A DNA stretch of 53,197 nt. Source: a virus. Positions 1 through 53,197 of this stretch are shown here, one piece after another. Position 1 is the first letter of the stretch. The number at the start of each line of letters is the position of its first letter. Below the pieces are notes generated by a model. That model ran no database searches. It was not told where the DNA came from and saw nothing but the letters and a program-made list of their open reading frames with translations. The position numbers and the translations under genes were made by a program. Location of the stretch: positions 1-53,197 of the IMG/VR virus record IMGVR_UViG_3300009826_000006; one strand, given 5' to 3'.

Positions 1-123
1 TAACTGGGAAGCCATTGAGCGCTTTATGAACCGGCGCCTGGACCCAGATCAAGACCTAGACAGTCTAGAAGCAGTTATTGAGGCAGCACTCAAATGCGAT
101 GAAGAGTTATCACTCTCAGACAA
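1..123. repeat. terminal direct repeat identical to 53075-53197 (assembly overlap of a circular or circularly permuted genome)
   Basis: hand alignment: both copies read TAACTGGGAAGCC...CACTCTCAGACAA, 123 of 123 identical. Confidence 0.95.
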
Positions 124-712
124 GCGCCGTTCTGGTACAGGATATTACAGCAAAACCGAAACAATTGAAGTAGACGGTCAAACAATTCCTGTACGCAAAT
201 TCCCGATGCATGAGATGCCACCTATACCAGATGAGAGTGGACATATGCCTGAAGGTTTTGATCAAAGCATCTACCCAGACGCCCATCCTACAGGTATACC
301 AATTGTTCTTATTAGAAAAGAAATTCTGGTTTATGGCTTCATCTTCCAAACACGTAGTCATACTGTTCTACGTTCAGTAGGTCCGGATGGAGAGTTTAAC
401 CGTGACGACCTTAAGGTCATCTCCAACACCATGCTTAATATGAAAGGTCTACCGCCTGATAAAGTAACCAAGCGCGAAGTAACCTTACGATATCAGGCAC
501 AAGAAGCAGAAGCCAATGTTGCAGAAGATGAATTGGCTCTAGCTGAAGAAATTGCCGGCGAAGCTTCAGAAAATATTACACCAGAAAACGTAACCGAACA
601 CTTAGGCATTAGTGCTGATTCATATTACAATTCTCAAGGTGAATTGGAATATGGAGAAGGCTATGCGGACGGTTACTTTAACGCAAACGGCGAGTGGTTC
701 ACTTACGCATAA
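2..712 (+). CDS. 3' part of junction-spanning early gene (52914->712, 290 aa); acidic C-terminus; distant paralog of 49229..49918
   Basis: ORF-track entry 26..712 is in frame with ATG 52914 once 53075 is equated with 1; shared N-terminal motif with 49229..49918. Confidence 0.8.
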   Translation, partial: NWEAIERFMNRRLDPDQDLDSLEAVIEAALKCDEELSLSDKRRSGTGYYSKTETIEVDGQTIPVRKFPMHEMPPIPDESGHMPEGFDQSIYPDAHPTGIPIVLIRKEILVYGFIFQTRSHTVLRSVGPDGEFNRDDLKVISNTMLNMKGLPPDKVTKREVTLRYQAQEAEANVAEDELALAEEIAGEASENITPENVTEHLGISADSYYNSQGELEYGEGYADGYFNANGEWFTYA

Positions 713-730
713 CCACCACCTCTTCTAATA

Positions 731-772
731 GTAAGCGCTTAGCTCCCCCCCCCCCATAAGCTAAGCGCTTAC
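731..772. repeat. perfect 14-bp inverted repeat (GTAAGCGCTTAGCT / AGCTAAGCGCTTAC) with a loop containing an 11-C homopolymer (745-755)
   Basis: read directly; followed by an A-rich, not T-rich, tract on the + strand, so not a canonical intrinsic terminator. Confidence 0.85.
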
Positions 773-809
773 AAAAAAAATAAAAAATGCACCTTTTCAA
801 AATAAAAAT

Positions 810-918
810 AATAGGGTGGCGGAATGGGTAGACGCGTATAACGTAGGGTATATTACCTTGGAATTTCCTTCCCGGTCGAAATATATACTATGTGAGGTTC
901 AAATCCTCATCCCTATTT
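810..918 (+). tRNA. atypical oversized tRNA-like gene (Leu-type D arm, canonical T arm, no recognisable anticodon arm, no encoded CCA)
   Basis: acceptor AATAGGG/CCCTATT; TG; D arm GCGG-AATGGGTAGA-CGC; T arm GTGAGG-TTCAAAT-CCTCAT; 56 nt between D and T arms. Confidence 0.5.
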
Positions 919-1111
919 TCTAATTAAAATATGAAGGAGGTAAGTAACATGAATGCTTACGAGAAACAAAAGCATTTTCCGTGATGCTGAAAGGCGTTTA
1001 GGACAATACTACGTTTCAGTATGTGTTAGCCTTTTGCGCAAAGGCAAATTGTTTTAATAAAAAGAATATGGTAAAGAGCTAGGCTCTTTACCTTAAGGAG
1101 AATGATAAATA

Positions 1112-2116
1112 ATGATTCTTAGAGAACGTAGGATAGATGTATCTGAAATCAAATCCTATAAACAATGTAAACGACTGTGGCAATTTACAAGTCGCAATCG
1201 TATGCATCTAACATCTAAAGTACCTGCAACGGCTCTCTCACTAGGAACACTATTTCATGAAGCTTTAGCTTTGCTTTATTCAGGAGCTAATTTTGAAGCT
1301 ACTATGAAGCTGGTAGAACAGCAAGCTAATACAGAAGAATACAAAACTCTCAGCGCTATGTTAACAGGTTATGCAGATATTCTACTTTATGAAGACCTTG
1401 AAAAGTGGCAAATCTTAGATGTAGAGCATAAGTTTAAGTTTCTATCAGGGCTTAAAACTCAAATAGGCTTAAAATGTAAAGACACAGAATGTGGTACAGA
1501 ATACCCTCATTCTATTATCTATCATGATTGTGAAGCTTGCGGGGCTTTCTGTGATGAAGTCTTTGAGGAGATAATGTGTGTAGGTGCTATAGATCTTATT
1601 GTTTACGAAGCAACTACTAACACCGTAAAAGGTATTGAACACAAAACTTGTGCTAGATTTAGGGAGGAAGCTTTCAGTTGGTTAGATGAACAGCCTCGAG
1701 TTTATTTTGAGGCACTTAATAAGTGGATATCTGGCGCTATATCTAAAGGTCTAGTACCTTCGGATGTTACTAATGGAGGTATCTTAATAAATGAGGTACG
1801 CAAGCTTAAGCGCGATTTTGATTATAAACGTACTCCTCACCTTTATACAGAGGTAGACCATGAGCGTTTTTGGAAAATGTGGCTAAAGCAGTTACAAGCA
1901 TGCCATAATTCTATCCTTTTAGATGAAAAAGGTGAACCTCCTAGTCCAACATATTTCGGATGCCAAATGTGTGATTACAAACATGTATGCTCTACCTTTG
2001 GCTATGAAGTAGTCACCAAGGAAACTATCCTTAATGAGTATGGTCTAGAGTTCGAACCTCGTGCTAGAGATCATCTCGAAGAGAAAAATAAGTTAGGAGG
2101 TACTGATGCCCCTTAA
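1112..2116 (+). CDS. PD-(D/E)XK (Cas4/RecB-like) nuclease with Cys cluster
   Basis: GAIDLIVYE...IEHKT nuclease core; N-terminal Cys (YKQCKRLW) plus C-terminal CQMCDYKHVC, as in Cas4/AddB Fe-S nucleases; SD AAGGAG upstream. Confidence 0.65.
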   Translation: MILRERRIDVSEIKSYKQCKRLWQFTSRNRMHLTSKVPATALSLGTLFHEALALLYSGANFEATMKLVEQQANTEEYKTLSAMLTGYADILLYEDLEKWQILDVEHKFKFLSGLKTQIGLKCKDTECGTEYPHSIIYHDCEACGAFCDEVFEEIMCVGAIDLIVYEATTNTVKGIEHKTCARFREEAFSWLDEQPRVYFEALNKWISGAISKGLVPSDVTNGGILINEVRKLKRDFDYKRTPHLYTEVDHERFWKMWLKQLQACHNSILLDEKGEPPSPTYFGCQMCDYKHVCSTFGYEVVTKETILNEYGLEFEPRARDHLEEKNKLGGTDAP

Positions 2117-2318
2117 TCGTATTTATAAGATGCAACTTACACCAGACAAGAATAGTGTTATTATTTGTGATCGGCAAAAAGATTATGAAGTTACTACTCC
2201 TTACGATAAGGAAATACAGGCCTACATGGGTACACGTCATAAGGTCTATGTTAAAGGTTATATTAACGAAGCTGGTAGGTTAGTAGTTGTAGGTCCTTCT
2301 AAAAAGAAAAGCTGGTGA
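2106..2318 (+). CDS. hypothetical protein (70 aa)
   Basis: ORF with AGGAGG 6 nt upstream of ATG; overlaps preceding stop. Confidence 0.6.
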   Translation: MPLNRIYKMQLTPDKNSVIICDRQKDYEVTTPYDKEIQAYMGTRHKVYVKGYINEAGRLVVVGPSKKKSW

Positions 2319-2322
2319 TGAT

Positions 2323-2643
2323 ATGCGTAGATGGTTAATTAAAGCTTTAGGAGGTTATACAGACATTACTTACTATGATTTAAAAAGTAAATATGATATC
2401 CTCTTAGAAGATCATGAAAGCCTAGAAAACCTTTACAAATCATTACAGGTAGAGCGTAATGCGCCTATTATGGTTATTCCTAAAAAGATGCAGGAACATA
2501 TAGAGATTTTAGAAAAGAGAATAGCACATATGTTAGCTGATGAACTTTTAAAGTTAAATCTCATTATTTTTTCCATTGAAGATCATCCATATACGTTCGA
2601 AAAAGTGCTTAAAGGTTTTATTGAATTAGTAGTTCCAAAATAA
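2323..2643 (+). CDS. hypothetical protein (106 aa)
   Basis: ORF tightly packed in operon. Confidence 0.6.
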   Translation: MRRWLIKALGGYTDITYYDLKSKYDILLEDHESLENLYKSLQVERNAPIMVIPKKMQEHIEILEKRIAHMLADELLKLNLIIFSIEDHPYTFEKVLKGFIELVVPK

Positions 2644-2660
2644 TTTAGATAGGTGATATT

Positions 2661-2900
2661 ATGATACCTTTTTTAGAAGGATTTAGCTCTAAAGACATGT
2701 ATAATATAGGCCCAAGTACTGTTGAAGGCTTTATACAAGGTCTGAATTGTACTGAAAATTTAATAAGGGCAGTGGCTATTAGTAGATTTATTTATAGGCC
2801 GTTCCATAAGGCGAAGCACTTAGCTAAGTACTCTAAACGTAGGCGTATACGTAATAAGTATATTAAAAGATTAGGAGGTGATACTCTTGTTAGACAATAG
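2661..2900 (+). CDS. hypothetical basic protein (79 aa)
   Basis: ORF with TAGGTGA SD-like site upstream. Confidence 0.5.
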   Translation: MIPFLEGFSSKDMYNIGPSTVEGFIQGLNCTENLIRAVAISRFIYRPFHKAKHLAKYSKRRRIRNKYIKRLGGDTLVRQ

Positions 2901-3114
2901 ACTCCCTGTATGCGTACAATCTCAAGGTACTGTTGCGAAATTAGTTGTAAATGGCAATGATATATCTGGCGGTTGTAGGGGTTATACTTTAAACCATAAC
3001 GCAAGTGAAGTACCTGAGTTAACTGTGTATATGGATCCCCTACCTTCTGAATTAGAATTACATTTAGAAGGTGCTAATGTGACTATATTACCTGTAGAAA
3101 GGAGAAGTAGTTAA
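2887..3114 (+). CDS. hypothetical protein; start moved to TTG 2887
   Basis: AGGAGG at 2873-2878 sits 8 nt before TTG 2887; the ORF-track GTG 2878 lies inside the SD. Confidence 0.5.
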   Translation: MLDNRLPVCVQSQGTVAKLVVNGNDISGGCRGYTLNHNASEVPELTVYMDPLPSELELHLEGANVTILPVERRSS

Positions 3115-3245
3115 TGACTTTTACAATACCTGAATTCTGGTTAGGAGTAATTGCAACTATAGTAACTTTGTTTATAATTTTGTGCATATATGCATACCTT
3201 GATAGCCGTAAGTCCAAAAATAAAAAGAATGAAAAGGAGAATTAA
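3114..3245 (+). CDS. small single-pass membrane protein (43 aa; not in ORF track)
   Basis: hand translation MTFTIPEFWLGVIATIVTLFIILCIYAYLDSRKSKNKKNEKEN; TAATG coupling to the previous gene. Confidence 0.5.
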   Translation: MTFTIPEFWLGVIATIVTLFIILCIYAYLDSRKSKNKKNEKEN

Positions 3246-3246
3246 C

Positions 3247-3534
3247 ATGACGGAAAAATTAAAAGCAGTGCTGTCCAAGATGCAAGAGGAGCATAATTTC
3301 CAGTTAGGAGATATTGTTCAGTGGAAGCCTAATGCAAAAAATAGACTCTTACCTTTGTATAGCCAACCTGTAATAATTGTGGACTATGTTCCCGATCTTG
3401 TAGACCCAAAAGAGCTGTCTGACAGTATGCACTTCAGGGAAAATATTGAGCTTTGTATAGGCTTACTAGATGCGGACGATAATTTCATTTGTTTCTGGGT
3501 TGATAAAGATCGCATGGAACCCTATCAGCCATGA
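3247..3534 (+). CDS. hypothetical protein (95 aa); start moved to ATG 3247
   Basis: AAAAGGAGA SD precedes the internal ATG (MTEKLKAV...); the upstream part of the ORF-track entry overlaps the 43-aa gene. Confidence 0.6.
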   Translation: MTEKLKAVLSKMQEEHNFQLGDIVQWKPNAKNRLLPLYSQPVIIVDYVPDLVDPKELSDSMHFRENIELCIGLLDADDNFICFWVDKDRMEPYQP

Positions 3535-5087
3535 AAATTGAGTCCAGTAAGCAAGCAAATTACTTGTTAGTGACGGACCCTTGTGTGGCCCCTAAGTATC
3601 TTTTAGGAGCCACAAGGGTCAAAAAGACTAACACCTATCGCGTTGAGGAGAACCTCATTAACTTACATCAGTTAGGTTTATCCCTGCCAAAATCCTTAAG
3701 AGTACCCGTTGATGATGATGATGTATTCTTGGAGTCTACTCTTTTTAGCTATCAGAAAGAGGATATCCTACGCAAAATTGGCCAAAAAAGTATTTTAAAT
3801 GCTAATCCTATGGGGTATGGTAAGACCGTGGAGACTGTAGTTACTCTCAGAGAACGTGGTGTACGTAATGCTCTTATTTTAGCTCCTAAAGCTGTACTTT
3901 TACAGTGGAAAAACGAGTTAGAAAAGTGGTGGGAGCCCTACTATCAAAGCCAAACCACCTTCGGACGTCCTAAAATACAAGTGCTATCCTCTGGCGATGA
4001 ATATAAACCTACAAGAGATAGTATAGTTATAACAAATTATGACGCCCTGCTAAACACTCAACGTCTTATACGTCTTAAAATGTTTTCCTGGGACGCTTTA
4101 GTGCTAGACGAATCGCACCGTATTAAAAACCGCAAATCTAAGACATGGGCTGCAGTTACATCTATATCAGCTAAATATAAGATGGCCCTTACAGGAACCC
4201 CTATCCTACGTAAAATTGATGATTTGTGGGCGCAATTGTACGCTTTAGATTGGAGGTATTCAGGTAATTCATATTGGAATTTCTTAGAGTTCTTTTGCAC
4301 AGTTCAAGATGGACATTTTGGAGGTAAAGAGGTAGGAGGCCTATCTAAAGACCCTGAAAAAGTACGTCTCCTTAATTGGTTGATAGAACAAATTGCCATC
4401 CGGCAACCTGATTTGAAACTTACACCAGGTAAGCGTTCTTCTGTTGTTGACCTTAAAATGTCTTCCTCTCAAAAGGGAGCCTATAAAGAAGCTAGAGACT
4501 TAGCTTTTGATACCTTACCAGAAGAGCTTACAATTACTAATGCAATGTCTCATCTTCTACGCTTACGGCAGCTCACAAGTTGTCCAGAACAATTTTATCC
4601 AAACATAGATAACGTTAAATTCGATTGGATACAAACTATCCTAGAGGATAATCCAACCCTTAAGATAGTATTACTCTCTACTTGGGCAACTCCTTTAAAA
4701 ACACTTGCATCTAAGCTTAACGTTTTTCCCTTTGACGAGGGAGGATTCATGCAGCTGTATACTGGTAGCATGTCTATTGAGGAACGTGAAGCCTCAAAGC
4801 AGCGTTTTATAGAGGATCCCTCTGTTAGAATCTTAGGAGGTACTATTGGTGCACTTGGTACAGGTGTAGATGGTTTGCAAAAAGCAACCAATACAGTAGT
4901 CTTTTTAGACCGGGATTGGTCTCCAGAAATCAACGCACAAGCTGAAGATCGCCTAAATAGATTTGGACAAATTGATGCAGTAAATGTGTACTATCTTGAA
5001 TGCGTTGGTACGATGGACCTGCATGTTGCAAGAATCAATTTGACCAAAGCTGAAGACATACGCAAGGCCTTAAAGGAGGAATTGTAA
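3531..5087 (+). CDS. SNF2/SF2 family helicase
   Basis: NPMGYGKT (Walker A-like), LVLDESHRIKN (DExH), TGTP, C-terminal helicase motifs (QAEDRLNRFGQ). Confidence 0.85.
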   Translation: MKIESSKQANYLLVTDPCVAPKYLLGATRVKKTNTYRVEENLINLHQLGLSLPKSLRVPVDDDDVFLESTLFSYQKEDILRKIGQKSILNANPMGYGKTVETVVTLRERGVRNALILAPKAVLLQWKNELEKWWEPYYQSQTTFGRPKIQVLSSGDEYKPTRDSIVITNYDALLNTQRLIRLKMFSWDALVLDESHRIKNRKSKTWAAVTSISAKYKMALTGTPILRKIDDLWAQLYALDWRYSGNSYWNFLEFFCTVQDGHFGGKEVGGLSKDPEKVRLLNWLIEQIAIRQPDLKLTPGKRSSVVDLKMSSSQKGAYKEARDLAFDTLPEELTITNAMSHLLRLRQLTSCPEQFYPNIDNVKFDWIQTILEDNPTLKIVLLSTWATPLKTLASKLNVFPFDEGGFMQLYTGSMSIEEREASKQRFIEDPSVRILGGTIGALGTGVDGLQKATNTVVFLDRDWSPEINAQAEDRLNRFGQIDAVNVYYLECVGTMDLHVARINLTKAEDIRKALKEEL

Positions 5088-5088
5088 A

Positions 5089-5538
5089 ATGAGATGTTTG
5101 TTAATACTTTTATTTTTGTTTGTACTAACATCTTGCGGTACTAGTGAAGATTTATATAAACCTGCACCTGAACTCGTATACACACCTGAAGTTGTTTTAG
5201 AAGAGGTGCCTTGGTGTTGTTTTTTAGAAGAAGAGTTTTGGTTAGTGATAGCTATGTATATGAGTATGTTGCAGGCTCAAGCTATAGGGCATACAGTAAC
5301 GTTAATTACTCACCTAGAACCTACTTACTATTCTCTTAGGGGTGTGCTTATGGAGTTAGAAGATGGTCCGTACTTAATGGTTGTACAATTTGCTAATCTT
5401 CATAGTGCTCAGTACTTTTATAATACACTACCTGTAAGTAGGCGTGCAATTCATGAAGAATTTTATCTTGTGTTACAAAAAAGCGATTGGGATTCTATGG
5501 TTGCGATTCTTTTTCCAGCCATATCAATAGGAGGATAA
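5089..5538 (+). CDS. putative lipoprotein
   Basis: signal peptide with lipobox LLFLFVLTSC. Confidence 0.6.
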   Translation: MRCLLILLFLFVLTSCGTSEDLYKPAPELVYTPEVVLEEVPWCCFLEEEFWLVIAMYMSMLQAQAIGHTVTLITHLEPTYYSLRGVLMELEDGPYLMVVQFANLHSAQYFYNTLPVSRRAIHEEFYLVLQKSDWDSMVAILFPAISIGG

Positions 5539-5539
5539 A

Positions 5540-5998
5540 ATGAATCAAGTATACACGGGACTCGCACCAGTAATCAAGTCTTCGCTTCCCAATGTTCAAA
5601 AAAATAATAAAGCAGAGACAACATCTACACCCTCAACATTTGAGGAATATCAGGAGATACTTGAGCGCTCATGTCATGTCGTTAGATATCTTCAGGATAT
5701 TACGCGAGGCGGTATGCCTAAAAAATTGCAAGGCAATCAAGTGCCCTTAGCTATGGCTTTTCTTTCGCAAGCCCTGCATGATATACTGCTTCTCAGCCGT
5801 ACAGTAGAAGCCTTCGCAAAATTAACAAATCAATGGCCTACAATAATACCTCCGTCTCGTGAAGAACTTGACAATGATCTATGCGAGAAATATTGCACAC
5901 ATCCCGGTGCTGCCTGTGAAGGTCGAGGATGTTCTGAAGCTTATGAAGCCTTCCTGGATGATTTCCGTAATGGTAAATTTGAAAAATCGGAGGTGTAA
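5540..5998 (+). CDS. hypothetical protein (152 aa)
   Basis: ORF, coupled start/stop with neighbours. Confidence 0.6.
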   Translation: MNQVYTGLAPVIKSSLPNVQKNNKAETTSTPSTFEEYQEILERSCHVVRYLQDITRGGMPKKLQGNQVPLAMAFLSQALHDILLLSRTVEAFAKLTNQWPTIIPPSREELDNDLCEKYCTHPGAACEGRGCSEAYEAFLDDFRNGKFEKSEV

Positions 5999-6283
5999 AT
6001 GATGCTAAAACCTTGCCCTTTATGCGGCTGTATTGCTGAACCTCTTTCAGGACATAGTTTAGGTAGAACTGGCTACCTGTATTGCATTATTAAAATTTGC
6101 AACTGGACTGTATATGGTGATAGGGATAATGACGATTTAGTTAAATTATGGAATAATTCTACACCTAGCGAATCTCAAAAAGCACATTTTTTAGAGAGCA
6201 ACTCGCACATGCTTAAAATATTTAACAAATTAAATGATCTTATTAGTAATAGTAGGAGGGTTAATAATGACGATAAAACTTAA
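5999..6283 (+). CDS. Lar-like restriction alleviation family protein (putative)
   Basis: N-terminus MLKPCPLCGC...YC...C and ...LWNN resemble the LKPCPFCG zinc-ribbon signature of Lar family proteins, recalled from memory. Confidence 0.4.
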   Translation: MMLKPCPLCGCIAEPLSGHSLGRTGYLYCIIKICNWTVYGDRDNDDLVKLWNNSTPSESQKAHFLESNSHMLKIFNKLNDLISNSRRVNNDDKT

Positions 6284-6491
6284 CTTTGAAGGTGTAGGAG
6301 GACCTACTAAAAAACAACAGCGTTACGCTAAATTCATATCCTCTACGTTAGAAATTTCATTACCTAAATTTACTTTTGAGGCATACTCTAACTTCATAGC
6401 AGAGTATAGCACAGAAGCCCAAATAACTCAAGATGAGCAGAGATATGAAGATGCATATGAATCCTGGTGTTTGGAATGTGAGGATTTCTGA
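6267..6491 (+). CDS. hypothetical acidic protein (74 aa); start moved to ATG 6267
   Basis: AGGAGGG SD before the internal ATG (MTIKLNFEG...). Confidence 0.55.
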   Translation: MTIKLNFEGVGGPTKKQQRYAKFISSTLEISLPKFTFEAYSNFIAEYSTEAQITQDEQRYEDAYESWCLECEDF

Positions 6492-6518
6492 GAGCTTAAA
6501 ATTTTTCCTTTAGTACCC

Positions 6519-6547
6519 TTGAAAAACTAAATTGTTTCCTATATAAT
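6519..6547 (+). promoter_or_regulatory. sigma-70/sigma-A type promoter
   Basis: TTGAAA (6519-6524), 17-nt spacer, TATAAT (6542-6547), in the gap upstream of 6571. Confidence 0.6.
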
Positions 6548-6570
6548 TATTAAAAATGGAGGTATAAAAA

Positions 6571-7347
6571 ATGCAAACTATTGATGTAAAAGGCGTAATT
6601 ACGAAGCCACATTTTATTTTAATGTATGGCGCATCAGGTACAGGTAAAACTCATCTGTGCGGTACTCTGGGGGATCTAGGTAGCGTGCTTTTTATAGACA
6701 TAGATCAAGGTTACGAAACTCTTTCATGCGCCCCTGAACTTGAAAAAGCTCGTAATAACATTACTATAGTTAGTTTTGAAGCTTTTAAAGATCTTAATGA
6801 CGCTTATAAAGCTACAAAACAAAATGATCCTAAAGAGTGGTCGCGTATCTTTAATAAAGGTAAAAAATCAACAGACCCATCATATGTTAAAGTGACTCAA
6901 CCGTTCGATTGGATTGTTTGGGATACTTGGAGTGAAATACAATTTCATATGATGGAGGAACTCCGGCAACAAAAAGACCACGGTAAGTTTACAAATATCT
7001 TGGACTTTCGTAAGAGTGCAGAGATTCAACATTGGGGCATGCTTACCGACCTTAATAAGCTTTCTATACAGGAATTACGTAAGTGTAAAGTCAATCAAGT
7101 ATTTATAATGCAAGAGACTATGGTTAAAGACGAGCTCTCAGGCGTCGTTACAGGCGGTCCAGCTATTCATGGTAAAATGGTGCAAGAAATGCCTTCGTAC
7201 TTTGGTATAGTCATTCATACAACAACGAATATTATGGGACAATTCGCTGCAACAACTAGATCAAAAGGGCGTTGGCCTGCGAAGTCCCGTAGAGGACCCG
7301 GCGCAGACTATAACAAACCTACTATGAAGGATGTGCTTAATATATGA
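6571..7347 (+). CDS. Sak4-like RecA-fold AAA ATPase (recombination/replication)
   Basis: Walker A GASGTGKT, VLFIDID, size and synteny with a DUF669-like gene. Confidence 0.65.
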   Translation: MQTIDVKGVITKPHFILMYGASGTGKTHLCGTLGDLGSVLFIDIDQGYETLSCAPELEKARNNITIVSFEAFKDLNDAYKATKQNDPKEWSRIFNKGKKSTDPSYVKVTQPFDWIVWDTWSEIQFHMMEELRQQKDHGKFTNILDFRKSAEIQHWGMLTDLNKLSIQELRKCKVNQVFIMQETMVKDELSGVVTGGPAIHGKMVQEMPSYFGIVIHTTTNIMGQFAATTRSKGRWPAKSRRGPGADYNKPTMKDVLNI

Positions 7348-7449
7348 GACTATCTAAAAGCTGTTTAAGGTGCTATACAAAATATTTTCCATGTCCTTCT
7401 AGAAAGATTTCAATATGGTTATGCTGGGAATGTATTGAGGAGTTATACG

Positions 7450-8727
7450 ATGAACACTGACATAATGGCCATCTACGACATATGTACAGATCTACAGCTA
7501 GCGGATGAGAGAGCTAAAAAAGAGCTTATACTTTATAACGCTCGTAATACACCTATTTGGCTAAAAACTATGCGTTATCTTTTTGATCCTATACTTAAGT
7601 CTGGTATGTCCGAAAAACGTATCAATCGTGTAGTTTGGCCTAGCGGTGTAGGATCTTCTGGTATAAATTCCCTTTCAGATATGTATGAATATCTTTGGGA
7701 AAATAATACTGGCAAAGATGATGATGTAGGCACCTTACAGCAATTTATATCAGAGCAAGAGCCTGAGTACGAAAGATTCTTATATACCCTTTTTTCTAAA
7801 CAACTACGTATGGGTGTAGATATAACTACTCTTAATCGTATATATGGGCGTGGTTTTATCTTACAGGTTAATTGTATGCTAGCATACCCTTTTAATGAAA
7901 AAGACCTTAAAGGCCAAGAGTTCACACTTACTCTTAAGCTAGATGGTATACGATGTATAGCTACCAAACAAGATGGCAAAGTAACATTGTATAGTAGGGG
8001 TTCTAAAATTTTTGAAGGTTTGTACGAGATTGAAAGGGCCTTACAGAATCATCCACAAGATAATTTTATATGGGATGGCGAGCTTTTAGCTTCAGACTGG
8101 GAGTATATGAAGACACCTTCCACAATAGCTTATAAAGCAGCTATACAGGCTGTAAAACCTAAAGGTCCTAAGAAAGGCGTAACCTTCTGGGTATTTGACG
8201 GTATGCCTTTAGATGTGTATAAAGATTTAGATACATCTAAATCCTATATAGAACGTCGTAAGGTATTAGATGAATTATGGATGGGTTACAGATCTGAAGT
8301 TTTGCAATTACTTCCAATACTGTATCAAGGCTCTGATATCTCAGCTATAAGCGCTCATACAAGAGCTATAAGCGCAGCAAAGCAAGAAGGTTTGATGTTA
8401 AACATTAACTTAGCTCCATACGCTTATACGCGCAGTAAATCGTTGTTAAAAATTAAGAAAATGAAAGATACGGATTTGGTGGTTATAGGTGTAGAAGAAG
8501 GTAAAGGGCGTTTAGAAGGTATGCTAGGTAATTTTGTTTGTGAGTACAAAGGCGGAGAAGTACGTGTGGGCACAGGTTTGAATGATTATCAACGTAAGCA
8601 CTTATATAGTCAGCGAGATGCTTTACATGGTAAAATAATCACTATAAATTATTTCGAGGAAACAAAGAATGCTAAAGGGCAGCCAAGCTTACGCTTTCCT
8701 ACGTTCCTCAGATTAAGGGAGGATTAA
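7450..8727 (+). CDS. ATP-dependent DNA ligase
   Basis: adenylation motif LKLDGIRC (KxDG), later EGLMLN and LLKIKK motifs; GAGGAG SD before ATG 7450. Confidence 0.8.
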   Translation: MNTDIMAIYDICTDLQLADERAKKELILYNARNTPIWLKTMRYLFDPILKSGMSEKRINRVVWPSGVGSSGINSLSDMYEYLWENNTGKDDDVGTLQQFISEQEPEYERFLYTLFSKQLRMGVDITTLNRIYGRGFILQVNCMLAYPFNEKDLKGQEFTLTLKLDGIRCIATKQDGKVTLYSRGSKIFEGLYEIERALQNHPQDNFIWDGELLASDWEYMKTPSTIAYKAAIQAVKPKGPKKGVTFWVFDGMPLDVYKDLDTSKSYIERRKVLDELWMGYRSEVLQLLPILYQGSDISAISAHTRAISAAKQEGLMLNINLAPYAYTRSKSLLKIKKMKDTDLVVIGVEEGKGRLEGMLGNFVCEYKGGEVRVGTGLNDYQRKHLYSQRDALHGKIITINYFEETKNAKGQPSLRFPTFLRLRED

Positions 8728-8728
8728 G

Positions 8729-9445
8729 ATGTCTAAATATGCAATTCTGTTATCTGGAGGTACAGACTCAGCAACTTTGTTAGGTAAACTACTTACTGAA
8801 GGATGTTGTAAAAGTGATATTTTGGCTATAGCATTTAACTATGGGCAAAAGCATGATATTGAGTTAAGGGCTTCAAGGCTTGTTGCAAAGTATTATGGTG
8901 TAGAGCATAAGACTTTGAACCTTTCTAATATTTATAAAGATGCCGAGAATCCTCTTCTGAAAGAAAGTAATAAGGCAATCCCTAAAGGCCCGTATGTTGC
9001 AAAACAGGTAGCAACTTATATACCTTTTCGTAATGGCTTATTTATATCCGCAGCTGCTGCATATGCAATGTCTATATGGCAAGATGAAAAAGATATTTTT
9101 ATATCTTTAGGAGCTCATACAGATGACAGCGTAGGAGATGTTTATGCTGATTGTTCTAAAACTTTTACACAATATATGGATAGAGCTATTATGCAGGGCA
9201 CTTATAATGTAGTAAAGCTTTTTTCACCATTTGCAGCCCGAAGATATACAAAAGCAAAAATAGTTAAAGCAGGTCTCAAAATTGGTGTACCTTATCATTT
9301 AACTTGGTCTTGCTATGAAGGTTCTACAGGACAAGGTGCTTGTGGCAAGTGTTCTACATGTATAGATCGTTTAAAAGCTTTTCATATCAATGGAGCACAA
9401 GATCCTATAAAGTATAAGGAGGTAACAGATGTATCAAATATCTAA
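8729..9445 (+). CDS. queC: 7-cyano-7-deazaguanine (preQ0) synthase QueC
   Basis: LLSGGTDS PP-loop; C-terminal Zn motif SCY...CGKCSTC; typical length. Confidence 0.85.
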   Translation: MSKYAILLSGGTDSATLLGKLLTEGCCKSDILAIAFNYGQKHDIELRASRLVAKYYGVEHKTLNLSNIYKDAENPLLKESNKAIPKGPYVAKQVATYIPFRNGLFISAAAAYAMSIWQDEKDIFISLGAHTDDSVGDVYADCSKTFTQYMDRAIMQGTYNVVKLFSPFAARRYTKAKIVKAGLKIGVPYHLTWSCYEGSTGQGACGKCSTCIDRLKAFHINGAQDPIKYKEVTDVSNI

Positions 9446-9797
9446 ACGTATGGAAATTGCAGGTAGCCATAAGTTAGATTTGGATTACCCTTCTCCATGT
9501 GGCGAGTTACATGGTCATAACTGGATTGTAATAGTTCATATTAGAGGGCCTAATTTAAATTACAATGGCATGTTAATTGATTTCGCGCATATTAAAAAAG
9601 AAATCCATGACTTGTTAGACCACAAAAATTTTAATGACGTTTTACCCAAACATGTACCTACCACGGCAGAAAGCTTAGCTTGTTGGATTTGCGAGAAAAT
9701 AAACTTACTTGACAAAGCCCCTGGTGCACACTGTTATAAGGTAGAAATATGGGAATCTGAAGGGAATAGGGCGGTGTATATAAATGAAAGTAAATGA
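9429..9797 (+). CDS. queD: 6-carboxy-5,6,7,8-tetrahydropterin synthase QueD
   Basis: CGELHGHNW motif, about 120 aa, between queC and queE. Confidence 0.8.
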   Translation: MYQISKRMEIAGSHKLDLDYPSPCGELHGHNWIVIVHIRGPNLNYNGMLIDFAHIKKEIHDLLDHKNFNDVLPKHVPTTAESLACWICEKINLLDKAPGAHCYKVEIWESEGNRAVYINESK

Positions 9798-10491
9798 AAT
9801 CTTTAAGTCTATAGAAGGCGAAGGTATGCATGCAGGTAAAGTTACCACCTTTATACGTTTACAAGGCTGTAATCTAAAATGCCTTTATTGCGACACTCAA
9901 CATGCAGGCGATTCTGAAGGCGGTACGCAAATGTCTAGACCTACAATTATGTCACGTGCCATTTGTAACTTTTCAAATCACGTATCTATCACAGGAGGGG
10001 AACCTCTATTACACGAAGAATTACCTAAGCTCGTAGTACGTCTTCTCCGTGAATACAGAACTGTGCATATAGAGACAAATGGTAGTATATCTATACCTGA
10101 GTTTTTTAAAAAGGTTCAAGAGCATGCTGCCCGTACAGTAGCTATACTACTATTAAAAAAATTTCTTACCTTTTCTATAGATTATAAACTACCTAGTTCA
10201 GGACATGAGATGCAGATGTTAGCTGAAAATTTTGAATATGCAGCAGCTAACAGTGATACCTGTTCTGTAAAATTTATAGCAGGTACGCAAGAAGACTTAT
10301 GGCAAATTTGCGATGTCATAAGAGAGTATAAACTTGAAAAATGTTTTGTAGGACCAGCATTCCAACAACTTGATCCTCAAGAGATAGTTAATTGGCTTGT
10401 AAATTTGCAGGACAAGGATGTGCAGGGCGCTTTACGCTTACAGTTGCAACTGCACAAAATTATCTGGGATCCAGAAAAGCGAGGTGTGTAG
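9784..10491 (+). CDS. queE: 7-carboxy-7-deazaguanine synthase QueE (radical SAM)
   Basis: FIRLQGCNLKCLYCDT cluster motif, ITGGEPL. Confidence 0.8.
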   Translation: MKVNEIFKSIEGEGMHAGKVTTFIRLQGCNLKCLYCDTQHAGDSEGGTQMSRPTIMSRAICNFSNHVSITGGEPLLHEELPKLVVRLLREYRTVHIETNGSISIPEFFKKVQEHAARTVAILLLKKFLTFSIDYKLPSSGHEMQMLAENFEYAAANSDTCSVKFIAGTQEDLWQICDVIREYKLEKCFVGPAFQQLDPQEIVNWLVNLQDKDVQGALRLQLQLHKIIWDPEKRGV

Positions 10492-11057
10492 TGGATATCA
10501 ACAGAGCTGAAATAGCAATAGCTAATATTATAGAAACATTTGGCGGAGACTTACAATCTGAAGGTATGCGGGATACACCTAAGCGTGCAGCTAAAATGTT
10601 TGCTGAGCTCCTTGAGGGTATGCAGTACACTAATGAGCAAATAGCAGAAAAGTGTAGCAAGTGTTTTGAGCACGTTAGCCATAACGATCTTGTCATTGTG
10701 CAAGACATACCTATTTTCAGTCTTTGCGAACATCATCTGGCTCTCATGTATAATATGAAAGTGCATGTAGCTTATGTACCTTGCGGGCGTGTAATTGGTC
10801 TTTCAAAAATAGCACGCATTGCACAACTTGTAAGTAAGCGCTTTCAGCTTCAAGAGCGTATAGGGCAGGATATCCTGGAGATTCTAGCATATGTATTATG
10901 TACTAATGACATTATGGTCATCGTAGAGGGAGAACATTCCTGCATGACTGCAAGAGGTGTCAAGGTTGCTGGAGCACGTACTAAGACATCAGCTATAAAT
11001 GGACGATTCAAAAAAGTGCTTGCGTTACGTCAAGAAGCATTGGCACTAATTAAATAA
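10491..11057 (+). CDS. folE: GTP cyclohydrolase I FolE; start moved to GTG 10491
   Basis: GMRDTPKRAAKMF, SLCEHHL, EGEHSCM motifs; GAGGTG SD; 188 aa fits the family; the ORF-track N-extension overlaps queE. Confidence 0.85.
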   Translation: MDINRAEIAIANIIETFGGDLQSEGMRDTPKRAAKMFAELLEGMQYTNEQIAEKCSKCFEHVSHNDLVIVQDIPIFSLCEHHLALMYNMKVHVAYVPCGRVIGLSKIARIAQLVSKRFQLQERIGQDILEILAYVLCTNDIMVIVEGEHSCMTARGVKVAGARTKTSAINGRFKKVLALRQEALALIK

Positions 11058-11076
11058 AGTAATGTGAGAGATAGCT

Positions 11077-11181
11077 TCAAACATCTCTTTCAAGGAATGA
11101 ATATATGCTTATCACTAACTGTCAAGCAGCATGCTTATCACCAGCTCCTTTAGTTATTCATTCCTTGAAAGAGATGTTTGA
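11077..11181. repeat. 27-bp perfect inverted repeat (11077-11103 / 11155-11181) around a 51-nt spacer containing two 11-bp direct repeats ATGCTTATCAC (11105-11115, 11131-11141)
   Basis: hand pairing base by base. Confidence 0.9.
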
Positions 11182-11223
11182 GCATCCAATAATGGTCGTC
11201 GGACCTTAAACGTAGGAGGTATT

Positions 11224-11616
11224 ATGAATTTAGATTTCACTAATGTAGCAACAAGAGATCCTCTTGAGCCTGGCTTTTATACAGGACGTATTATAGAGGC
11301 AGAAGAAAAGACAGCAAGCACAGGTAGCCCTATGATTGCCGTAGTTTATCAAATAACTGGCGACTCAAACGGTGAGCCTGTAGAAGGCATACGTAAAGTA
11401 TGGGATAATCTTGTCCTTACAGAGGCTTCTATGTGGCGCGTAAAACAAGCTTTTGAGGCGTATGGCTTTGACGTAGAAGGTTCTCTAGACATAACGCCTG
11501 CAGATCTTATTGGTATAGATCTAGGTCTTAAGCTGGGGCACAATATCTATCAAGGCGAGACACGTAACAATATTCTAGGTTATAAAACTTTAGATGAAAT
11601 GGCTGGTCTTAACTAG
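11224..11616 (+). CDS. DUF669-like protein (putative phage SSB/annealing partner)
   Basis: size, N-terminal pattern and association with a Sak4-like ATPase; from memory of the family. Confidence 0.45.
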   Translation: MNLDFTNVATRDPLEPGFYTGRIIEAEEKTASTGSPMIAVVYQITGDSNGEPVEGIRKVWDNLVLTEASMWRVKQAFEAYGFDVEGSLDITPADLIGIDLGLKLGHNIYQGETRNNILGYKTLDEMAGLN

Positions 11617-11625
11617 GAGGTAAAA

Positions 11626-12135
11626 ATGAAAAAGAAAATTATATTAACAGCAGCACTGTTTCTATTGGTACTTGTAGTATTCACAGGTTGCGGCCGTGAA
11701 TGGCGAAGAAATCAAGCGATGCTAGACGCTGAAAACCAAGCCTCAATCGCTCAAATGCGGGCTGAATACCAACTTGCTGTCACGCTAATGGAGATGGATT
11801 ACCAAGCCACCGTAATGCGCCTGGACGCAGAAGCACGTCTATACTACGACCGCCTTAACGCTGAGCGCATTCTCTTGGTAGCGGAAGCACAAGCCCAGGC
11901 AGACATTGCTACAGCACAAGCTGCCGCCGAAATACAGCGAATACATGCATTGGTTACGGCTGAATACATTGTTATGTCAGCAGAGGCACATGCACAGGCT
12001 AACCGACTATTAGCCGCAAGCCTGGATGATTATCTGCTAACACAAGCCTGGATTCAGGCATGGGATGGGCAATTGCCACGCACTGTTTTGGGCGAAAACA
12101 CTAACTTTATGATAGGGTTAGATATTGATGAATAG
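11626..12135 (+). CDS. lipoprotein with SPFH/prohibitin-like Ala/Gln-rich C-terminal region
   Basis: lipobox VVFTGC; AEAQAQADIATAQAAAEIQRI and ...YLLTQAWIQAWDGQLP resemble SPFH C-termini; visibly higher G+C. Confidence 0.5.
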   Translation: MKKKIILTAALFLLVLVVFTGCGREWRRNQAMLDAENQASIAQMRAEYQLAVTLMEMDYQATVMRLDAEARLYYDRLNAERILLVAEAQAQADIATAQAAAEIQRIHALVTAEYIVMSAEAHAQANRLLAASLDDYLLTQAWIQAWDGQLPRTVLGENTNFMIGLDIDE

Positions 12136-12349
12136 GCATATGCGCAGATTCTTGAAGTTTGCAGGAGTCGCCGTTGTTGTTATGTTGGTTTTGATTGTCG
12201 TAGTTATTGTAGGCAATGAACTAACAAGCCTAACCGAACCAAGAAGACAGCCTTTGCAAATCGAAATACAGGAAACAGAAAGCCCGTTTAATGTTCGTGA
12301 TATGCAGGATGAAACAAGAGACAGGATTAACAATAGGCTTAATGACTAA
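12125..12349 (+). CDS. small single-pass membrane protein (74 aa)
   Basis: hydrophobic stretch AGVAVVVMLVLIVVVIV. Confidence 0.5.
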   Translation: MMNRHMRRFLKFAGVAVVVMLVLIVVVIVGNELTSLTEPRRQPLQIEIQETESPFNVRDMQDETRDRINNRLND

Positions 12350-12366
12350 CTCAGTTATATAGTCGT

Positions 12367-12500
12367 AACGTGGTGGCGGAATGGGTAGACGCGCGGTGGA
12401 GAAGGCCTGTGGTGAGAGGGTTAGTTAGGACGGTAGTCCCAGACCTAATGATTTGTGGTAGGTGTTCAGGCATGTAGGGTTCAAATCCCTACCCACGTTA
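12367..12500 (+). tRNA. atypical oversized tRNA-like gene (134 nt) with the same 5' 22-mer as 815-836
   Basis: acceptor AACGTGG/CCACGTT; TG; D arm GCGG-AATGGGTAGA-CGC; T arm GTAGGG-TTCAAAT-CCCTAC; 80 nt between D and T arms; no CCA. Confidence 0.5.
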
Positions 12501-12529
12501 TTAAAAAAAAAAATAGGGGATGCTGCTGG

Positions 12530-15226
12530 GTGATTTATTCAAGGTTTATTACTTTCGAATGCAAGCATAATGACGGGCAGCTTTACGCTTTGTGCCCTTT
12601 ACATGTAGAAAAGACCCCGTCATTCACAGTTAATGAGGAGACAGAAGAATGGTATTGTTTTGGTTGTGCAGAGGGTGGAGGTCCTAAAGAATTTGTAGCT
12701 AAACTTCTAGATGTTGATATTACTATAGCTAAGACTGCGATTTCTACTTATGAAAAATCTGGTAATTGGATTTTGCCGGAGGATGATCGCATTGATAAGT
12801 TGCATGTAAATCTTATTACAAGACCTTCTGAAATAGCCATACTACACAAGTATGGTATAACTAGAGAAGCTATCGAAAAATATAGGTTAGGCTGGGAAGA
12901 TACTAGAATTATTTTCCCTATTTTTTCTCGTACTGGTTACTGCGTTAACCTAAGAAAATATCTCCCACCTCACAGGCGTGAAGATGCTTTGCGTAAGGTT
13001 ATACATGAAAGAGGTTTAGGTAAAGGAAGTCCAAGATTTTATCCTTATGAAGCCTTTGATGAGGATACTATTTTTATAGTCGAAGGTGAGAAAGACTGCA
13101 TTGCTGCTAGGGCTCAAGGCATCAATGCAGTTACAGGTACGGGAGGTGCAACTTTACCTGTACATGAAGCTTTAATGTTTAAGGACAAACATGTTATCCT
13201 AATGGTTGATACTGATAAAACAGGTAATAAATTGGCAAGAGATTACTATCAATTACTGCAGCAAGTTGCATCTTCTATAAAACGTGTAGTACTTCCTACA
13301 AAAGATTTTGTAGAGTATTTTGAAAATTGCTCAGAGTCTGAAGAGGATATGGATGTAATGAAATTCCTTGAAGCTTCTGTGCAACAAGCTGCTGATGAAG
13401 TTGAAGCTCAGGAAGCTACACTTGCATCAGCTGAAACAGTAGAAAACTTAGATACTTGGGTTATTTTAAAAAATATGACTATTGTAGGTACGGAAGCTAA
13501 AATTTATACAGTACCTACTAAACTAGAATGCGTATGTATTTCATCTAAATGCGATAAATTCTGCCCTTTGGCATCGACGTCTTTAACTGGTAAAGGACCT
13601 ATTATAGATGTACCATCTAGGCATGTTGTACATTTCCTAGACTCTAACGATGGTATACAAGATAAGTTTGTACAAGAAAAATTTCGTTGTCAAAAAGTAA
13701 AAGCTATACCTACAGAATATGTCAATGTACAAAAAATAATCTTCCAAGAGTCAGCCTCTTTTGTAGATGGTCTAGAAGATGCAACATTTGAACACCGTTA
13801 TGGAATGTACACATATGTGGACCATAGACTAAGCGCTACTATGAAATATGATTTAGTAGCTTGCAGAGTAACGGATCCTCGTACACAGGTAGTATATTAT
13901 GTTATTCGAGACGCTGAAAAGATTGATATGCATATACCATCTATGTATTTGGAAAGCGTAGATAAGTTCCGTCTCGTGGCGCAAATTTCTAACAGTGCTA
14001 TAGAACTTTTAGAACATTATTATAAAGAGTGGTTACCAACTTTAGCTATAGAAGGCCGATTAGATTTGTTTGGAGCTATGCTTTTAACATATTGCTCAGT
14101 AACAGAAATACCTTGGCAAGGTGGAATTATAAAAGGGTGGTTAGATACAATATGCGTTGGAGATACAAGAACGGGGAAATCTCAGATGGCACAACGCTTT
14201 GTTAAATCTATAGGAATGGGGAGTTACATCAATGGAGAAAACGCGCGTAGAACAGGTGTTATTGGAGGTCTCCAACAATTTGGAGGTTCTTGGGTTATCA
14301 CTTGGGGAGCTATACCACTCAATGACAGAGGCCTTCTTGTCATTGATGAAGCTAGTGGACTCGATATTGACGACATTAAAGACTTATCTTCAACGCGCAG
14401 TTCTGGAGCTGTTACACTTCATAAAATTGTTAAAGGAGAAGCAAGAGCTCGTACCAGGTTATTCTGGTTATCCAACCCCCGTTCAGGCTGTAACATTCAT
14501 GAATTCTACTGGCGTGGCTATGGAGCATTTCAAGAATTCATACCTGCAGTGGAAGACCAGGCAAGATTCGACCTCGTATTATCGGCGGCGCGAGAGGATA
14601 TAGATACTCCTAAAGGTATTGACCATTATCATGAACCTGAGCTTAACAACTGGCGAGATTTAGTTGCAACTGCTTGGTCTTTAACTCTTGAAGATATTAT
14701 TTACGATGATGTGTTTCGCGCTAGAATAAGAGAGTCCTCTAAAGCTCTCAATGAAGAAATGGGCGGTGGACCTCTTATTGTAGGGGTTGCTGTACATGAG
14801 AAACTTCTAAGGCTTTCCTGCGCTTTTGCAGTGCTTTCTGGAGATGTATATGATGGTAAGCTAAAACTTAAAGAGAGGCATCTAGAGTATTCTGTAGAGT
14901 TTCTTAAGTATACTCTCTTAAAGGAAACAATGTCTTACGGTGAATACGTTAAAGGCTTGAAAAAGGCTAGAGAAGCACGTATTAAGAATATAGAATTTAT
15001 ACGCGGTTTGTTAGTATTACATCCAGCAATAAAAGCTGTATTAATTGCAAAGACTTTCCGAGGACATCAGTTCTCTGAAATATTAGGTTTAGATAAAAAT
15101 GAATCTGCAAAGATACTCTCCGACCTTATTAAGCGAGGTCTTGTATCTGTACAGTCTCATGCTACTTATAAACCTGAAAGTGTTCTAACAGATGTAGCAA
15201 GACAATTCGAAATAGGAGGAGATTAG
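12530..15226 (+). CDS. primase-helicase fusion: CHC2 zinc finger + Toprim (DnaG-type) + MCM-like AAA+ ATPase; start moved to GTG 12530
   Basis: CPLHVEKTPSF...CFGC; IFIVEGEKDCIAA and MVDTDKTGNK (Toprim); GDTRTGKSQ, GAIPLNDRGLLVIDEASG, ARTRLFWLSNP, ARFDLVL align with MCM Walker A/B, sensor and Arg-finger motifs; AGGGGA SD. Confidence 0.75.
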   Translation: MIYSRFITFECKHNDGQLYALCPLHVEKTPSFTVNEETEEWYCFGCAEGGGPKEFVAKLLDVDITIAKTAISTYEKSGNWILPEDDRIDKLHVNLITRPSEIAILHKYGITREAIEKYRLGWEDTRIIFPIFSRTGYCVNLRKYLPPHRREDALRKVIHERGLGKGSPRFYPYEAFDEDTIFIVEGEKDCIAARAQGINAVTGTGGATLPVHEALMFKDKHVILMVDTDKTGNKLARDYYQLLQQVASSIKRVVLPTKDFVEYFENCSESEEDMDVMKFLEASVQQAADEVEAQEATLASAETVENLDTWVILKNMTIVGTEAKIYTVPTKLECVCISSKCDKFCPLASTSLTGKGPIIDVPSRHVVHFLDSNDGIQDKFVQEKFRCQKVKAIPTEYVNVQKIIFQESASFVDGLEDATFEHRYGMYTYVDHRLSATMKYDLVACRVTDPRTQVVYYVIRDAEKIDMHIPSMYLESVDKFRLVAQISNSAIELLEHYYKEWLPTLAIEGRLDLFGAMLLTYCSVTEIPWQGGIIKGWLDTICVGDTRTGKSQMAQRFVKSIGMGSYINGENARRTGVIGGLQQFGGSWVITWGAIPLNDRGLLVIDEASGLDIDDIKDLSSTRSSGAVTLHKIVKGEARARTRLFWLSNPRSGCNIHEFYWRGYGAFQEFIPAVEDQARFDLVLSAAREDIDTPKGIDHYHEPELNNWRDLVATAWSLTLEDIIYDDVFRARIRESSKALNEEMGGGPLIVGVAVHEKLLRLSCAFAVLSGDVYDGKLKLKERHLEYSVEFLKYTLLKETMSYGEYVKGLKKAREARIKNIEFIRGLLVLHPAIKAVLIAKTFRGHQFSEILGLDKNESAKILSDLIKRGLVSVQSHATYKPESVLTDVARQFEIGGD

Positions 15227-15228
15227 TA

Positions 15229-15477
15229 ATGGATGTTGAAAGATTGGAAAGGTTGTTTGAGAAATACCCTAAGCTTGAGAATTTTATTGCAGCAGGGAAT
15301 ATTACTCTTAAAGCTGCACGCACTATTCTAGGCTTCGCCGAGGATAGACATCTAATGTATGATATCTATGCAGAGCTTTTAGAAATAGGTGCGGTAGAAG
15401 GCACAGGTGCGGTTTCCTGGCGGGCAACACCTGAATTAAAAACTTATATGAAGGAGCGTAAAGCATGTACGACTTAA
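15229..15477 (+). CDS. hypothetical protein (82 aa)
   Basis: ORF in operon. Confidence 0.6.
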   Translation: MDVERLERLFEKYPKLENFIAAGNITLKAARTILGFAEDRHLMYDIYAELLEIGAVEGTGAVSWRATPELKTYMKERKACTT

Positions 15478-15911
15478 TATGTGCTAAAGGATTAATGGAT
15501 AACGTGAAGCACTTAAGGCAGCAGTTTCCTCATAGCCATTGCCAAAAGTTTGATAAGCTTGTTATGTGTATTAGTACATCACTAAAAGTTTCTGGTGGGC
15601 CGTTGCTTGAGCAATTTAATCGTATAACCTCTGAGCGTAAAGAAATGTCTGCTAACGATAAAGGCTATGAAGCTATGCTCTATATGTTAATTTGCGGGCT
15701 TAACGAAGAAACAGGCGAGCTAGCAGGACTCTTAAAAAGGGAAATTCGTGGAGATCCTAAACCTGCAGAAGCTTGGATTAGTGAATTAGGGGATGTCTAT
15801 TGGTATCTTATCAATCTTATTGATATATTAAATTTAGACCCTTTACAAATTTTACAATATAATCAAAACAAATTGGAGGAAAGATATGGGAACAGATCTA
15901 ATAATAGCTGA
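15465..15911 (+). CDS. MazG-like nucleoside triphosphate pyrophosphohydrolase
   Basis: EETGELAGLLKREIRGD and ELGDVYWYLINL motifs; AAGGAG SD. Confidence 0.7.
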   Translation: MYDLICAKGLMDNVKHLRQQFPHSHCQKFDKLVMCISTSLKVSGGPLLEQFNRITSERKEMSANDKGYEAMLYMLICGLNEETGELAGLLKREIRGDPKPAEAWISELGDVYWYLINLIDILNLDPLQILQYNQNKLEERYGNRSNNS

Positions 15912-16167
15912 CAACCTATTAAAAGATTCTGCAGATAGCGTTATAAATAATCCTTCTCACTATACCCAGGGAGGTATTGAGAGTATAGATGCTATAGCAA
16001 CTGCAACAAGGGACCTTAAAGGTATTGAGGCCGTTTGTATTGGTAATGCCTTAAAATATTTGTGGCGCTGGAAATTGAAGAATGGAACTGAAGATCTCAA
16101 AAAAGCTAAATGGTATATTGATTATTTATTAGAGGAGGATAATAATAATAATGAAAATTTATCATGA
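15886..16167 (+). CDS. DUF3310-family protein
   Basis: NPSHYTQGGIESIDAI...ALKYLWRWKLKNG..DLKKAKWYIDYLL signature. Confidence 0.65.
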   Translation: MGTDLIIADNLLKDSADSVINNPSHYTQGGIESIDAIATATRDLKGIEAVCIGNALKYLWRWKLKNGTEDLKKAKWYIDYLLEEDNNNNENLS

Positions 16168-16951
16168 GGCACCTAACGATGTATTTGAAGATGTACAGAA
16201 CCTAACAGATGGGGACTATGCTCTCTGCCATCTTTTGGAAGAAGGTAATATTGCGTATGTCAATCATTTCATCAATGCTCGTAGAGTAGGTAGAGAAATT
16301 ATGCTTGATAACTCTGTTTATGAGTTGGGAGAGGCTGTTAGTTTTGCGGTACTTTATAGGTGGTCAAATATATTAGAGCCTGACTGGCTATTTTTACCTG
16401 ACGTAATGCATAATGCAGTTGAAACAATTGCTAATGCTCATAAGTATATTATGACTTATGACATTCCTAAGCGTACTAAACTTGTAGGCGTTATACAAGG
16501 TAACGACTACCAAGAGGTAGTAGAGTGTTATAAAGCTTTAGCTGGTATATGTGATATGTTAGCTTTTAATTTTCAACTAGGTAAGTGGTTTGATCATTCT
16601 TTTCAAGGCAGAGTAAAAACACTTTTACAGCTAGAAGAAGATAATATCATACGTAAGGACAAGCTTCATCATCTGCTAGGTCTTAAAGTACCAAAAGAGC
16701 TTTTATATCACATGGATCGAGAGTACATTTACTCTATTGATACTAGCCAGCCCGTAATGTGGGGATTAAGTGCGGGTGAATACACCAATTTAGATCCTCT
16801 AACATGCTCTTTTAAAATGCCTGGTAAGTTATATAACCATGTCAATCGTGAAACATCATTTTTAGAGCGTGCCGCTATATTATCTAATATTAAATCCTTC
16901 AGAGCGTTTGTTAGAGGTGAGGAGGATACAAATGTTGCAGCAACTAGTTAG
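16151..16951 (+). CDS. dpdA: DpdA-like tRNA-guanine transglycosylase homolog (putative DNA 7-deazaguanine inserter)
   Basis: LDNSVYELG (cf. TGT DSGGFQ), LVGVIQGNDYQE (cf. LFGIVQGG), HLLGL (cf. HLxGxG), YSIDTSQP (cf. xFDCxxP). Confidence 0.6.
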   Translation: MKIYHEAPNDVFEDVQNLTDGDYALCHLLEEGNIAYVNHFINARRVGREIMLDNSVYELGEAVSFAVLYRWSNILEPDWLFLPDVMHNAVETIANAHKYIMTYDIPKRTKLVGVIQGNDYQEVVECYKALAGICDMLAFNFQLGKWFDHSFQGRVKTLLQLEEDNIIRKDKLHHLLGLKVPKELLYHMDREYIYSIDTSQPVMWGLSAGEYTNLDPLTCSFKMPGKLYNHVNRETSFLERAAILSNIKSFRAFVRGEEDTNVAATS

Positions 16952-18986
16952 GCAAATTGCTCCCTGTGTAGATATAAATAAACTTAAAGTATCTAGAGAT
17001 GGCCCTCTATGGGGTAAAGTTATAAACGGCATTTTATACATTCCACCTATGCCTGTGCTACAAAAAAATATCATTGAACTAGATAAGTTTGTAGAGGGCC
17101 TTAAAGTGTTTGCTTTACGAGAAAGCTCTGAAGGGGAAGTCCATGTATGGGAAGAGGATAAACTTGAATTGTTGAATATTCATACTACAGACCAGCTTAA
17201 AGAACTTCACAAGTTTTTACGTATAGCAGGTACTGTAGCAGTTGATATTGAAACACGTAGAATCGAATGGGAAGATAATAAAATGCTTGCCATTGGTTTT
17301 GCGTGGGATGGTTGTAGGGCGGTTGCAATTGAGTGGTCTAAACTTACATCCGAGACACTTGAGGTGTTGCAAGGCATCCTTTCAGATACGTCAATAACAT
17401 TTATTTGGCATAATGGCAAGTTCGACTGTACGCGCTTAAAGTATCTAGCAGGTATAGATGCTCGCGTAGATGAAGATACCATGCTGCAACATTATGCTTG
17501 TATCAATGAGCGTAAGGGTACTCATAGTCTTAAGGACCTAGGTCCCCTTTATCTACAAGCCCCTCAGTGGGATGATGAGCTTACTCGTATACGTAAAGAG
17601 TATGCTCGACGTAATAAATGCACTCTTAAAGAGTTTATGTTTGATATGCTGCCTATGAATGTGCTTCTTCCATATATGCAGAGGGACTGTATAGCTACAT
17701 GGAAGTTGCATTTTCTTTTTAAACAGCTATATAATGAAGGTACTGAGCCTATATATAAGATGCTATGTAAGGCAGCTAATGTATTTAGAGATATAGAGCT
17801 AAAAGGTTTTCAGCTAGACATGGAGTACATGGAAGATTTAGAAGTTATCTTAGATAGAGAATTTGCTATAGCTGAAGCTACTCTTAACAAAAGTGTAGAT
17901 AAGATGTGGGATCCTTATCTATATGTTAAAGAGAGTGGTGCAAAATCTATTCCCACGTCTTTTAATCTAAAATCTCCTAAACAGCTTAAGTGGCTTTTAG
18001 AGAAAGCGGTAGGCCATAAAATCTCAGGTACAGGTGCTGATATTATAGAAGACTTACGAGGAGATAATCCAGAGCATGATGCGTTACTTATGGCTCTTAA
18101 AACTGTGCGTAAGCTTTCTAAGCAAATTGACACATATATATGTGGATTTAGAGAAAGAGTTTGTAGGGATCATCGCATACGTGGTTCTTTTAACCTTCAA
18201 GGAACTGAAACAGGTAGATTGTCGTCTAGTGAACCTAATATGCAGAATGTGCCTAGAGAAGGTTCGATAAAAGGAATTTTCATATCTGCACCAAGTAAGA
18301 GACTGTTACAGCTTGACTATTCTCAGGCGGAAGTTAGGGTATTAGCTTATTTGTCTGGTGATAAGTTCCTTTTCAAAATGTATCAGGAAGGGCGAGATAT
18401 TCACAGTGAAATGGCGCATATAGTCTTCGGAGAAAACTTTACTGAAGAAGAGCGTGTAGCCTGTAAGACTGTAATATTTGGCTCAATATATGGTCGTGGA
18501 CCTGCATCGGTTGCTGAGCAGATAGGTTGCAACATGTCTGAAGCGCGTGCGCTTATTCAGAAGGTGTTTGACTATATGCCCCAAGCAAAAGTCTGGATTG
18601 ATAATAGGCGCGTTATGGCTTCCAGGGGCGAAGAGTGTATAAATGCTTTAGGGCGTAGAAGACATTTTGTTATTACCGATCAGAGTGCTTTGAACCATAT
18701 TCAAAACGAGTATATAAATACACCAGTACAATCTTTGGCTTCCGATTTCACACTCTTATCAGTAATGGAAATACATGAGGCTCTTGAGGTAAAGGGCTTG
18801 TGCGCTCACATTATATCTATGGTTCATGATTCTGTAATACTAGAAGTTCATCCAGACCATTTAGAGGAGGTTGCCCAGCTAGGTACAGAAATCATGTCTA
18901 CATTGCCTCGAAGAGTTTTGCCAGATTGCCTAGTACCTTTCAAAGTAGATATAAAATCGGGATATAGATGGAGTGAGATATCATGA
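16932..18986 (+). CDS. family A DNA polymerase with 3'-5' exonuclease domain; start moved to ATG 16932
   Basis: VAVDIETR (ExoI), DYSQAEVRVLA (motif A), KTVIFGSIYG (motif B), VHDS (motif C); GAGGAGGA SD. Confidence 0.9.
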   Translation: MLQQLVRQIAPCVDINKLKVSRDGPLWGKVINGILYIPPMPVLQKNIIELDKFVEGLKVFALRESSEGEVHVWEEDKLELLNIHTTDQLKELHKFLRIAGTVAVDIETRRIEWEDNKMLAIGFAWDGCRAVAIEWSKLTSETLEVLQGILSDTSITFIWHNGKFDCTRLKYLAGIDARVDEDTMLQHYACINERKGTHSLKDLGPLYLQAPQWDDELTRIRKEYARRNKCTLKEFMFDMLPMNVLLPYMQRDCIATWKLHFLFKQLYNEGTEPIYKMLCKAANVFRDIELKGFQLDMEYMEDLEVILDREFAIAEATLNKSVDKMWDPYLYVKESGAKSIPTSFNLKSPKQLKWLLEKAVGHKISGTGADIIEDLRGDNPEHDALLMALKTVRKLSKQIDTYICGFRERVCRDHRIRGSFNLQGTETGRLSSSEPNMQNVPREGSIKGIFISAPSKRLLQLDYSQAEVRVLAYLSGDKFLFKMYQEGRDIHSEMAHIVFGENFTEEERVACKTVIFGSIYGRGPASVAEQIGCNMSEARALIQKVFDYMPQAKVWIDNRRVMASRGEECINALGRRRHFVITDQSALNHIQNEYINTPVQSLASDFTLLSVMEIHEALEVKGLCAHIISMVHDSVILEVHPDHLEEVAQLGTEIMSTLPRRVLPDCLVPFKVDIKSGYRWSEIS

Positions 18987-19336
18987 CCTTTGAAATATGC
19001 TGTGAAATATCTCTTAGGCTAGTAGATCAGAATATATCACTACAAGAATGGGCACAGGGTGAAATTGCAATTCTACTAGGAGGTGTAAGAGTAAGTACTA
19101 TCATGTATATTACTTTATTAATAGTTACTATGGTTGCTATAGTTGTTTGGGTTAGCTTATCTTTATATATTAAGTGGCGCACTATGAAGATTCTAGAGCA
19201 AGCACCTTTATACCGTAATAAAGGTATACACAAACCTGTAATATCTGAGAAAGGCTTAAGAGATGCTGCTATGAGAGTGGCCTCTATAGTAGGCGGAGAT
19301 AGAAAAGAAAGGCTGTTGGAGGTAAAGAAATCATGA
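18983..19336 (+). CDS. membrane protein (117 aa)
   Basis: TM segment YITLLIVTMVAIVVWVSLSLYI. Confidence 0.55.
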   Translation: MTFEICCEISLRLVDQNISLQEWAQGEIAILLGGVRVSTIMYITLLIVTMVAIVVWVSLSLYIKWRTMKILEQAPLYRNKGIHKPVISEKGLRDAAMRVASIVGGDRKERLLEVKKS

Positions 19337-19746
19337 CCATACTTTCTATTGATCCAGGAGAGTCTACTGGGTGGGTAACGTGGCTATCAGGTGCTGATAG
19401 GTTGCAGGGAGGTACAATTAAGCATAATAGAAAACAGTTGTGGAATCTCTTAACAACAATTCAACCAGCTATAATTGTATTTGAAGAGTTTGTACTCTAT
19501 CCTACACATGCTAAAAGTCTTATCTGGAACACTTTTTATACTTGTGAGATAATAGGCATCATAAAATTATACGTAGATTTAACTCCAAACGTAAAATTAG
19601 TTAAACAATCAGCTAGCAATAAAAAGTATAGTGGAGCGAAGTCATCAGATGAGTTATGGCAGAGCTTAATAGGTAAGACGACAAATCACACTTTTGATGC
19701 TTATATACATCTTGTATATTATCTACGTACAAATAAAAGGAGCTAA
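19333..19746 (+). CDS. RuvC-like Holliday junction resolvase
   Basis: ILSIDPGESTGW, VFEEF, HTFDAY acidic catalytic positions. Confidence 0.7.
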   Translation: MTILSIDPGESTGWVTWLSGADRLQGGTIKHNRKQLWNLLTTIQPAIIVFEEFVLYPTHAKSLIWNTFYTCEIIGIIKLYVDLTPNVKLVKQSASNKKYSGAKSSDELWQSLIGKTTNHTFDAYIHLVYYLRTNKRS

Positions 19747-19759
19747 CAATTATGCTTAA

Positions 19760-20116
19760 GTGGTTGTGAATACAAAAGTTGGGCATGAGGTTACTCTTAG
19801 GCAAATTTGCTCTACTAGTCCACCTTTTGCCACAGAGATTACTCAAACAAGTACTAGTCTTGTATTAACATGTGAGTTACCTTGCAAACCTCTTACACAA
19901 ATTGAGCTTGACCCTACAACTATGTTACGCATTGCTGAGTACAATGCCGAAGGTACTGTAGCAGAACTTTTAGAGACAATAGTTGAGCTTAAGAAAGAAA
20001 AGGACAATCTCCAAAAGGAGATTAGTTGTGTAATGGATAAATGGCACAAAATTATTAGTTTTGCAAATAAGTTTGGCAGCGATGGCCAAGAGCTTCCCGA
20101 GTATGACTACGACTAA
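19760..20116 (+). CDS. hypothetical protein (GTG start), last gene of the plus arm
   Basis: ORF followed directly by a bidirectional terminator. Confidence 0.5.
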   Translation: MVVNTKVGHEVTLRQICSTSPPFATEITQTSTSLVLTCELPCKPLTQIELDPTTMLRIAEYNAEGTVAELLETIVELKKEKDNLQKEISCVMDKWHKIISFANKFGSDGQELPEYDYD

Positions 20117-20137
20117 AGCACTGTAATTTAGCATAAT

Positions 20138-20170
20138 AAAAAGGTCTGAGACATTTGCTCAGGCCTTTTT
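20138..20170. terminator. bidirectional intrinsic terminator between the convergent arms
   Basis: AAAAAGGTCTGAG-ACATTTG-CTCAGGCCTTTTT; A-tract upstream and T-tract downstream. Confidence 0.8.
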
Positions 20171-20195
20171 ATTGTTACTTTACTGTGTGTGTTTA

Positions 20196-20954
20196 TCAGC
20201 CTCCGTAGACTCTACCGTGGCCTCTGCTTACATGCCCGCAGCCAAATGCACCCTGCACAAAAAGTTCTCCGCTACGGTGAGAGACCGGATGAGTAAACTC
20301 TGTGTAGTTTCTTTGGAACTCGAGTGTTTTAGCAGTGAAAGGCATGGTGGTTACTTCTACGTCACGGATGATAACTCCGCGAGGGTGACGACGTCTTGGT
20401 AGTAAATGAGGCATAATAACAAATCTCCCTTCATCGTTTACATAAAGCTCAATAAACGGACGAGGTTCATTTCCATGGCTCATAACGTCGTCCATGGTTG
20501 CTGTGTTGGCGAAACCGAACATAACGGCTGGGAATATCTCAGAGAGGATCTCTCTTTCGATAATTTCAGGGCCGCGCTCATCAACGTAACCGTCTCCATA
20601 TGGTAGGTGAGTGGGAACGTCTGGAGTTTCTGCAAGGCTATCGCCTGTTCTAACTTCTGCACCTATGTTATTGAAAATTTCTTTCCTATAACCGGTGTAT
20701 GCGGTTGGGTCAAAAGGCACGTTACCTACTACTTTGAACTTTAGAGGTAGCCCAAGAGTTTCAACGGGCACATGACGCCTAACCATCAAGCGGTAGCGTG
20801 TAAAAGGCTGAATTTCGCCTAAGCTACGCACGTTGATTTGAATGGCAGCATACACCTCGTCGGGATTATCCCATAAGATGACTTTGCCGCCTTTGAGCAT
20901 TGTAGGAGCCTGATGGTAAAACCAATCAGATTCCAATTGACGCATTCTGTGCAT
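20196..20954 (-). CDS. hypothetical protein (252 aa), stand-alone cargo gene
   Basis: AAGGAGG SD; bracketed by hairpin terminators; visibly higher G+C. Confidence 0.7.
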   Translation of the reverse strand: MHRMRQLESDWFYHQAPTMLKGGKVILWDNPDEVYAAIQINVRSLGEIQPFTRYRLMVRRHVPVETLGLPLKFKVVGNVPFDPTAYTGYRKEIFNNIGAEVRTGDSLAETPDVPTHLPYGDGYVDERGPEIIEREILSEIFPAVMFGFANTATMDDVMSHGNEPRPFIELYVNDEGRFVIMPHLLPRRRHPRGVIIRDVEVTTMPFTAKTLEFQRNYTEFTHPVSHRSGELFVQGAFGCGHVSRGHGRVYGG

Positions 20955-21035
20955 AGAATCGTCCTCCTTTAATTAGTTTAGGGTTAATTACTCCCTGTGT
21001 TTGGCCAAACACTTGAGGAATTAAAGACTAAAACC

Positions 21036-21067
21036 TGACCTAGGTCAGGTTTTAGTCCTGCCGCAAA
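21036..21067 (-). terminator. hairpin terminator after 21079..21675
   Basis: perfect palindrome GACTAAAACCTGACCTAGGTCAGGTTTTAGTC. Confidence 0.6.
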
Positions 21068-21078
21068 GCTAATTAAAG

Positions 21079-21675
21079 TTAAACAGCTACACCTAGACCT
21101 TCATCAACAGCGAAAGCTCGTGCATGCCCAAACATAGGAGGATGTACTGGACGTAAGCTTGATACTATGCGATGATAAAGGTTGTTTTCGCGTTCGCGTG
21201 CTAGTTCATCGCTACGGCGTTCACGCTCTATGCGTTCTGCCTGTTCACGGGATTTTTCGCCTTGTTCGACGGTTATTTTATAGGCCTCGAACTTAGCATC
21301 GTCGGTTGCTTTTTGAGTTTGGTAGAAGTATTGGGCTGCTTTTGCGTCGGAGTTAGCGCCTACAAGAGCAATTTCTTTTTTAAGCTCTCCAAACTCCCGA
21401 AGATTATCGCGGCAATTATCATGCGCAACATGAGCCGCATGGTTATAGCCATCATTACCGTGACCTGCCTGTTTAGCTAGCAGCCCTGCTGTTGCAACCT
21501 CTGCGATTCCGCCGTTATGATTTCGCTCACCTCGAAAAGCGAAGATGGCAAATATAACGAAGATGAATACAACTAAGATTACCATTACAGCTAGTACCAT
21601 CATAGGATCACTTTTGCCTGACGTAGACGTAAATATAGGGCTGTGAGGGCCTCTGGTTTCGTCTGCTCCCATCAT
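21079..21675 (-). CDS. membrane-anchored coiled-coil protein (198 aa), stand-alone cargo gene
   Basis: TM MVLAVMVILVVFIFVIFAIFAF; charged helical C-terminal half; AAGGAGG SD. Confidence 0.7.
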   Translation of the reverse strand: MMGADETRGPHSPIFTSTSGKSDPMMVLAVMVILVVFIFVIFAIFAFRGERNHNGGIAEVATAGLLAKQAGHGNDGYNHAAHVAHDNCRDNLREFGELKKEIALVGANSDAKAAQYFYQTQKATDDAKFEAYKITVEQGEKSREQAERIERERRSDELARERENNLYHRIVSSLRPVHPPMFGHARAFAVDEGLGVAV

Positions 21676-21778
21676 TTTGTTGCCTCCTTTATAATTATAA
21701 TATTGTGCCTATACGCACAATTCAAACGGAAGGCGGGGATGACCTTCCGTTTGCTATCTACGTATAGGAAGCAACCGA

Positions 21779-22084
21779 TTATTGCTGGATGTGTTTTAGT
21801 ATAGCATCTGCTTGGCCACTGTTTTGCAGTGCAGTACCTGCTTGTTGTACAAATGCAGCAGGATCGTTACTCTGCGCAGCCTGTTTAACTGCTAGCCACA
21901 TACCATGGCTTAGGTTTTGCTTATATTTTTCAGGAACCATATTTTCTAAAGAACTTATAAGTGAGGGAAGGCCTTGGTTGTAGGCTACGTCCATTGCCTG
22001 GTTCTTAAGAGTTTCTTGGTCAAAAGGTAATTTGATATTACTCTTGAACCACGACCATGCCATCCCGAGAATCGTTTTTAACAT
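21779..22084 (-). CDS. hypothetical protein (101 aa)
   Basis: ORF with AAGGGGA SD; 47-nt overlap with the upstream gene. Confidence 0.5.
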   Translation of the reverse strand: MLKTILGMAWSWFKSNIKLPFDQETLKNQAMDVAYNQGLPSLISSLENMVPEKYKQNLSHGMWLAVKQAAQSNDPAAFVQQAGTALQNSGQADAILKHIQQ

Positions 22085-22556
22085 TAGAAGAATCCCCTTT
22101 CATACTGTTAATATCTGCTTGCATAGTAAGCATCATTTCGTGTAGCTTATCTACTGTAAGCAAGGGTACTGCGCTTTTGCCTTTAGTAAATTTCGCACTT
22201 TCGACGATAAGCTGCCCCGTTAGGAAATCTACATATTTCTTGTAAAGCTCACCTGTATCGGGATTATAGTATAGCATTGTGTCGCCTAAACGAGCTTCTT
22301 TGTTGCCTAATTCTTGAATATTAGCTCCTGAAGATATAGGTTGGAATTTAATCCCAGGATCTGTTTCAATACTAAAATTGGTCGTAGGTTGAGAAACTTC
22401 TGGCTTGCCAGATAAATTTATGTTCCATTCATTTGTATCAGGAGCTCGCTGTTTTGCTTCTTCAGGAGCAAAAGGGCTAGGACCTACTTTTTGATTGTAG
22501 TATTGCATCATTGTACGTATATCAACAGGACGTCCGTATTGATCATATAAAATCAT
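22038..22556 (-). CDS. hypothetical protein (172 aa)
   Basis: ORF, ATGA-type coupling upstream. Confidence 0.6.
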   Translation of the reverse strand: MILYDQYGRPVDIRTMMQYYNQKVGPSPFAPEEAKQRAPDTNEWNINLSGKPEVSQPTTNFSIETDPGIKFQPISSGANIQELGNKEARLGDTMLYYNPDTGELYKKYVDFLTGQLIVESAKFTKGKSAVPLLTVDKLHEMMLTMQADINSMKGDSSNVKNDSRDGMVVVQE

Positions 22557-22807
22557 TTTTTACCTCCTACTAGAGATTCACGGCCCATAGCTTTTAACTT
22601 ACTTCGGGCAGCTGACATAATAGGTTTGTCACCTTGAAACCTTGCTGCACGATAAGCTTGCCTTAAACCTATAGGACTAGCTACCCATCTTCCACCTCTT
22701 TGAGTTTTGAAAGGGTATCTTCTTGTTGATGGTTTAAGGAATGCGTGCCTTGGCATATCTTGCCTTGCTTTGGAACCTATTGCAGGCGGCTTCCAACCTC
22801 TAGCCAT
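22553..22807 (-). CDS. small highly basic protein (84 aa)
   Basis: ORF; TAATG coupling; Arg/Lys-rich. Confidence 0.6.
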   Translation of the reverse strand: MARGWKPPAIGSKARQDMPRHAFLKPSTRRYPFKTQRGGRWVASPIGLRQAYRAARFQGDKPIMSAARSKLKAMGRESLVGGKK

Positions 22808-23037
22808 TAGAGTGCGCCATTAGCGAGCTTACTAGCTCTGTCAGTAAGTTCTTTAGGTACTCCATCTTGCTTGTATAAAGCGTAGTTGTTGGCCAGCATT
22901 TCATGTAGCTCTAGGTTAGAGCGTAGCTGTTCACAGATAATTAACCAGTGTTGGCGCTTGAGAGCATCATCCCCTGATGGCTCTAATGTTTCAATCCAAC
23001 GCTCGTGCCTTTCTAAAATACCATAAATTCGATCCAT
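22807..23037 (-). CDS. hypothetical protein (76 aa), first gene of a short operon
   Basis: AAGGAGG SD 7 nt before ATG. Confidence 0.65.
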   Translation of the reverse strand: MDRIYGILERHERWIETLEPSGDDALKRQHWLIICEQLRSNLELHEMLANNYALYKQDGVPKELTDRASKLANGAL

Positions 23038-23084
23038 TATGCTTCCTCCTTTTATATTACTTCCTATGTAAATATTATAATATA

Positions 23085-23127
23085 AAAAACCTATTATTTT
23101 CTATAAAACAGAAAATAATAGGTTTTT
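23085..23127. terminator. 18-bp AT-rich hairpin with flanking A5/T5, terminator-like
   Basis: AAAAACCTATTATTTTCT-ATAAAAC-AGAAAATAATAGGTTTTT. Confidence 0.5.
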
Positions 23128-23155
23128 GGATAGAAAAGAAATCCCCTGTTAAGTG

Positions 23156-23767
23156 CTAGGTAGCTTTGAAATCTTCAGTTGCTTGTTTTAGAAACTTACG
23201 TATAGTTGATTCAGACCATGGTGCCATTGCTGCGTTAATTTTAGCCCAGCTTGCTGCATCACAGTAGTAAAGCTTTAGTACCTTAATTTGTTTAGTATTT
23301 AAGCCTTTAGATTGAGCTATATTAAGCATATCTTCGTAATTACAATATTTTGCTAATCTGAATGTATTCCAAGCGCTTATACGCGCATTTACTCGCTCTA
23401 ATTCAGCTTTCTGAAGTCTATCTTCGTATTGCATGTCTCCAGCATAAGCCCATATACATGTTGAACCTAGAGATAGTATAATTACAATCATAGGCTGATT
23501 GTTGAATAAAATAGGAACACATATGCCTAAACCTAAATAGATAAGACTTATGTTAACAAACATTCCATAAGTCAACACAACACAGTATTTTGTATCAATA
23601 TGGAACCATGTTTCAAAGGGTTTAGTATATGCAAATTTACATATTGTAAATACTAGTATAGACATTAACATAGGTGCCATAATAGATAGTAAAAACCCTA
23701 CAAGTATGATAGGCGAGAATAAAACTCCCTCGCCTATCAACTGCTCTACAACCTTGAGCTTAGTCAT
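23156..23767 (-). CDS. polytopic membrane protein with C-terminal sigma-70 region-4-like HTH
   Basis: about 4 hydrophobic segments, then LNTKQIKVLKLYYCDAASWAKINAAMAPWSESTIRKFLKQA. Confidence 0.55.
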   Translation of the reverse strand: MTKLKVVEQLIGEGVLFSPIILVGFLLSIMAPMLMSILVFTICKFAYTKPFETWFHIDTKYCVVLTYGMFVNISLIYLGLGICVPILFNNQPMIVIILSLGSTCIWAYAGDMQYEDRLQKAELERVNARISAWNTFRLAKYCNYEDMLNIAQSKGLNTKQIKVLKLYYCDAASWAKINAAMAPWSESTIRKFLKQATEDFKAT

Positions 23768-24461
23768 GAGTATGCCTGATTAGTCCGCCAAGTGTCAGGA
23801 TTTCATGACCAATGCGACGCGCTAGTCTTTCGACTTTACCAGCACTGTCCCAAAACAACCAGCATGTAGGCGGATTGTTGGGTATTGGAATTATACTTTT
23901 TTCCATAACGACAGCTCCTTTCATCAATAATATTGCAAGTAAGAACAATCTGTAATCAATTGTACTTACTATTTGCCAACTTGGTGACATCATACCTATT
24001 GCAGGATAGCCTCTTCCAAATCTCATAACTATCTGGTATAAACTAATACCTAGCACGTAAAATAAGCTGTATCCTAATGTAAGCTCTTTGTCTTGAGTTA
24101 AAAATAAGGGTATGACTAATAATACTATAAAAGCGGATGCTGTAGTTAATACTTCCCATACAACAAAGCTTAGAACTGGCGTTAGATACTGTAGGGCGAT
24201 AAATACTATAAGCAAGCACAAAGATATAATTAAAACTTTTTTCCAGGTTATAGAAGTTAAAGTTTTTAGCATAAGCGCACTATCAATAAACCACATAACC
24301 CATAATAATAAAAGACCTCCCCACTCTGGTAACGTTGTCTCCACGTATTCTGCACTAAACCATAGTATCCCAAAACTGCGTATAATGGCAAAGAATATCA
24401 TGGTTATAATATAAGTTATGACGAGTAGGATAGTCGTAGTGTGTAAATGCGTATGCTTCAT
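23760..24461 (-). CDS. polytopic membrane protein (233 aa)
   Basis: multiple hydrophobic segments; ATGA coupling on both sides. Confidence 0.6.
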   Translation of the reverse strand: MKHTHLHTTTILLVITYIITMIFFAIIRSFGILWFSAEYVETTLPEWGGLLLLWVMWFIDSALMLKTLTSITWKKVLIISLCLLIVFIALQYLTPVLSFVVWEVLTTASAFIVLLVIPLFLTQDKELTLGYSLFYVLGISLYQIVMRFGRGYPAIGMMSPSWQIVSTIDYRLFLLAILLMKGAVVMEKSIIPIPNNPPTCWLFWDSAGKVERLARRIGHEILTLGGLIRHTHD

Positions 24462-24724
24462 ATTTTACTATGCTCCTCACGTATATGAGCTTCTAGCTTA
24501 TCTTTTAGCGTTTGTACTTCAGTTTTAGTTGCAGCTTGACGTAAATCATCACCCATACGGTCTACGGCAGTCTTTACGTGTTCGAGAGTAGCTTTCATAC
24601 TACCTATTGTCTCGCCCGCTTGGTGTGCTTTTTCCTTGGCCGCGGAATGTTTTCCTCCGAAGTATGTTGCAACAGCAATTGCTAAAGCGGCAACACCAAA
24701 TAAAATATATAACTCAAGAGACAT
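24458..24724 (-). CDS. N-terminally anchored coiled-coil protein (holin-associated or lysis accessory)
   Basis: TM LYILFGVAALAIAVATYF then a charged helix; sits in the lysis cassette. Confidence 0.5.
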   Translation of the reverse strand: MSLELYILFGVAALAIAVATYFGGKHSAAKEKAHQAGETIGSMKATLEHVKTAVDRMGDDLRQAATKTEVQTLKDKLEAHIREEHSKI

Positions 24725-24725
24725 G

Positions 24726-24941
24726 CTAATCTCCTTTCTTACTTATACATTCCTCACAGCATGGACATTTTTTTACCTCATATGAGGGTTTTGGTGGAAA
24801 CATATACATAAATACTGCTAATGCAATTACTTTAAACATATCAGCATTTTCGCCGTTTGTAATGGTAAGTATACAAACAGTAATTGCAATTATTAGCGCT
24901 ATTAAGGATTTAGTATATAGTAATATCTTTTCTTCAGTCAC
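24726..24941 (-). CDS. putative holin (two TM segments, GTG start)
   Basis: 71 aa, two hydrophobic segments, charged C-terminus, immediately downstream of the endolysin. Confidence 0.55.
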   Translation of the reverse strand: MTEEKILLYTKSLIALIIAITVCILTITNGENADMFKVIALAVFMYMFPPKPSYEVKKCPCCEECISKKGD

Positions 24942-24944
24942 TAT

Positions 24945-25733
24945 CTACCCTCCTTCTATGCCTATCCCAGTTACTGTATTTGTAGACTGGTTCCAGCTTA
25001 ACTGGTAGCCAAATGTTTCAAGAATATCTCTTAAGCGTATTTCAAATTCGTTTCCAAGAAAGTCTTTAACAGTTACTAGCCATCGATTATCTACACGACG
25101 TGCCTGAATACTTGACCTGTGAGCTGACATGTCAAGAGTTACTAAAGGTAAAGAAGGCTTCGGAGCCATATTAATTTTTCTACCGCTAATTTCTTCAGCT
25201 ATAGCATGACATATTTCCTCGAAATGCTCGTTGTATAAAAATACATCCGTCACAGAATTTACAAAGCATATTTCAATAAGAATAGCAGTTGCAGTAGTAT
25301 TAGTTAAAAAGCTTAAATTATTACGGGCCCAAGCACCTTGTATAGTATGGCCATTATTTCTTAGTATAAGGCCAGATGCCTCAGAAATAGCCTTTGATAC
25401 GTTGCGTGCAAGCGTTCGCATAGCAGAATTGCCCGTACGGTATAGTGTCTCTACACCTATACCCGCTTTACGTGTGCCTCCGGCCACAGCATTAAAATGT
25501 ATAGACACATCCAAATCCCTAGCTTGGCTATTATGGTGCCTTACAATTGCACCTACATTATTAGACACTGTACGAGCATCGTTCTCATGAAAAGTATTTA
25601 CGCTTATACCATAAACACCTCTTAGTATGTCCGAGACTCTATCTGTAACGCGCCTTGCTTCATTTACTTCATCAATTAGCCCAACTGCACCGGGGACAAA
25701 CAGACCATGGCCGGATGAAATTACTATTCTCAT
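24945..25733 (-). CDS. N-acetylmuramoyl-L-alanine amidase (Amidase_3 type) endolysin with C-terminal wall-binding-like domain
   Basis: VISSGHG, DVSIHFNA, LIEICFVNS motifs; C-terminus resembles a copper amine oxidase N-terminal-like domain. Confidence 0.75.
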   Translation of the reverse strand: MRIVISSGHGLFVPGAVGLIDEVNEARRVTDRVSDILRGVYGISVNTFHENDARTVSNNVGAIVRHHNSQARDLDVSIHFNAVAGGTRKAGIGVETLYRTGNSAMRTLARNVSKAISEASGLILRNNGHTIQGAWARNNLSFLTNTTATAILIEICFVNSVTDVFLYNEHFEEICHAIAEEISGRKINMAPKPSLPLVTLDMSAHRSSIQARRVDNRWLVTVKDFLGNEFEIRLRDILETFGYQLSWNQSTNTVTGIGIEGG

Positions 25734-28363
25734 GTGTCACCTCGCGTCCTAGCAAGCTGTTCTACTCCTGCTTGATTTGATATGGTTTTCTCAAGGCTCT
25801 CAATTCGCGCGTCTTTTTCTTGTGCGTCTACAATTAGCAGTGTAAGCAGTTCCATCATATTTATTGAGACACGTTCGCCCACTTGTCTTTCGCTCATGAC
25901 TGGCTCTTGCTCAATCACAATTTTTTCTTCGTACACAGCATCAAGACCTGTGTCATCTGTGCGATTACCCAATTCATCAAATATGACGCCATCTGGCTGA
26001 ATTTTACTCAGCACTATTTCGATATGCTGGCTTTCTGTAAATTCTCCAGTCTCACATTCCTCCATAATAGGCACGTAAGAAATTAGGTTTACATCCTTAT
26101 TCTCTATGCCAAGAGTATCCATAGCTGCTTCGACATCTTGAGCAAAAAGGCCTATGTGCAGATTAGCGCCTACAGGCTCATCTTTGAAATTAAAAGCCTT
26201 GGGTTTTAGCAGTTTTAAAAGACCTTTAAGATTGCTAGGAATATTACTTTCATTTGTTTTTTCATTCGCGTCTGATGTTAAGGCCACGCCATTTGCAAAA
26301 ACAGTCCTAGAGGCGTGTACGTCTCGTACTCGTAATGCAGAAGTGCCTATATCCCATGTCGCAGTGACCATGGGTATCCAGCTTTTGTTTACCTGGCCAA
26401 GTGAGTCATTGTGCATGATACCGCTATTATAGGTGCGCAGGTTATTAACCGGGTTTACAGCCAAGCATGTGTTTCTTCTCACAAGGTGGATGCATCCTCG
26501 ACCAGCAGCCAAGCCTCCATCACGGTTATTGACACCTTCGTTTTGGTCGGAAAATATAAAGGCATTAAATTCTCCGGATATCCCAAGGCGTCTATTGGAT
26601 ATCAGATTCCTTAGGCACCAAATATCGGGTGTTTCCCTAACATATATGCCGTCGTGCGCCCCTGGGGCAGTACCAACAACTCTATTATCACAAATATGCA
26701 CGCGCGTATTACCCAAAACCTCAATGCCATGTGCCGTCGCAGTCGTTATATTGAAGCCGCGAAAATCTATAATTTCATTGTGATTATTTTCAATTATCAC
26801 ACGTGTAATATTGTGTGTGGCGGTAGCTGTAGATATATCTTGTACACCGGACGCATTGGCAGTGCGTATAGATAATCCTGCACCCCGGAAATTGCGTACT
26901 GCAAGAGTAGCATTTAATGTGCCAGGTCGAGCTAAGAATGTGATGTATCTAGTCAAATACAGCGGAAGCCCATCAATCGCCCGCTGCAATACTTCAATGT
27001 CCCATACCCTTATGGACGCTGCTCGCAACAATTCTTGGCCAAATCCATCTGGCGTTACACCAAAGCCACCTTCATTAGCTGTGTTAATGTGGAGATGTCT
27101 GATTAAAATATTTGTCCAAAGACCATCCGCTCTTAAGAGGAAATCGCCTCCTCGCCTCGCGCTGTATGCGTAATTGCAATTATTGCCGGAATTAGCAAAT
27201 CCGACAAATTTTCCTACGGATGTTCTTATCCCGATATTTAGATTTTCAAAGTAGTTATTATTGGCATAGACGTCGGATACTCCGTCACCAACTTCAATGC
27301 CGGTGCCACTTACCGTGCCGCTTGTATTTATAAAGTGATTATTTTGTATATGCACGTTTAAGCTACGGGCTGCGCTCACTCCTAATGTGTGCGTGCATCT
27401 AAAGTTCATAATTCGCAGATAATCGCCCATGTGTGAAGCACGTACGATAAATCCGCCAACAGTATGAGAGCCAGTTCTTGCCGCCGCCGCAGATTCAGCA
27501 CCAATTATGTCCAGTATGCCAGGGCCCCAAAAGTCACGGACGTCCATTATATCGTCGGTTACTCCAGGTAGCATATAAATGCGTGTACGGTATAGCACAA
27601 GCTTGGGCATATCTAGCAAATACTGCCTCATTTTATGGGGCTCAACATAGTGGTCTGTCCAGGGAGGCGCATTGCTGATTTCGCTAGATGCAGAGGTCAC
27701 TCCAATGGGCACCGGATACCACTGTTCAAAATGCCATTTGTCATTATCTAGCTTTTTTGCCGACCGCTCGTGCTGGAACCATAAATCGGATGTTGCATAT
27801 CTTTGAATTAGCGCATCACTTCCCAGCGCGACTATTTCCAGGCTAAACCTCCTTGGTTCTTCATCCGGTCGTAGCGGAGGCATGTGGGGCTGGTTGGCTA
27901 TGCTTTCTGCAATTTCTGATACTGCAAAGTAACGCCCTAGCTTAATGATTAGATTTAAGTCCGAGTTCTCAGGTATAGAGGTACCTGTAAACATATTACT
28001 AATATGAGTTAGATTATCAGTAGTGTCTTTTGTATTTAGATCTAAAGCTCTTACATTATCTTCGATGTCAGTAAATCTAATCTCAGGAATAGTGTTTGAA
28101 ATGGTACTTCCTGCGTTCCATTGCCTGTTCTCATTAGGTCTTTGAACTCCTCTTACTACATCAGTAAGCGTATTTCCTACTGTATTACGATATTCTATAG
28201 TTTCACCTGACTCATCTGTACCTATAGTAGCGTAGGCTGGAGCTGGAGCTAACATAGATATATCTTCTACATGTATTTCAGTAGCTTCTGAACTTATAGG
28301 TTGTACTAACTCAGTTGAGGTACTATAAGGCATTCCATTATGCATTGGTTTTAAGATTCTCAA
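25730..28363 (-). CDS. receptor-binding tail fibre/spike: beta-helix-like central region plus C-terminal S74-type intramolecular chaperone
   Basis: repetitive N/G-rich beta-helix-like segments; C-terminal LTSDANEK...HIGLFAQDVEAAMD matches the chaperone domain signature; start ambiguous (GTG 28372, TTG 28363 or ATG 28345). Confidence 0.7.
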   Translation of the reverse strand: MRILKPMHNGMPYSTSTELVQPISSEATEIHVEDISMLAPAPAYATIGTDESGETIEYRNTVGNTLTDVVRGVQRPNENRQWNAGSTISNTIPEIRFTDIEDNVRALDLNTKDTTDNLTHISNMFTGTSIPENSDLNLIIKLGRYFAVSEIAESIANQPHMPPLRPDEEPRRFSLEIVALGSDALIQRYATSDLWFQHERSAKKLDNDKWHFEQWYPVPIGVTSASSEISNAPPWTDHYVEPHKMRQYLLDMPKLVLYRTRIYMLPGVTDDIMDVRDFWGPGILDIIGAESAAAARTGSHTVGGFIVRASHMGDYLRIMNFRCTHTLGVSAARSLNVHIQNNHFINTSGTVSGTGIEVGDGVSDVYANNNYFENLNIGIRTSVGKFVGFANSGNNCNYAYSARRGGDFLLRADGLWTNILIRHLHINTANEGGFGVTPDGFGQELLRAASIRVWDIEVLQRAIDGLPLYLTRYITFLARPGTLNATLAVRNFRGAGLSIRTANASGVQDISTATATHNITRVIIENNHNEIIDFRGFNITTATAHGIEVLGNTRVHICDNRVVGTAPGAHDGIYVRETPDIWCLRNLISNRRLGISGEFNAFIFSDQNEGVNNRDGGLAAGRGCIHLVRRNTCLAVNPVNNLRTYNSGIMHNDSLGQVNKSWIPMVTATWDIGTSALRVRDVHASRTVFANGVALTSDANEKTNESNIPSNLKGLLKLLKPKAFNFKDEPVGANLHIGLFAQDVEAAMDTLGIENKDVNLISYVPIMEECETGEFTESQHIEIVLSKIQPDGVIFDELGNRTDDTGLDAVYEEKIVIEQEPVMSERQVGERVSINMMELLTLLIVDAQEKDARIESLEKTISNQAGVEQLARTRGDT

Positions 28364-28547
28364 AAGTAACACCTCCTAACTCCGTAGTTAGCACTCTTTT
28401 ACTACCTGTATCCGTTTGATAGTGGAGCGTAATCAAATTTTTAGACGTATCACTATTGCATCTGTCAACAGATACTTGTAAGGACACTACATTAGGTACT
28501 TCTACTCCGTCTACATATACCTTGAATGGTAGGCTAAAGTCAATCAT
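28338..28547 (-). CDS. hypothetical small virion-module protein (69 aa)
   Basis: GAGGAGGTG SD. Confidence 0.6.
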   Translation of the reverse strand: MIDFSLPFKVYVDGVEVPNVVSLQVSVDRCNSDTSKNLITLHYQTDTGSKRVLTTELGGVTFENLKTNA

Positions 28548-28560
28548 ATTATCACCTCCT

Positions 28561-30759
28561 CTATAATGCTCTGTCTCCCCTAGAATTCACAAAACCTTTT
28601 ACAGCAGCCATAACTCTTATATTAGAAGGTAAGTTAGGCCTTATTTCTATGCGATGATACGTACCTCTTGAAAGTCTACCTTGAGCATTTAGTAGCCAAT
28701 CCGTAATATCTCTGTTTAGTCGTGTACTAGTTATAGTTTGTCTCAACTGGCCATTTACTATAACGTCAAAGCGAGTAGGTTGTTCTCGCCATGCAGCCAT
28801 GTTAGGTACCATAGTATGTGAATGACTAGGTAATACAATACTGTGTGTATGGGACATATCATGCGTATGTGCCATATTATGATTATGTGCTATATTATGT
28901 GTATGTGCCATTCCGTGAGTGTGTGACATATTATGAGTGTGCGACATACCATGGGAATGATTACCTCCTAAGTGCGTGTGTTCCATATTATGTGTATGAT
29001 TCCCAATTGTATGAGTGTGTGCCATACCATGAGTATGTGCAGGCATTCTGGGATATGCTGAAATCATATGACTATGACTAGTTGGACTGATAGTAGTAGA
29101 TGCAGTAGCCGTTCCGCTGACATTAGTAGTTGCTGATAACGTAGTAGCAGTTATTGAATCAGGCACTGCGCCACCCGCAAGTATCCAAGTGCCTGCAATT
29201 GCAGGAGAGCTAACTGTCGTAGCTGTTGATGAGCTGCTACTAGTAGTAGCACCACCAGATGAAGTTGTTGTGCTTGTCGAAGCACCTCCTGAAACTACAC
29301 CTCCTCCTGTAGTAGTGTCAACACTTGAGGCGCCACTGGTTGCAGTAGAAGAAGCGCCGCTCGTAGTTGCAGAAGAAGCACCTGAGGAAGTTGCAGAAGA
29401 CGGTCCACTTGTTGTTGTGGAAGAAGGTCCAGAGGTATTTCTTGACGAGGCTCCGGACGTATCAGAGCGACTACCTCCTCCTTCAGTCGCTTGAGAATCT
29501 ATTCTGAACCTACCCATAAACACATCAAGTTCAATAAAATTAATAATGTTCAGTCCAGGTGGTATGAACAGTTCCATTCGTAGCGGATTGTTAAAATCAC
29601 AGTTACCATTTTCACTTTCAGTAAAGAATGTAGTTGCACCTTGTGCGTAAGCCATCTCTATACGCTGACGGTCTTTTGCATTAGCTATGGAGCCCACTAT
29701 ATCTCTTGATTGATTAGCTAACGTTACATTTATTACTTGCTCTTCGTCGTGATTATATTCTATTCCTACTATATAAGTATTATAGTTAAAATCAGGTAAT
29801 GTTACCATTCTACCTAATGAGGGCCTAAATCTTTGACTTGCATCTAGTGCAGCAAAATTAATTTCCCACTCCTCATAAGGATGTTCCAATGCTCTTAGTA
29901 GTGCAGTAGCTGCATCACGTAGACTTTGTTCATCCGTATATCTGCGGTCAATAAAAGGTCTCTCAATTATTCCATACTCTTCAACTATATTAGGCGAAGA
30001 TTGTATAAATGGTATATTATTATTTACTCTTCTAATATTTACCTGATTTATACCTTCTCCTTGTCCTAGAGGATATATACGAGTACACATAGTTGTAGGG
30101 TCAGAATTTCTTACTAGCTTAACAAGATTACGACCAATCATTATAGGTAATGCAGTTCGTACGTCTGTACTTAGTCTACGCAAATTTAGCACGTAAGGAT
30201 ATATATTGGTGTTAAAATCGAACATCCAGTCTTCCGTAAAAGGATTACCTATTGACCATAAGGCGTGTAGTATCTGCTCTTGCTCCCAGCCGTACTCAAA
30301 GTTACGATTTATCTCACATGTACCGAGTACCCAATCAGTGCGTTTAGTATTATCAGCTCGCCAAACTGCTGGGAAAGCCCAAGGGTCAAAAGTCATGCTT
30401 TGACGTGCTAATAACCACCTAATTACGTTGGTAGTATTGTTAGCGGCACCTATGCCTCCCATTACGTGCCAGCCAAACATAAGGTGGTCCAATAGTGTTG
30501 CTATTACATGCTCACACTCGTAACGCACTGTACCTAACTCATCCACAGTTTCTTCTTTAGGCATAATTCTATACACTTGACCATTAGCATAATTAACAGT
30601 ATTAAAAGGTTGGCACAAATGGTTTTTAGTATCGTCAGCAGGTAATGAAAAACTAAAGGAGCTAATAGAATTAAGTTTTACGTTTTCGTGTATATTAAAA
30701 GCATTCTGCAAGATACCTAAAGGACGTCTAGTAGGGCTATATACTGTTAGTCTATTCAT
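28561..30759 (-). CDS. tail tip protein (Tal-like N-terminal domain) with Ser/Thr-rich linker and a 13x HxH array
   Basis: N-terminus resembles the phage minor structural / prophage tail endopeptidase family; low-complexity TSGASS repeats; HTH/HSH/HNH repeats. Confidence 0.7.
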   Translation of the reverse strand: MNRLTVYSPTRRPLGILQNAFNIHENVKLNSISSFSFSLPADDTKNHLCQPFNTVNYANGQVYRIMPKEETVDELGTVRYECEHVIATLLDHLMFGWHVMGGIGAANNTTNVIRWLLARQSMTFDPWAFPAVWRADNTKRTDWVLGTCEINRNFEYGWEQEQILHALWSIGNPFTEDWMFDFNTNIYPYVLNLRRLSTDVRTALPIMIGRNLVKLVRNSDPTTMCTRIYPLGQGEGINQVNIRRVNNNIPFIQSSPNIVEEYGIIERPFIDRRYTDEQSLRDAATALLRALEHPYEEWEINFAALDASQRFRPSLGRMVTLPDFNYNTYIVGIEYNHDEEQVINVTLANQSRDIVGSIANAKDRQRIEMAYAQGATTFFTESENGNCDFNNPLRMELFIPPGLNIINFIELDVFMGRFRIDSQATEGGGSRSDTSGASSRNTSGPSSTTTSGPSSATSSGASSATTSGASSTATSGASSVDTTTGGGVVSGGASTSTTTSSGGATTSSSSSTATTVSSPAIAGTWILAGGAVPDSITATTLSATTNVSGTATASTTISPTSHSHMISAYPRMPAHTHGMAHTHTIGNHTHNMEHTHLGGNHSHGMSHTHNMSHTHGMAHTHNIAHNHNMAHTHDMSHTHSIVLPSHSHTMVPNMAAWREQPTRFDVIVNGQLRQTITSTRLNRDITDWLLNAQGRLSRGTYHRIEIRPNLPSNIRVMAAVKGFVNSRGDRAL

Positions 30760-30762
30760 ATA

Positions 30763-31464
30763 CTATATAAACCTTGCATCATATACAAGTTCCCCTTCTA
30801 TTAAAGTTCCGGCTTGTGCGGATAATACTAATTGCCTTGTGTTTCTATTTAGCATAATCCACTCACCTGAGAATGTCCAAAAGATATCCTCGGTACCTCT
30901 AATGACACTAAAATTTTCCGAATCAATTCGTATTTCTCCACCTGGAGGAATTATAGTATTGATAGTAAAGCTGGCTTGGCGTTTCATACCCATCGAAACA
31001 AAGGCATAGACTACATCAACGCTATGAAAGTTTAAAGGTATAAGTTGTCCAATAGTAACACTTGAATCTATATCTGAGCTCATATTTAAAGTTTCAATAT
31101 GCATAAGCATACCTACATGTATCTTAGGCATTAACTTACTACTAAAGATTAGAGTAGAATCTATATAAGCAAAGATACTTACTAAGGACGATACATAGTC
31201 TTTAGTAATGAGATGCATATGAATAAACAATATCGGAGTAACTTTTGAAGTAAGTCTATCTGCACTTACGAATTCTAGAGGTAGTAGTATACGCATATTT
31301 ACTTTAGAGTTAACACGAGAATTAGCTCTAAATAGTAGGGGCATATATGTACGTGCACCTACCACTGCAATAATTTCGCTGTGAGCACTAAAGTCAAGAT
31401 AAATATATTTTATGCGTGCTGTAGGGCTATTATACTTCGCTATATTATACTTTGCTGTACTCAT
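30763..31464 (-). CDS. baseplate-module protein; C-terminus Dit-like
   Basis: position; C-terminal IIPPGGEIRIDSENFSVIRG...LVYDARFI resembles the ends of distal tail proteins. Confidence 0.5.
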   Translation of the reverse strand: MSTAKYNIAKYNSPTARIKYIYLDFSAHSEIIAVVGARTYMPLLFRANSRVNSKVNMRILLPLEFVSADRLTSKVTPILFIHMHLITKDYVSSLVSIFAYIDSTLIFSSKLMPKIHVGMLMHIETLNMSSDIDSSVTIGQLIPLNFHSVDVVYAFVSMGMKRQASFTINTIIPPGGEIRIDSENFSVIRGTEDIFWTFSGEWIMLNRNTRQLVLSAQAGTLIEGELVYDARFI

Positions 31465-32250
31465 CTAATTTAAGGATATCCTTATATTACCTGGATTGTG
31501 TATAGGAACATGATTAGGTGCAATAATTTCTGGTACTGCAAACTGTACCTTAACTATTGCCTGACCGCCTACTTGCGAGTCCATTATAGCAGCCCAAGCT
31601 TTATTTCCCCAAGTAGTAGTAGGCCTAGGAAACTGTACTTCGTTAGTGTTAGCTATTTCGGTAAATCCTGCTGGTTGAATAGAAGGCGTATTAAATATTA
31701 TATTAGGTCTACTATAAGTTGGACCAGATAATTCTGAACCTCCTGCTTCAGGATCGCCGTCAAATAGTGCCATATGAGGGGAGATACCTAACATGTTTAA
31801 ACCTCTACATATATTTAAAAATCTGGTTTTAAACTCAACAGTAGTTGCCCCAGAATGTATAAACATAATATCGCCTTGTGCTATAGATGGCTGTCTACCT
31901 GCACGTATATCCAAAGGTATAGTAAGCTCACCTCTAAGTAACATATTTCCAGAACCGACTACACCGGAATCTAGAATGCCTATAAAGCGCGCTTGTCCTA
32001 CATCAGCAGTGCTCTCTGACCACAATATATCTCCTACATTACGCACAGCAATACCTCCGCCTTCTGCAAATGGAGGAGTTAATACTAATGGTTGCCGCGA
32101 GTATTCTGGGTACTGTAATTCTATACCTCCTTGACCTGTGTCGCCAGGATCGGTAGCATACAAAGCTACAAATATGTTAGGTATACCTACGGCAGTAATA
32201 CCATTAAAAGTGTTGAGACCTAAAGCCTCGTAAAAATGTGTTGCTACCAT
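31465..32250 (-). CDS. virion protein with an internal tandem duplication
   Basis: two similar halves (ALYATDPGDTGQGGIELQYPEYSRQP... / ALFDGDPEAGGSELSGPTYSRPN...). Confidence 0.55.
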   Translation of the reverse strand: MVATHFYEALGLNTFNGITAVGIPNIFVALYATDPGDTGQGGIELQYPEYSRQPLVLTPPFAEGGGIAVRNVGDILWSESTADVGQARFIGILDSGVVGSGNMLLRGELTIPLDIRAGRQPSIAQGDIMFIHSGATTVEFKTRFLNICRGLNMLGISPHMALFDGDPEAGGSELSGPTYSRPNIIFNTPSIQPAGFTEIANTNEVQFPRPTTTWGNKAWAAIMDSQVGGQAIVKVQFAVPEIIAPNHVPIHNPGNIRISLN

Positions 32251-32261
32251 ATACTTTCCCC

Positions 32262-32813
32262 CTAATCTGAAATACGTTCTATACTAGTAACTGTTGGATT
32301 TACTATATTGTGATTATTAACATTGCGTAATACTATCAAGGTAGGTGCTTCAGCTGTGCCTGTATAGTCAATATAATTTATACCTCTATGAAGTCTAACA
32401 CGATTCTGTTCACCATAGGCAAAAGGTTCAGCAATAAAAGGTAACGTAAATTCTCTACGCACTTCGCTAGGAAAAACATCAACATCTACTTCAGCAAATA
32501 ATTCTGCTATATAATACTTATCAGGTTCGTCCCAGAAAAATAATCGCATAGGACGTACAAGTATAGCAATAATTTCACGTAACTCTGCTTTGGGTAGATG
32601 CCTAGTTAAATGGCAGTCAACTTCAATAGTTTTATCTGAGAAGTAACTTTGTCCTGATAATTTTCTAGTACCGTGTTGAAAAGGTAGCTGTTTACGTCTA
32701 GGTCTTTTAGGTGCAGAAAATGTATCGTAGCTTATAATCTTCATACCCCACATTTCGTAGCAGTTGTGGAGCCTGCTATTTATATTAAAACTATTAGGAG
32801 GCATCTCAACCAT
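32262..32813 (-). CDS. distal tail protein (Dit) N-terminal-like protein; start moved to ATG 32813
   Basis: LFFWDEPDKYYIAEL...FIAEPFAYGE and YTGTAEAPTLIVL patterns; immediately after the tape measure. Confidence 0.55.
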   Translation of the reverse strand: MVEMPPNSFNINSRLHNCYEMWGMKIISYDTFSAPKRPRRKQLPFQHGTRKLSGQSYFSDKTIEVDCHLTRHLPKAELREIIAILVRPMRLFFWDEPDKYYIAELFAEVDVDVFPSEVRREFTLPFIAEPFAYGEQNRVRLHRGINYIDYTGTAEAPTLIVLRNVNNHNIVNPTVTSIERISD

Positions 32814-35800
32814 TAACAAGTACAACCCCTTTACTTCTAGTTTCTTGACGTAAGTATTTACCTAACTTCCTAGCCTGCGACCTTATACTTTCCTTATCTT
32901 CTAAAGGTGTACCCCCTTCTCCATCTATATTAATAGTAATATCTTTTTCTACTACTACAACCTTTACAGATGTACTTGGATAGCTAACAATCCCCTTAGT
33001 GATTATCTGAGTATTTTTTAATTTTGAAAGTTGTTTACTTACTTCTGATATATCTTCGTACATAGTTGAAAAATCGGGATAATCAAAAGTAGTTAAACTA
33101 CTGCATAAGTCCTTAAGTGAGGATTCTATTGCCTTTGTACCATTTAGTAATCCGACAGCTATACCTTCAGAAAACATACGTCCTAAATATATTGCAACAC
33201 GTGAAGGGGATCGAATTTGTAAAGCACTCTGTATAGTATTTCTAATTCCATCTGCAATCGACTGTGCTGCTGACATTAGAGAACCATGCTGAGACCATAG
33301 ACCGCTTTCGAGACCTTGCATTATTTGCTGGCCGAGATGCTTTATGTCTAGCTGACGTACAATCTTATATATCTCATCTATTATATCATGCGTAGCTTGT
33401 CTAATGTCGGATAGTCTATCCAGCAATCCGTGAACTAGTCCTTGTGATAGATAGGTTCCGTATCTACGGGTTCTTCGTGAGGGTGAGTTCATTTCACCTC
33501 TACTAGTCATTGTATCAAAAATTTCATCAATAGCCTGACTACTAGCATCACGTAAATCCGAGTAGGTAGCCTCTATACCTTCGACAGTTCCATCACCTAT
33601 TGACAAACCTATTTTAGAAGGGTCATTATACTGTACTGCATCATGTGCAGCATTAAATGTTTGAACAACAGCCTCAACCATAGAATTTTCCATAGCCATA
33701 TTATTTGCTATAGCTTCAGCAGCCATGTCCATTGCCTCATCCATTGTGTTACCTAGTGCAGCAAATTCCGTTGCCACTGCTTTTACAGTATTGGCGGATA
33801 TCTCAGTAAACAGGTCATCCATTTCCTGTAGCATATTACCGCCGTCAGCAACAAATTCGCGTATATGCGGCAAACCCTCAATACCCATAGAACGTAGGTG
33901 CTCAACAACTTCGGCTGAGAGCTCTAAATCTTTAGCAAGCTGGTCTATTAAATCCATATAATAGCCAAATGCAATCCAGTTTTCAGCAGTAGTTTCAAGC
34001 TCAGCTGATGTTGCACGTAGGTCATCAATAATAGATTGTGCAGATGATTCGCTGTCACTAGCAGCTGACTGAAATACGTTTGAGACGGCATTCGCATATT
34101 GTTCCAGTACAGTTTCAACTGCTTCAATAGCAGCCTGTTGCCTTGCTAATGTTTCAATAAGCTCTTCTTGAGCTTGCTGTGCTTCTCCAACTATTTGCAT
34201 CTGTTCTTGAATACTTACATTAAGTAAGTCGTTTGCATTACTATTTGCTTCAAGCATTTCAGTGTAAGTTGCAAGTGTTGCTATTGCCTCAATAATCAGA
34301 TTATTAAGATATCTTTCCTCTGCGTTGCGCCTTACAGTACCATCTGCACTAAGATCATTTAGCTCATTTAATACTCTAGTTGCTTCCTGTTTCCTTATAG
34401 CAATTTCTAAACCTTCTTCTGCAAGTCTATTACTCTCGGCGGTTAATGTTTTTAGATAAGCAGTTTCTTGTGAGGCTGTAATAAACTGCAACATGGCTTC
34501 AGACGATCTATTTAAAGAGTCTTCGGTAGCATCAAAAGCTAAATTTAATCCTGGTATAAGACCGTTTAACTCATCAATATGTCTCTCCATCTGAACAGTT
34601 TGCCACAAAGCTCTATCTTGAGAATCTGCTAATTCTATAATAGATTCCTTGAGTTCGTACATTCTATATCTATTTTCTTGTAAGGCATTCATTTGCTTAA
34701 TAAAAGCTTCAGCACTACTTTCTACGGTATCCACTAATTCTTGCTGAGCTTTAGAAGCCGCAGATACTACCTCAGACATATATACAACTTCGTAGGATTG
34801 TTGACGCATACGTATTATAAGATAAGCAATACCTACAGTAAGTGCAGTTACACCTGCTACAATAGCCGTAATCGGATTTGCCATGAGAACTTTGAACAGT
34901 GCTAGTGCTGCTTTTTTAAGTGTGGGGAATACTGTTTTAGCAAGCAATGTCTTTACCTTGGCGTATGCGTTTACAGCAAACGTACCTGAGGCTATGCTAC
35001 TACTCAAACTAACAAAGCCTGCTTTTATCTTAGCTAAATTTAGTCCTTTCAGTGCAAGCCCTAGACTTATAAATTTAGTAGTGAGTGCTGTAACACCTAT
35101 CTTCAATACTGCCAATACACCCCCCTTTGTAACAATAGCGCTTTTCATCGCAACAAATTTTGCAGTTAATGCGCTGGTTACTGAAAGAATACCTCCTTTA
35201 AGCACATTAGCATATATAACCATTTTTGCTACTAAGGCCTTTAATTTAGTTTTCAGAGGTGTTACAGATTGTTTTATAAAAATACCAAATTGGCGATTGA
35301 GCGCAATCTTATTTGCCTTCATTGCAGATGCGGCAAGATTATAAGCTTTAATTGCTTGTGTTAACTTTATTATAACCTTTAACTTCATAAAGTTGTAAGC
35401 AAGTATTGCAAGTATTGGATATAGTAGACGTATATTATTTAATAAAAAAATTAAAACTTCCAGAAAAGCCCTAAAAGCTACATAAAGTACTCCACCTACT
35501 AACGCTGCTACCGCTCCAAATGCTACGAGCAAATAGGGTAAGTCATTTAGCACAGTGTTTAGTGCGTTTTTAAGTGCTGTAAATAATCTATCAAAGTTAG
35601 TTGTAAGCACAGTTAATACACCTACCACTGCTGTTACTGCAGCTACAAATACAGTTTTTAGTATATTACCTAGTATACCTACTACGTTAAGAAGTGAATA
35701 GAGTATACTGCCTAGAGCTGAAACTTCTTTACTAAAGGCTTTAAAAACAGCATTACCTGCTTTAAATGCACCTGTTAAAGCTTTAATCATAGGTAATAAA

Positions 35801-37695
35801 GTTGCTATTACTTTCAGTTTTATAAAATATCCTGCTAATATAATTATAATAGGGTATAGAACTCTAATATTATTTAACAACCAAGCAAATCCAGATATAA
35901 GTGCAGGAATAATTGTTTCTATTAAAGGCCTTACTGCTGCACCTATACTAGAGAACACTCCAAACAATACAATAAAATCTGAGGAAACTGTTGTCACTAC
36001 ATTTCCAAGGCCCCCAAAAAGTTCAATTGAATTTTCAGCTGTACCATTTATCGTTCCTCTTAGTACAGCAGCTAATAGTAAGAGCTTATTGGTTACATAA
36101 TCGACGCCCATTGTTAATATAGTAAACAAGCTATTTAAAGCACTACCTGCAATAACAAAGAGATTTAGTTCTCCTACAACAGGAAATATAGCCAATACTA
36201 AGCTAGAAAAAGCAAGAATAAGAGAGTAGGATGTATATACTAACGCCATAAAAAGATTTGCTATACTTTCAAATAGACCTAGTAGAGGCGTAATATTTAT
36301 TTGAATTTCAGACATACCTAAAACTAGCAAGCTAAATTGCGATATTAAAGACTTTAAAGTATAACCGACGAAAGATATTGCCCCACCTAAAATCTTATAT
36401 AGACCGGACGCAAGCGCTTGCACAGCCTCTATAAATAAATGCAAAATAGCTATAGGAAATGAAGTACCCATTTCAACAAGCAATCCTATAACTGTAGACA
36501 AGCCAGTAAACATTACGGTAATGACCGTTGAAAAAAGCCCTTGAACTGCAAGTAACCCTCCATGCAATGACCCACCGGGTCTTAACATTTCAGCAATGTC
36601 CCATAGTTTATTGGATATTACCTCTAAAAAATCTAATTGTATCTCACGTTTTGTTTGCCACACTGTAATGAGTATATCTGAGAGTGCATTACGAATAGAA
36701 CCTAAAACATTAGTAAGATTCCTTGATTGTATTTCCGCCATACCAAAAGCACGACCTACACCATCAAACGCATCTCCTGCTTCGTACATAAGCCTTATGT
36801 TATCCTGCCATGCATCTTTATTATTACTTAACTCGTCAAATACGGCGCGTGCATAAACTGTACTAAATAAATCTTGTGTAAGATTTACACGTTCTTGTTC
36901 AGTAGCAACACCATCTAAAGCCTTCATAGCGTCTAACAAGATATCATTAAAAGGCCTAAGTGCTCCTGTAGCTGTATCAAAAGTATTTATACCTAGAGTA
37001 CGCATTGCTGTAGCTGCTCTATCTGACGGGCCTGTTAGTTGATTAAATACTTGTTCTAGCCCCCTACCTGCCTGTACACCGTATATACCTCCGCGGTATA
37101 ACTGAGCAAGTGTACCACTCATGTACTCAACAGAGGTTCCTGAGGCATTCATGGTGGGTGCTAACGTAATAATAGCTTTTTGCAAATTACCTAAAGACAT
37201 ACCAGATTGTGCAACTACACCCGAAAATACATCTATATATTTATTAGCAGCATCTACATCTTGATTGGTCTTCATTAATGCGAGTCCTAAAAACTGAGTT
37301 GCTTGTGTTAAGTCCGCATTTGTTGCGATAGCAAGTGTTTGCGCATAATTCATTAAAGCAAAAGATTCTTCAGCAGTTCGCCCATCAATTGCTATTTTTT
37401 GAAAAGCTGTAGCCAGTTCAATTGCAGAGTTAGCTCCTACCCTAGAAAGGTCTCTGAAACCGAATTCTAGTTCAGTTAGAGATTCTTGAGTCATACCTGT
37501 TCGAGCAGCTATAGGAGCCATAGCCTGGTCAAACGCATCTCCTGTTCTAGCTACAGCAACTTTAAAAGCAGTCCAAGCAATAATAGCTCCGGCTATCATA
37601 TATTTGAGTTTGGAGTTGAACTTATTCATCGAGCTTTCAACGTCTTGAGTTTCTAGGTCTGTTGAAATTGTAATATTACCATCAGCGCGCGCCAT
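32806..37695 (-). CDS. tape measure protein (1629 aa)
   Basis: size, position after the chaperones, long hydrophobic and coiled-coil regions. Confidence 0.9.
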   Translation of the reverse strand: MARADGNITISTDLETQDVESSMNKFNSKLKYMIAGAIIAWTAFKVAVARTGDAFDQAMAPIAARTGMTQESLTELEFGFRDLSRVGANSAIELATAFQKIAIDGRTAEESFALMNYAQTLAIATNADLTQATQFLGLALMKTNQDVDAANKYIDVFSGVVAQSGMSLGNLQKAIITLAPTMNASGTSVEYMSGTLAQLYRGGIYGVQAGRGLEQVFNQLTGPSDRAATAMRTLGINTFDTATGALRPFNDILLDAMKALDGVATEQERVNLTQDLFSTVYARAVFDELSNNKDAWQDNIRLMYEAGDAFDGVGRAFGMAEIQSRNLTNVLGSIRNALSDILITVWQTKREIQLDFLEVISNKLWDIAEMLRPGGSLHGGLLAVQGLFSTVITVMFTGLSTVIGLLVEMGTSFPIAILHLFIEAVQALASGLYKILGGAISFVGYTLKSLISQFSLLVLGMSEIQINITPLLGLFESIANLFMALVYTSYSLILAFSSLVLAIFPVVGELNLFVIAGSALNSLFTILTMGVDYVTNKLLLLAAVLRGTINGTAENSIELFGGLGNVVTTVSSDFIVLFGVFSSIGAAVRPLIETIIPALISGFAWLLNNIRVLYPIIIILAGYFIKLKVIATLLPMIKALTGAFKAGNAVFKAFSKEVSALGSILYSLLNVVGILGNILKTVFVAAVTAVVGVLTVLTTNFDRLFTALKNALNTVLNDLPYLLVAFGAVAALVGGVLYVAFRAFLEVLIFLLNNIRLLYPILAILAYNFMKLKVIIKLTQAIKAYNLAASAMKANKIALNRQFGIFIKQSVTPLKTKLKALVAKMVIYANVLKGGILSVTSALTAKFVAMKSAIVTKGGVLAVLKIGVTALTTKFISLGLALKGLNLAKIKAGFVSLSSSIASGTFAVNAYAKVKTLLAKTVFPTLKKAALALFKVLMANPITAIVAGVTALTVGIAYLIIRMRQQSYEVVYMSEVVSAASKAQQELVDTVESSAEAFIKQMNALQENRYRMYELKESIIELADSQDRALWQTVQMERHIDELNGLIPGLNLAFDATEDSLNRSSEAMLQFITASQETAYLKTLTAESNRLAEEGLEIAIRKQEATRVLNELNDLSADGTVRRNAEERYLNNLIIEAIATLATYTEMLEANSNANDLLNVSIQEQMQIVGEAQQAQEELIETLARQQAAIEAVETVLEQYANAVSNVFQSAASDSESSAQSIIDDLRATSAELETTAENWIAFGYYMDLIDQLAKDLELSAEVVEHLRSMGIEGLPHIREFVADGGNMLQEMDDLFTEISANTVKAVATEFAALGNTMDEAMDMAAEAIANNMAMENSMVEAVVQTFNAAHDAVQYNDPSKIGLSIGDGTVEGIEATYSDLRDASSQAIDEIFDTMTSRGEMNSPSRRTRRYGTYLSQGLVHGLLDRLSDIRQATHDIIDEIYKIVRQLDIKHLGQQIMQGLESGLWSQHGSLMSAAQSIADGIRNTIQSALQIRSPSRVAIYLGRMFSEGIAVGLLNGTKAIESSLKDLCSSLTTFDYPDFSTMYEDISEVSKQLSKLKNTQIITKGIVSYPSTSVKVVVVEKDITINIDGEGGTPLEDKESIRSQARKLGKYLRQETRSKGVVLVNG

Positions 37696-37728
37696 AGTTC
37701 ACCTCCTATGAAAAATATGCAGAACTAC

Positions 37729-38391
37729 TTACTTACGCCCCTCTGCGGGGACACTAGCAAGTAGTTTTGCCATAACTGTATTAACCATTTCAGTTTCTAT
37801 ACTATTGAGTTTAACAGGAATTTGTACCTCTCTTTGAGCTTTTGCAAGTTTGGTTTTATCTTTACCTTTAAAATCTTTTAAGTCTAAAGTTCTTAACTCA
37901 AGCTTACGTCCAAAAGCTGTCTCTTTATCAAGATTAGAGAAAAGCATTAAAAATTTATACCAGTGCAGGTATTCGATAGTTACAAGGTCTATTTTATAGT
38001 CCTGTAAAAAACTTACATAAATTTCCTCTGCGTCAAATTCAAAGCAATAGTTAGGTTTTTTAGAGGTCTCTTGCACTAAAGACTTCTTATGCTCTTCAAC
38101 GGCCTTTTTAACAAGATCATCGCCTACATCTTTAGGTGGAGCAATAAACTCTACCATAGCTTTAACAAGTAACCTAGGTTCTAAGAGAATTATTTCTGTA
38201 GAGATGGTATAAAACCAACTTATAATGCGACGAATTTTTTGCGATTCAGATACTTCAGGATCATCATATATCGCTAAGATTTTTAAGATAACCCTAAAAT
38301 CCGAATTGATAGATACTATGCTACTGCCTATAGTAAGAGTTTTGGGGAAAGCAATATATTCTGAAGACCAAAGAGCGAATTTGTTACGCAT
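37729..38391 (-). CDS. tail assembly chaperone (Gp15-like)
   Basis: position between the major tail protein and the tape measure; N-terminal pattern recalls the phage Gp15 family. Confidence 0.55.
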   Translation of the reverse strand: MRNKFALWSSEYIAFPKTLTIGSSIVSINSDFRVILKILAIYDDPEVSESQKIRRIISWFYTISTEIILLEPRLLVKAMVEFIAPPKDVGDDLVKKAVEEHKKSLVQETSKKPNYCFEFDAEEIYVSFLQDYKIDLVTIEYLHWYKFLMLFSNLDKETAFGRKLELRTLDLKDFKGKDKTKLAKAQREVQIPVKLNSIETEMVNTVMAKLLASVPAEGRK

Positions 38392-38743
38392 ACTTTTTAT
38401 CTATGTCTTCCTCATATATCTCTACAACTGCACCTGTTATTTGTCGATACATATCTATACTAGCAGCTAGAGATGGTGTACGGCCATTAGTAATTTTCAT
38501 AAGCGTACCTTCGCCTAATATATTGTCTACGCTACGAGTTAGGAAGTTAAGAATATCCAAAGCTTCATCAGACTCTGCTTCTGTAATTTGTCCTGAAGTA
38601 GCAGATTTTGTTAGATTTCTCAATTTCTTTTCAACCTCCGAAGCTTTAAGTATAACTTCTGTGTCGTTTAATAAAACTGTATAAACTTCACCATTTACCT
38701 CTAAGGTTTTTTGTTCTGGTAATACAAATGTTAATTTCTTCAT
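38384..38743 (-). CDS. tail assembly chaperone
   Basis: position; AAGGAGG SD; acidic 119-aa protein. Confidence 0.55.
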   Translation of the reverse strand: MKKLTFVLPEQKTLEVNGEVYTVLLNDTEVILKASEVEKKLRNLTKSATSGQITEAESDEALDILNFLTRSVDNILGEGTLMKITNGRTPSLAASIDMYRQITGAVVEIYEEDIDKKYA

Positions 38744-38819
38744 AGGGTTACCTCCTTATATACTACGCATCCAACTCTTCTTCATCAGGGGTTTCTTCAG
38801 TTGGGGGTAGTGGGGAACT

Positions 38820-39416
38820 TCAGGGTGTTACATTAGCTTCTAAAAAGAGGCCGTCTAGCAAACGTATTGTTTGACCTTCAACACTAACTACTAATACATC
38901 TGGTTCATTAGCGAAATATGTTCCTTCAGTGAACTCAAGAGTAGTAATGTTAAATACTCCAGGTATAAAATTACCTACCTGATTTAGGTTGCCGCTAGAT
39001 TCTACGATTTGAGTACCCTCACCTGAGGTATCTGAAACCTCTATTGCGACACGGAACATGCGCGCAGGATGTACATCTTCGATACCTGTTGGCAAGAATA
39101 CTTCAGTACGTACATAATCTTTTTCTGCGCCTGTGGCCTGCTTTTGATTACGTCCTACTGAATAAATAGCCATAACAGCTCTCTGATCTACCATGATATC
39201 TGTGCTGTAAGGAAACTGTGCTTCATAACCACGTATTATGGAACTAGTTGAACGGTCTGATATATAGGCCCGCGTTTCCGCTTGAGCATTTGGATTTTCA
39301 TCTAGGTTAGTAAAGCCAGGACCCATAAGCGCCCAATCAGGCTTCAGGGCGCCTCTCTTGGCCACGTTAAGATAGTCCGCGATAAAGTTACGAATGACTG
39401 TACCTACTTCTGACAT
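38820..39416 (-). CDS. major tail protein
   Basis: 198 aa, position upstream of the chaperones and tape measure. Confidence 0.65.
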   Translation of the reverse strand: MSEVGTVIRNFIADYLNVAKRGALKPDWALMGPGFTNLDENPNAQAETRAYISDRSTSSIIRGYEAQFPYSTDIMVDQRAVMAIYSVGRNQKQATGAEKDYVRTEVFLPTGIEDVHPARMFRVAIEVSDTSGEGTQIVESSGNLNQVGNFIPGVFNITTLEFTEGTYFANEPDVLVVSVEGQTIRLLDGLFLEANVTP

Positions 39417-39862
39417 TATACTTCCTCCCTATATGTTATGGTTGCAAAGAAATCGTACCTTGCTTGATTATTACTTTGAAGTTGTGTTAGTTGAGGACTT
39501 TCGCGAGTGCTTAATTTATAGTCACTGCATTTAGGTCCAAAGTCAGGAAAAGCTCTAGAAGCCCCTTGCTGGGCAATATATTTTTGCCATGTACGAGCTA
39601 TACCCATATTTTCTACATTTGTACCATCATCAGCATCAGATACTGCAAGTATAATTTGTAAAGCGAAAGTATATTCTCTTATAGTTGTACCATCTACGTA
39701 AGTACGTATAGGCCTATCATCTACAGGAGCAATTGCACAGCTACCTTCTTGCCCTCTTAAGAAGTTAAATAAGAAAGAGCTACCTTGCTTAGGGGGTTTG
39801 CTTACCCAGTCCCACAAAGCTTCTTCTTTATTAACTACCTTTAATGTAGGCATCTGTATCAC
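39416..39862 (-). CDS. tail terminator / tail completion protein
   Basis: synteny; start ambiguous (GTG 39862 or ATG 39853). Confidence 0.5.
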   Translation of the reverse strand: MIQMPTLKVVNKEEALWDWVSKPPKQGSSFLFNFLRGQEGSCAIAPVDDRPIRTYVDGTTIREYTFALQIILAVSDADDGTNVENMGIARTWQKYIAQQGASRAFPDFGPKCSDYKLSTRESPQLTQLQSNNQARYDFFATITYREEV

Positions 39863-40187
39863 TCACTAACGTTTTATACTTACCAGACCTAATAGCCGCT
39901 TTATCCCATTTAGCAGATGCTAGTGGATGTTTATGCGTTTGAAAATTCATACGTGTTCCATAGTAAACAGGACCTGCGTAAGGTGCTACATAGTGAATAT
40001 AACCTGTGGAGCCTTCTGAGGAAATAGACGTAGAATCATTTGCAAGAAATCCTGAGTCCATTGGTACAAAAGGGTTAACTAACCTACGCCAAGTTTCAGC
40101 CATAAAAAGAGCTGTATTACCATTACGTAGGATACGTTTATTGATAATAGATTTTGGATTGCCATTCCATTTAATTGATATATTCAT
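39831..40187 (-). CDS. HK97 gp10-like head-tail joining protein
   Basis: synteny and VPMDSGFL...YVAPYAGPVYYG pattern. Confidence 0.55.
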   Translation of the reverse strand: MNISIKWNGNPKSIINKRILRNGNTALFMAETWRRLVNPFVPMDSGFLANDSTSISSEGSTGYIHYVAPYAGPVYYGTRMNFQTHKHPLASAKWDKAAIRSGKYKTLVSDTDAYIKGS

Positions 40188-40189
40188 TA

Positions 40190-40618
40190 CTATACACCTT
40201 CTGCTCGAATATGCTTACCTAGCATAGCTTTAGTAGAGTACCTAACAGCCTTTGCTTGCATGATGTCAGATTGAAGTTTACGTCTTAGATCTGGGATAGT
40301 AATCTCTCCCGCCGCGGAGTTTTTACCTATCTCATACTTGTGAATACCTAGAGCTAGATAGTCATCTATTTGAACTGTGAAATATTTAGAACGTTCCTCT
40401 TCAGACAAATTCTGCCATGACTCAGGCTTAAGGTAATTATCTACATAAGGTATACGACAAACTAACGTAGAAAGTAAGCTAGGATTTTGGGTATCTCCAG
40501 CACCCGTAGAGCGATGGTTAGAACGTTGAGTATAGCGGCACTTAGCATGTATTTCATGTCTATAATATTTATCTCCAAGGCGATTCCAAATAGTTATAAA
40601 ATCATTGCCACCTAGCAC
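40190..40618 (-). CDS. head closure / head-tail adaptor protein (GTG start)
   Basis: synteny. Confidence 0.5.
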   Translation of the reverse strand: MLGGNDFITIWNRLGDKYYRHEIHAKCRYTQRSNHRSTGAGDTQNPSLLSTLVCRIPYVDNYLKPESWQNLSEEERSKYFTVQIDDYLALGIHKYEIGKNSAAGEITIPDLRRKLQSDIMQAKAVRYSTKAMLGKHIRAEGV

Positions 40619-40620
40619 AA

Positions 40621-41043
40621 CTACTTGCCCCCCCCCATTCTTCTAGAGAGTTGCTCTGCAGTAAAGTAAGCTTGTAGTATAGTATTCAGTCTCCTCTGGA
40701 ATAGCTCCCCGCTGCCTCCACGAGCACCTCCTTCATAAACTTCTCTATAACCTTCATTAGTAAATGAAATTATGGCTGCTCCATTTTCCCCTACAGCAGC
40801 CTCACTTCTAAAGAAAAGTTCAGCTAAGTCACATATACCTCGAATGTTACTTTCTTCAAGATCTGTAAACTCTGCGAGTGCTGGGCTAGGAGGTTTGAAA
40901 GTCCAAGTTAAGCGATTAAGGGTTTGCTCTTGCACATATAGGCCTGCACGAGAAATGAACACGTTAAAGCGATCTTCAGGTATAGCTGAAAATCCTCTCT
41001 CAGTATACATTTCTCGTGTTACGTGTATGTGCGAATTACTCAT
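40621..41043 (-). CDS. head-tail connector (gp6-like) protein; ends in a G9 run
   Basis: synteny after the capsid gene. Confidence 0.5.
   Translation of the reverse strand: MSNSHIHVTREMYTERGFSAIPEDRFNVFISRAGLYVQEQTLNRLTWTFKPPSPALAEFTDLEESNIRGICDLAELFFRSEAAVGENGAAIISFTNEGYREVYEGGARGGSGELFQRRLNTILQAYFTAEQLSRRMGGGK
40628..40636. repeat. C9 (+ strand) / G9 (coding strand) homopolymer, 4 codons before the stop of 40621..41043
   Basis: read directly. Confidence 0.95.
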
Positions 41044-41206
41044 CCTTATCGTCGCCTACTTTCTTAGGTTCCGGAGTCACCTCGAATTTCTTTTTACGCA
41101 TAAGTTCAACGATGCGTTTATCTTCTGCGTAACCTACGCCACGTACAAATTCTACCCCGTAGCGAGTTTCGGTGATATTAATGGGAAGCTTAATTTTATG
41201 TCTCAT
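41036..41206 (-). CDS. small protein (56 aa; not in ORF track)
   Basis: hand translation MRHKIKLPINITETRYGVEFVRGVGYAEDKRIVELMRKKKFEVTPEPKKVGDDKDE; AAGGAGG SD; ATGAGTAA coupling to the next gene. Confidence 0.6.
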   Translation of the reverse strand: MRHKIKLPINITETRYGVEFVRGVGYAEDKRIVELMRKKKFEVTPEPKKVGDDKDE

Positions 41207-41217
41207 TAGGGCCTCCT

Positions 41218-42177
41218 TTACCGTACTTTAATGTTTCTGAATACACCTGCGCGTAGAGAGTTTTTTAGTACTACGGCTGCAACCATTTCAACGTCACCCT
41301 CTTTAAGAACGCCAGGCGCGCTTAAGTCTGGAAGCTTTGTAGAAATAACACTGTCGCCTACAGGGGAGATACCGTGGAAACCTGCTTCACCAATATTTAC
41401 AGCGTACAAGGAAGTCGCACCTTGCGCATCTATAGGTACCGTAGGTATCGAAGCGGTTCCGTTAAAGAAGAACTTCATATCGATGATTGGGATGCCGTTC
41501 CAGTGCTCCACTGGCTGTCCGAAAGCATTTTCGCTACGCGTATAATATCCTGCACGTCTAGCCACAGATTTTACTTTGTTAGCCATAGGTGTATTAGCTA
41601 GGAAAGCGCTTGGAGTTACATCCATACCTGACACAAACTCGTCCATCATATCTAGGAAGCGGTGGTAGTTAGTACCAACTAGCTCAGAAGATGAAAGGTC
41701 GAATACAGGGCCGCTAGAGTTAAACTCTGTACTGGAGCCTGTTAAAATAGTATCAAGACCGTCAAACTCATCAGCATTGGCTGCGCGATCGCCATTAATT
41801 GTAGTGTAATGGAAAAGATTAGCAGCACCCATAATCTTTTCGCGCATCTGGAAGTTAAGCTCGTTAACTGCCCCAGATGTATTAATAATGACGCGATCTA
41901 GTTTGAAACTCCCTCCGAAGATTTTCAAGTAAGCTGTCGCATCTTCTCGAATAGCTTCCTGATTTACATATTCTTCGTTAAGCTTTCTAAAGGCCGCTGT
42001 AGCCGGAGTTTTAAGCCTTACGTATCCATAGGCAAGGGTTGAGCCTCCAGTTCCGGGAGACACAGCATTATCGAAAATTAGATTATCGAGTAGCCAAGAT
42101 CCTCTCCGAAACTCGTCAACCACAGTTTGGTCGACTTTATTAGCCATACCTACTTTTGCTTGTTCGAGTGTAATCAT
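41218..42177 (-). CDS. major capsid protein
   Basis: 319 aa, after the scaffold gene, GGAGG SD. Confidence 0.75.
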   Translation of the reverse strand: MITLEQAKVGMANKVDQTVVDEFRRGSWLLDNLIFDNAVSPGTGGSTLAYGYVRLKTPATAAFRKLNEEYVNQEAIREDATAYLKIFGGSFKLDRVIINTSGAVNELNFQMREKIMGAANLFHYTTINGDRAANADEFDGLDTILTGSSTEFNSSGPVFDLSSSELVGTNYHRFLDMMDEFVSGMDVTPSAFLANTPMANKVKSVARRAGYYTRSENAFGQPVEHWNGIPIIDMKFFFNGTASIPTVPIDAQGATSLYAVNIGEAGFHGISPVGDSVISTKLPDLSAPGVLKEGDVEMVAAVVLKNSLRAGVFRNIKVR

Positions 42178-42180
42178 TGT

Positions 42181-42846
42181 TTAGTTACCTCCATAATGGT
42201 TTGATAATGCTTCACTTAAAGAACCTGCCTCTACATGTATAGGTGGAGGCATCTGCCGTCCTGCACCGTTTGGTTGTGATGATGCTTGTGCAAAAATATC
42301 TGTACGCTCTTTGCCATCAGCACCTAGTATAAGAGTTTTGAAAATATCAGTACGACTCTTACCCTCGTTTGATTTATCTTGTACAGCTTCATTAAGCTTA
42401 GCGCGGAAAGCTGTTTCAGTCTCAGGGGTTATAAACTTTTTGTCTAAGCTTCGAAGGAAATCTACAGTCTCACTATCGCGTTGCAAATCAGCTACTTGTC
42501 TCTCTATAGTTTTCTTTTGTTCTGCGAGAGCTATCTTATGATCTGCATCCATTTTTTTAGTAGCCTCTTTTACTGCGTCGTTAAGGTCAGGAGCTTCATC
42601 TACCAACTTTTTGTAATCATCTCTTTGCGTAGTTAGAGTATCAATTGTTTTGTTGAGATTGTCGATAGATATTTTATGTTTGGCGTCTAATGCAGTTTTA
42701 GTAGCCTCTACTTCCTCTTTTACTTCTTCATCTGTTTTACCTACTTTTTTAGCTTGCTCTGCCTGTATGGATTTACCGTACTCTTCCATAATCTTATCGG
42801 CATCAGCTTCAGAAATACCTAGACCTACTAAAAACTTTCTTTTCAT
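42181..42846 (-). CDS. scaffolding protein
   Basis: charged helical 221-aa protein directly upstream of the capsid gene. Confidence 0.7.
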   Translation of the reverse strand: MKRKFLVGLGISEADADKIMEEYGKSIQAEQAKKVGKTDEEVKEEVEATKTALDAKHKISIDNLNKTIDTLTTQRDDYKKLVDEAPDLNDAVKEATKKMDADHKIALAEQKKTIERQVADLQRDSETVDFLRSLDKKFITPETETAFRAKLNEAVQDKSNEGKSRTDIFKTLILGADGKERTDIFAQASSQPNGAGRQMPPPIHVEAGSLSEALSNHYGGN

Positions 42847-42936
42847 GATGTTTCCTTTCTGCCCCTAACGTTATTTGATAACGCAGTTACGACCTGCGAA
42901 GGGTTTAGGATTTAACGCTTCCTAAAGCGAATTATA

Positions 42937-43128
42937 TTAACTAGGCGGATGTGCCGCCTCAATTGCCTCCTGTAATTGAGCTGCGTCTTGTATTAACTTA
43001 TTTTTTGCATTTTGTAGTCTAATGGGGTTTCCTACTAGATCTGTATACATACGAAGTGTTTGAGCATCCTCTTCTATTTGCCATCTTGCTTGACGCTGAG
43101 CCTGGGTTTCATTTGCGGGAATAGACAT
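42937..43128 (-). CDS. hypothetical protein (63 aa)
   Basis: ORF in the head module. Confidence 0.5.
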   Translation of the reverse strand: MSIPANETQAQRQARWQIEEDAQTLRMYTDLVGNPIRLQNAKNKLIQDAAQLQEAIEAAHPPS

Positions 43129-43135
43129 GATAAAC

Positions 43136-44245
43136 TTAGACCTCCAGCCTATTTAAATGGATTTTAAGACCTACACCTTCTGAAAACCTATTATAATCTT
43201 GTATAAGCCTATTTAATAAGATTTCTTGTTGTAGCCTTTCATTATCAAGATTAGCCGCATGATAACCATTTACTCTATCTTGTGCCTGGCGTATAGCTGA
43301 TTCGTATTTACGCTGTCTTTGTTCTGCTGTATATAGTGTAAAAGTCTCTCCATCAAATTCAATTTCTTTTTCATTTTTTAGACGTAAAGCTTCTAGATCA
43401 TCATCGTCATAAGAAGGTGTCGATATACCAAGAACAATAGCAAATGCTCTGTGGTAGCAATTAGGTTCTTCCATTTGGGGCCTTATGTTATTAGCGTAAT
43501 CTTTAAGAGTAAACTGCAAGCCTCCCCAATCATGTGTAGGCCTATATCCATCGTGCCAAGTAATTTCTACACCATCAGCACCAGTTTGCTCTATAATTAA
43601 ATCTGTTTGCCTCCTGTTAAGATCTCCTAAACCCCACAATACATTTTGGCGAACTGCAGAATCTATTCTAAAGGTATGGCCTGAATTAAAACCTATCCTA
43701 CGAATACCTCCATCTGCCAATGCCCTTGTTTGCTGTAAAACAACATTTTGAAAAGTTTCCTGACCTAAGGAAGCTTGCATAATAGCAAAGTCAATAGCTT
43801 CTTGATACATAAAAGCTAGAGGAGAAGCTATACCATTTTGGTTGATTAAAAAAATTGCTTGCGTATTACTTATATTGCTAAAAGTCCCATTCGTAGTAGC
43901 GCTGATGCTCTGGATTAGAGCTTGTAAGGAGATATTTTTGCCAAATGGAACGGGACTCTGCGCATACAGATGTTGGAATTGTCTTACACCAGAATATTCA
44001 GCTCTTGAGGCTGTTAAAAGTGCTGCATGTACCTCTTGCTGCGTAATGTTAAGAGTATTAGCAATCTCTTGCTCTATATGATTCAAGTTAAATCCCATTC
44101 TTTGAAGCTCTTGCATACGGTGCAAATCACTGTGACCTATAGAAGAAAGATGATCTGCAATAGTTCTTACAATAAAATGTTCAAGACGTCTGAAGTGTTT
44201 TTGAACAGGGTTAGGTAAATCTCGTAAGGAGGTTTCGTCCAACAT
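43136..44245 (-). CDS. minor head protein (head morphogenesis, minor capsid protein 2-like)
   Basis: position after the portal; VEITWHDGYRPTHDWGG resembles the H-x-G-x-RP motif of this family. Confidence 0.6.
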   Translation of the reverse strand: MLDETSLRDLPNPVQKHFRRLEHFIVRTIADHLSSIGHSDLHRMQELQRMGFNLNHIEQEIANTLNITQQEVHAALLTASRAEYSGVRQFQHLYAQSPVPFGKNISLQALIQSISATTNGTFSNISNTQAIFLINQNGIASPLAFMYQEAIDFAIMQASLGQETFQNVVLQQTRALADGGIRRIGFNSGHTFRIDSAVRQNVLWGLGDLNRRQTDLIIEQTGADGVEITWHDGYRPTHDWGGLQFTLKDYANNIRPQMEEPNCYHRAFAIVLGISTPSYDDDDLEALRLKNEKEIEFDGETFTLYTAEQRQRKYESAIRQAQDRVNGYHAANLDNERLQQEILLNRLIQDYNRFSEGVGLKIHLNRLEV

Positions 44246-44247
44246 AA

Positions 44248-45699
44248 CTATTCACCAGTGCCCTCTTCATGCTCACTTTTAACTTCTGACCAAGTTAGAA
44301 TTGTGTTAGTACCGCGAACAAGTTGGGGACCTTTAGGCATCATTTTAAGAGCATCATCTTCAGAGACCTTATACTTCTTAGCTAGATATATTTCAGGACG
44401 TATAAGTCCTGCACCTACATCTTCTTTCATCGAAAGAAGAGTTTCCTGAGGGTCTTTTAGAAGGGAATCATCAAATTCTGTAACAAGTATAATATCTTTA
44501 GTGGCTTTATTAATATAATAAGCTACAGCATATAAAGCATCTTCAAAACTTTTTCTGAGGGCTGTTTGGTTAGATGAAACTGTTGAATAGGTGCGATGTT
44601 TAGACTCTCTTACCTCTGTAGCTGTTCTGTCTACTTTATCAGGTTGAGAGAAAGTACCATGCATCAGACCTATATTATCCTCGACTAGTTGCTGATACCT
44701 ATTAAGAGTATCTAGGAAAGCTTTACTGCGAATCTCAGGGCTAAAAACTTCAAAAAAGGTTTCTCCTTGTCTACCTTCAACATCCATTCTAACATAAAAA
44801 TCATCTGCTAAATAAGGTACAACTGCTCTTCTTCTGTTAGTATTATCAAGAGTAAGCCTATCTACATATAAACGACCTTCTTTTATCTTAAACTCACGAA
44901 CTAGTCCCGAGAGTTGCAAGTCAGCTAACTGTATTGTATCTTTAGCTTTATCAAATATAGAAACACCGTGTGGTGAAGTAGTGTCAATAGTGTTAGAAGT
45001 TGCTGTGCGAAAGAAGCCAAATAAAGGCTGTGTTACTCCTTTTAATATTTGCTCAATTGCAATACCCTTCCATCTGAGAACAAGATCAAGTGCCTCTTGT
45101 GTATTAGTATATTTTACACCTATATTACCATTCTTATCTGAACGGTAAACTTCGTTTGTGATATAATAAGTATCAAGATTTCTATCAAAGACATGATGCT
45201 CTACGCGTATAATATATTGTACATAACCTTCGGAGCGTATAGCTTCATAATCTTTGAAATAGATTTCGAGAATTGTACCATCTGTATCGTGTTGTAATAT
45301 CTCGTACATGTTGGGCTGAGCAAACGTAAAACGTACCTTACTACCTGTTAAATAGGGTTTTAGAATTAGAGCACCGAATGCTAAACCATACTCCACTTTA
45401 TTCCTAATGTCCCAGAGAACTTCTTTACTAAAAATATTCTCAAGAACTGCATCACTTGTTACGGCGGCTCGCATATCAAGTGTAACAAGGCGAGCAACTT
45501 CACTAGAAGCTGTTGCAGAGAGATTAGTACTCCATATGCGGTTAGGTACAAGCCAAGAGGCATTATTACTATACATTTGCCGCCAAGTTTTTTGCCTTTG
45601 TTGGAGCTCGGATATAGGTGTCAATTGGATTTTTTGAAATGTACCTTTTTCGGTAAGCAAACCCATAACACCATCCTTCACTCTAGTCCATAGGCTCAT
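44248..45699 (-). CDS. portal protein (SPP1-type)
   Basis: 483 aa immediately after TerL. Confidence 0.8.
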   Translation of the reverse strand: MSLWTRVKDGVMGLLTEKGTFQKIQLTPISELQQRQKTWRQMYSNNASWLVPNRIWSTNLSATASSEVARLVTLDMRAAVTSDAVLENIFSKEVLWDIRNKVEYGLAFGALILKPYLTGSKVRFTFAQPNMYEILQHDTDGTILEIYFKDYEAIRSEGYVQYIIRVEHHVFDRNLDTYYITNEVYRSDKNGNIGVKYTNTQEALDLVLRWKGIAIEQILKGVTQPLFGFFRTATSNTIDTTSPHGVSIFDKAKDTIQLADLQLSGLVREFKIKEGRLYVDRLTLDNTNRRRAVVPYLADDFYVRMDVEGRQGETFFEVFSPEIRSKAFLDTLNRYQQLVEDNIGLMHGTFSQPDKVDRTATEVRESKHRTYSTVSSNQTALRKSFEDALYAVAYYINKATKDIILVTEFDDSLLKDPQETLLSMKEDVGAGLIRPEIYLAKKYKVSEDDALKMMPKGPQLVRGTNTILTWSEVKSEHEEGTGE

Positions 45700-47002
45700 T
45701 TTCTATATACCTCCCACCTATCAGATAGCTCATATATCTTTCAAAGCTATATTCAAATGCGTCGCCGGTATCTTGGTCGTATGAGCCGTCATCCAAGCGT
45801 TGATCTGTAAGCGCCTTTTCTTTGTAACGCGCTGCTCTAAAAAACTCTTGCAATGATTCTGTTTCATCTTTGATGACTTGAAGCCTTCGCTGTGCCATTA
45901 GAGATACTGTTGATCGGATACGGTCTACAATAGGGTACTTATGACTATTACGTATTGAGTATTCTGTATTCTGGCGTAACATATTTATCAAAAGTTGCTC
46001 GGTACTGTCACAATATACTGCACGGATATTACCAAAAGTATCTTCTATACCTTCAGCAAATTCACAAAACCAGTCAAGCACATCATTAGGAGTTGTACCT
46101 TTTGCTTCATGTTTTTTAGACCTTAGGGCTACTAAATAATCATAATCCTCTGTGATAGCTGTTGCTACAAAAGCATGAGCTGATTTAGATTGTCCCCAGT
46201 CAACACCTATATTGATATGTGCAATTCTTTTAAGTTCAAAAGCGCCTGTTTTAGGATTTAGAATTTCTAAACGGCGTTTATCAGGGCGCCAACTTACTTG
46301 GAAGAAATCATCCTCACTATCCATGAAAACTTGGTAGATAGAGCCTTCAGCTACTATCCATTCACCAAGAACAAAACGGCGATAGAATACAGGTGAACCC
46401 CTATATTCTGCAATAAGATCCTCTTTATATTGAGGATCTAGATTTGGATTGTCCTCCATTGTAAAATGCCAGATTTGTCTATTCTTAATTTCTGGGCTTG
46501 TTAAGGGACCTTTGTAAAACCAATGATGGGGTGTATCGGGATTACAGTTTGCAAATACCTGTGCACCTTTAACTGAAAGGCGAGCCATGAGCTGATTCCA
46601 AACAAGTTCAGGATAAGTATTTGCCTCGTCGCAATAAGCTCCAGCAAAAGTAGCTCCTCTGAGGCGTTCTTCAGCTTCTACAGTTGAGGCACCTATAACC
46701 CAAATACGACGTTCAAAAACTTTAAGCTCACCGCGCATGCGGTCAACCCATTTATAATTTTGCTTACCTATGATGTCGAGCATGTCGTTGAGGACATTTC
46801 TCCAGATGGAACCTCTATCTTTGCCCATCATTATCAAGTCACCGGGAGGTCCATTAACAATATAATCTAACCAACGAACTGTACAGTTAACAGTTTTAGA
46901 AGATCTAACTGATCCATGTAAGATACATAGACGAGCTGTCGAGTTAGCTAGGAAATGAAGGGCCTTCTCTGAAAAGCTACCATTTGCAAAATCGATGGCC
47001 AT
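45683..47002 (-). CDS. terL: terminase large subunit
   Basis: Walker A HGSVRSSKT, Walker B AYCDEAN, C-terminal nuclease region. Confidence 0.85.
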   Translation of the reverse strand: MAIDFANGSFSEKALHFLANSTARLCILHGSVRSSKTVNCTVRWLDYIVNGPPGDLIMMGKDRGSIWRNVLNDMLDIIGKQNYKWVDRMRGELKVFERRIWVIGASTVEAEERLRGATFAGAYCDEANTYPELVWNQLMARLSVKGAQVFANCNPDTPHHWFYKGPLTSPEIKNRQIWHFTMEDNPNLDPQYKEDLIAEYRGSPVFYRRFVLGEWIVAEGSIYQVFMDSEDDFFQVSWRPDKRRLEILNPKTGAFELKRIAHINIGVDWGQSKSAHAFVATAITEDYDYLVALRSKKHEAKGTTPNDVLDWFCEFAEGIEDTFGNIRAVYCDSTEQLLINMLRQNTEYSIRNSHKYPIVDRIRSTVSLMAQRRLQVIKDETESLQEFFRAARYKEKALTDQRLDDGSYDQDTGDAFEYSFERYMSYLIGGRYIENEPMD

Positions 47003-47005
47003 ACC

Positions 47006-47668
47006 TTATTTTGCCTCTTGAGCAGTTTCTCCTTTTGGGGGTTGCCCAAGGTGTGAAGGATCGACACTTTCCGAGTTTGTTTTGACGGTTTGTTGAGAGT
47101 TCTTAATAGCATTTGCTACAGCAAATAGGCCTGAGGTAGGTGATTCAATCTCAGGTGCGTTTAGCATTTTATCTATTTCAGCCATTGTCTTGGCTGTCTG
47201 CCGAATTTCTCCGCCCATGAGTGTATAAGCATCCATTATTGGTTTACGCAGGAACCGAGCCTGCGCACTCAGCCCTTCAGCTGTATCAGATTCATTTACG
47301 AACTTGTTAATCTTACGGCCTATGTTTTTGAGGGTGATCAAGTATTCTTGCATCATTGCAGCTAATATATCGCCTTCACGTAGGCCTAGTTGGCGCTGTA
47401 AGGATCCAGGTAATTTTACTCCTGTAGCTGCTTCATTAGGATTAGTTGCTTTGTTTAACTCTTCTAGTACTAGAGCATCATATTCATCTAGGCTAAGGAG
47501 GTAAGGAGCACAGTTCTCTTTATGAGCTTTAAGAGCTTGGTAGTTGGTGCAGTAAAATTTTGCTACGGCCGAGATAGACTGCCCGGCCATAAGAGCACTT
47601 TCCATATCCATCCTGTCAGGATGTTTGCAGATCGAGCATGATTTGGAGTTAATTTTTTGCTCTTGCAT
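47006..47668 (-). CDS. terS: terminase small subunit (zinc-finger/HTH N-terminus)
   Basis: CSICKHPDR...SISAVAKFY; directly upstream of terL. Confidence 0.65.
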   Translation of the reverse strand: MQEQKINSKSCSICKHPDRMDMESALMAGQSISAVAKFYCTNYQALKAHKENCAPYLLSLDEYDALVLEELNKATNPNEAATGVKLPGSLQRQLGLREGDILAAMMQEYLITLKNIGRKINKFVNESDTAEGLSAQARFLRKPIMDAYTLMGGEIRQTAKTMAEIDKMLNAPEIESPTSGLFAVANAIKNSQQTVKTNSESVDPSHLGQPPKGETAQEAK

Positions 47669-47742
47669 GATTTACCTCCTTCCTTTTCTATTAGTTTTAT
47701 TTTTAGAGGTTGGTGGTTATGCTGTAGCGTTAATTTTCTTAT

Positions 47743-47771
47743 ATTATATAGGAAGCATGAAAGGAGTGCAA
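47743..47771 (-). promoter_or_regulatory. promoter for the late (minus) arm
   Basis: on the minus strand TTGCAC (47771-47766), 17-nt spacer, TATAAT (47748-47743). Confidence 0.5.
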
Positions 47772-47987
47772 GGGTACTGATACAGTTTCTTTTAGTCCTC
47801 AAGAGGTTTTCAGGTGTGCGATAATATATCGCAGGGTTGCTGTTTCAGTTTTGTTTTTAAGGGATTTATTCTGGATGTTTGATTTGGTGAGTGTAGACTC
47901 CTTCCCGCGGACCTCTCATGCGTGCGGGTGGGGCGAGCTCTTTTCATGTCTTAATCTTAATCTTAAGGATTAAGATGAATTTTCCTT

Positions 47988-48015
47988 CAATACTCAATAC
48001 TCAATACTCAATACT
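47988..48015. repeat. tandem repeat CAATACT x4
   Basis: read directly. Confidence 0.95.
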
Positions 48016-48373
48016 ACATTAAAAATACTATAAAGGTATATCCCGTCATAAAGGTTTATAACGTGTTAGAAAAATATCTAAACATTAATTAGACGAATTA
48101 CACAAAATAAAAATATGTTTTATTTTTGAACAAATATGAAAAAATTATGAACAACTTCATCAAAATGCCATAACTAAAAATTTTTATCAAAAAGTATAAA
48201 AAAAAACGATTTTTAATTTTTTTATTTTTAGTTTTTGTAAAAATCGGATCAAAAACTAACAAAAAATCTTTTAATTTTTAACCATTTCTGCCGGGGTTGA
48301 TTTTTTTTTTGTTATGTGATATTCTTTTAGCATGCAAATTGCAAAACATTTTACAAAAATTTTATATTTTTAT

Positions 48374-48420
48374 TTTATATTATATTATATATTATATATT
48401 ATATATTATATATTATATAA
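48374..48420. repeat. TA-rich tandem repeat (TATAT x2, then TATATAT x4 plus a partial copy) abutting the early promoter
   Basis: read directly. Confidence 0.9.
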
Positions 48421-48430
48421 AATCTGTACC

Positions 48431-48459
48431 TTGACAATTAAATAATCTTATGATATTAT
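48431..48459 (+). promoter_or_regulatory. strong early promoter with extended -10
   Basis: TTGACA (48431-48436), 17-nt spacer ending TGA, TATTAT (48454-48459). Confidence 0.7.
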
Positions 48460-48580
48460 GTTATATATCTATATGTATAATGTTATTAACATCGACTTGT
48501 CTGTTTAATGTTATATGTATATATAAAATACGTCTAGAGAAACAGTGGAGAATACGACTAGATAGGAATTGGTAATATTA

Positions 48581-48625
48581 TAAGCATGCTTATGTACATT
48601 ATAATATAAATATTATAATGTACAT
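48581..48625. promoter_or_regulatory. operator-like palindromes: TAAGCATGCTTA (48581-48592) and a 16+16 bp perfect palindrome ATGTACATTATAATAT-AA-ATATTATAATGTACAT (48592-48625)
   Basis: read directly. Confidence 0.6.
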
Positions 48626-48855
48626 TTAATTGGGCATAATATCTATCATATTATACATTATCCTAGGAGGTAATACCATGACAATGACATTTAACAAAGA
48701 ACAAGCCCTTGAAATCCATAATTTTATTAGCGAAAATCTACAAGTGGTTAACGATTTACCATATATTGAAGGTTTAATGCTAGACCTTGAAGAACATTTC
48801 AATCTAAACGAAGATTAAAGATAACCATATTATGCCCAATTAAATGTACATTATA
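48614..48855. repeat. 29-bp perfect inverted repeats (48614-48642 / 48827-48855) bracketing the 46-aa gene
   Basis: hand reverse-complement comparison. Confidence 0.9.
48678..48818 (+). CDS. small acidic early protein (46 aa); start moved to ATG 48678
   Basis: AGGAGG SD 7 nt upstream; MTMTFNKEQALEIHNF... Confidence 0.6.
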   Translation: MTMTFNKEQALEIHNFISENLQVVNDLPYIEGLMLDLEEHFNLNED

Positions 48856-48876
48856 TAAATCAAAGGAGGAAACAAA

Positions 48877-49056
48877 ATGACAGCATCAAAACCATTTTTA
48901 TGTGAATGTGGTCTAATATTAGACACATGTACATGTCACAACTTTTTTAATTTACCTGAAGGTAAATGGCATCACATACCTTATCTAGGTAAGACACATG
49001 TATTTAAAGCAACCAATGATGGTGACTGGGATCTAATAGATATCTTAGACCAATAA
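48877..49056 (+). CDS. small Cys/His-rich early protein (59 aa; not in ORF track)
   Basis: AAAGGAGGA SD; MTASKPFLCECGLILDTCTCHNFF... Confidence 0.6.
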   Translation: MTASKPFLCECGLILDTCTCHNFFNLPEGKWHHIPYLGKTHVFKATNDGDWDLIDILDQ

Positions 49057-49076
49057 TTAAAAGGAGGTCATCTACG

Positions 49077-49232
49077 ATGACAAAATTTTTAGTGAAGTAT
49101 ACTAAAACACGTAATGGCGCGATTATCTATGTTAGAGATATAGAAGCGCTAAGTAAATCAGAAGCGGCAGATGAATTTTATCTAACGTTTCCAAAATACC
49201 ATATAATTAGAATATTGGAGGTACTAAAATGA
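49077..49232 (+). CDS. small early protein (51 aa; not in ORF track)
   Basis: AAGGAGG SD; ATGA coupling to 49229. Confidence 0.6.
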   Translation: MTKFLVKYTKTRNGAIIYVRDIEALSKSEAADEFYLTFPKYHIIRILEVLK

Positions 49233-49918
49233 AAGCAACCAATCTGCAAGACAACATGACTACGTACGGAAATGTATCCCTACGTAAACTTTGCCTACAC
49301 CTAGGCGTTAATTACCAGCGAGTATTAAAGGCAAAGCAAAAACCTATCGAAGGACAAGTTTGGACAAAAGAAGCATGTAACTGGGATGCTGTTGCCAAGG
49401 CTATAGGTCACGATAACTTATCTACACTCACGTTAGAAACATGGGAATCATTAAATGCAGAATCAAGTACAGGCTTAACATCGGGTAGCGTAATAAAGGC
49501 CATGGAAGGCTTCGAAGTAGGGCAAAAAATATATCTGCGTAGAGAAGCAGACACACCTTACGAAGTTATCTACCTTACTAGCACACATATAGTAATAATG
49601 CTGGAAAGCACAGAAAAGCCGACGGTCATGAACCACAACACATTTCTCTTCCAGGGACCATCCCTACAAGCTAGAGACCCTAATGCTGCCAGGCCACAAC
49701 GCAAAATCAAAACCACTTCATTAAAAGAAGTGCGGAACGAAGCAGTTGCCACTATAGAAGGTTCTCAGCTAAGCAAACGACGTAAGACGCAAGCGTTAAT
49801 AGAAATTGACGAAGCAAGTAGCGAAGGGCAGCTTAACGAAATACTAGATGCCTATCTTCCAAAAGCAAATCCCGAAACTGAAGTTGCCCCTCCTAAAAAA
49901 GAAGGGGAAGGGAGCTAA
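49229..49918 (+). CDS. early protein with N-terminal HTH-like region; paralog of the junction-spanning gene
   Basis: VSLRKLCLHLGVNYQRVLKAKQKPIEGQVWTKEACNWDAVAKAI versus TLKAIAMVFDLKPMRLYNVAKTPKEGEIYDAKQYNWEAIERFM. Confidence 0.7.
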   Translation: MKATNLQDNMTTYGNVSLRKLCLHLGVNYQRVLKAKQKPIEGQVWTKEACNWDAVAKAIGHDNLSTLTLETWESLNAESSTGLTSGSVIKAMEGFEVGQKIYLRREADTPYEVIYLTSTHIVIMLESTEKPTVMNHNTFLFQGPSLQARDPNAARPQRKIKTTSLKEVRNEAVATIEGSQLSKRRKTQALIEIDEASSEGQLNEILDAYLPKANPETEVAPPKKEGEGS

Positions 49919-49923
49919 AAGGG

Positions 49924-49937
49924 CCCCCCCCCCCCCC
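49924..49937. repeat. C14 homopolymer, 6 nt after the stop of 49229..49918
   Basis: read directly (hand count 14). Confidence 0.9.
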
Positions 49938-50057
49938 GGCTTACTAAGTTGCCGCACATGTGACAATCTTATCTCAGCGAAGGTACACTATGCATTGGTA
50001 ATGGAAGGCGTTGAGGATGTTGTATATCATAACATGCGAGGGTGGTAACGTATGCGT

Positions 50058-50100
50058 AGACTAGAATGCTATCTCACATCACCAGATAGCATTCTAGTCT
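50058..50100 (+). terminator. 17-bp perfect hairpin, candidate terminator of the first early transcription unit
   Basis: AGACTAGAATGCTATCT-CACATCACC-AGATAGCATTCTAGTCT followed by TTATAT. Confidence 0.5.
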
Positions 50101-50674
50101 TTATATCAGTTCTAAAAAAGAACCCTCTCTTATCCCTATATAAACACAGTGTGGGGCCTAGACTCTGCTTCTCTATTTTTTTTTCTCTCTTCACAACCCA
50201 ACTTAACCGATTAACAAACTGTTTGTATATTAATTTAATCATATTCATATTTTTTTATTTTTTTGGTATAGGCAGATATTAAATTTCCACTAACCCTTAA
50301 ATAGGGAAGAACCAACTGATATATTTCCTGATTGGTTTGCTAGTAGTTTTACTAGCAAAATAAGCAATAAACTAGGTACTATTTAGATACCTGCCTCACA
50401 ACCACACTCATCACGCATCAAATACTCCGCCATAATTACTCAAAATGAAATCAAATCTAAAAATGAAACTAATACAGAAACCGCATAAAAACACCCCATG
50501 AAAGCATCAAAAATCATATTAGTTCTTAGGGCAAAATTTTTGGGTACTGAACTAATTAACAAAAATACCACTGTACGCCCGTATGAATCTCTTAAAACTA
50601 ACACAAAATCTTTGTTAATCAGTTGAGTACCTAAATAACACAAACAAACTAATACAATACAAGGAGGAAAAAAC

Positions 50675-50818
50675 ATGTACGACTACGACAATACTCAAAA
50701 GCTATTAAACCTCGCAGGAGCAAATTCATTCTGCGACTGTCTGGAGGAACAAGACTGCGAAAGGAGTGAAGACTATTATGAATCTCATCAAAGTCTAGCG
50801 TTTCTGCAACCTGTATGA
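50675..50818 (+). CDS. small acidic Cys-containing protein (47 aa; not in ORF track)
   Basis: AAGGAGG SD 7 nt upstream; MYDYDNTQKLLNLAGANSFCDCLEEQDCERSEDYY... Confidence 0.55.
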   Translation: MYDYDNTQKLLNLAGANSFCDCLEEQDCERSEDYYESHQSLAFLQPV

Positions 50819-50850
50819 TTACTACATCTCGCGAGGGACACTGACGATGT

Positions 50851-50934
50851 GTTGAAGGCGAGTAGTTGCCAGACAACACCCATAGTGGCAACCTAGCTTT
50901 GCCAAAAACTGCTGCAAGGCCCTAAGCCTTCAAC
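50851..50934 (+). ncRNA. candidate structured RNA (three-way junction); strand not established
   Basis: P1 50851-50859/50926-50934 (9 bp), P2 50865-50871/50886-50892 (7 bp), P3 50896-50902/50914-50920 (7 bp, one G-U), all paired by hand. Confidence 0.3.
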
Positions 50935-51034
50935 TAGCTAATATACTACTTTGCAACTTCGAAGTAACAGAATGCGCACGCGCAGAATGTATCGTCTGCG
51001 CATCTTACTTTTACAACTTTAAGGAGTATTAAAT

Positions 51035-51157
51035 ATGTATATGCCTGACTATATTGGCGAGCTACTACTTTTATTTATGCGGGTCGCTGGATTTGCAATG
51101 CTCTCGTATGTTCTAATTATAGTGTGTGATTATATTCAAACCAAGCGTAAGCACTAA
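51035..51157 (+). CDS. small membrane peptide (40 aa; not in ORF track)
   Basis: AAGGAG SD; MYMPDYIGELLLLFMRVAGFAMLSYVLIIVCDYIQTKRKH. Confidence 0.55.
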   Translation: MYMPDYIGELLLLFMRVAGFAMLSYVLIIVCDYIQTKRKH

Positions 51158-51223
51158 TTGCCGATTGGCCTTCAAGTAAAAACAGTTATAATTATAAACA
51201 AAAACCAAAGGAGGAAAACAAAA

Positions 51224-51460
51224 ATGTGGAAACAGGGACAAATCGCAGCACCGGCCAGCAACACCATTTACACCTACTGGGCGAAAGTTTACGAAGAAGG
51301 CTCGGAACACGGCATCAACCAAGGGCGCGTAAGCAAACTTACAATTCGCAAACAAGGCGAAACCCGCGACCTTTACAACTATGATAGAGGGCTTGACCTA
51401 CCACCAGCTAACGAAGAAGTCGAGACCATTTTGAACATCATTTTGGCAAAGTACAGCTAG
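51224..51460 (+). CDS. hypothetical conserved-looking protein (78 aa); start moved to ATG 51224
   Basis: AAAGGAGGA SD; YWAKVYEEGSEHGINQGRVSKLTIRK...YDRGLD. Confidence 0.65.
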   Translation: MWKQGQIAAPASNTIYTYWAKVYEEGSEHGINQGRVSKLTIRKQGETRDLYNYDRGLDLPPANEEVETILNIILAKYS

Positions 51461-51590
51461 ACAACTAAGAAACTACAAGACAGACTGCATTACAGATGAA
51501 CTATGTCGTAGACTTTAAAAAGCAAAACGCTACAATAGATATACACGTCATATGTAATGTGTATGTAACTAACTATAAAGGAGGAAGATA

Positions 51591-52073
51591 ATGACTAAAA
51601 CTAGAAAAGGCTTTTATGTAGGTGACCCAAGCTATGTGCTACCATATACAATCTATACGCAAATATGGGGAGAGAAACATAATTACGCAAATTTTCCTAA
51701 GGGTTTGCTAATACCTATATTAACACACCTACCTACACAAGGAGATTTCACAGTTGAAGATCATTATATGCTTGTACACGGTACAGCCTATGGCGATGGC
51801 ACATATACGGGAAATGATGGTTATAAGTTTACTACCTTTAGTGTGTGCTCAGGCACATTAGCTTGTATACCTTTGGAGCTTGTAACACAAACCTCTCCAA
51901 GCAATTCATATGTTTTACAAGTTGAAAAGCTTACTGAGGCTCATATGGAATATAATACCGGGGAGTTTGTATTTACTTTTTCTAATGGAATATCTCTTAA
52001 TATTCAAACAGGGGATAAGCAAACATACAAATCATACCTGCAGGATTACAAGAGTAAGCAATTCATATTTTAA
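51591..52073 (+). CDS. hypothetical protein (160 aa)
   Basis: AAAGGAGGA SD; GDPSYVL...HGTAYGDGTY pattern. Confidence 0.7.
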   Translation: MTKTRKGFYVGDPSYVLPYTIYTQIWGEKHNYANFPKGLLIPILTHLPTQGDFTVEDHYMLVHGTAYGDGTYTGNDGYKFTTFSVCSGTLACIPLELVTQTSPSNSYVLQVEKLTEAHMEYNTGEFVFTFSNGISLNIQTGDKQTYKSYLQDYKSKQFIF

Positions 52074-52099
52074 ATTTAATGAAAAGGAGATGCAACTAT

Positions 52100-52549
52100 A
52101 TGAAAACTAAAAGAATGTTAAAAGTGCAATGGAATAAGCATGATGTATCAATGTACGTTGTTGATGATACCGCTTCTATTGCGCCCTGCCAAGTAACTAC
52201 TCAAAGAGGTGCGAATAACGACTATTATATGCTATCCAGCCATAAAGGTGTTTATTGTTTTGATCCAGCAACAGATATTGTAACACTTAACGACCGCATC
52301 ATTTGCATACACTCTTGGCAGCTAGTAGACATTCCGCCAGAGACCTTTGAGCTTTATGCTATTATAAATGTTACAGTAAATTTGAAAAATGATTGGGAGA
52401 CACATGAAGTCCCAGAAAATGTAATATCTAATATTCGAGAGGATATTATTGAGCTCTTAGAGAGTTCCGAAAACTATACCTACTCCGCAATGGTCGAATG
52501 TATCGAAAACAACAATTCTGAGGAAGGAGTTTCTACAAATGAAGATTAA
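52100..52549 (+). CDS. hypothetical protein; start moved to ATG 52100
   Basis: AAAGGAG SD before the internal ATG (MKTKRMLKV...). Confidence 0.6.
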   Translation: MKTKRMLKVQWNKHDVSMYVVDDTASIAPCQVTTQRGANNDYYMLSSHKGVYCFDPATDIVTLNDRIICIHSWQLVDIPPETFELYAIINVTVNLKNDWETHEVPENVISNIREDIIELLESSENYTYSAMVECIENNNSEEGVSTNED

Positions 52550-52802
52550 GGCTAAGGCTAAGTGCCAAGTGTGTGGTGCAAATGTAACAATGGGTAACCG
52601 TAATTGCGATGCTCATAAGTATGTGCGTAAGCGTTTTGTAGTACTAGTACAGGAACTGATTTTTTTTAGGGATAGGGGTTGGATTGATTCGTTCACTCTT
52701 ACTACTCTTGCTAAAGCCCATAAGTGCTCAGTAACAACAGTTCGTAATAATTTAAAGCGTGAGGGCTATACCTTCAAGAAAGGATGGGAGTTTAACCTGT
52801 AA
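52539..52802 (+). CDS. small DNA-binding protein (zinc ribbon + HTH)
   Basis: CQVCGANVTMGNRNCDAH, then TLTTLAKAHKCSVTTVRNNLKREG. Confidence 0.55.
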   Translation: MKIKAKAKCQVCGANVTMGNRNCDAHKYVRKRFVVLVQELIFFRDRGWIDSFTLTTLAKAHKCSVTTVRNNLKREGYTFKKGWEFNL

Positions 52803-52834
52803 CCATAGTAGCATAAAATTTTTCTTTCAGTTTG

Positions 52835-52863
52835 TTGACTTTCTCAAAGCTTTCCTTTATAAT
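52835..52863 (+). promoter_or_regulatory. near-consensus promoter for the junction-spanning gene
   Basis: TTGACT (52835-52840), 17-nt spacer, TATAAT (52858-52863). Confidence 0.7.
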
Positions 52864-52913
52864 TATAAAAATCACGTAAGCAAAACTAAAACACAATACA
52901 AGGAGGTAATACA

Positions 52914-53197
52914 ATGCAAGTAGTAGAAACTATCTACAGATTGCCAGAGATTATGGAAACTCTAGGCACACCAACTCTGAAGGCCATAGCTATGGTATTT
53001 GACCTTAAACCTATGCGCCTTTACAATGTCGCTAAGACGCCTAAAGAGGGCGAAATCTACGATGCAAAGCAATATAACTGGGAAGCCATTGAGCGCTTTA
53101 TGAACCGGCGCCTGGACCCAGATCAAGACCTAGACAGTCTAGAAGCAGTTATTGAGGCAGCACTCAAATGCGATGAAGAGTTATCACTCTCAGACAA
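52914..53197 (+). CDS. 5' part of the junction-spanning early gene (continues at 124..712 of the circle)
   Basis: AAGGAGG SD (52901-52907), ATG 52914, open to the window end and in frame with 26..712. Confidence 0.8.
   Translation, partial: MQVVETIYRLPEIMETLGTPTLKAIAMVFDLKPMRLYNVAKTPKEGEIYDAKQYNWEAIERFMNRRLDPDQDLDSLEAVIEAALKCDEELSLSD
53075..53197. repeat. second copy of the 123-bp terminal repeat
   Basis: identical to 1-123. Confidence 0.95.

What the first reader, a model, noticed from the sequence alone, without database searches (positions are those of the whole stretch)
810..918. Oversized tRNA-like gene 1: Leu-type D arm and canonical T arm, but no recognisable anticodon arm
Seen:
- AATAGGG (810-816) pairs with CCCTATT (911-917), followed by T817 G818.
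- The D arm is GCGG-AATGGGTAGA-CGC (819-835).
- The T arm is GTGAGG-TTCAAAT-CCTCAT (892-910), 6 bp including one G-U.
- No CCA is encoded.
- The 22-mer GGTGGCGGAATGGGTAGACGCG (815-836) is identical to 12372-12393 and nearly identical to the D-arm region of bacterial tRNA-Leu.
- 56 nt (836-891) lie between the D and T arms. Class I tRNAs have about 22 nt there and class II up to about 40.
- I cannot place a 5-bp stem with a 7-nt loop. The best local options are GTATA/TATAT (836-840/849-853) with an 8-nt loop ACGTAGGG, or a 6-bp helix GTATAT/ATATAC (848-853/883-888) enclosing a 29-nt insert that itself forms a hairpin (855-876).

Inference: this could be an intron- or insert-containing tRNA, a tRNA with an expanded anticodon loop, a tRNA-scaffolded small RNA released by RNase P/Z, a decoy for anticodon nucleases, or a decayed gene.
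Basis: partly seen in the sequence, partly recalled or inferred. Interest (0 to 1): 0.7.

Follow-up and report, generated by a model that had tools for sequence, protein, structure and literature searches.

The report
Phage tRNA-shaped RNA without anticodon arm
This is one of two copies in this phage of a widespread, unannotated family of tRNA-shaped RNAs that keep the acceptor, D and T arms of a leucine tRNA but carry a lineage-specific structured insert where the anticodon should be, so they almost certainly cannot decode and probably act as tRNA-framed small RNAs.

Summary
Window 810-917 and its sibling at 12367-12499 each have:
- a 7-bp acceptor stem, U8/G9 and a Leu-type D arm;
- a canonical T loop on a 6-bp T stem;
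- 53-78 nt of idiosyncratic sequence in place of the anticodon and variable arms.

ARAGORN and Rfam, including the tRNA model, find nothing at either site.

The two elements are not decayed tRNAs. I collected 75 non-redundant relatives with the same "7/6" frame from viral contigs, isolated phages (phi3T and other SPbeta-like phages, Lactobacillus phages) and Firmicute prophages.
- Acceptor and T stems covary strongly: 99% of cells paired, 11 of 16 pairs with double changes.
- The D arm and T loop are invariant. The discriminator is not conserved and CCA is not encoded.
- The centre is hypervariable. It covaries within sub-families and has been swapped between close relatives.
- A covariance model built without the window sequences scores them 73.6 and 66.5 bits; ordinary tRNA-Leu genes score 37-42.

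Best reading: a non-decoding, tRNA-framed phage small RNA, presumably excised by RNase P and RNase Z, whose central cassette carries the function. That function is unknown. In SPbeta-like phages the same genomic slot holds a skipping-rope RNA instead. The intron, expanded-loop and pseudogene readings are rejected.

The parts
810..816 (+). Element 1, acceptor stem 5' strand (AATAGGG)
   Evidence: Pairs 7/7 with 911-917. The same register covaries across 74 family members.
817..818 (+). Element 1, U8 and G9 connector
   Evidence: Invariant T8 and G9 in alignment A1. These columns lie inside the search pattern.
819..835 (+). Element 1, class II (Leu-type) D arm: 3-bp stem GCG/CGC with an 11-nt loop GAATGGGTAGA carrying A14, G18, G19 and A21
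   Evidence: Identical to the D arm of normal phage tRNA-Leu genes. Invariant in the collected family, but the search pattern fixed it.
836..836 (+). Element 1, position-26 equivalent (G)
   Evidence: Family usage at this position is T 43, A 24, G 8.
837..888 (+). Element 1, central cassette replacing the anticodon and variable arms. It is predicted to form one long irregular hairpin: about 843-846 with 888-891, 848-857 with 874-876 plus 880-886, and 860-863 with 869-872.
   Evidence: Free and constrained folds agree on the long irregular hairpin. No similarity to element 2 or to any other centre collected. No antisense match to the phage above chance. This structure is predicted only; no homologue of this particular centre was found.
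889..891 (+). Element 1, UAU linker; the last U is the U48 equivalent
   Evidence: CAT or TAT precedes the T stem in 66 of 77 family members.
892..910 (+). Element 1, T arm: 6-bp stem GTGAGG/CCTCAT (first pair G-U) and T loop TTCAAAT
   Evidence: The sixth pair is G-C in 67 of 74 members, with A-U, C-G and G-U variants. Pairs 2-4 covary.
911..917 (+). Element 1, acceptor stem 3' strand (CCCTATT)
918..918 (+). Element 1, discriminator position (U); no CCA follows
   Evidence: Family discriminator usage is A 37, T 24, C 8, G 6.
12367..12373 (+). Element 2, acceptor 5' strand (AACGTGG)
   Evidence: Pairs 7/7 with 12493-12499.
12376..12392 (+). Element 2, Leu-type D arm, identical to that of element 1
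12394..12470 (+). Element 2, central cassette of 77 nt, unrelated in sequence to that of element 1
12474..12492 (+). Element 2, T arm: 6-bp stem GTAGGG/CCCTAC and loop TTCAAAT, preceded by CAT at 12471-12473
12493..12500 (+). Element 2, acceptor 3' strand (CCACGTT) plus discriminator A12500; no CCA

Best explanation
Element 1 (810-917) and element 2 (12367-12499) are genes for non-decoding, tRNA-shaped small RNAs. They belong to a large phage and prophage family that I call here the '7/6 Leu-frame' family.

The frame:
- It is the body of a class II leucine tRNA: 7-bp acceptor, U8/G9, a 3-bp D stem with the Leu-type loop, the U48 equivalent and a T loop.
- The T stem has 6 bp, which gives a 13-bp acceptor/T helix.
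- The anticodon and variable arms are replaced by a lineage-specific structured cassette of 45-170 nt.

Inferred mechanism:
- The RNA is transcribed with its same-strand neighbours or, in about a fifth of members, as its own unit ending at a terminator.
- The conserved acceptor/T helix and D/T-loop elbow are what RNase P, RNase Z and the CCA-adding enzyme recognise. The element would therefore be cut out and stabilised like a CCA-less tRNA.
- It has no anticodon arm and no conserved discriminator, so it cannot serve in decoding.
- The cassette is the part that carries specificity.

What the cassette does is not shown. My best guess is a trans-acting role in phage-host or phage-phage conflict, or in control of the phage programme. 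This rests on the hypervariability, the cassette swapping and the shared slot with the skipping-rope sRNA.

Shown: anatomy, family membership, covariation, context, absence of tRNA features.
Inferred: transcription, processing, stability, trans action.
For: Anatomy and exclusivity:
- All frame parts are present.
- Only two descriptor hits occur in the window.
- A covariance model trained without the window sequences scores them 73.6 and 66.5 bits. Normal tRNA-Leu genes with the same D arm score 37-42 bits.

Family size:
- 17 viral contigs.
- Isolated phages phi3T, BUCT082/083, SPbetaL1/4/6/7, KLEB27-1 and Lactobacillus ATCC 8014-B2.
- Of 140 pattern matches, 118 have at least 6 of 7 acceptor pairs in register, and 101 are perfect.

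Structure under selection:
- 99% of cells are paired, against 74% in shuffles.
- There are 317 double-change cells against 77 in shuffles.
- The covariation score is 0.70, against 0.17 in shuffles and at most 0.17 when partners are slid.

Not a tRNA:
- ARAGORN of 75 members.
- Rfam finds nothing on 28 family loci or on the window.
- The discriminator is unconserved, CCA is absent and the stem does not extend beyond 7 bp.

The centre is functional and modular:
- Compensatory changes occur in the centres of SPbeta-like members, including a pseudoknot-type pairing CUGAG/CUCAG <-> UCGAG/CUCGA read from the aligned sequences.
- phi3T has the same flanks and acceptor as BUCT082 but an unrelated centre.
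- Members that share an acceptor have centres no more alike than random pairs.

Context:
- Members are intergenic and co-oriented with their neighbours.
- Some sit in tRNA arrays of viral contigs and of Lactobacillus phage ATCC 8014-B2.
- In Firmicute prophages the typical site lies between the late-activator gene (DUF1492/ArpU-like) and HNH/TerS/TerL.
- A terminator-like hairpin lies within 120 nt downstream in 15 of 71 members, against 6 of 71 upstream.
Against: - No expression, end-mapping or processing data exist for any member, so transcription and RNase P/Z cleavage are inferred.
- The first acceptor pair is G-C in only 25 of 74 members and the discriminator varies. That is atypical for efficient bacterial tRNA processing and aminoacylation.
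- In the major subclass the T loop is UGCAAAU, with G at position 55. In SPbetaL1 the D loop has lost G18/G19. The elbow may therefore not be strictly tRNA-like in all members.
- Folding energies of the two window elements are not better than shuffles.
- No homologue of either window centre was found. Relatives of this phage lack the elements. The window centres therefore have no covariation support of their own.
- Members were selected on acceptor pairing, which inflates the percentage paired. It does not inflate the T-stem result.
Confidence: 0.55

Rival explanations
1. A cis-acting tRNA-like punctuation or stability element in polycistronic phage mRNA. Host RNase P and/or RNase Z cut at the frame. 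This separates transcription units or leaves a structured end that protects the adjacent mRNA. The released tRNA-like piece has no function of its own.
For: - Most members are co-oriented with, and tightly flanked by, coding genes.
- 56 of 71 lack a nearby terminator.
- The favoured site lies at the boundary between regulatory and late (packaging) modules.
- Only the parts recognised by processing enzymes are conserved.
Against: - This model gives no reason to keep 45-170 nt of centre.
- Centres show compensatory changes and pseudoknot-like pairings within sub-families.
- Centres are exchanged as cassettes between close relatives.
- Several copies with different centres occur per genome (window x2, L048 x3, L010 x2).
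- Some members have their own terminator.
Confidence: 0.2
2. A chargeable tRNA mimic. The Leu-type body is recognised by LeuRS, which does not read the anticodon. The aminoacylated RNA is then used outside normal decoding, either as a tmRNA-like rescue factor, as an aminoacyl donor or as a sink for LeuRS.
For: - The D arm and tertiary nucleotides are those of tRNA-Leu.
- A is the commonest discriminator (37 of 75). It is A in 38 of 41 members of the related 7/5 class.
- The topology, with the ends in the acceptor stem and a pseudoknotted insert at the anticodon position, resembles tmRNA. This comparison is from my own knowledge.
Against: - The discriminator is U, C or G in half of the 7/6 class, and it is U in element 1. 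A73 is a major LeuRS identity element (established knowledge).
- G3-U70 is absent.
- ARAGORN detects no tmRNA.
- No tag-like ORF is evident in centres of 53-78 nt.
Confidence: 0.08
3. A real decoding tRNA interrupted by a short intron or carrying an expanded anticodon loop.
For: At a lowered ARAGORN threshold with free introns, element 1 can be drawn as a 75-nt tRNA(CGA). The anticodon stem is GTATA/TATAT, the loop is GUCGAAA, and a 34-nt insert is removed.
Against: - Default ARAGORN with introns gives 0 in the window and 1 of 75 in the family.
- The low-threshold calls (24 of 75) give unrelated anticodons, including 'Stop' and 'SeC', and mostly place the insert at positions 30-37 rather than the canonical 37/38 site.
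- The element 2 model needs G-U, G-U and a U.U mismatch.
- No conserved insert boundaries exist.
- The 6-bp T stem and variable discriminator are unlike tRNAs.
- No bacterial splicing system for such short inserts is known (my own knowledge).
Confidence: 0.03
4. A decayed tRNA-Leu pseudogene, or a DNA-level feature such as an attP remnant, an origin or a packaging site that happens to retain tRNA-like sequence.
For: - The D arm is identical to that of real phage tRNA-Leu genes.
- Relatives of this phage lack the elements.
- Element 2 lies just upstream of the primase gene.
Against: - Double compensatory changes in 11 of 16 pairs across 74 sequences indicate selection on RNA pairing.
- Both halves of the acceptor stem are always present and complementary. 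This is unlike attP fragments.
- The family is spread over many phyla and contexts.
Confidence: 0.04

Closest known systems
Class II bacterial and phage tRNA-Leu
   Same: - 7-bp acceptor, U8/G9, a 3-bp D stem with an 11-nt loop that is identical in sequence to some phage tRNA-Leu genes, the U48 equivalent and a T loop of the tRNA type (UUCAAAU here).
- Some members lie in phage tRNA arrays.
   Different: - No anticodon stem-loop.
- T stem of 6 bp rather than 5.
- Discriminator not conserved and CCA not encoded.
- Not called by ARAGORN or by Rfam RF00005.
- Scores 66-74 bits on the family model, against 37-42 for true tRNA-Leu.
tmRNA (tRNA-like domain plus pseudoknotted insert)
   Same: The 5' and 3' ends form the acceptor stem and T arm. 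A large, partly pseudoknotted domain sits where the anticodon arm would be (the topology comparison is from my own knowledge).
   Different: - A true D stem is present.
- No G3-U70.
- No tag ORF is evident.
- Only 108-215 nt long.
- ARAGORN finds no tmRNA.
Bacterial Y RNA YrlA (tRNA-like module; Chen et al. 2014, PMC4201824)
   Same: A non-decoding RNA that mimics the tRNA acceptor, D and T arms. It is also found in phages.
   Different: In YrlA the ends lie in the Ro-binding stem and the acceptor-like stem is closed by a loop (my own knowledge). Here the acceptor stem is open and the centre is closed. No Rfam match is found at gathering score on the window, nor at E<=10 on 700-1000. Whether an rsr gene is present was not examined.
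Phage T4 stable RNAs rnaC/rnaD (species 1 and 2 RNAs)
   Same: Stable RNAs of about 120-140 nt, of unknown function, encoded inside a phage tRNA cluster. rnaC ends in a T arm plus an acceptor-like 3' strand.
   Different: There is no Leu-type D arm. The family model gives only 13.6 bits, E 0.79. It is an analogue, not a homologue.
Skipping-rope RNA (RF02924) and the DUF3800-associated RNA motifs (Weinberg et al. 2017, PMC5737381)
   Same: - Phage-associated structured sRNAs of unknown function.
- In SPbeta-like phages the slot directly after the HU-like gene yonN holds either a skipping-rope RNA or a tRNA-framed element. Goe14 has skipping-rope at 31.3 bits, E 8e-6, and SPbeta has a homologous sequence. 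BUCT082/083, SPbetaL1 and phi3T have the tRNA-framed element.
   Different: There is no sequence or structure similarity, and no Rfam hit on any family member. Functional equivalence is only suggested by the shared slot.
tRNA-Sec (13-bp acceptor/T helix)
   Same: The acceptor and T stems together sum to 13 bp.
   Different: The split is 7/6 rather than 8/5 or 9/4. The D stem is 3 bp rather than 6. There is no anticodon arm.

Membership tests
Canonical tRNA (Rfam RF00005; class II tRNA-Leu) | 7-bp acceptor stem closing the molecule | tested here: met
   810-816 pairs with 911-917, and 12367-12373 with 12493-12499.
Canonical tRNA (Rfam RF00005; class II tRNA-Leu) | D arm with G18/G19, and a T loop of the UUCRANY type | tested here: met
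   GAATGGGTAGA and TTCAAAT.
Canonical tRNA (Rfam RF00005; class II tRNA-Leu) | 5-bp anticodon stem with a 7-nt loop (U33, purine 37) directly after position 26 | tested here: not met
   No such arm appears in free or constrained folds. ARAGORN finds 0 genes. With introns, only low-threshold and inconsistent models are produced.
Canonical tRNA (Rfam RF00005; class II tRNA-Leu) | 5-bp T stem (12-bp acceptor/T helix) | tested here: not met
   The T stem has 6 bp in both window elements and in 77 family members, and the sixth pair covaries.
Canonical tRNA (Rfam RF00005; class II tRNA-Leu) | Covariance-model score at or above the gathering threshold (29 bits) | tested here: not met
   There is no RF00005 match at gathering score, nor at E<=10 on 700-1000.
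Canonical tRNA (Rfam RF00005; class II tRNA-Leu) | A73 discriminator (LeuRS identity element) | tested here: not met
   Element 1 has U918. Family usage is A 37, T 24, C 8, G 6. Element 2 does have A12500.
tmRNA | G3-U70 alanine identity pair, a tag reading frame, and detection by ARAGORN | tested here: not met
   Pair 3 is U-A in element 1 and C-G in element 2. ARAGORN finds no tmRNA. The centres are only 53-78 nt.
YrlA / bacterial Y RNA | Ends in a Ro-binding stem, with a closed acceptor-like hairpin | tested here: not met
   The topology is the reverse of this. Rfam gives no match at gathering score on the window, nor at E<=10 on 700-1000.
Skipping-rope RNA (RF02924) | Match to the Rfam covariance model | tested here: not met
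   There is no hit on the window or on family loci. Only the genomic slot is shared in SPbeta-like phages.
'7/6 Leu-frame' tRNA-like family (defined here) | 7-bp covarying acceptor, U8 G9, GCG-GAAT[A/G]GGTAGA-CGC D arm, (C/U)AU, 6-bp covarying T stem, and a U[G/U]CAAAU T loop | tested here: met
   Both window elements have every feature. They score 73.6 and 66.5 bits on model R1, which was built without them.
'7/6 Leu-frame' tRNA-like family (defined here) | Non-tRNA centre of 45-170 nt between position 26 and the (C/U)AU linker | tested here: met
   52 nt in element 1 and 77 nt in element 2, both unique in sequence.
'7/6 Leu-frame' tRNA-like family (defined here) | Expressed as a discrete RNA with tRNA-like processed ends | not testable with these tools
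   No transcript data are available here. The only hint is that Forrest et al. 2017 mention an unannotated ncRNA upstream of yonK in SPbeta. I could not map its coordinate to the slot.

The most novel reading that the evidence does not exclude
Phages use a leucine-tRNA frame as a natural display and processing scaffold for interchangeable structured RNA cassettes. These tRNA-framed RNAs would be functionally interchangeable with skipping-rope or DUF3800-type sRNAs. They would act in phage-host conflict, for example as non-decodable sponges, decoys or sensors for host factors that read the tRNA body or its 3' end. Such factors include immune nucleases that clip tRNA 3' tails and toxins that modify the CCA end. 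The cassette would tune specificity.
Probability: 0.15. Interest if true: 0.85.

Novelty: new variant of a known kind. Interest (0 to 1): 0.66.

Why it matters
- tRNA mimicry by non-coding RNAs is known from tmRNA, YrlA and T4 rnaC. This family is absent from Rfam 15 and is missed by tRNA finders. It is unannotated in every GenBank phage record I opened, and I did not find it in the literature searched.
- The family is nevertheless common in Firmicute prophages, in phage tRNA arrays and in model phages such as phi3T.
- Its architecture combines an invariant tRNA frame with a swappable structured cassette, sometimes in several copies per genome. This suggests a modular RNA device under diversifying selection.
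- Members exist in genetically tractable B. subtilis phages, and the same slot carries a skipping-rope RNA in SPbeta. The function of two orphan phage RNA classes could therefore be tested by deletion and cassette-swap experiments.
- In practice, phage annotation pipelines miss these genes or may mis-call them as odd tRNAs. One related member was called as a 95-nt 'tRNA-Glu'.

Tried and rejected
- **Ordinary tRNA or tmRNA.** ARAGORN and Rfam are negative.
- **Intron model.** ARAGORN -i at default stringency is negative. Low-threshold calls are inconsistent.
- **Close relatives, to test the window centres.**
  - There is no megablast match in the GenBank phage collection.
  - The nearest isolated phages have a primase below 30% identity.
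  - A protein-pattern scan of viral contigs found nothing.
  - Metagenomic relatives with 55-65% identical primase or 45-49% identical exonuclease were fetched. They carry no tRNA-like frame.
- **Metagenome scan** for the G26 / TTCAAAT sub-lineage. It gave two contigs with an unrelated centre.
- **Antisense targets** of the centres inside the phage. The longest match is 11 nt, which is the null expectation.
- **Similarity** of the centres to each other or to any fetched locus. None was found.
- **Shared motif** across centres. Only weak enrichment of CAGAC, GGTGCA and TAAGAC, which echo the frame's own D and T arm sequences.
- **Conserved partner protein.** The neighbours are ordinary phage module genes (TerL, TerS, HNH, late activator, YopX), not a dedicated partner.
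- **Homology to T4 rnaC.** Rejected at 13.6 bits.
- **Literature.** Eight full-text searches found no description of this family.
- **Mapping the published YonO start site** onto the SPbeta-like slot. I could not do this reliably without the B. subtilis 168 coordinates.
- **Not run.** tRNAscan-SE and R-scape were not available.
Full report
**Observation.**
- AATAGGG (810-816) pairs with CCCTATT (911-917). T817 and G818 follow the 5' strand.
- The D arm is GCG-GAATGGGTAGA-CGC (819-835).
- The T arm is GTGAGG-TTCAAAT-CCTCAT (892-910).
- 56 nt lie between the D and T arms, and no CCA is encoded.

The 22-mer GGTGGCGGAATGGGTAGACGCG occurs exactly twice in the window, with none expected by chance. 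The second copy belongs to a complete sibling element at 12367-12499. That element has its own complementary acceptor (AACGTGG/CCACGTT), the same D arm, a 6-bp T stem (GTAGGG/CCCTAC), the same T loop and a 77-nt centre.

ARAGORN finds no tRNA or tmRNA in the window. Rfam 15 gives no match at gathering score. On 700-1000 the tRNA model does not appear even at E<=10.

Minimum-free-energy folds of both elements give acceptor stem, D arm, one long irregular central hairpin and T arm. Their energies are no better than shuffles. Thermodynamics alone proves nothing here.

**The window.** This is a phage genome of about 53 kb with about 38% G+C.
- The + strand from 1 to 20 kb carries a replication module: PD-(D/E)XK exonuclease, SNF2 helicase, DnaG-MCM primase-helicase, MazG and family A polymerase.
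- It also carries a QueC/QueD/QueE/FolE cluster.
- Terminase and, judging from ORF sizes, the structural genes lie on the - strand.

Both elements are intergenic and lie on the same strand as the replication genes.

**A family, not an accident.** I searched public collections for the Leu-type D arm followed, at an oversized distance, by a T loop.
- The search returned 17 viral contigs and at least 120 bacterial genome loci.
- BLAST added isolated phages: Bacillus phages BUCT082 and KLEB27-1, and Lactobacillus phage ATCC 8014-B2. It later added phi3T, BUCT083 and SPbetaL1/4/6/7.
- The same D arm at normal spacing gives ordinary phage tRNA-Leu genes.
- Of 140 oversized pattern matches, 118 have at least 6 of 7 complementary bases at the acceptor register, and 101 are perfect. 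This is far above the chance expectation, which I estimate at about 1%.

The matches split into two classes.
- A 7/5 class (41 members) occurs mostly in Bacteroidota, other Gram-negative genomes and viral contigs, with A73 in 38 of 41. Five of the 40 unique sequences appear to be real or partly duplicated tRNA-Leu genes. ARAGORN called four of the 40, two of them as tRNA-Leu.
- A 7/6 class (77 members, 75 non-redundant) includes both window elements.

**Definition of the 7/6 class**.
- The acceptor stem has 7 bp, with all four Watson-Crick pair types at positions 1-6 and G-C at position 7.
- U8, G9 and the D arm are invariant, although the search pattern imposed them.
- Position 26 is U or A, and G in both window elements.
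- A (C/U)AU linker precedes the T stem.
- The T stem has 6 bp. Its first pair is G-C in 67 of 74 members, with A-U, C-G and G-U variants. Pairs 2-4 covary.
- Stem pairing does not extend beyond 7 bp.
- The discriminator is not conserved (A 37, U 24, C 8, G 6), and CCA is not encoded.
- The D loop and T loop are strictly correlated: AAUAGGUA goes with UGCAAAU (59 members), and AAUGGGUA goes with UUCAAAU or UUCGAAU (14 members, including the window). I cannot tell whether this reflects a tertiary contact or two clades.

On the 74-sequence frame alignment, 99.0% of cells pair, against 74% in shuffles. Eleven of 16 pairs show double changes. There are 317 double-change cells against 77 in shuffles. 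The covariation score is 0.70, against 0.17 in shuffles and at most 0.17 when partners are slid. One caveat applies: members were kept only if the acceptor paired, so the acceptor percentage is inflated. The T stem was not selected in this way, and it behaves the same.

A covariance model built from 55 members, without the window sequences, gave these scores:

| Sequence | Bits | E-value |
|---|---|---|
| Window 810-918 | 73.6 | 3e-16 |
| Window 12367-12500 | 66.5 | 2e-14 |
| 7/5-class members tested | 34-59 | - |
| True tRNA-Leu with the same D arm | 37-42 | - |
| T4 rnaC | 13.6 | 0.79 |

Nothing else in the window matched.

**Not a decoding tRNA.**
- ARAGORN at default settings of 75 members. 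With introns allowed it of 75, and 0 in the window.
- At a lowered threshold with free introns it draws models for 24 of 75 members. The anticodons are unrelated (Ile, Met, Ser, SeC, Val, His, Stop and others), and most models place an insert at positions 30-37 rather than at the canonical 37/38 site.
- For element 1 that model is a 75-nt 'tRNA(CGA)' obtained by removing 34 nt. For element 2 it needs two G-U pairs and a U.U mismatch.
- Constrained folds of all members show no common anticodon-like arm. Many have an A-rich linker followed by a long hairpin that abuts the (C/U)AU. Others have a hairpin directly after the D arm, or branched centres.

**The centre is functional and modular.**
- Centres range from 45 to about 170 nt. 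They share no motif beyond weak enrichment of CAGAC, GGTGCA and TAAGAC.
- Within sub-families the centres covary. In SPbeta-like phages, BUCT082 compared with BUCT083 and SPbetaL1 shows compensatory changes in three predicted pairs. By eye from the aligned sequences, the pairing CUGAG/CUCAG <-> UCGAG/CUCGA crosses the closing helix, which makes it a pseudoknot. Similar compensations are visible in L058/L062/L108, L050/L065 and L031/L041.
- phi3T has the same flanks and the same acceptor (AATGCGG/CCGCATT) as BUCT082, but an unrelated centre.
- Members that share an identical acceptor have centres no more alike than random pairs (0.28-0.64 against a mean of 0.54), apart from one pair.
- Several genomes carry multiple copies with different centres: the window (2), L048 (3) and L010 (2).
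- The two window centres resemble neither each other nor anything else collected. They have no antisense match to the phage beyond the 11 nt expected by chance.

**Context.**
- Members are mostly intergenic and co-oriented with their neighbours.
- In Firmicute genomes the recurrent neighbours are a DUF1492/ArpU-like regulator about 0.8 kb upstream, and HNH endonuclease, small terminase and large terminase 0.9-1.9 kb downstream. These regulator families are described as late-operon activators (abstract of PMC3753634). The favoured site is therefore the junction between the regulatory region and the packaging module of temperate phages.
- In several viral contigs and in Lactobacillus phage ATCC 8014-B2 the element lies inside a tRNA array.
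- A terminator-like hairpin follows within 120 nt in 15 of 71 members, against 6 of 71 upstream.
- Relatives of the window phage with 55-65% identical primase or 45-49% identical exonuclease have no such element. The two copies here are lineage-specific accessory genes. Conservation exists at the level of the family frame rather than of the locus.

**The SPbeta slot.**
- In SPbeta-like phages the element lies immediately after yonO (phage RNA polymerase) and yonN (HU-like), and before the yonK late genes.
- In SPbeta itself and in Goe14 the same slot, between the same conserved flanks, holds a skipping-rope RNA instead (RF02924, 31.3 bits, E 8e-6). A DUF3800-VIII RNA lies about 1.3 kb further on.
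- Weinberg et al. describe skipping-rope, drum and eleven DUF3800 motifs as unrelated structures that presumably serve one function linked to DUF3800 genes (PMC5737381).
- DUF3800 proteins accompany CRISPR effectors that clip tRNA 3' tails (PMC13594972; bioRxiv 10.64898/2026.08.25.746378).
[quoted passage not shown] I could not map that coordinate onto the slot. Whether the slot is part of that transcript is unknown.

These links are circumstantial. They suggest a conflict-related role, but they do not show one.

**Mechanism.**
- Shown: a conserved, covarying tRNA frame with a 13-bp acceptor/T helix; no anticodon arm; a structured and exchangeable centre; and phage-specific, accessory distribution.
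- Inferred from established tRNA biology:
  - The acceptor/T helix and the D/T elbow are what RNase P, RNase Z and the CCA-adding enzyme recognise. RNase Z is the enzyme that processes CCA-less precursors in Firmicutes.
  - The element is therefore probably excised and stabilised like a tRNA.
  - It cannot decode.
  - The variable discriminator argues against general leucylation.
- I therefore favour a tRNA-framed small RNA whose cassette carries the function (confidence 0.55).
- The main rival is a purely cis-acting processing or stability signal (0.2). It is disfavoured by the covariation in the centres, the cassette exchange and the multiple copies per genome.
- A chargeable mimic (0.08), an intron-containing tRNA (0.03) and a pseudogene or DNA-level element (0.04) are less likely.

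**Comparison and novelty.** The closest known things are:
- class II tRNA-Leu, the source of the frame;
- tmRNA, which has the same topology but different identity elements;
- YrlA, which mimics tRNA but with the reverse topology;
- T4 rnaC and rnaD, orphan stable RNAs in a phage tRNA cluster that are not homologous to this family;
- skipping-rope RNA, which shares the slot but has no similarity.

The family is absent from Rfam 15 and unannotated in the GenBank phage records I opened. I did not find it in eight literature searches. I rate it a new variant of a known kind, namely tRNA-mimicking non-coding RNA. Interest is moderately high because the family is widespread, modular and testable in B. 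subtilis phages.

Noticed in passing
window 732-771: A perfect 12-bp hairpin (TAAGCGCTTAGC/GCTAAGCGCTTA) whose loop contains a run of 11 C (745-755). An A-rich tract follows. It lies between the upstream ORF (26-712) and element 1.
   Followed up: no
window 933-984: A strong Shine-Dalgarno sequence (GAAGGAGG) followed by an 11-codon ORF (MNAYEKQKHFP), directly downstream of element 1. Two terminator-like hairpins (1029-1045 and 1070-1092) then precede the exonuclease gene. That gene's likely true start is 1202, giving a 304-aa product (P0121).
   Followed up: partly
window 8729-11057: A QueC / QueD (PTPS) / QueE (radical SAM) / GTP cyclohydrolase I cluster. This is a 7-deazaguanine pathway, as found in phages that modify their DNA. 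No link to the tRNA-like elements was found.
   Followed up: no
window 12455-12532: The called primase start (GTG 12455, 923 aa) overlaps the 3' part of element 2. An in-frame GTG at 12530, preceded by GGGGA, gives 898 aa, which matches the homologues (893-901 aa). The gene probably does not overlap the element.
   Followed up: partly
L154 about 6450-6700; L156 about 5700-5900: In the closest relatives the gap upstream of the primase gene holds other long inverted-repeat elements instead of a tRNA-like element. They share a core, GGTTGACCATGC...GCTAAACGG.TGACGT. This could be an unrecognised RNA or an origin-like structure.
   Followed up: no
L166 about 755-860 (SPbeta); L167 777-886 (Goe14); L166 2106-2171: The slot after yonN holds a skipping-rope RNA in SPbeta and Goe14, and a tRNA-framed element in phi3T, BUCT082/083 and SPbetaL1. 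A DUF3800-VIII RNA lies further downstream, before yonK, in SPbeta, Goe14, phi3T and BUCT082.
   Followed up: partly
L065 3349-3462: An epsC (EAR) processive-antitermination RNA (68.9 bits) in a Cohnella genome locus, about 430 nt upstream of that locus's tRNA-like element.
   Followed up: no
L055, L059, L081 (two copies), L082, L109, L147: Gammaproteobacterial MAGs carry tRNAs with a Leu-type body, an encoded CCA and a very long variable arm. Their anticodon loops read CUGGAAC, CUGGCAC or CUCGCAC, that is GGA, GGC or CGC anticodons (Ser/Ala codons) on a leucine frame. ARAGORN missed most of them.
   Followed up: no
L048 (three copies), L099, L104, L132, L136/L139 and others: A related 7/5 class of Leu-frame elements without an anticodon arm occurs in Bacteroidota and other genomes and in viral contigs. 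A73 is present in 38 of 41. L048 has three copies with near-identical acceptors and three different centres.
   Followed up: partly
Family alignment A1, D-loop position 17 and T-loop position 55: A strict correlation holds across 74 members. A17 goes with G55 (UGCAAAU, 59 members). G17 goes with U55 (UUCAAAU or UUCGAAU, 14 members). It is either a tertiary covariation or two clades. G55 would abolish the universal pseudouridine 55.
   Followed up: partly
L032 267-839: A ROOL RNA (139 bits) lies directly upstream of the tRNA array in Lactobacillus phage ATCC 8014-B2. That array also contains a 213-nt member of the tRNA-like family (L032 1322-1534).
   Followed up: no
L020 5146-5236 and 6378-6469: Two further weak hits of the family model (26.6 and 27.8 bits) lie in a 415-kb viral contig. 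ARAGORN did not call them as tRNAs. They may be divergent tRNA-like elements.
   Followed up: no

What the first reader, a model, noticed from the sequence alone, without database searches (positions are those of the whole stretch)
12367..12500. Oversized tRNA-like gene 2 (134 nt) with the same non-canonical architecture as gene 1
Seen:
- The acceptor is AACGTGG (12367-12373) / CCACGTT (12493-12499), followed by TG.
- The D arm is identical to element 1.
- The T arm is GTAGGG-TTCAAAT-CCCTAC (12474-12492, 6 bp).
- The discriminator is A and there is no CCA.
- 80 nt of G-rich sequence lie between the D and T arms, and no canonical anticodon arm is found by eye.

Both elements share a layout:
- Exactly 12 nt follow the D stem.
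- Then comes a 5-6 bp helix: GCCTG 12405-12409 / CAGGC 12467-12471 here, and GTATAT/ATATAC in element 1. The sequence differs but the pairing is kept.
- The helix encloses 57 nt here and 29 nt in element 1.
- Then come 2-3 nt and a 6-bp T stem, giving 7+6 stacked base pairs instead of 7+5.
- An alternative 18-nt hairpin also sits at the same position in both (12393-12410 and 836-853).

The insert contains further hairpins, for example GGAC-GGTA-GTCC at 12428-12439.

Inference: the conserved layout between two divergent copies argues for function rather than decay. I do not recognise this as a described phage RNA class.
Basis: partly seen in the sequence, partly recalled or inferred. Interest (0 to 1): 0.8.

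Follow-up and report, generated by a model that had tools for sequence, protein, structure and literature searches.

The report
Anticodon-less tRNA-like gene of phages
This 134-nt element is a real gene for a tRNA-shaped RNA that has lost its anticodon arm and carries a large, fast-changing hairpin instead; it belongs to an apparently undescribed family found in more than 50 phage sequences, including cultured Lactobacillus phages, and its function is unknown (a tRNA decoy is my leading guess, untested).

Summary
12367-12500(+) has a 7-bp acceptor stem, a tRNA-Leu-type D arm, a 6-bp T arm, discriminator A, no CCA and no anticodon arm. ARAGORN and Rfam call nothing.

It is not a one-off. Scans with the D-arm 15-mer found more than 50 distinct oversized homologues (66-215 nt). 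They occur in IMG/VR contigs, JGI metagenomes, three bacterial genomes and cultured, unannotated L. plantarum phages (8014-B2, Lpa804, phiJL-1, Iacchus, Dionysus, Sha1, P1, P2).

In 42 cores with the insert removed, 98.5% of cells pair, 14 of 16 pairs change on both sides, and the extra sixth T-stem pair covaries.

The insert is hypervariable (0-165 nt) and has no shared motif.

All canonical tRNAs sharing the D-arm 15-mer are tRNA-Leu. Small members grade into class II tRNAs. So the big hairpin is most likely an expanded variable arm, and the linker a vestigial anticodon arm.

Many copies sit in phage tRNA clusters, and no protein neighbour is conserved.

Best reading: a non-decoding tRNA-Leu-derived mimic, matured like a tRNA. 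It probably acts through its tRNA top half, perhaps as a decoy for tRNA-targeting host factors. That function is inferred, not shown.

The parts
12367..12373 (+). Acceptor stem, 5' strand (AACGTGG)
   Evidence: Pairs 7/7 with 12493-12499. In the 42 aligned cores all 7 acceptor pairs change on both sides, and 98.0% of cells are paired.
12374..12392 (+). U8-G9 plus the D arm: 3-bp stem GCG/CGC and an 11-nt loop containing GGG. The sequence is tRNA-Leu type.
   Evidence: Identical to element 1. The same 15-mer occurs in canonical phage tRNA-Leu genes. The D stem covaries to AUG/CAU in phages Iacchus and Dionysus.
12393..12404 (+). Single-stranded linker of 12 nt, probably a vestige of the anticodon arm
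   Evidence: The corresponding linker in homologues is 0-24 nt with no conserved sequence. Small homologues L019 and L092 still have a 5-bp/7-nt hairpin at this position.
12405..12471 (+). Expanded variable-region hairpin. Closing helix is GCCTG 12405-12409 / CAGGC 12467-12471; apical hairpin is 12428-12439.
   Evidence: The helix is in the sequence and in the MFE fold. In many homologues a helix of up to 10 bp closes 2-3 nt before the T stem. As a population the inserts are modestly more structured than shuffles (mean z -0.75, p = 3e-5), but this particular insert is not (z = -0.18).
12472..12492 (+). AU spacer followed by a 6-bp T arm (GTAGGG-TTCAAAT-CCCTAC)
   Evidence: The motif YAUG before the T stem is conserved. 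The sixth pair is G-C in 37, A-U in 2 and G-U in 2 of 42 cores, and five of six T-stem pairs change on both sides.
12493..12500 (+). Acceptor stem 3' strand (CCACGTT) plus discriminator A; no encoded CCA
   Evidence: Seen in the sequence. Across the family the discriminator is A, U or C and never G, and no member encodes CCA.
810..918 (+). Paralogous copy (element 1, 109 nt). Same D arm; different acceptor (AATAGGG/CCCTATT), T stem (GTGAGG/CCTCAT) and insert.

Best explanation
12367-12500 is a gene for a non-decoding, tRNA-shaped small RNA. It belongs to a phage-borne family that descends from class II tRNA-Leu.

What the family keeps and loses:
- It keeps the tRNA 'top half': a 7-bp acceptor stem, a Leu-type D arm with the GG elbow contacts, and a T arm. 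In most members the T arm is lengthened to 6 bp, giving a 13-bp acceptor/T stack.
- It has lost the anticodon arm, which is reduced to a 0-24-nt linker.
- The variable region is expanded into a hairpin of up to about 165 nt. This hairpin changes or is swapped much faster than the core.

Proposed mechanism, step by step:
1. Transcription. No promoter-like site lies upstream of e2, so it is probably read through from the upstream + strand genes; elsewhere copies lie inside tRNA clusters. This step is inferred.
2. Maturation. RNase P cuts at 12366/12367, RNase Z cuts after A12500, and CCA is added. This step is inferred from the intact RNase P/Z recognition elements and the absence of an encoded CCA.
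3. Folding into an L-shaped top half that cannot read a codon. The structure is shown by covariation; the absence of an anticodon arm is shown by detectors and by eye.
4. Action through the conserved top half. It would work as a mimic or competitor for host factors that recognise tRNA bodies. My preferred candidate is tRNA-targeting antiphage nucleases or toxins, with the variable arm as the fast-evolving interface. This step is speculative, about 0.3.

The overall confidence is for steps 1-3 plus 'acts via the tRNA-like core'.
For: Family and structure:
- The D-arm 15-mer scan of IMG/VR gave about 32 distinct oversized elements.
- A JGI metagenome scan gave 24 loci, 18 of them new.
- Three bacterial genomes carry copies, two of them Lactobacillaceae.
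- Cultured L. plantarum phages carry copies.
- Covariation on 42 cores: 98.5% of cells paired against 73.5% in shuffles. 14 of 16 pairs change on both sides. The score is 0.709 against 0.197 for shuffles (0/500 reach it) and 0.07-0.22 for slid controls.

Descent from tRNA-Leu:
- Every canonical tRNA sharing the 15-mer that was typed is tRNA-Leu. Examples are L001-L005 (CAG) and L034, L081, L027, L045 and L060.
- The smallest members are called tRNAs: L019 and L043 by ARAGORN and L009 by the Rfam tRNA model at 38.5 bits.
- L092 and L019 keep both an anticodon-like hairpin and a variable-arm helix followed by 2 nt and the T stem.

The core matters more than the insert:
- L. plantarum phages of three unrelated groups share an identical acceptor (GTGCTTG/CAAGCAC) and T arm, yet their inserts are 0, 32, 57, 66 and about 165 nt.
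- P1/P2 and L031 have almost no insert.
- Lpa804 and Iacchus differ only in the internal part, at the same locus.
- The inserts share no motif.

tRNA-like biogenesis:
- Many copies lie in or beside tRNA clusters. One ends 7 nt before tRNA-Trp in L086, and one starts 2 nt after tRNA-Gln in L006.
- No promoter-like site lies upstream of e2.
- No conserved protein neighbour exists, so the partner is probably a host factor.

Precedent for an arms race at the class II variable arm: Septu and retron-Eco7 PtuAB cleave the variable arm of tRNA-Tyr. Overexpressed phage tRNA-Tyr partly protects the host tRNA (PMC13096335).
Against: - There are no expression or processing data for any member.
- The e2 fold is not more stable than shuffles, and its insert is not either.
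- The discriminator is not conserved (A, U or C), so uniform recognition by LeuRS is unlikely.
- e1 and e2 in one phage have different acceptor and T stems. That argues against a single sequence-specific host partner.
- Relatives of this phage with 57-65% identical primase lack the element at the same site, so it is dispensable.
- The family was seeded on an exact D-arm 15-mer, so conservation of the D loop is partly by construction.
- The decoy idea rests on analogy only. The known variable-arm nucleases target tRNA-Tyr in E. coli, not tRNA-Leu in this phage's unknown host.
Confidence: 0.5

Rival explanations
1. Natural tRNA scaffold. The tRNA-like core only provides processing and stability, as in engineered tRNA scaffolds. 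The variable hairpin is the effector: an antisense RNA, an aptamer or a protein sponge that differs between phages.
For: - The core is conserved while the insert is hypervariable and exchangeable.
- Some phages carry several copies with different inserts: e1 and e2 here, and two copies in L043.
- As a population the inserts are more structured than shuffles.
- One compensatory A-U to G-C change occurs in the long insert shared by 8014-B2 and Lpa804.
Against: - Members with almost no insert keep a perfect core: P1/P2 and L031.
- No complementarity beyond chance was found between the e1 or e2 inserts and this genome; the longest exact matches were 11-mers, and I estimate about 2 such matches by chance.
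- The inserts have no shared motif and no SD-like enrichment.
- No insert matched an Rfam family in the loci scanned.
Confidence: 0.22
2. Processing punctuation. The element is a tRNA-like RNase P/Z cleavage site. It separates the upstream mRNA from the primase mRNA or sets their stability, as tRNA-like structures do in mitochondrial transcripts and at the MALAT1 3' end.
For: - e2 lies in a 180-nt gap between a stop codon at 12349 and the likely primase start at 12530. It is on the same strand and has no promoter-like site of its own.
- Only the RNase P/Z recognition module is conserved, and the insert is unconstrained.
Against: - Many members sit inside arrays of ordinary tRNAs, where an extra cleavage signal adds nothing.
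- Strict conservation of the acceptor and T-arm sequence among unrelated L. plantarum phages is more than a cleavage signal would need.
- Relatives of this phage manage without it.
Confidence: 0.12
3. Chargeable but non-ribosomal tRNA. It keeps enough Leu identity (A73, Leu-type D arm; LeuRS ignores the anticodon) to be aminoacylated. It would then titrate LeuRS or donate leucine outside translation. The 13-bp stack would keep it away from EF-Tu, as in tRNA-Sec.
For: - e2 has A73 and the tRNA-Leu D arm.
- About half of the family has A73.
- The 7+6 = 13-bp stack is conserved.
- That LeuRS is anticodon-independent is established knowledge for E. coli LeuRS; it was not tested here.
Against: - The discriminator is U or C in the other half of the family, including e1.
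- No aminoacyl-transferase gene is linked to the element.
- There are no charging data.
Confidence: 0.08
4. Intron-containing or otherwise unusual decoding tRNA. The insert is removed to give a functional tRNA.
For: - With introns allowed and the threshold lowered, ARAGORN can force a call on most members.
- Other oversized tRNA-like genes in the same loci, such as L083 8147-8256, do keep an intact anticodon stem around a large loop.
Against: - At default stringency e1 and e2 are not called, even with introns allowed.
- The forced calls put the 'intron' right after the D arm rather than at 37/38. They give unrelated isotypes across homologues: Ile, Ser, Val, Gly, Pyl, stop and others.
- No conserved anticodon stem-loop or variable arm lies upstream of the T arm.
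- The inserts are far too small for group I self-splicing, by general knowledge.
- Members with no insert have no anticodon at all.
Confidence: 0.04
5. Decaying tRNA-Leu pseudogene with no function.
For: - The anticodon arm is lost and the discriminator varies.
- The element is dispensable in relatives.
- Some copies look damaged, for example the L067 acceptor.
Against: - 98.5% of cells are paired, with compensatory changes in 14 of 16 pairs across 42 diverse cores.
- The core is identical in unrelated phages of one host.
- A decaying gene would not keep this.
Confidence: 0.04

Closest known systems
Class II tRNA-Leu of bacteria and phages
   Same: 7-bp acceptor stem, U8, and a D arm identical in sequence to phage tRNA-Leu genes (GGCGGAAUGGGUAGACGC). 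It also has a T loop UUCAAAU, a helix followed by 2 nt before the T stem like a long variable arm, and a location in tRNA clusters.
   Different: No anticodon arm. The variable region reaches about 165 nt. There is an extra sixth T-stem pair (13-bp stack). The discriminator is not fixed at A. tRNA detectors do not call it.
Phage T4 RNAC/RNAD (stable 'species 1 and 2' RNAs of the tRNA region)
   Same: Small stable RNAs of 119-139 nt encoded next to phage tRNA genes. RNAC ends in a T arm (CCGGG-UUCGAAU-CCCGG) followed by an acceptor-like strand. Their function is still unknown (PMC3014915).
   Different: By inspection only, there is no sequence similarity, no Leu-type D arm and an imperfect acceptor pairing. 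Homology was neither shown nor formally tested.
tmRNA tRNA-like domain
   Same: Acceptor stem plus T arm, with a large insertion between the 5' and 3' halves. It is a non-decoding tRNA mimic.
   Different: tmRNA has G3-U70 alanine identity, no D stem, pseudoknots and a tag reading frame. In this family position 3-70 is G-U in only 1 of 42 cores. ARAGORN finds no tmRNA, and some members have no room for an ORF.
Bacterial Y RNA-like YrlA
   Same: A non-coding RNA with a tRNA-like module (T arm, D arm, acceptor). It occurs in bacteria and phages and is a substrate of tRNA enzymes (PMC4201824).
   Different: The topology is permuted: in YrlA the RNA ends lie in the Ro-binding stem and the acceptor is capped. 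The Rfam YrlA model does not hit e2. No Ro/Rsr gene was identified among the window proteins scanned against Pfam.
tRNA-Sec and allo-tRNAs (8/5, 8/4, 9/3 acceptor/T configurations)
   Same: Non-canonical acceptor/T branch; a 13-bp stack as in bacterial tRNA-Sec; a long variable arm; and occurrence in phage tRNA clusters for some allo-tRNAs (PMC5389517).
   Different: This family is 7+6, not 8+5. Its D arm is Leu-type with a 3-bp stem, not a 6-bp stem. It has no anticodon arm, and allo-tRNAs do decode.
Engineered tRNA scaffolds for recombinant RNA, and Bacillus cereus tRNA-Other (pseudo-tRNA sRNA)
   Same: In both, a tRNA body confers processing and stability on an RNA that does not serve ordinary decoding. 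In the scaffold, as I recall it, the insert replaces the anticodon region (the scaffold paper PMC3753655 appeared in search). tRNA-Other is mentioned in PMC5389517.
   Different: The scaffold is artificial. tRNA-Other keeps an anticodon arm and is chromosomal. Neither has a hypervariable natural insert.

Membership tests
Canonical decoding tRNA | 7-bp acceptor stem with a free discriminator | tested here: met
   12367-12373 pairs with 12493-12499, followed by A12500. The stem covaries in the family.
Canonical decoding tRNA | D arm and T arm with the elbow nucleotides (G18 G19; T54 Psi55 C56) | tested here: met
   The D loop has GGG and the T loop is TTCAAAT. These columns are invariant in A2. 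The T stem is 6 bp rather than 5.
Canonical decoding tRNA | Anticodon arm: a 5-bp stem one nt after the D stem, with a 7-nt loop carrying U33 | tested here: not met
   ARAGORN finds 0 genes. The Rfam tRNA model gives no hit at E up to 10 on 12250-12620. No such hairpin appears in the folds. Homologues share no such feature.
Intron-containing tRNA | An intron within the anticodon loop, flanked by a conserved anticodon stem, with the same isotype across homologues | tested here: not met
   ARAGORN -i at default stringency gives no call for e1 or e2. Relaxed calls place the 'intron' at position 30-41 and give scattered isotypes.
tmRNA | G3-U70 pair, a tag-peptide reading frame and pseudoknots | tested here: not met
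   Pair 3-70 is C-G in e2, and G-U occurs in only 1 of 42 family cores. ARAGORN tmRNA search is negative on the window and on the family.
YrlA / Y RNA | Match to Rfam RF02553, a Ro-binding stem formed by the RNA ends, and a linked rsr gene | tested here: not met
   No YrlA hit on e2. The only hit is a 26-bit sub-threshold match beside L037. No Ro-like domain was found in the 20 window proteins scanned.
tRNA-Sec | 13-bp acceptor/T stack as 8+5, a 6-bp D stem, a UCA anticodon and a long variable arm | tested here: not met
   A 13-bp stack is present but as 7+6. The D stem is 3 bp and there is no anticodon. No Rfam tRNA-Sec hit.
The oversized tRNA-Leu-derived family defined here | Acceptor(7)-UG-GCGGAAUGGGUAGACGC - variable insert - YAUG - T arm - acceptor(7), with no anticodon arm | tested here: met
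   e2 and e1 parse with all of these features and align without gaps to 40 other cores.
The oversized tRNA-Leu-derived family defined here | Expression as a discrete RNA processed by RNase P and RNase Z | not testable with these tools
   No transcriptome data were available. The feature is inferred from tRNA-cluster context.
tRNA decoy against tRNA-targeting defence (functional class) | Binding to, or cleavage by, a host tRNA nuclease or toxin, with a plating phenotype when the element is deleted | not testable with these tools
   Only a precedent exists: PtuAB cleaves the class II variable arm of tRNA-Tyr (PMC13096335).

The most novel reading that the evidence does not exclude
These elements are a widespread class of phage-encoded RNA anti-defence factors. 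They would be anticodon-less class II tRNA decoys that bind tRNA-body-recognising immune nucleases or toxins (PtuAB/Septu-like enzymes, or toxins that modify the acceptor end). The hypervariable, cassette-like variable arm would be the surface of an arms race. This could also suggest a role for stable tRNA-cluster RNAs such as T4 RNAC, whose function is still unknown.
Probability: 0.2. Interest if true: 0.85.

Novelty: new variant of a known kind. Interest (0 to 1): 0.68.

Why it matters
Phage tRNA genes are now understood partly as countermeasures to tRNA-cleaving immunity. A conserved RNA family that keeps only the tRNA body and discards the anticodon cannot work by replenishing decoding capacity. 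It therefore points to a different use of tRNA mimicry by phages.

The family is present, unannotated, in cultured and genetically tractable Lactobacillus phages (phiJL-1, Sha1, 8014-B2, P1/P2, Iacchus), so the question can be tested directly.

It also matters for annotation:
- tRNA finders miss these genes.
- Gene callers run ORFs into them. Here the public primase call starts at 12455, inside the element.

The conserved 7+6 acceptor/T stack is a configuration that I did not find described.

Tried and rejected
1. Known RNA families. Rfam at gathering score on the whole window, and at E up to 10 on the region, gave nothing relevant. ARAGORN tRNA and tmRNA searches found none.
2. Close relatives of the phage. 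Megablast against INPHARED found none. A peptide-seeded IMG/VR scan with the primase found none. DNA polymerase tblastn gave at most 33% identity, so the host is unknown.
3. Synteny. Three relatives with 60-65% identical primase (L102-L104) have no tRNA-like gene in the same gap. Insert covariation for e2 itself could therefore not be obtained.
4. Lineage-specific metagenome scan (AAYRKGG + D arm): 0 hits.
5. Antisense target. Complementarity between the e1 or e2 inserts and the window gave only 10-11-mers, which I judge to be chance level.
6. Shine-Dalgarno-like or other shared motifs in the inserts. None is enriched; only the 3' YATG is conserved. Reading that ATG as a start codon is ruled out for e2, because ATG-TAG follows at once.
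7. Conserved neighbouring protein. All-against-all BLAST of ORFs within 5 kb of 32 elements found no cluster shared by more than 3 loci.
8. Intron reading: rejected.
9. T4 RNAC/RNAD as homologues. There is no sequence similarity by inspection, only a conceptual parallel.
10. Pseudoknot between the linker and the hairpin loop. It looks plausible by eye in L006 and L048 but is absent in e1 and e2. I did not pursue it.
11. Own promoter or terminator for e2: none found.
Full report
**1. The observation**

- Acceptor AACGTGG (12367-12373) pairs with CCACGTT (12493-12499).
- UG follows, then the D arm GCGGAATGGGTAGACGC (12376-12392).
- 81 nt follow, counting G12393.
- The T arm GTAGGG-TTCAAAT-CCCTAC (12474-12492) has six pairs.
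- The discriminator is A12500, and no CCA is encoded.

The helix GCCTG/CAGGC (12405-12409 / 12467-12471) and the hairpin at 12428-12439 are also present.

Element 1 (810-918) shares an exact 22-mer with e2, covering the end of the acceptor and the whole D arm. It also shares the T loop. Window shuffles give 0.00 and 0.03 expected matches.

The unconstrained MFE fold of e2 recovers the acceptor, D and T helices. Its energy is ordinary (z = -0.38).

No detector sees a tRNA. ARAGORN finds no gene in the window. Rfam finds nothing at gathering score. At E up to 10 on the region it gives only noise, the best being mascRNA at 18 bits through the T arm.

**2. It is a family, not a curiosity**

A scan of IMG/VR with the shared 22-mer found five identical canonical tRNA-Leu(CAG) genes. 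It also found one further oversized element, placed two bases after a tRNA-Gln (L006).

A scan with the D-arm 15-mer GCGGAATGGGTAGAC returned 95 loci. After parsing these split into three groups: chance hits in coding DNA, canonical 81-85-nt tRNA-Leu genes, and about 32 distinct oversized elements of 66-181 nt.

The oversized elements all have the same plan: acceptor(7)-UG-D arm-variable insert-YAUG-T arm-acceptor(7).

Further sources:
- A gapped pattern that excludes normal tRNAs found 24 JGI metagenome loci, 18 of them new.
- The same pattern found only three bacterial genomes. Two are Lactobacillaceae, with the element inside tRNA clusters.
- BLAST against cultured phages found members in L. 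plantarum phages 8014-B2, Lpa804, phiJL-1, Iacchus, Dionysus, Sha1, P1 and P2. No feature is annotated under any of these matches.

**3. Structure is under selection**

I removed the inserts and aligned 42 distinct cores of the 6-bp-T-stem subgroup (A2). I then counted pairs for the cloverleaf top half.
- 98.5% of cells are standard pairs, against 73.5% in shuffles.
- 14 of 16 pairs change on both sides.
- The covariation score is 0.709, against 0.197 for shuffles (0 of 500 reach it) and 0.07-0.22 when partners are slid.
- All seven acceptor pairs covary.
- Five of six T-stem pairs covary. These include the extra sixth pair (G-C 37, A-U 2, G-U 2).
- Two of three D-stem pairs covary. Iacchus has AUG/CAU instead of GCG/CGC.

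The 7+6 = 13-bp stack is therefore a real, conserved feature of this subgroup. A second subgroup has the normal 7+5 arrangement. It includes the members with acceptor AGUCAGG, plus L028, L077, L007 and L093.

One caveat applies. Because the seed was an exact D-arm word, invariance of the D loop is partly built in. The L. plantarum phages show that the loop can vary (AAUAGGUAGAC, AAUAGUAGAC).

**4. What the insert is**

The inserts share no motif apart from the 3' YAUG. They show no Shine-Dalgarno-like enrichment. They range from nearly nothing (P1/P2, L031) to about 165 nt (8014-B2, Lpa804).

As a population they fold somewhat better than dinucleotide shuffles (mean z -0.75, p = 3e-5). The e2 insert itself does not (z = -0.18).

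In many members a helix of up to 10 bp closes two or three bases before the T stem. The 5' linker between the D stem and that helix is 0-24 nt.

Three facts point to descent from class II tRNA-Leu:
- Every canonical tRNA with this D arm that was typed is tRNA-Leu.
- Canonical tRNA-Leu has its variable-arm helix followed by two bases and then the T stem. That is exactly the position of the family's helix.
- The smallest members are intermediate forms. L019 and L092 keep a 5-bp/7-nt hairpin where the anticodon arm belongs, together with a variable-arm helix. ARAGORN calls L019 and L043 tRNAs. The Rfam tRNA model scores L009 at 38.5 bits.

I therefore read the linker (12393-12404) as a vestigial anticodon arm. 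I read 12405-12471 as a hypertrophied variable arm. This is inference from the series, not a demonstrated homology.

**5. Evolutionary behaviour**

L. plantarum phages of unrelated groups (Tybeckvirinae, Herelleviridae, Coetzeevirus, and the unclassified Sha1) share an identical acceptor (GUGCUUG/CAAGCAC), T arm and discriminator. Their inserts are nevertheless unrelated.
- 8014-B2 and Lpa804 are unrelated phages that share the whole 215-nt element. One difference between them is a compensatory A-U to G-C change in the outer insert helix.
- Lpa804 and Iacchus are related phages with identical flanks. They differ only in the D arm and insert, as if an internal cassette had been exchanged.
- L043 carries two copies with one acceptor and two different inserts.
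- The window carries two copies with different acceptors, T stems and inserts.

The core is thus conserved or transferred as a unit, while the middle turns over quickly.

**6. Context**

No protein family recurs within 5 kb of the elements. Many copies lie in or beside tRNA clusters.

In this window e2 lies between a stop codon at 12349 and the primase-helicase gene. That protein has a CHC2 zinc ribbon, Toprim and MCM-type P-loop domains. No promoter-like site lies upstream of e2.

The public gene call for the primase (P0001, 923 aa) starts at GTG 12455, inside the element. Relatives of 900-913 aa and the position of the zinc ribbon suggest a start near GTG 12530.

Relatives with 60-65% identical primase have no tRNA-like gene in this gap. 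The phage has no close cultured relative, so its host is unknown.

**7. Mechanism**

Shown:
- A conserved tRNA top half with no anticodon arm.
- Therefore an RNA that cannot decode.

Inferred:
- Maturation by RNase P, RNase Z and the CCA-adding enzyme. The elements these enzymes read are exactly the parts that are conserved: the acceptor/T minihelix and the elbow. No CCA is encoded, and the copies sit among tRNAs.

Speculative:
- The role. The core is kept even when the insert is absent. No phage protein partner is linked. So I favour action through the tRNA body on a host factor.
- A concrete precedent is the arms race at the class II variable arm. Septu and retron-Eco7 PtuAB cut the variable arm of tRNA-Tyr. 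T5 tRNA-Tyr escapes through a distinct variable loop. Overexpressed phage tRNA-Tyr partly protects the host tRNA (PMC13096335).
- A decoy that keeps the body and a fast-changing variable arm, but needs no anticodon, would fit the pattern seen here. I put this at about 0.3.

The rivals are scored in their own section of this report:
- a natural tRNA scaffold with a functional insert;
- an RNase P/Z punctuation mark;
- a chargeable non-ribosomal tRNA;
- an intron-containing tRNA;
- a pseudogene.

**8. Comparison and novelty**

The closest relatives by descent are class II tRNA-Leu genes.

The closest by concept are:
- the T4 stable RNAs RNAC and RNAD, whose roles remain unknown;
- the tmRNA tRNA-like domain;
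- YrlA;
- tRNA-Sec and allo-tRNAs;
- engineered tRNA scaffolds.

The element fails a defining feature of each of these families; the membership table gives the details.

Six full-text searches found no description of such a family. The searched library is incomplete, so prior description elsewhere cannot be excluded.

I rate it a new variant of a known kind, namely tRNA-derived non-coding RNA. It is real and widespread, and it can be tested in cultured phages.

Noticed in passing
window 8729-11057 (+), with 7435-8727: QueC, QueD (PTPS), a radical-SAM QueE-like protein and GTP cyclohydrolase I lie in a row. This is a preQ0 / 7-deazaguanine pathway, which suggests modified phage DNA. An ATP-dependent DNA ligase lies just upstream.
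   Followed up: partly
window 12455-12530: The public gene call for the primase-helicase (P0001, 923 aa) starts at GTG 12455, inside the 3' half of the tRNA-like gene. Relatives are 900-913 aa. GTG 12530, with AGGGGA about 9 nt upstream, is a more likely start.
   Followed up: partly
window 722-782: A long inverted repeat (AGTAAGCGCTTAGC ... GCTAAGCGCTTAC) encloses a run of 11 C. An A-rich stretch follows, directly upstream of element 1.
   Followed up: no
L102 about 2760-2870; L104 about 2870-2985: Two relatives of this phage (L102, L104) carry long near-perfect inverted repeats in the DUF669-primase intergenic gap, where this window has the tRNA-like gene. These may be an origin or another structured element.
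   Followed up: no
L100 1267-1839 (phage 8014-B2, JX486088 6358-6930): A ROOL RNA (139 bits) lies in the same tRNA cluster, about 480 nt upstream of that phage's 215-nt tRNA-like element. It overlaps a CDS annotated as a hypothetical protein.
   Followed up: no
L012 2892-2961 (-): A twister-sister ribozyme match (44.7 bits, above the gathering score) lies on a contig that also carries a family member.
   Followed up: no
L083 (-) 5755-5857 and 8147-8256; L081/L094 5040-5183; L027/L087 1850-1949: Other oversized tRNA-like genes (100-144 nt) have non-Leu or variant D arms. L083 8147-8256 keeps an intact anticodon stem (CCGGT/ACCGG) around a 46-nt loop. Insertion-bearing tRNA-like genes in phages may therefore be a broader phenomenon than the Leu-type family.
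   Followed up: partly
L105/L106 (phages P1, P2), about 340-430: A minimal family member has the same acceptor and T arm as other L. plantarum phages. Its D arm is replaced by GCC-GTTAATTAGTTT-GGC and it has no insert, for about 62 nt in total.
   Followed up: partly
L101 2316-2375 (phiJL-1): A truncated-looking 60-nt tRNA hit (42 bits) lies about 45 nt upstream of the phiJL-1 tRNA-like element, near the right genome end. It is not annotated in the record.
   Followed up: no

Follow-up and report, generated by a model that had tools for sequence, protein, structure and literature searches.

The DNA analyzed here, referred to below as the window, is a viral stretch of 53,197 nucleotides (IMG/VR record IMGVR_UViG_3300009826_000006). 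Its minus strand carries, at 28561..30759, an open reading frame for a 732-residue protein with a baseplate hub followed by a C-terminal fibre module. The protein matched the Pfam family Prophage_tail (PF06605) with 79.1 bits against a cut-off of 31.3, as well as Prophage_tailD1, and the NCBIfam model TIGR01665 with 76.3 bits against a cut-off of 26.75. Its match to phrog_4311 spans the entire protein. The gene lies in a tail module, after TMP (32806-37695), Dit (32262-32825) and two small genes, and the synteny is similar in phage IME197. An identical protein is encoded by the metagenome contig ERZ27257300 k141_3732219. The gene thus encodes Tal, the tail-tip hub, of a roughly 53-kb siphophage. 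A first-pass annotation, made from the DNA letters and their reading frames, had called it a tail-tip protein, and the Prophage_tail score, the position after TMP and Dit and the structural matches to solved Tal proteins and hubs all bear this out. Other members of the family are annotated as "minor head protein" or "hypothetical". The "minor head protein" label on phrog_4311 and on the RefSeq entries needs correction.

The hub domain (residues 1-420, 29500..30759, minus strand) is gp27-like and is predicted to form a trimeric tail tip. An AF2 monomer model built from an 85-sequence alignment has pLDDT values mostly between 80 and 97 over these residues. Foldseek searches with the predicted N-terminal 415 residues found phage NF5 Tal (9m7n, E = 4.5e-18), Listeria gp18 (3gs9, E = 1.4e-16) and 6v8i (E = 4.3e-14). 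The matches include the monocin tip and 80alpha Tal, and the solved Tal and hub trimers fall at E values of 1e-18 to 1e-13. NF5 Tal forms a trimer, and such hubs plug the tail tip (PMC12917162). By analogy with these solved homologues, the 732-residue protein probably assembles as a trimer (PMC12917162), and its identity as a Tal/gp27-like hub would place a threefold axis in it. It shares the fold of the N-terminal 420 residues and the gene position with the Tal hubs of Gram-positive siphophages (NF5 gp17, 80alpha Tal and Listeria A118-type gp18). What follows the hub is different. Where C-terminal extensions of Tal proteins are known, they consist of helix bundles, beta-helices, carbohydrate-binding modules or lysins, and we found no description in the literature of an HxH array in any of them; the CASP13, Abitsa and marine Bacillus phage papers likewise say nothing on such arrays in Tal.

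The HxH array occupies residues 562-648 (28816..29076, minus strand) and contains 13 motifs, with H-T-H-[N/G]-[M/I]-[A/S] as the repeating unit. Nine of the motifs are HTH, three are HSH and one is HNH. They start at residues 562, 575, 581, 588, 594, 601, 607, 613, 619, 625, 631, 637 and 646, giving spacings of 13, 6, 7, 6, 7, 6, 6, 6, 6, 6, 6 and 9 residues. The count of 13, with the central 11 spaced 6-7 residues apart, had been reported in the first-pass annotation from a 90-residue peptide, which matches residues 561-650 of the reading frame exactly (28810..29079), and the residue count agrees with it. The interval of 28808-29090 given there for the array is somewhat too wide and is out of frame. 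The array stretch holds 26 of the 35 histidines of the protein, all of them in non-overlapping HxH pairs, with no HH and no stray histidine. Shuffling the 90 residues gave 7.1 +/- 1.9 overlapping HxH motifs, and 13 or more appeared in 328 of 100,000 shuffles. At the DNA level, Tandem Repeats Finder reported a repeat at 28847-28938 with a period of 18, 5.1 copies and 72% matches, which covers only the most regular part, and it also read the array as a 36-bp repeat. The 18-nucleotide units are 64% identical on average, and their histidine and threonine codons vary synonymously. The earlier description, a degenerate array with a period of 18-21 bp, fits these results.

HxH arrays are present in all of the 120 closest homologues, with 3-26 motifs each, including those of the cultured Enterococcus phages phiEf11, EFC-1 and IME197 and of Bacillus phage BhaS-171. 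Among 85 homologues, H637, H639, H646 and H648 are invariant and three more pairs are at least 90% conserved. A hydrophobic residue at position 5 of the repeat is conserved as well. Because all 120 carry clusters, the last two HxH motifs are invariant, and the DNA units share only 64% identity while differing by synonymous codon changes, we regard the HxH array as being under selection. This family-wide conservation makes a stronger case against chance than the shuffling does. How widespread long arrays are had been posed as a question with the first-pass annotation; the module is found in 245 representative clusters, and wider relatives have up to 41 HxH motifs. The HxH array is a family trait rather than an oddity. 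The suggestion that the protein has more sites than the known examples holds against the solved structures, since 13 exceeds the seven of T4 gp37. Within the family, where the range is 3-41, a count of 13 lies in the upper range and is unremarkable. The commonest family unit is HxHxVxIPx, and a 9-residue spacing was seen 526 times. Neither Pfam nor NCBIfam has a model covering the HxH or C-terminal module. PF26674 is listed for some of the homologues.

Three further elements flank or interrupt the array. Upstream, residues 434-521 (29197..29460, minus strand) consist of eleven 8-residue repeats rich in Ser, Thr and Gly (TSGASSRN, TSGPSSTT and so on), with a lag-8 autocorrelation of 0.47 and a 24-bp period found by Tandem Repeats Finder at 29347-29400. 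Between the two repeat arrays lies a non-repeat segment, residues 522-574 (29038..29196, minus strand), which holds the isolated first HxH at residue 562. Downstream, residues 649-732 (28564..28815, minus strand) form a conserved C-terminal domain, modelled as a small beta-sandwich. In the full-length AF2 model the pLDDT is about 97 for residues 661-720, and a separate model of the domain reached 79. The domain had no significant fold match in the PDB (best E 0.35) and belongs to no Pfam or NCBIfam family. The AF2 monomer leaves residues 430-640 unstructured, with pLDDT values of 30-45, and supports no fold for the HxH array.

Comparison of the homologues showed that the segments between the hub and the C-terminal domain are the most variable ones, with a mean identity of 0.27-0.29 as compared with 0.40-0.42 for the hub and the C-terminal domain. 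The C-terminal domain is conserved like the hub and its divergence tracks that of the hub (rho 0.76). The distance from the last HxH to this domain is fixed at 81-84 residues in nearly all homologues. Conserved, co-diverging ends and a variable middle are what would be expected if both ends of a needle were at the hub and the middle were its exposed tip. Residues 522-574 may thus form the far end of the needle, a head at which the chain turns, and they are a candidate receptor-contacting tip.

The Ser/Thr/Gly array and the HxH array co-vary about 1:1 in length and copy number across the family. The window protein has 11 upstream units of 8 residues and 11 regular HxH units. Two pairs of homologues (P0094/P0119 and P0086/P0105) each differ by three 10-residue upstream units and three 9-residue HxH units, and two others (P0044/P0059 and P0111/P0120) are one upstream unit and one HxH unit apart. 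In 78 phylogenetically independent pairs, the two arrays changed in the same direction in 59 and in opposite directions in 19 (p = 6e-6). The two changes were equal within 15% or 4 residues in 27 of the 78 pairs (permutation p < 1e-4). The periods are also coupled: 10 upstream goes with 9 in the HxH array, 7 with 7, and 16 with 13. The signal is clear when all HxH motifs after the hub and pairs of close relatives are used, and it is weaker (r = 0.32) when length is measured by the main HxH cluster only. Several of the 19 opposite-direction pairs look like boundary artefacts, in which a stray upstream HxH shifted the boundary. One exception is P0163, with about 24 HxH motifs and only about 105 upstream residues. 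The upstream segment of the window protein, at 142 residues, exceeds the family regression prediction for its 87-residue array. The co-variation demonstrates a coupling of the two arrays and does not prove a side-by-side six-stranded barrel.

T4 gp37 offers a solved precedent for a six-stranded arrangement. Its receptor-binding tip has seven HxH motifs, and its chain doubles back to form a six-stranded needle with iron at the HxH sites (PMC12609058, PMC6116203). Iron on the threefold axis at HxH motifs is known in T4 gp37, P2 gpV, phi92 and R-pyocin fibres (PMC6116203), and the background cited in the first-pass annotation on HxH-bound metal in phage fibres and spikes is correct in this respect. 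In an hhalign comparison, three consecutive repeats of the family profile aligned to gp37 978-1004 with 95.1% probability (E = 3e-8); the match is 27 columns only, in repetitive His-rich sequence, and this part of gp37 contains three of its seven HxH motifs. The gp37 structure 2xgf was the sole PDB chain matched by the C-terminal profile, and BLASTP of gp37 against family members gave up to 38% identity over 94 residues. Direct PDB sequence searches with the whole window protein and with its C-terminal 189 residues returned only a spurious match to Ssr1 (E = 0.2). Like the gp37 tip (2XGF) and gp37-like tips such as those of Bas63 fibres, the family has tandem HxH motifs with an identical 9-residue unit, HxHxVxIxx, and a Ser/Thr/Gly-rich arm opposite the HxH repeats. 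The out-and-back path, published for gp37 (PMC12609058), is suggested here by the repeats. The differences are considerable. The module here is joined to a siphophage Tal hub and not to a long-fibre shaft; all of its HxH motifs, 13 sites instead of seven, belong to a single arm and recur in a regular 6-residue unit; the terminal 84-residue beta-sandwich has no gp37 counterpart; and one axial trimer per virion is proposed, as opposed to six side fibres. A tail-collar domain of the PF07484 type is absent from the 732-residue protein in Pfam and NCBIfam searches, and the Tal hub precedes the needle instead.

A second, unrelated fibre family follows the same repeat rule in the reverse order. The fibres of the phiEcoM-GJ1 and Aeromonas phiA050 type have an N-terminal Gp10_C domain (the C-terminal domain of the T4 baseplate protein Gp10), followed by a dense array of HxH at 6-7 residues, a head, and then 8-residue repeats of small residues. 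The phiA050 fibre has 11 HxH units and about 11 small-residue units. Within this fibre type the arm lengths correlate with r = 0.98 and a slope of 1.38, near 8/6, and a tblastn comparison with the window array gave 47.5% identity over the array. The two families therefore share HxH units of 6-7 residues and small-residue units of 8 residues in equal numbers, whereas the order of the arrays is opposite and both the N-terminal anchor and the C-terminus differ. The phiEcoM-GJ1/phiA050 fibres belong to phages that infect Gram-negative bacteria, and they are not tail-tip hubs. Their repeat pattern suggests that these fibres, too, may have an out-and-back topology. The co-variation of the two arrays and their reversed order in an unrelated family led us to favour, for the Tal protein, an out-and-back chain with a variable head, as in gp37.

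We consider it likely that the 732-residue protein is a trimeric metal-binding HxH fibre, and the gp37-like out-and-back topology of its chain has somewhat better than even odds. For the whole explanation, a Tal hub bearing a gp37-tip-like, out-and-back metal needle, we estimate a probability of about 0.58. The trimer geometry, the metal binding, the identity of the metal, the topology and the function of the array that we infer are as follows. The C-terminal 310 residues would make up a thin fibre at the centre of the tail, with a build like that of the gp37 receptor-binding tip. The eleven 8-residue repeats (residues 434-521) would be the strand leading away from the hub, the variable residues 522-574 would form the distal head and reverse the chain, and the HxH repeats from residue 575 to 648 would be the strand returning to the hub. 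The 84-residue beta-sandwich would consequently adjoin the hub, and the needle built from three chains would have six strands. Every HxH site would bind one metal ion in octahedral geometry, with each chain contributing two imidazoles that face the threefold axis. Judging from the known cases, the metal would most likely be Fe(II), with 13 ions per virion. The Met or Ile at repeat position 5, on the same face of the strand, would pack the core between sites, and the small residues of the partner strand would make space for the histidine cages. While the protein folds, the ions would keep the three chains in register, and they would also stiffen the needle. For a near-extended strand, the length of the needle is roughly estimated at 20-25 nm. 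Its role would be that of a rigid stalk holding out the variable head towards the host envelope, and not that of a piercing point.

The first-pass annotation had proposed a metal-studded trimeric needle acting as a piercing device or a rigid stalk. Its trimeric and metal-binding parts gain from the hub identity and the gp37-like HxH motifs, and the stalk fits better than the piercing device. In P2 gpV, phi92 gp138 and the R-pyocin protein PA0616, three-chain HxH cages hold one axial Fe (PMC6116203), as we propose here for each site. Unlike the present array, they have just one HxH, which sits after an OB-fold and a beta-helix at the C-terminal end, where the spike narrows to a sharp apex. A P2-type piercing apex was rejected for the window protein: 13 HxH motifs are followed by an 84-residue folded domain, and no spike-family match was found in Pfam.

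The picture implicit in that annotation was a free-standing single-pass needle, with a Ser/Thr/Gly linker, a three-stranded HxH shaft and a distal, host-contacting C-terminal beta-sandwich. It is a doubtful reading that still has real points in its favour. It fits the linear domain order; the C-terminal domain is confidently folded as a small sandwich, like many receptor-binding tips; in other phages of Gram-positive bacteria, C-terminal extensions of Tal are presumed to reach as far as the cell wall (PMC12917162); and the AF2 monomer shows no pairing of the two arrays. However, it leaves unexplained both the nearly 1:1 coupling of copy number and period and the reversed-order pairing in the phiEcoM-GJ1/phiA050-type family. 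Variability should also be highest at a distal receptor-binding tip, but the C-terminal domain is as strongly conserved as the hub and co-diverges with it. The upstream co-variation thus makes a single-pass needle the part of the earlier proposal that probably does not hold.

It is very unlikely that the region is a disordered His-rich segment, which would bind metal ions or anionic wall polymers or sense pH and form no defined needle. Tracts rich in histidine often bind Zn or Ni, and they titrate close to physiological pH; the AF2 pLDDT is below 50 throughout the region. However, low confidence in a monomer model is expected anyway for an obligate intertwined trimer. Strict i/i+2 histidine pairs, regular spacing, a hydrophobic position 5 and a fixed distance to the C-terminal domain do not suit a disordered segment, and neither its coupling to a second array nor its likeness to the ordered gp37 needle would be expected.

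Two further explanations have next to no probability. M23 domains with an HxH motif do occur in some Tal proteins (the motif is listed in PMC9662197), but catalytic metal ligands of a wall-degrading enzyme, whether an M23 peptidase or a metallo-beta-lactamase-type hydrolase, were rejected here because no hydrolase family matched in Pfam, NCBIfam or PDB sequences, and a single active site cannot be made of 13 tandem copies that lack HxxxD or any other catalytic context. We likewise rejected the idea that the array has no meaning and stems from a DNA tandem repeat or a wrongly assigned frame, as the 18-bp repeat and an antisense reading frame crossing the region might suggest. The hub and the C-terminal domain, both well supported, lie in one continuous frame with the array, the motif stays fully intact in the protein despite the divergence of the DNA units, and hundreds of distant homologues have kept the array.

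Returning to the out-and-back needle, we can imagine a more active part for its ions, one that is speculative and unlikely. The paired-repeat needle might be a length-tunable "metal ruler" with one site per repeat pair, from 3 to 41. In the acidic, cation-binding wall of Gram-positive bacteria, the needle might unzip when its histidines are protonated or its metal is lost, and this might open the tail-tip plug through the hub-seated C-terminal domain. The ions would then trigger DNA release and not just brace the structure.

The HxH metal sites of phage fibres have so far been known from a few solved structures with one to seven sites each. The present analysis adds a large, uncharacterised family of tail-tip proteins with much longer HxH arrays, including those of cultured Enterococcus and Bacillus phages. 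It also adds a sequence rule, one small-residue repeat per HxH repeat, which predicts the topology and the position of the host-contacting tip and which recurs in the unrelated phiEcoM-GJ1/phiA050-type fibres. Should the architecture be confirmed, sequence alone would be enough to place the receptor-binding part of these Tal proteins, in the non-repeat middle segment and not at the C-terminus. One could then predict how long a fibre is and how much metal a virion carries, and stiff protein rods of chosen length could be engineered.

The 732-residue protein encoded by the minus-strand ORF 28561..30759 carries a long array of HxH (His-any-His) pairs. The peptide quoted in the first-pass annotation was found exactly at residues 561-650 (window 28810..29079) and contains the claimed 13 motifs (9 HTH, 3 HSH and 1 HNH); the span assigned to it lay in the right region but was slightly too wide and out of frame. 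Successive motifs are spaced by 13, 6, 7, 6, 7, 6, 6, 6, 6, 6, 6 and 9 residues, with a repeat unit of H-T-H-[N/G]-[M/I]-[A/S]. All 26 histidines of the segment fall in non-overlapping pairs, and only 9 occur elsewhere in the protein. The most regular part of the DNA (28847-28938) has an 18-bp period with 5.1 copies and 72% matches in Tandem Repeats Finder. The mean identity among 18-nt units is 64% and the His and Thr codons vary synonymously, thus the protein motif is maintained while the DNA drifts. Positions 1, 3 and 5 of the 6-residue unit (His, His and Met/Ile) would share one face of a beta-strand, and this unit suggests a core of histidine cages alternating with hydrophobic layers; Gly or Pro, present in units of 7 and 9 residues, could re-establish the register of the strand. 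Two antisense ORFs, 28845-29081 (+; 78 aa) and 29189-29494 (+; 101 aa), cross the HxH and the Ser/Thr/Gly repeats. They are almost certainly not genes, because their odd compositions (Tyr/Val-rich and Val/Glu/Pro-rich) mirror the repeat codons.

Proteins of ~30% identity were found by tblastn in Enterococcus phages phiEf11, EFC-1 and IME197 and Bacillus phage vB_BhaS-171, with ~6-9 HxH at the equivalent position in IME197 and vB_BhaS-171. An HxH cluster was present in 120 of the 120 closest database homologues (3 to 26 motifs, commonest counts 6-8). Residues 545-732 gave 245 matches at E <= 1e-3 among 1.84 billion representative proteins, and clusters reach 41 motifs in these matches (homologue P0148). 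The last HxH lies at a fixed distance of 81-84 residues from the C-terminus; the last two pairs, H637/H639 and H646/H648, are invariant, and conservation reaches at least 90% in three more. The commonest spacing is 9 residues (HxHxVxIPx); 6 and 7 are also found, the window protein being of the 6-residue type. The HxH array is a family trait. The earlier statement that it has more sites than the known examples is true against solved structures, but 13 is unremarkable within the family.

Family matches, the hub fold and gene order all agree with the earlier designation of a tail-tip protein. Pfam Prophage_tail was matched with 79 bits (cut-off 31), the Prophage_tail N-terminal domain and NCBIfam TIGR01665 were also matched, and phrog_4311 aligns end to end. 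In an AlphaFold2 (AF2) model built on 85 homologues, residues 1-420 are confident. Foldseek with this N-terminal part gave NF5 Tal as the best match (E 4.5e-18), further hub matches to Listeria gp18, the monocin tip and 80alpha Tal, and more distant ones to VgrG and T4 gp27. Tal-type hubs are trimers (PMC12917162). Upstream of the Tal gene are a 1629-aa tape-measure gene, a short Dit gene (32262-32825) and two small genes (30763-32250, minus strand), whose insertion at this point, before Tal, is unusual. One of their products (261 aa) matches Pfam Gp80 (podophage GP4 fibre protein) twice; the other (233 aa) matched nothing in Pfam, PHROGs or NCBIfam. Downstream are a 69-aa ORF, an 880-aa fibre or spike protein (25730-28372, minus strand) and an Amidase_3 endolysin. 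The fibre protein has a Peptidase_S74 intramolecular chaperone domain near its C-terminus (aa 700-755) and no family match in its long middle; the gene calls of the metagenome contig that contains the window use a later start (871 aa). The 69-aa ORF (28338-28547, minus strand) is directly 3' of the Tal gene, extends over the GTG start listed for the fibre gene and has no family match. A small ORF occupies the equivalent place in IME197 (57 aa) and vB_BhaS-171 (65 aa), the IME197 and window sequences having no obvious likeness. By analogy, the 69-aa product could be a fibre assembly factor, like gp38 for T4 gp37. Tal-hub homologues of cultured phages in RefSeq NC_028671, NC_025453, NC_013696 and NC_030904, and phrog_4311, are labelled 'minor head protein', and IME197 neighbour genes 'capsid and scaffold protein'; these labels appear to be misannotations, since both fold and gene position indicate a Tal. 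The window, which makes up almost all of a 53,213-nt metagenome contig, encodes DNA polymerase A, a primase/MCM-type helicase, a ligase and an SNF2 helicase and is therefore a siphophage genome. It has two divergent arms of opposite GC skew, 1-20116 (+) versus 20196-47668 (-); the replication arm carries these genes and a PD-(D/E)XK nuclease, and the second arm those for structure and lysis. The scanned ORFs yielded no integrase, a hint that the phage is lytic.

Between the hub domain and the HxH array lies a second array (29197-29460, minus strand; aa 434-521) of eleven 8-residue Ser/Thr/Gly-rich units (TSGASSRN, TSGPSSTT and so on), which AF2 leaves unstructured. Across 210 proteins, the length of the upstream segment rises with that of the HxH segment (r = 0.71). 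To control for relatedness, we compared 78 independent pairs of close relatives differing in HxH length: both segments changed in the same direction in 59 and in opposite directions in 19 (p = 6e-6), and the two changes agreed within 15% or 4 residues in 27 pairs (permutation p < 1e-4). The lengths co-vary because whole units change in both arrays, as pairwise alignments of four homologue pairs revealed. P0094 and P0119 differ by three 10-aa SGGxSTxTSx units upstream and three 9-aa HTHxVxIPx units in the HxH array; P0086 and P0105 also differ by three units in each, and P0044/P0059 and P0111/P0120 by one in each. The periods are coupled as well: 10 with 9, 7 with 7 (P0004, P0005) and 16 with 13 (P0087). 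In P0148, 41 HxH span ~285 residues, with ~310 small-residue positions upstream. The coupling is not universal: P0163 is a counter-example, and in the window protein the upstream segment, at 142 aa, exceeds the length expected from the regression for an 87-aa array.

The array also has a tblastn match in Aeromonas phage phiA050, to a fibre of 421 aa that lacks annotation and has a Gp10_C domain. In this record (PP763568.1, 13901-16543), a 455-aa ORF likewise has no annotated CDS. The fibre has both repeats of the Tal family with their order reversed: 11 HxH spaced 6-7 residues apart come first, followed by a head with mirrored flanking motifs, ~11 8-residue small-residue units and a C-terminal hydrophobic tail. 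In 120 homologues of this phiEcoM-GJ1 type, which form only ten distinct length classes, the lengths of the two arms are tightly correlated (r = 0.98; slope 1.38, near 8/6); all six informative independent pairs changed in the same direction. At the sequence level, these fibres are an independent replication of the paired-repeat rule. We found no solved structure for this family.

T4 gp37 has seven HxH sites (residues 883, 915, 929, 966, 980, 989 and 998) and Bas63 fibres six or seven (PMC12609058). The last three of gp37 form a 25-residue stretch of the family's 9-residue unit; the arm opposite them is also Ser/Thr/Gly-rich, and the arms measure 49 and 61 residues by the measure used for phiEcoM-GJ1-type fibres. 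In hhalign, the family alignment matched gp37 811-1026 with 95.1% probability (E = 3e-8), a short match of 27 columns within repetitive sequence, so that three successive repeats of the family (residues 618-643 of the window protein) fall on gp37 978-1004. Family members compared by BLASTP with the gp37 tip reached up to 38% identity over 94 residues. When the last two HxH and the C-terminal domain were used as a profile against the PDB, gp37 (2xgf) was the only match, and not a significant one (E = 1.2). In gp37, P2 gpV, phi92 and R-pyocin fibres, Fe is caged on the threefold axis by HxH of three chains, with a proposed role in chain register and fibre stiffening (PMC6116203). Homology to gp37-type fibres makes the proposed trimeric metal-binding needle likely for the HxH segment, but the piercing role also proposed is unlikely. 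The window protein, unlike gp37-type tips, has no collar domain match; it likely combines a gp37-style HxH needle with the tail-tip hub of a siphophage. Full-text literature discusses HxH-iron sites in T4 gp37, P2 and phi92 spikes, pyocin fibres and Bas63, six predicted sites with a 'Trojan horse' iron idea in an Alteromonas podophage, and a site of different spacing in the phi11 RBP. Our searches of it found no account of HxH arrays in Tal proteins, nor of any rule that pairs them with another repeat. A gp37-style HxH needle is already known; the coupling of the two arrays is new here.

Since the 1:1 rule joins two different repeats across a non-repeat segment, the simplest explanation is that each small-residue unit would lie beside one HxH unit, the chain running out and then returning. 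The gp37 chain doubles back at its head and its needle is six-stranded (PMC12609058). The C-terminal 84 residues (pLDDT ~97 in the full-length AF2 model) match no PDB fold. Mean identity is 0.40 for this domain, 0.42 for the hub and 0.27-0.29 for the two intervening segments; the domain co-diverges with the hub (rho 0.76), and the segments are only loosely tied to it. This pattern fits a needle with both ends at the hub, whose exposed distal tip would be the non-repeat middle, aa 522-574. A single-pass shaft would instead place the C-terminal domain distally, which we consider rather unlikely given its hub-like conservation; the AF2 monomer model is uninformative for aa 430-640. With the out-and-back chain, the part that contacts the host would likely be aa 522-574 and not the C-terminus. 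Tandem HxH number 41 in P0148 (1061 aa) and 26 in P0007 (985 aa); provided that every motif takes one ion, these two would hold the longest known metal rows in a single protein fibre.
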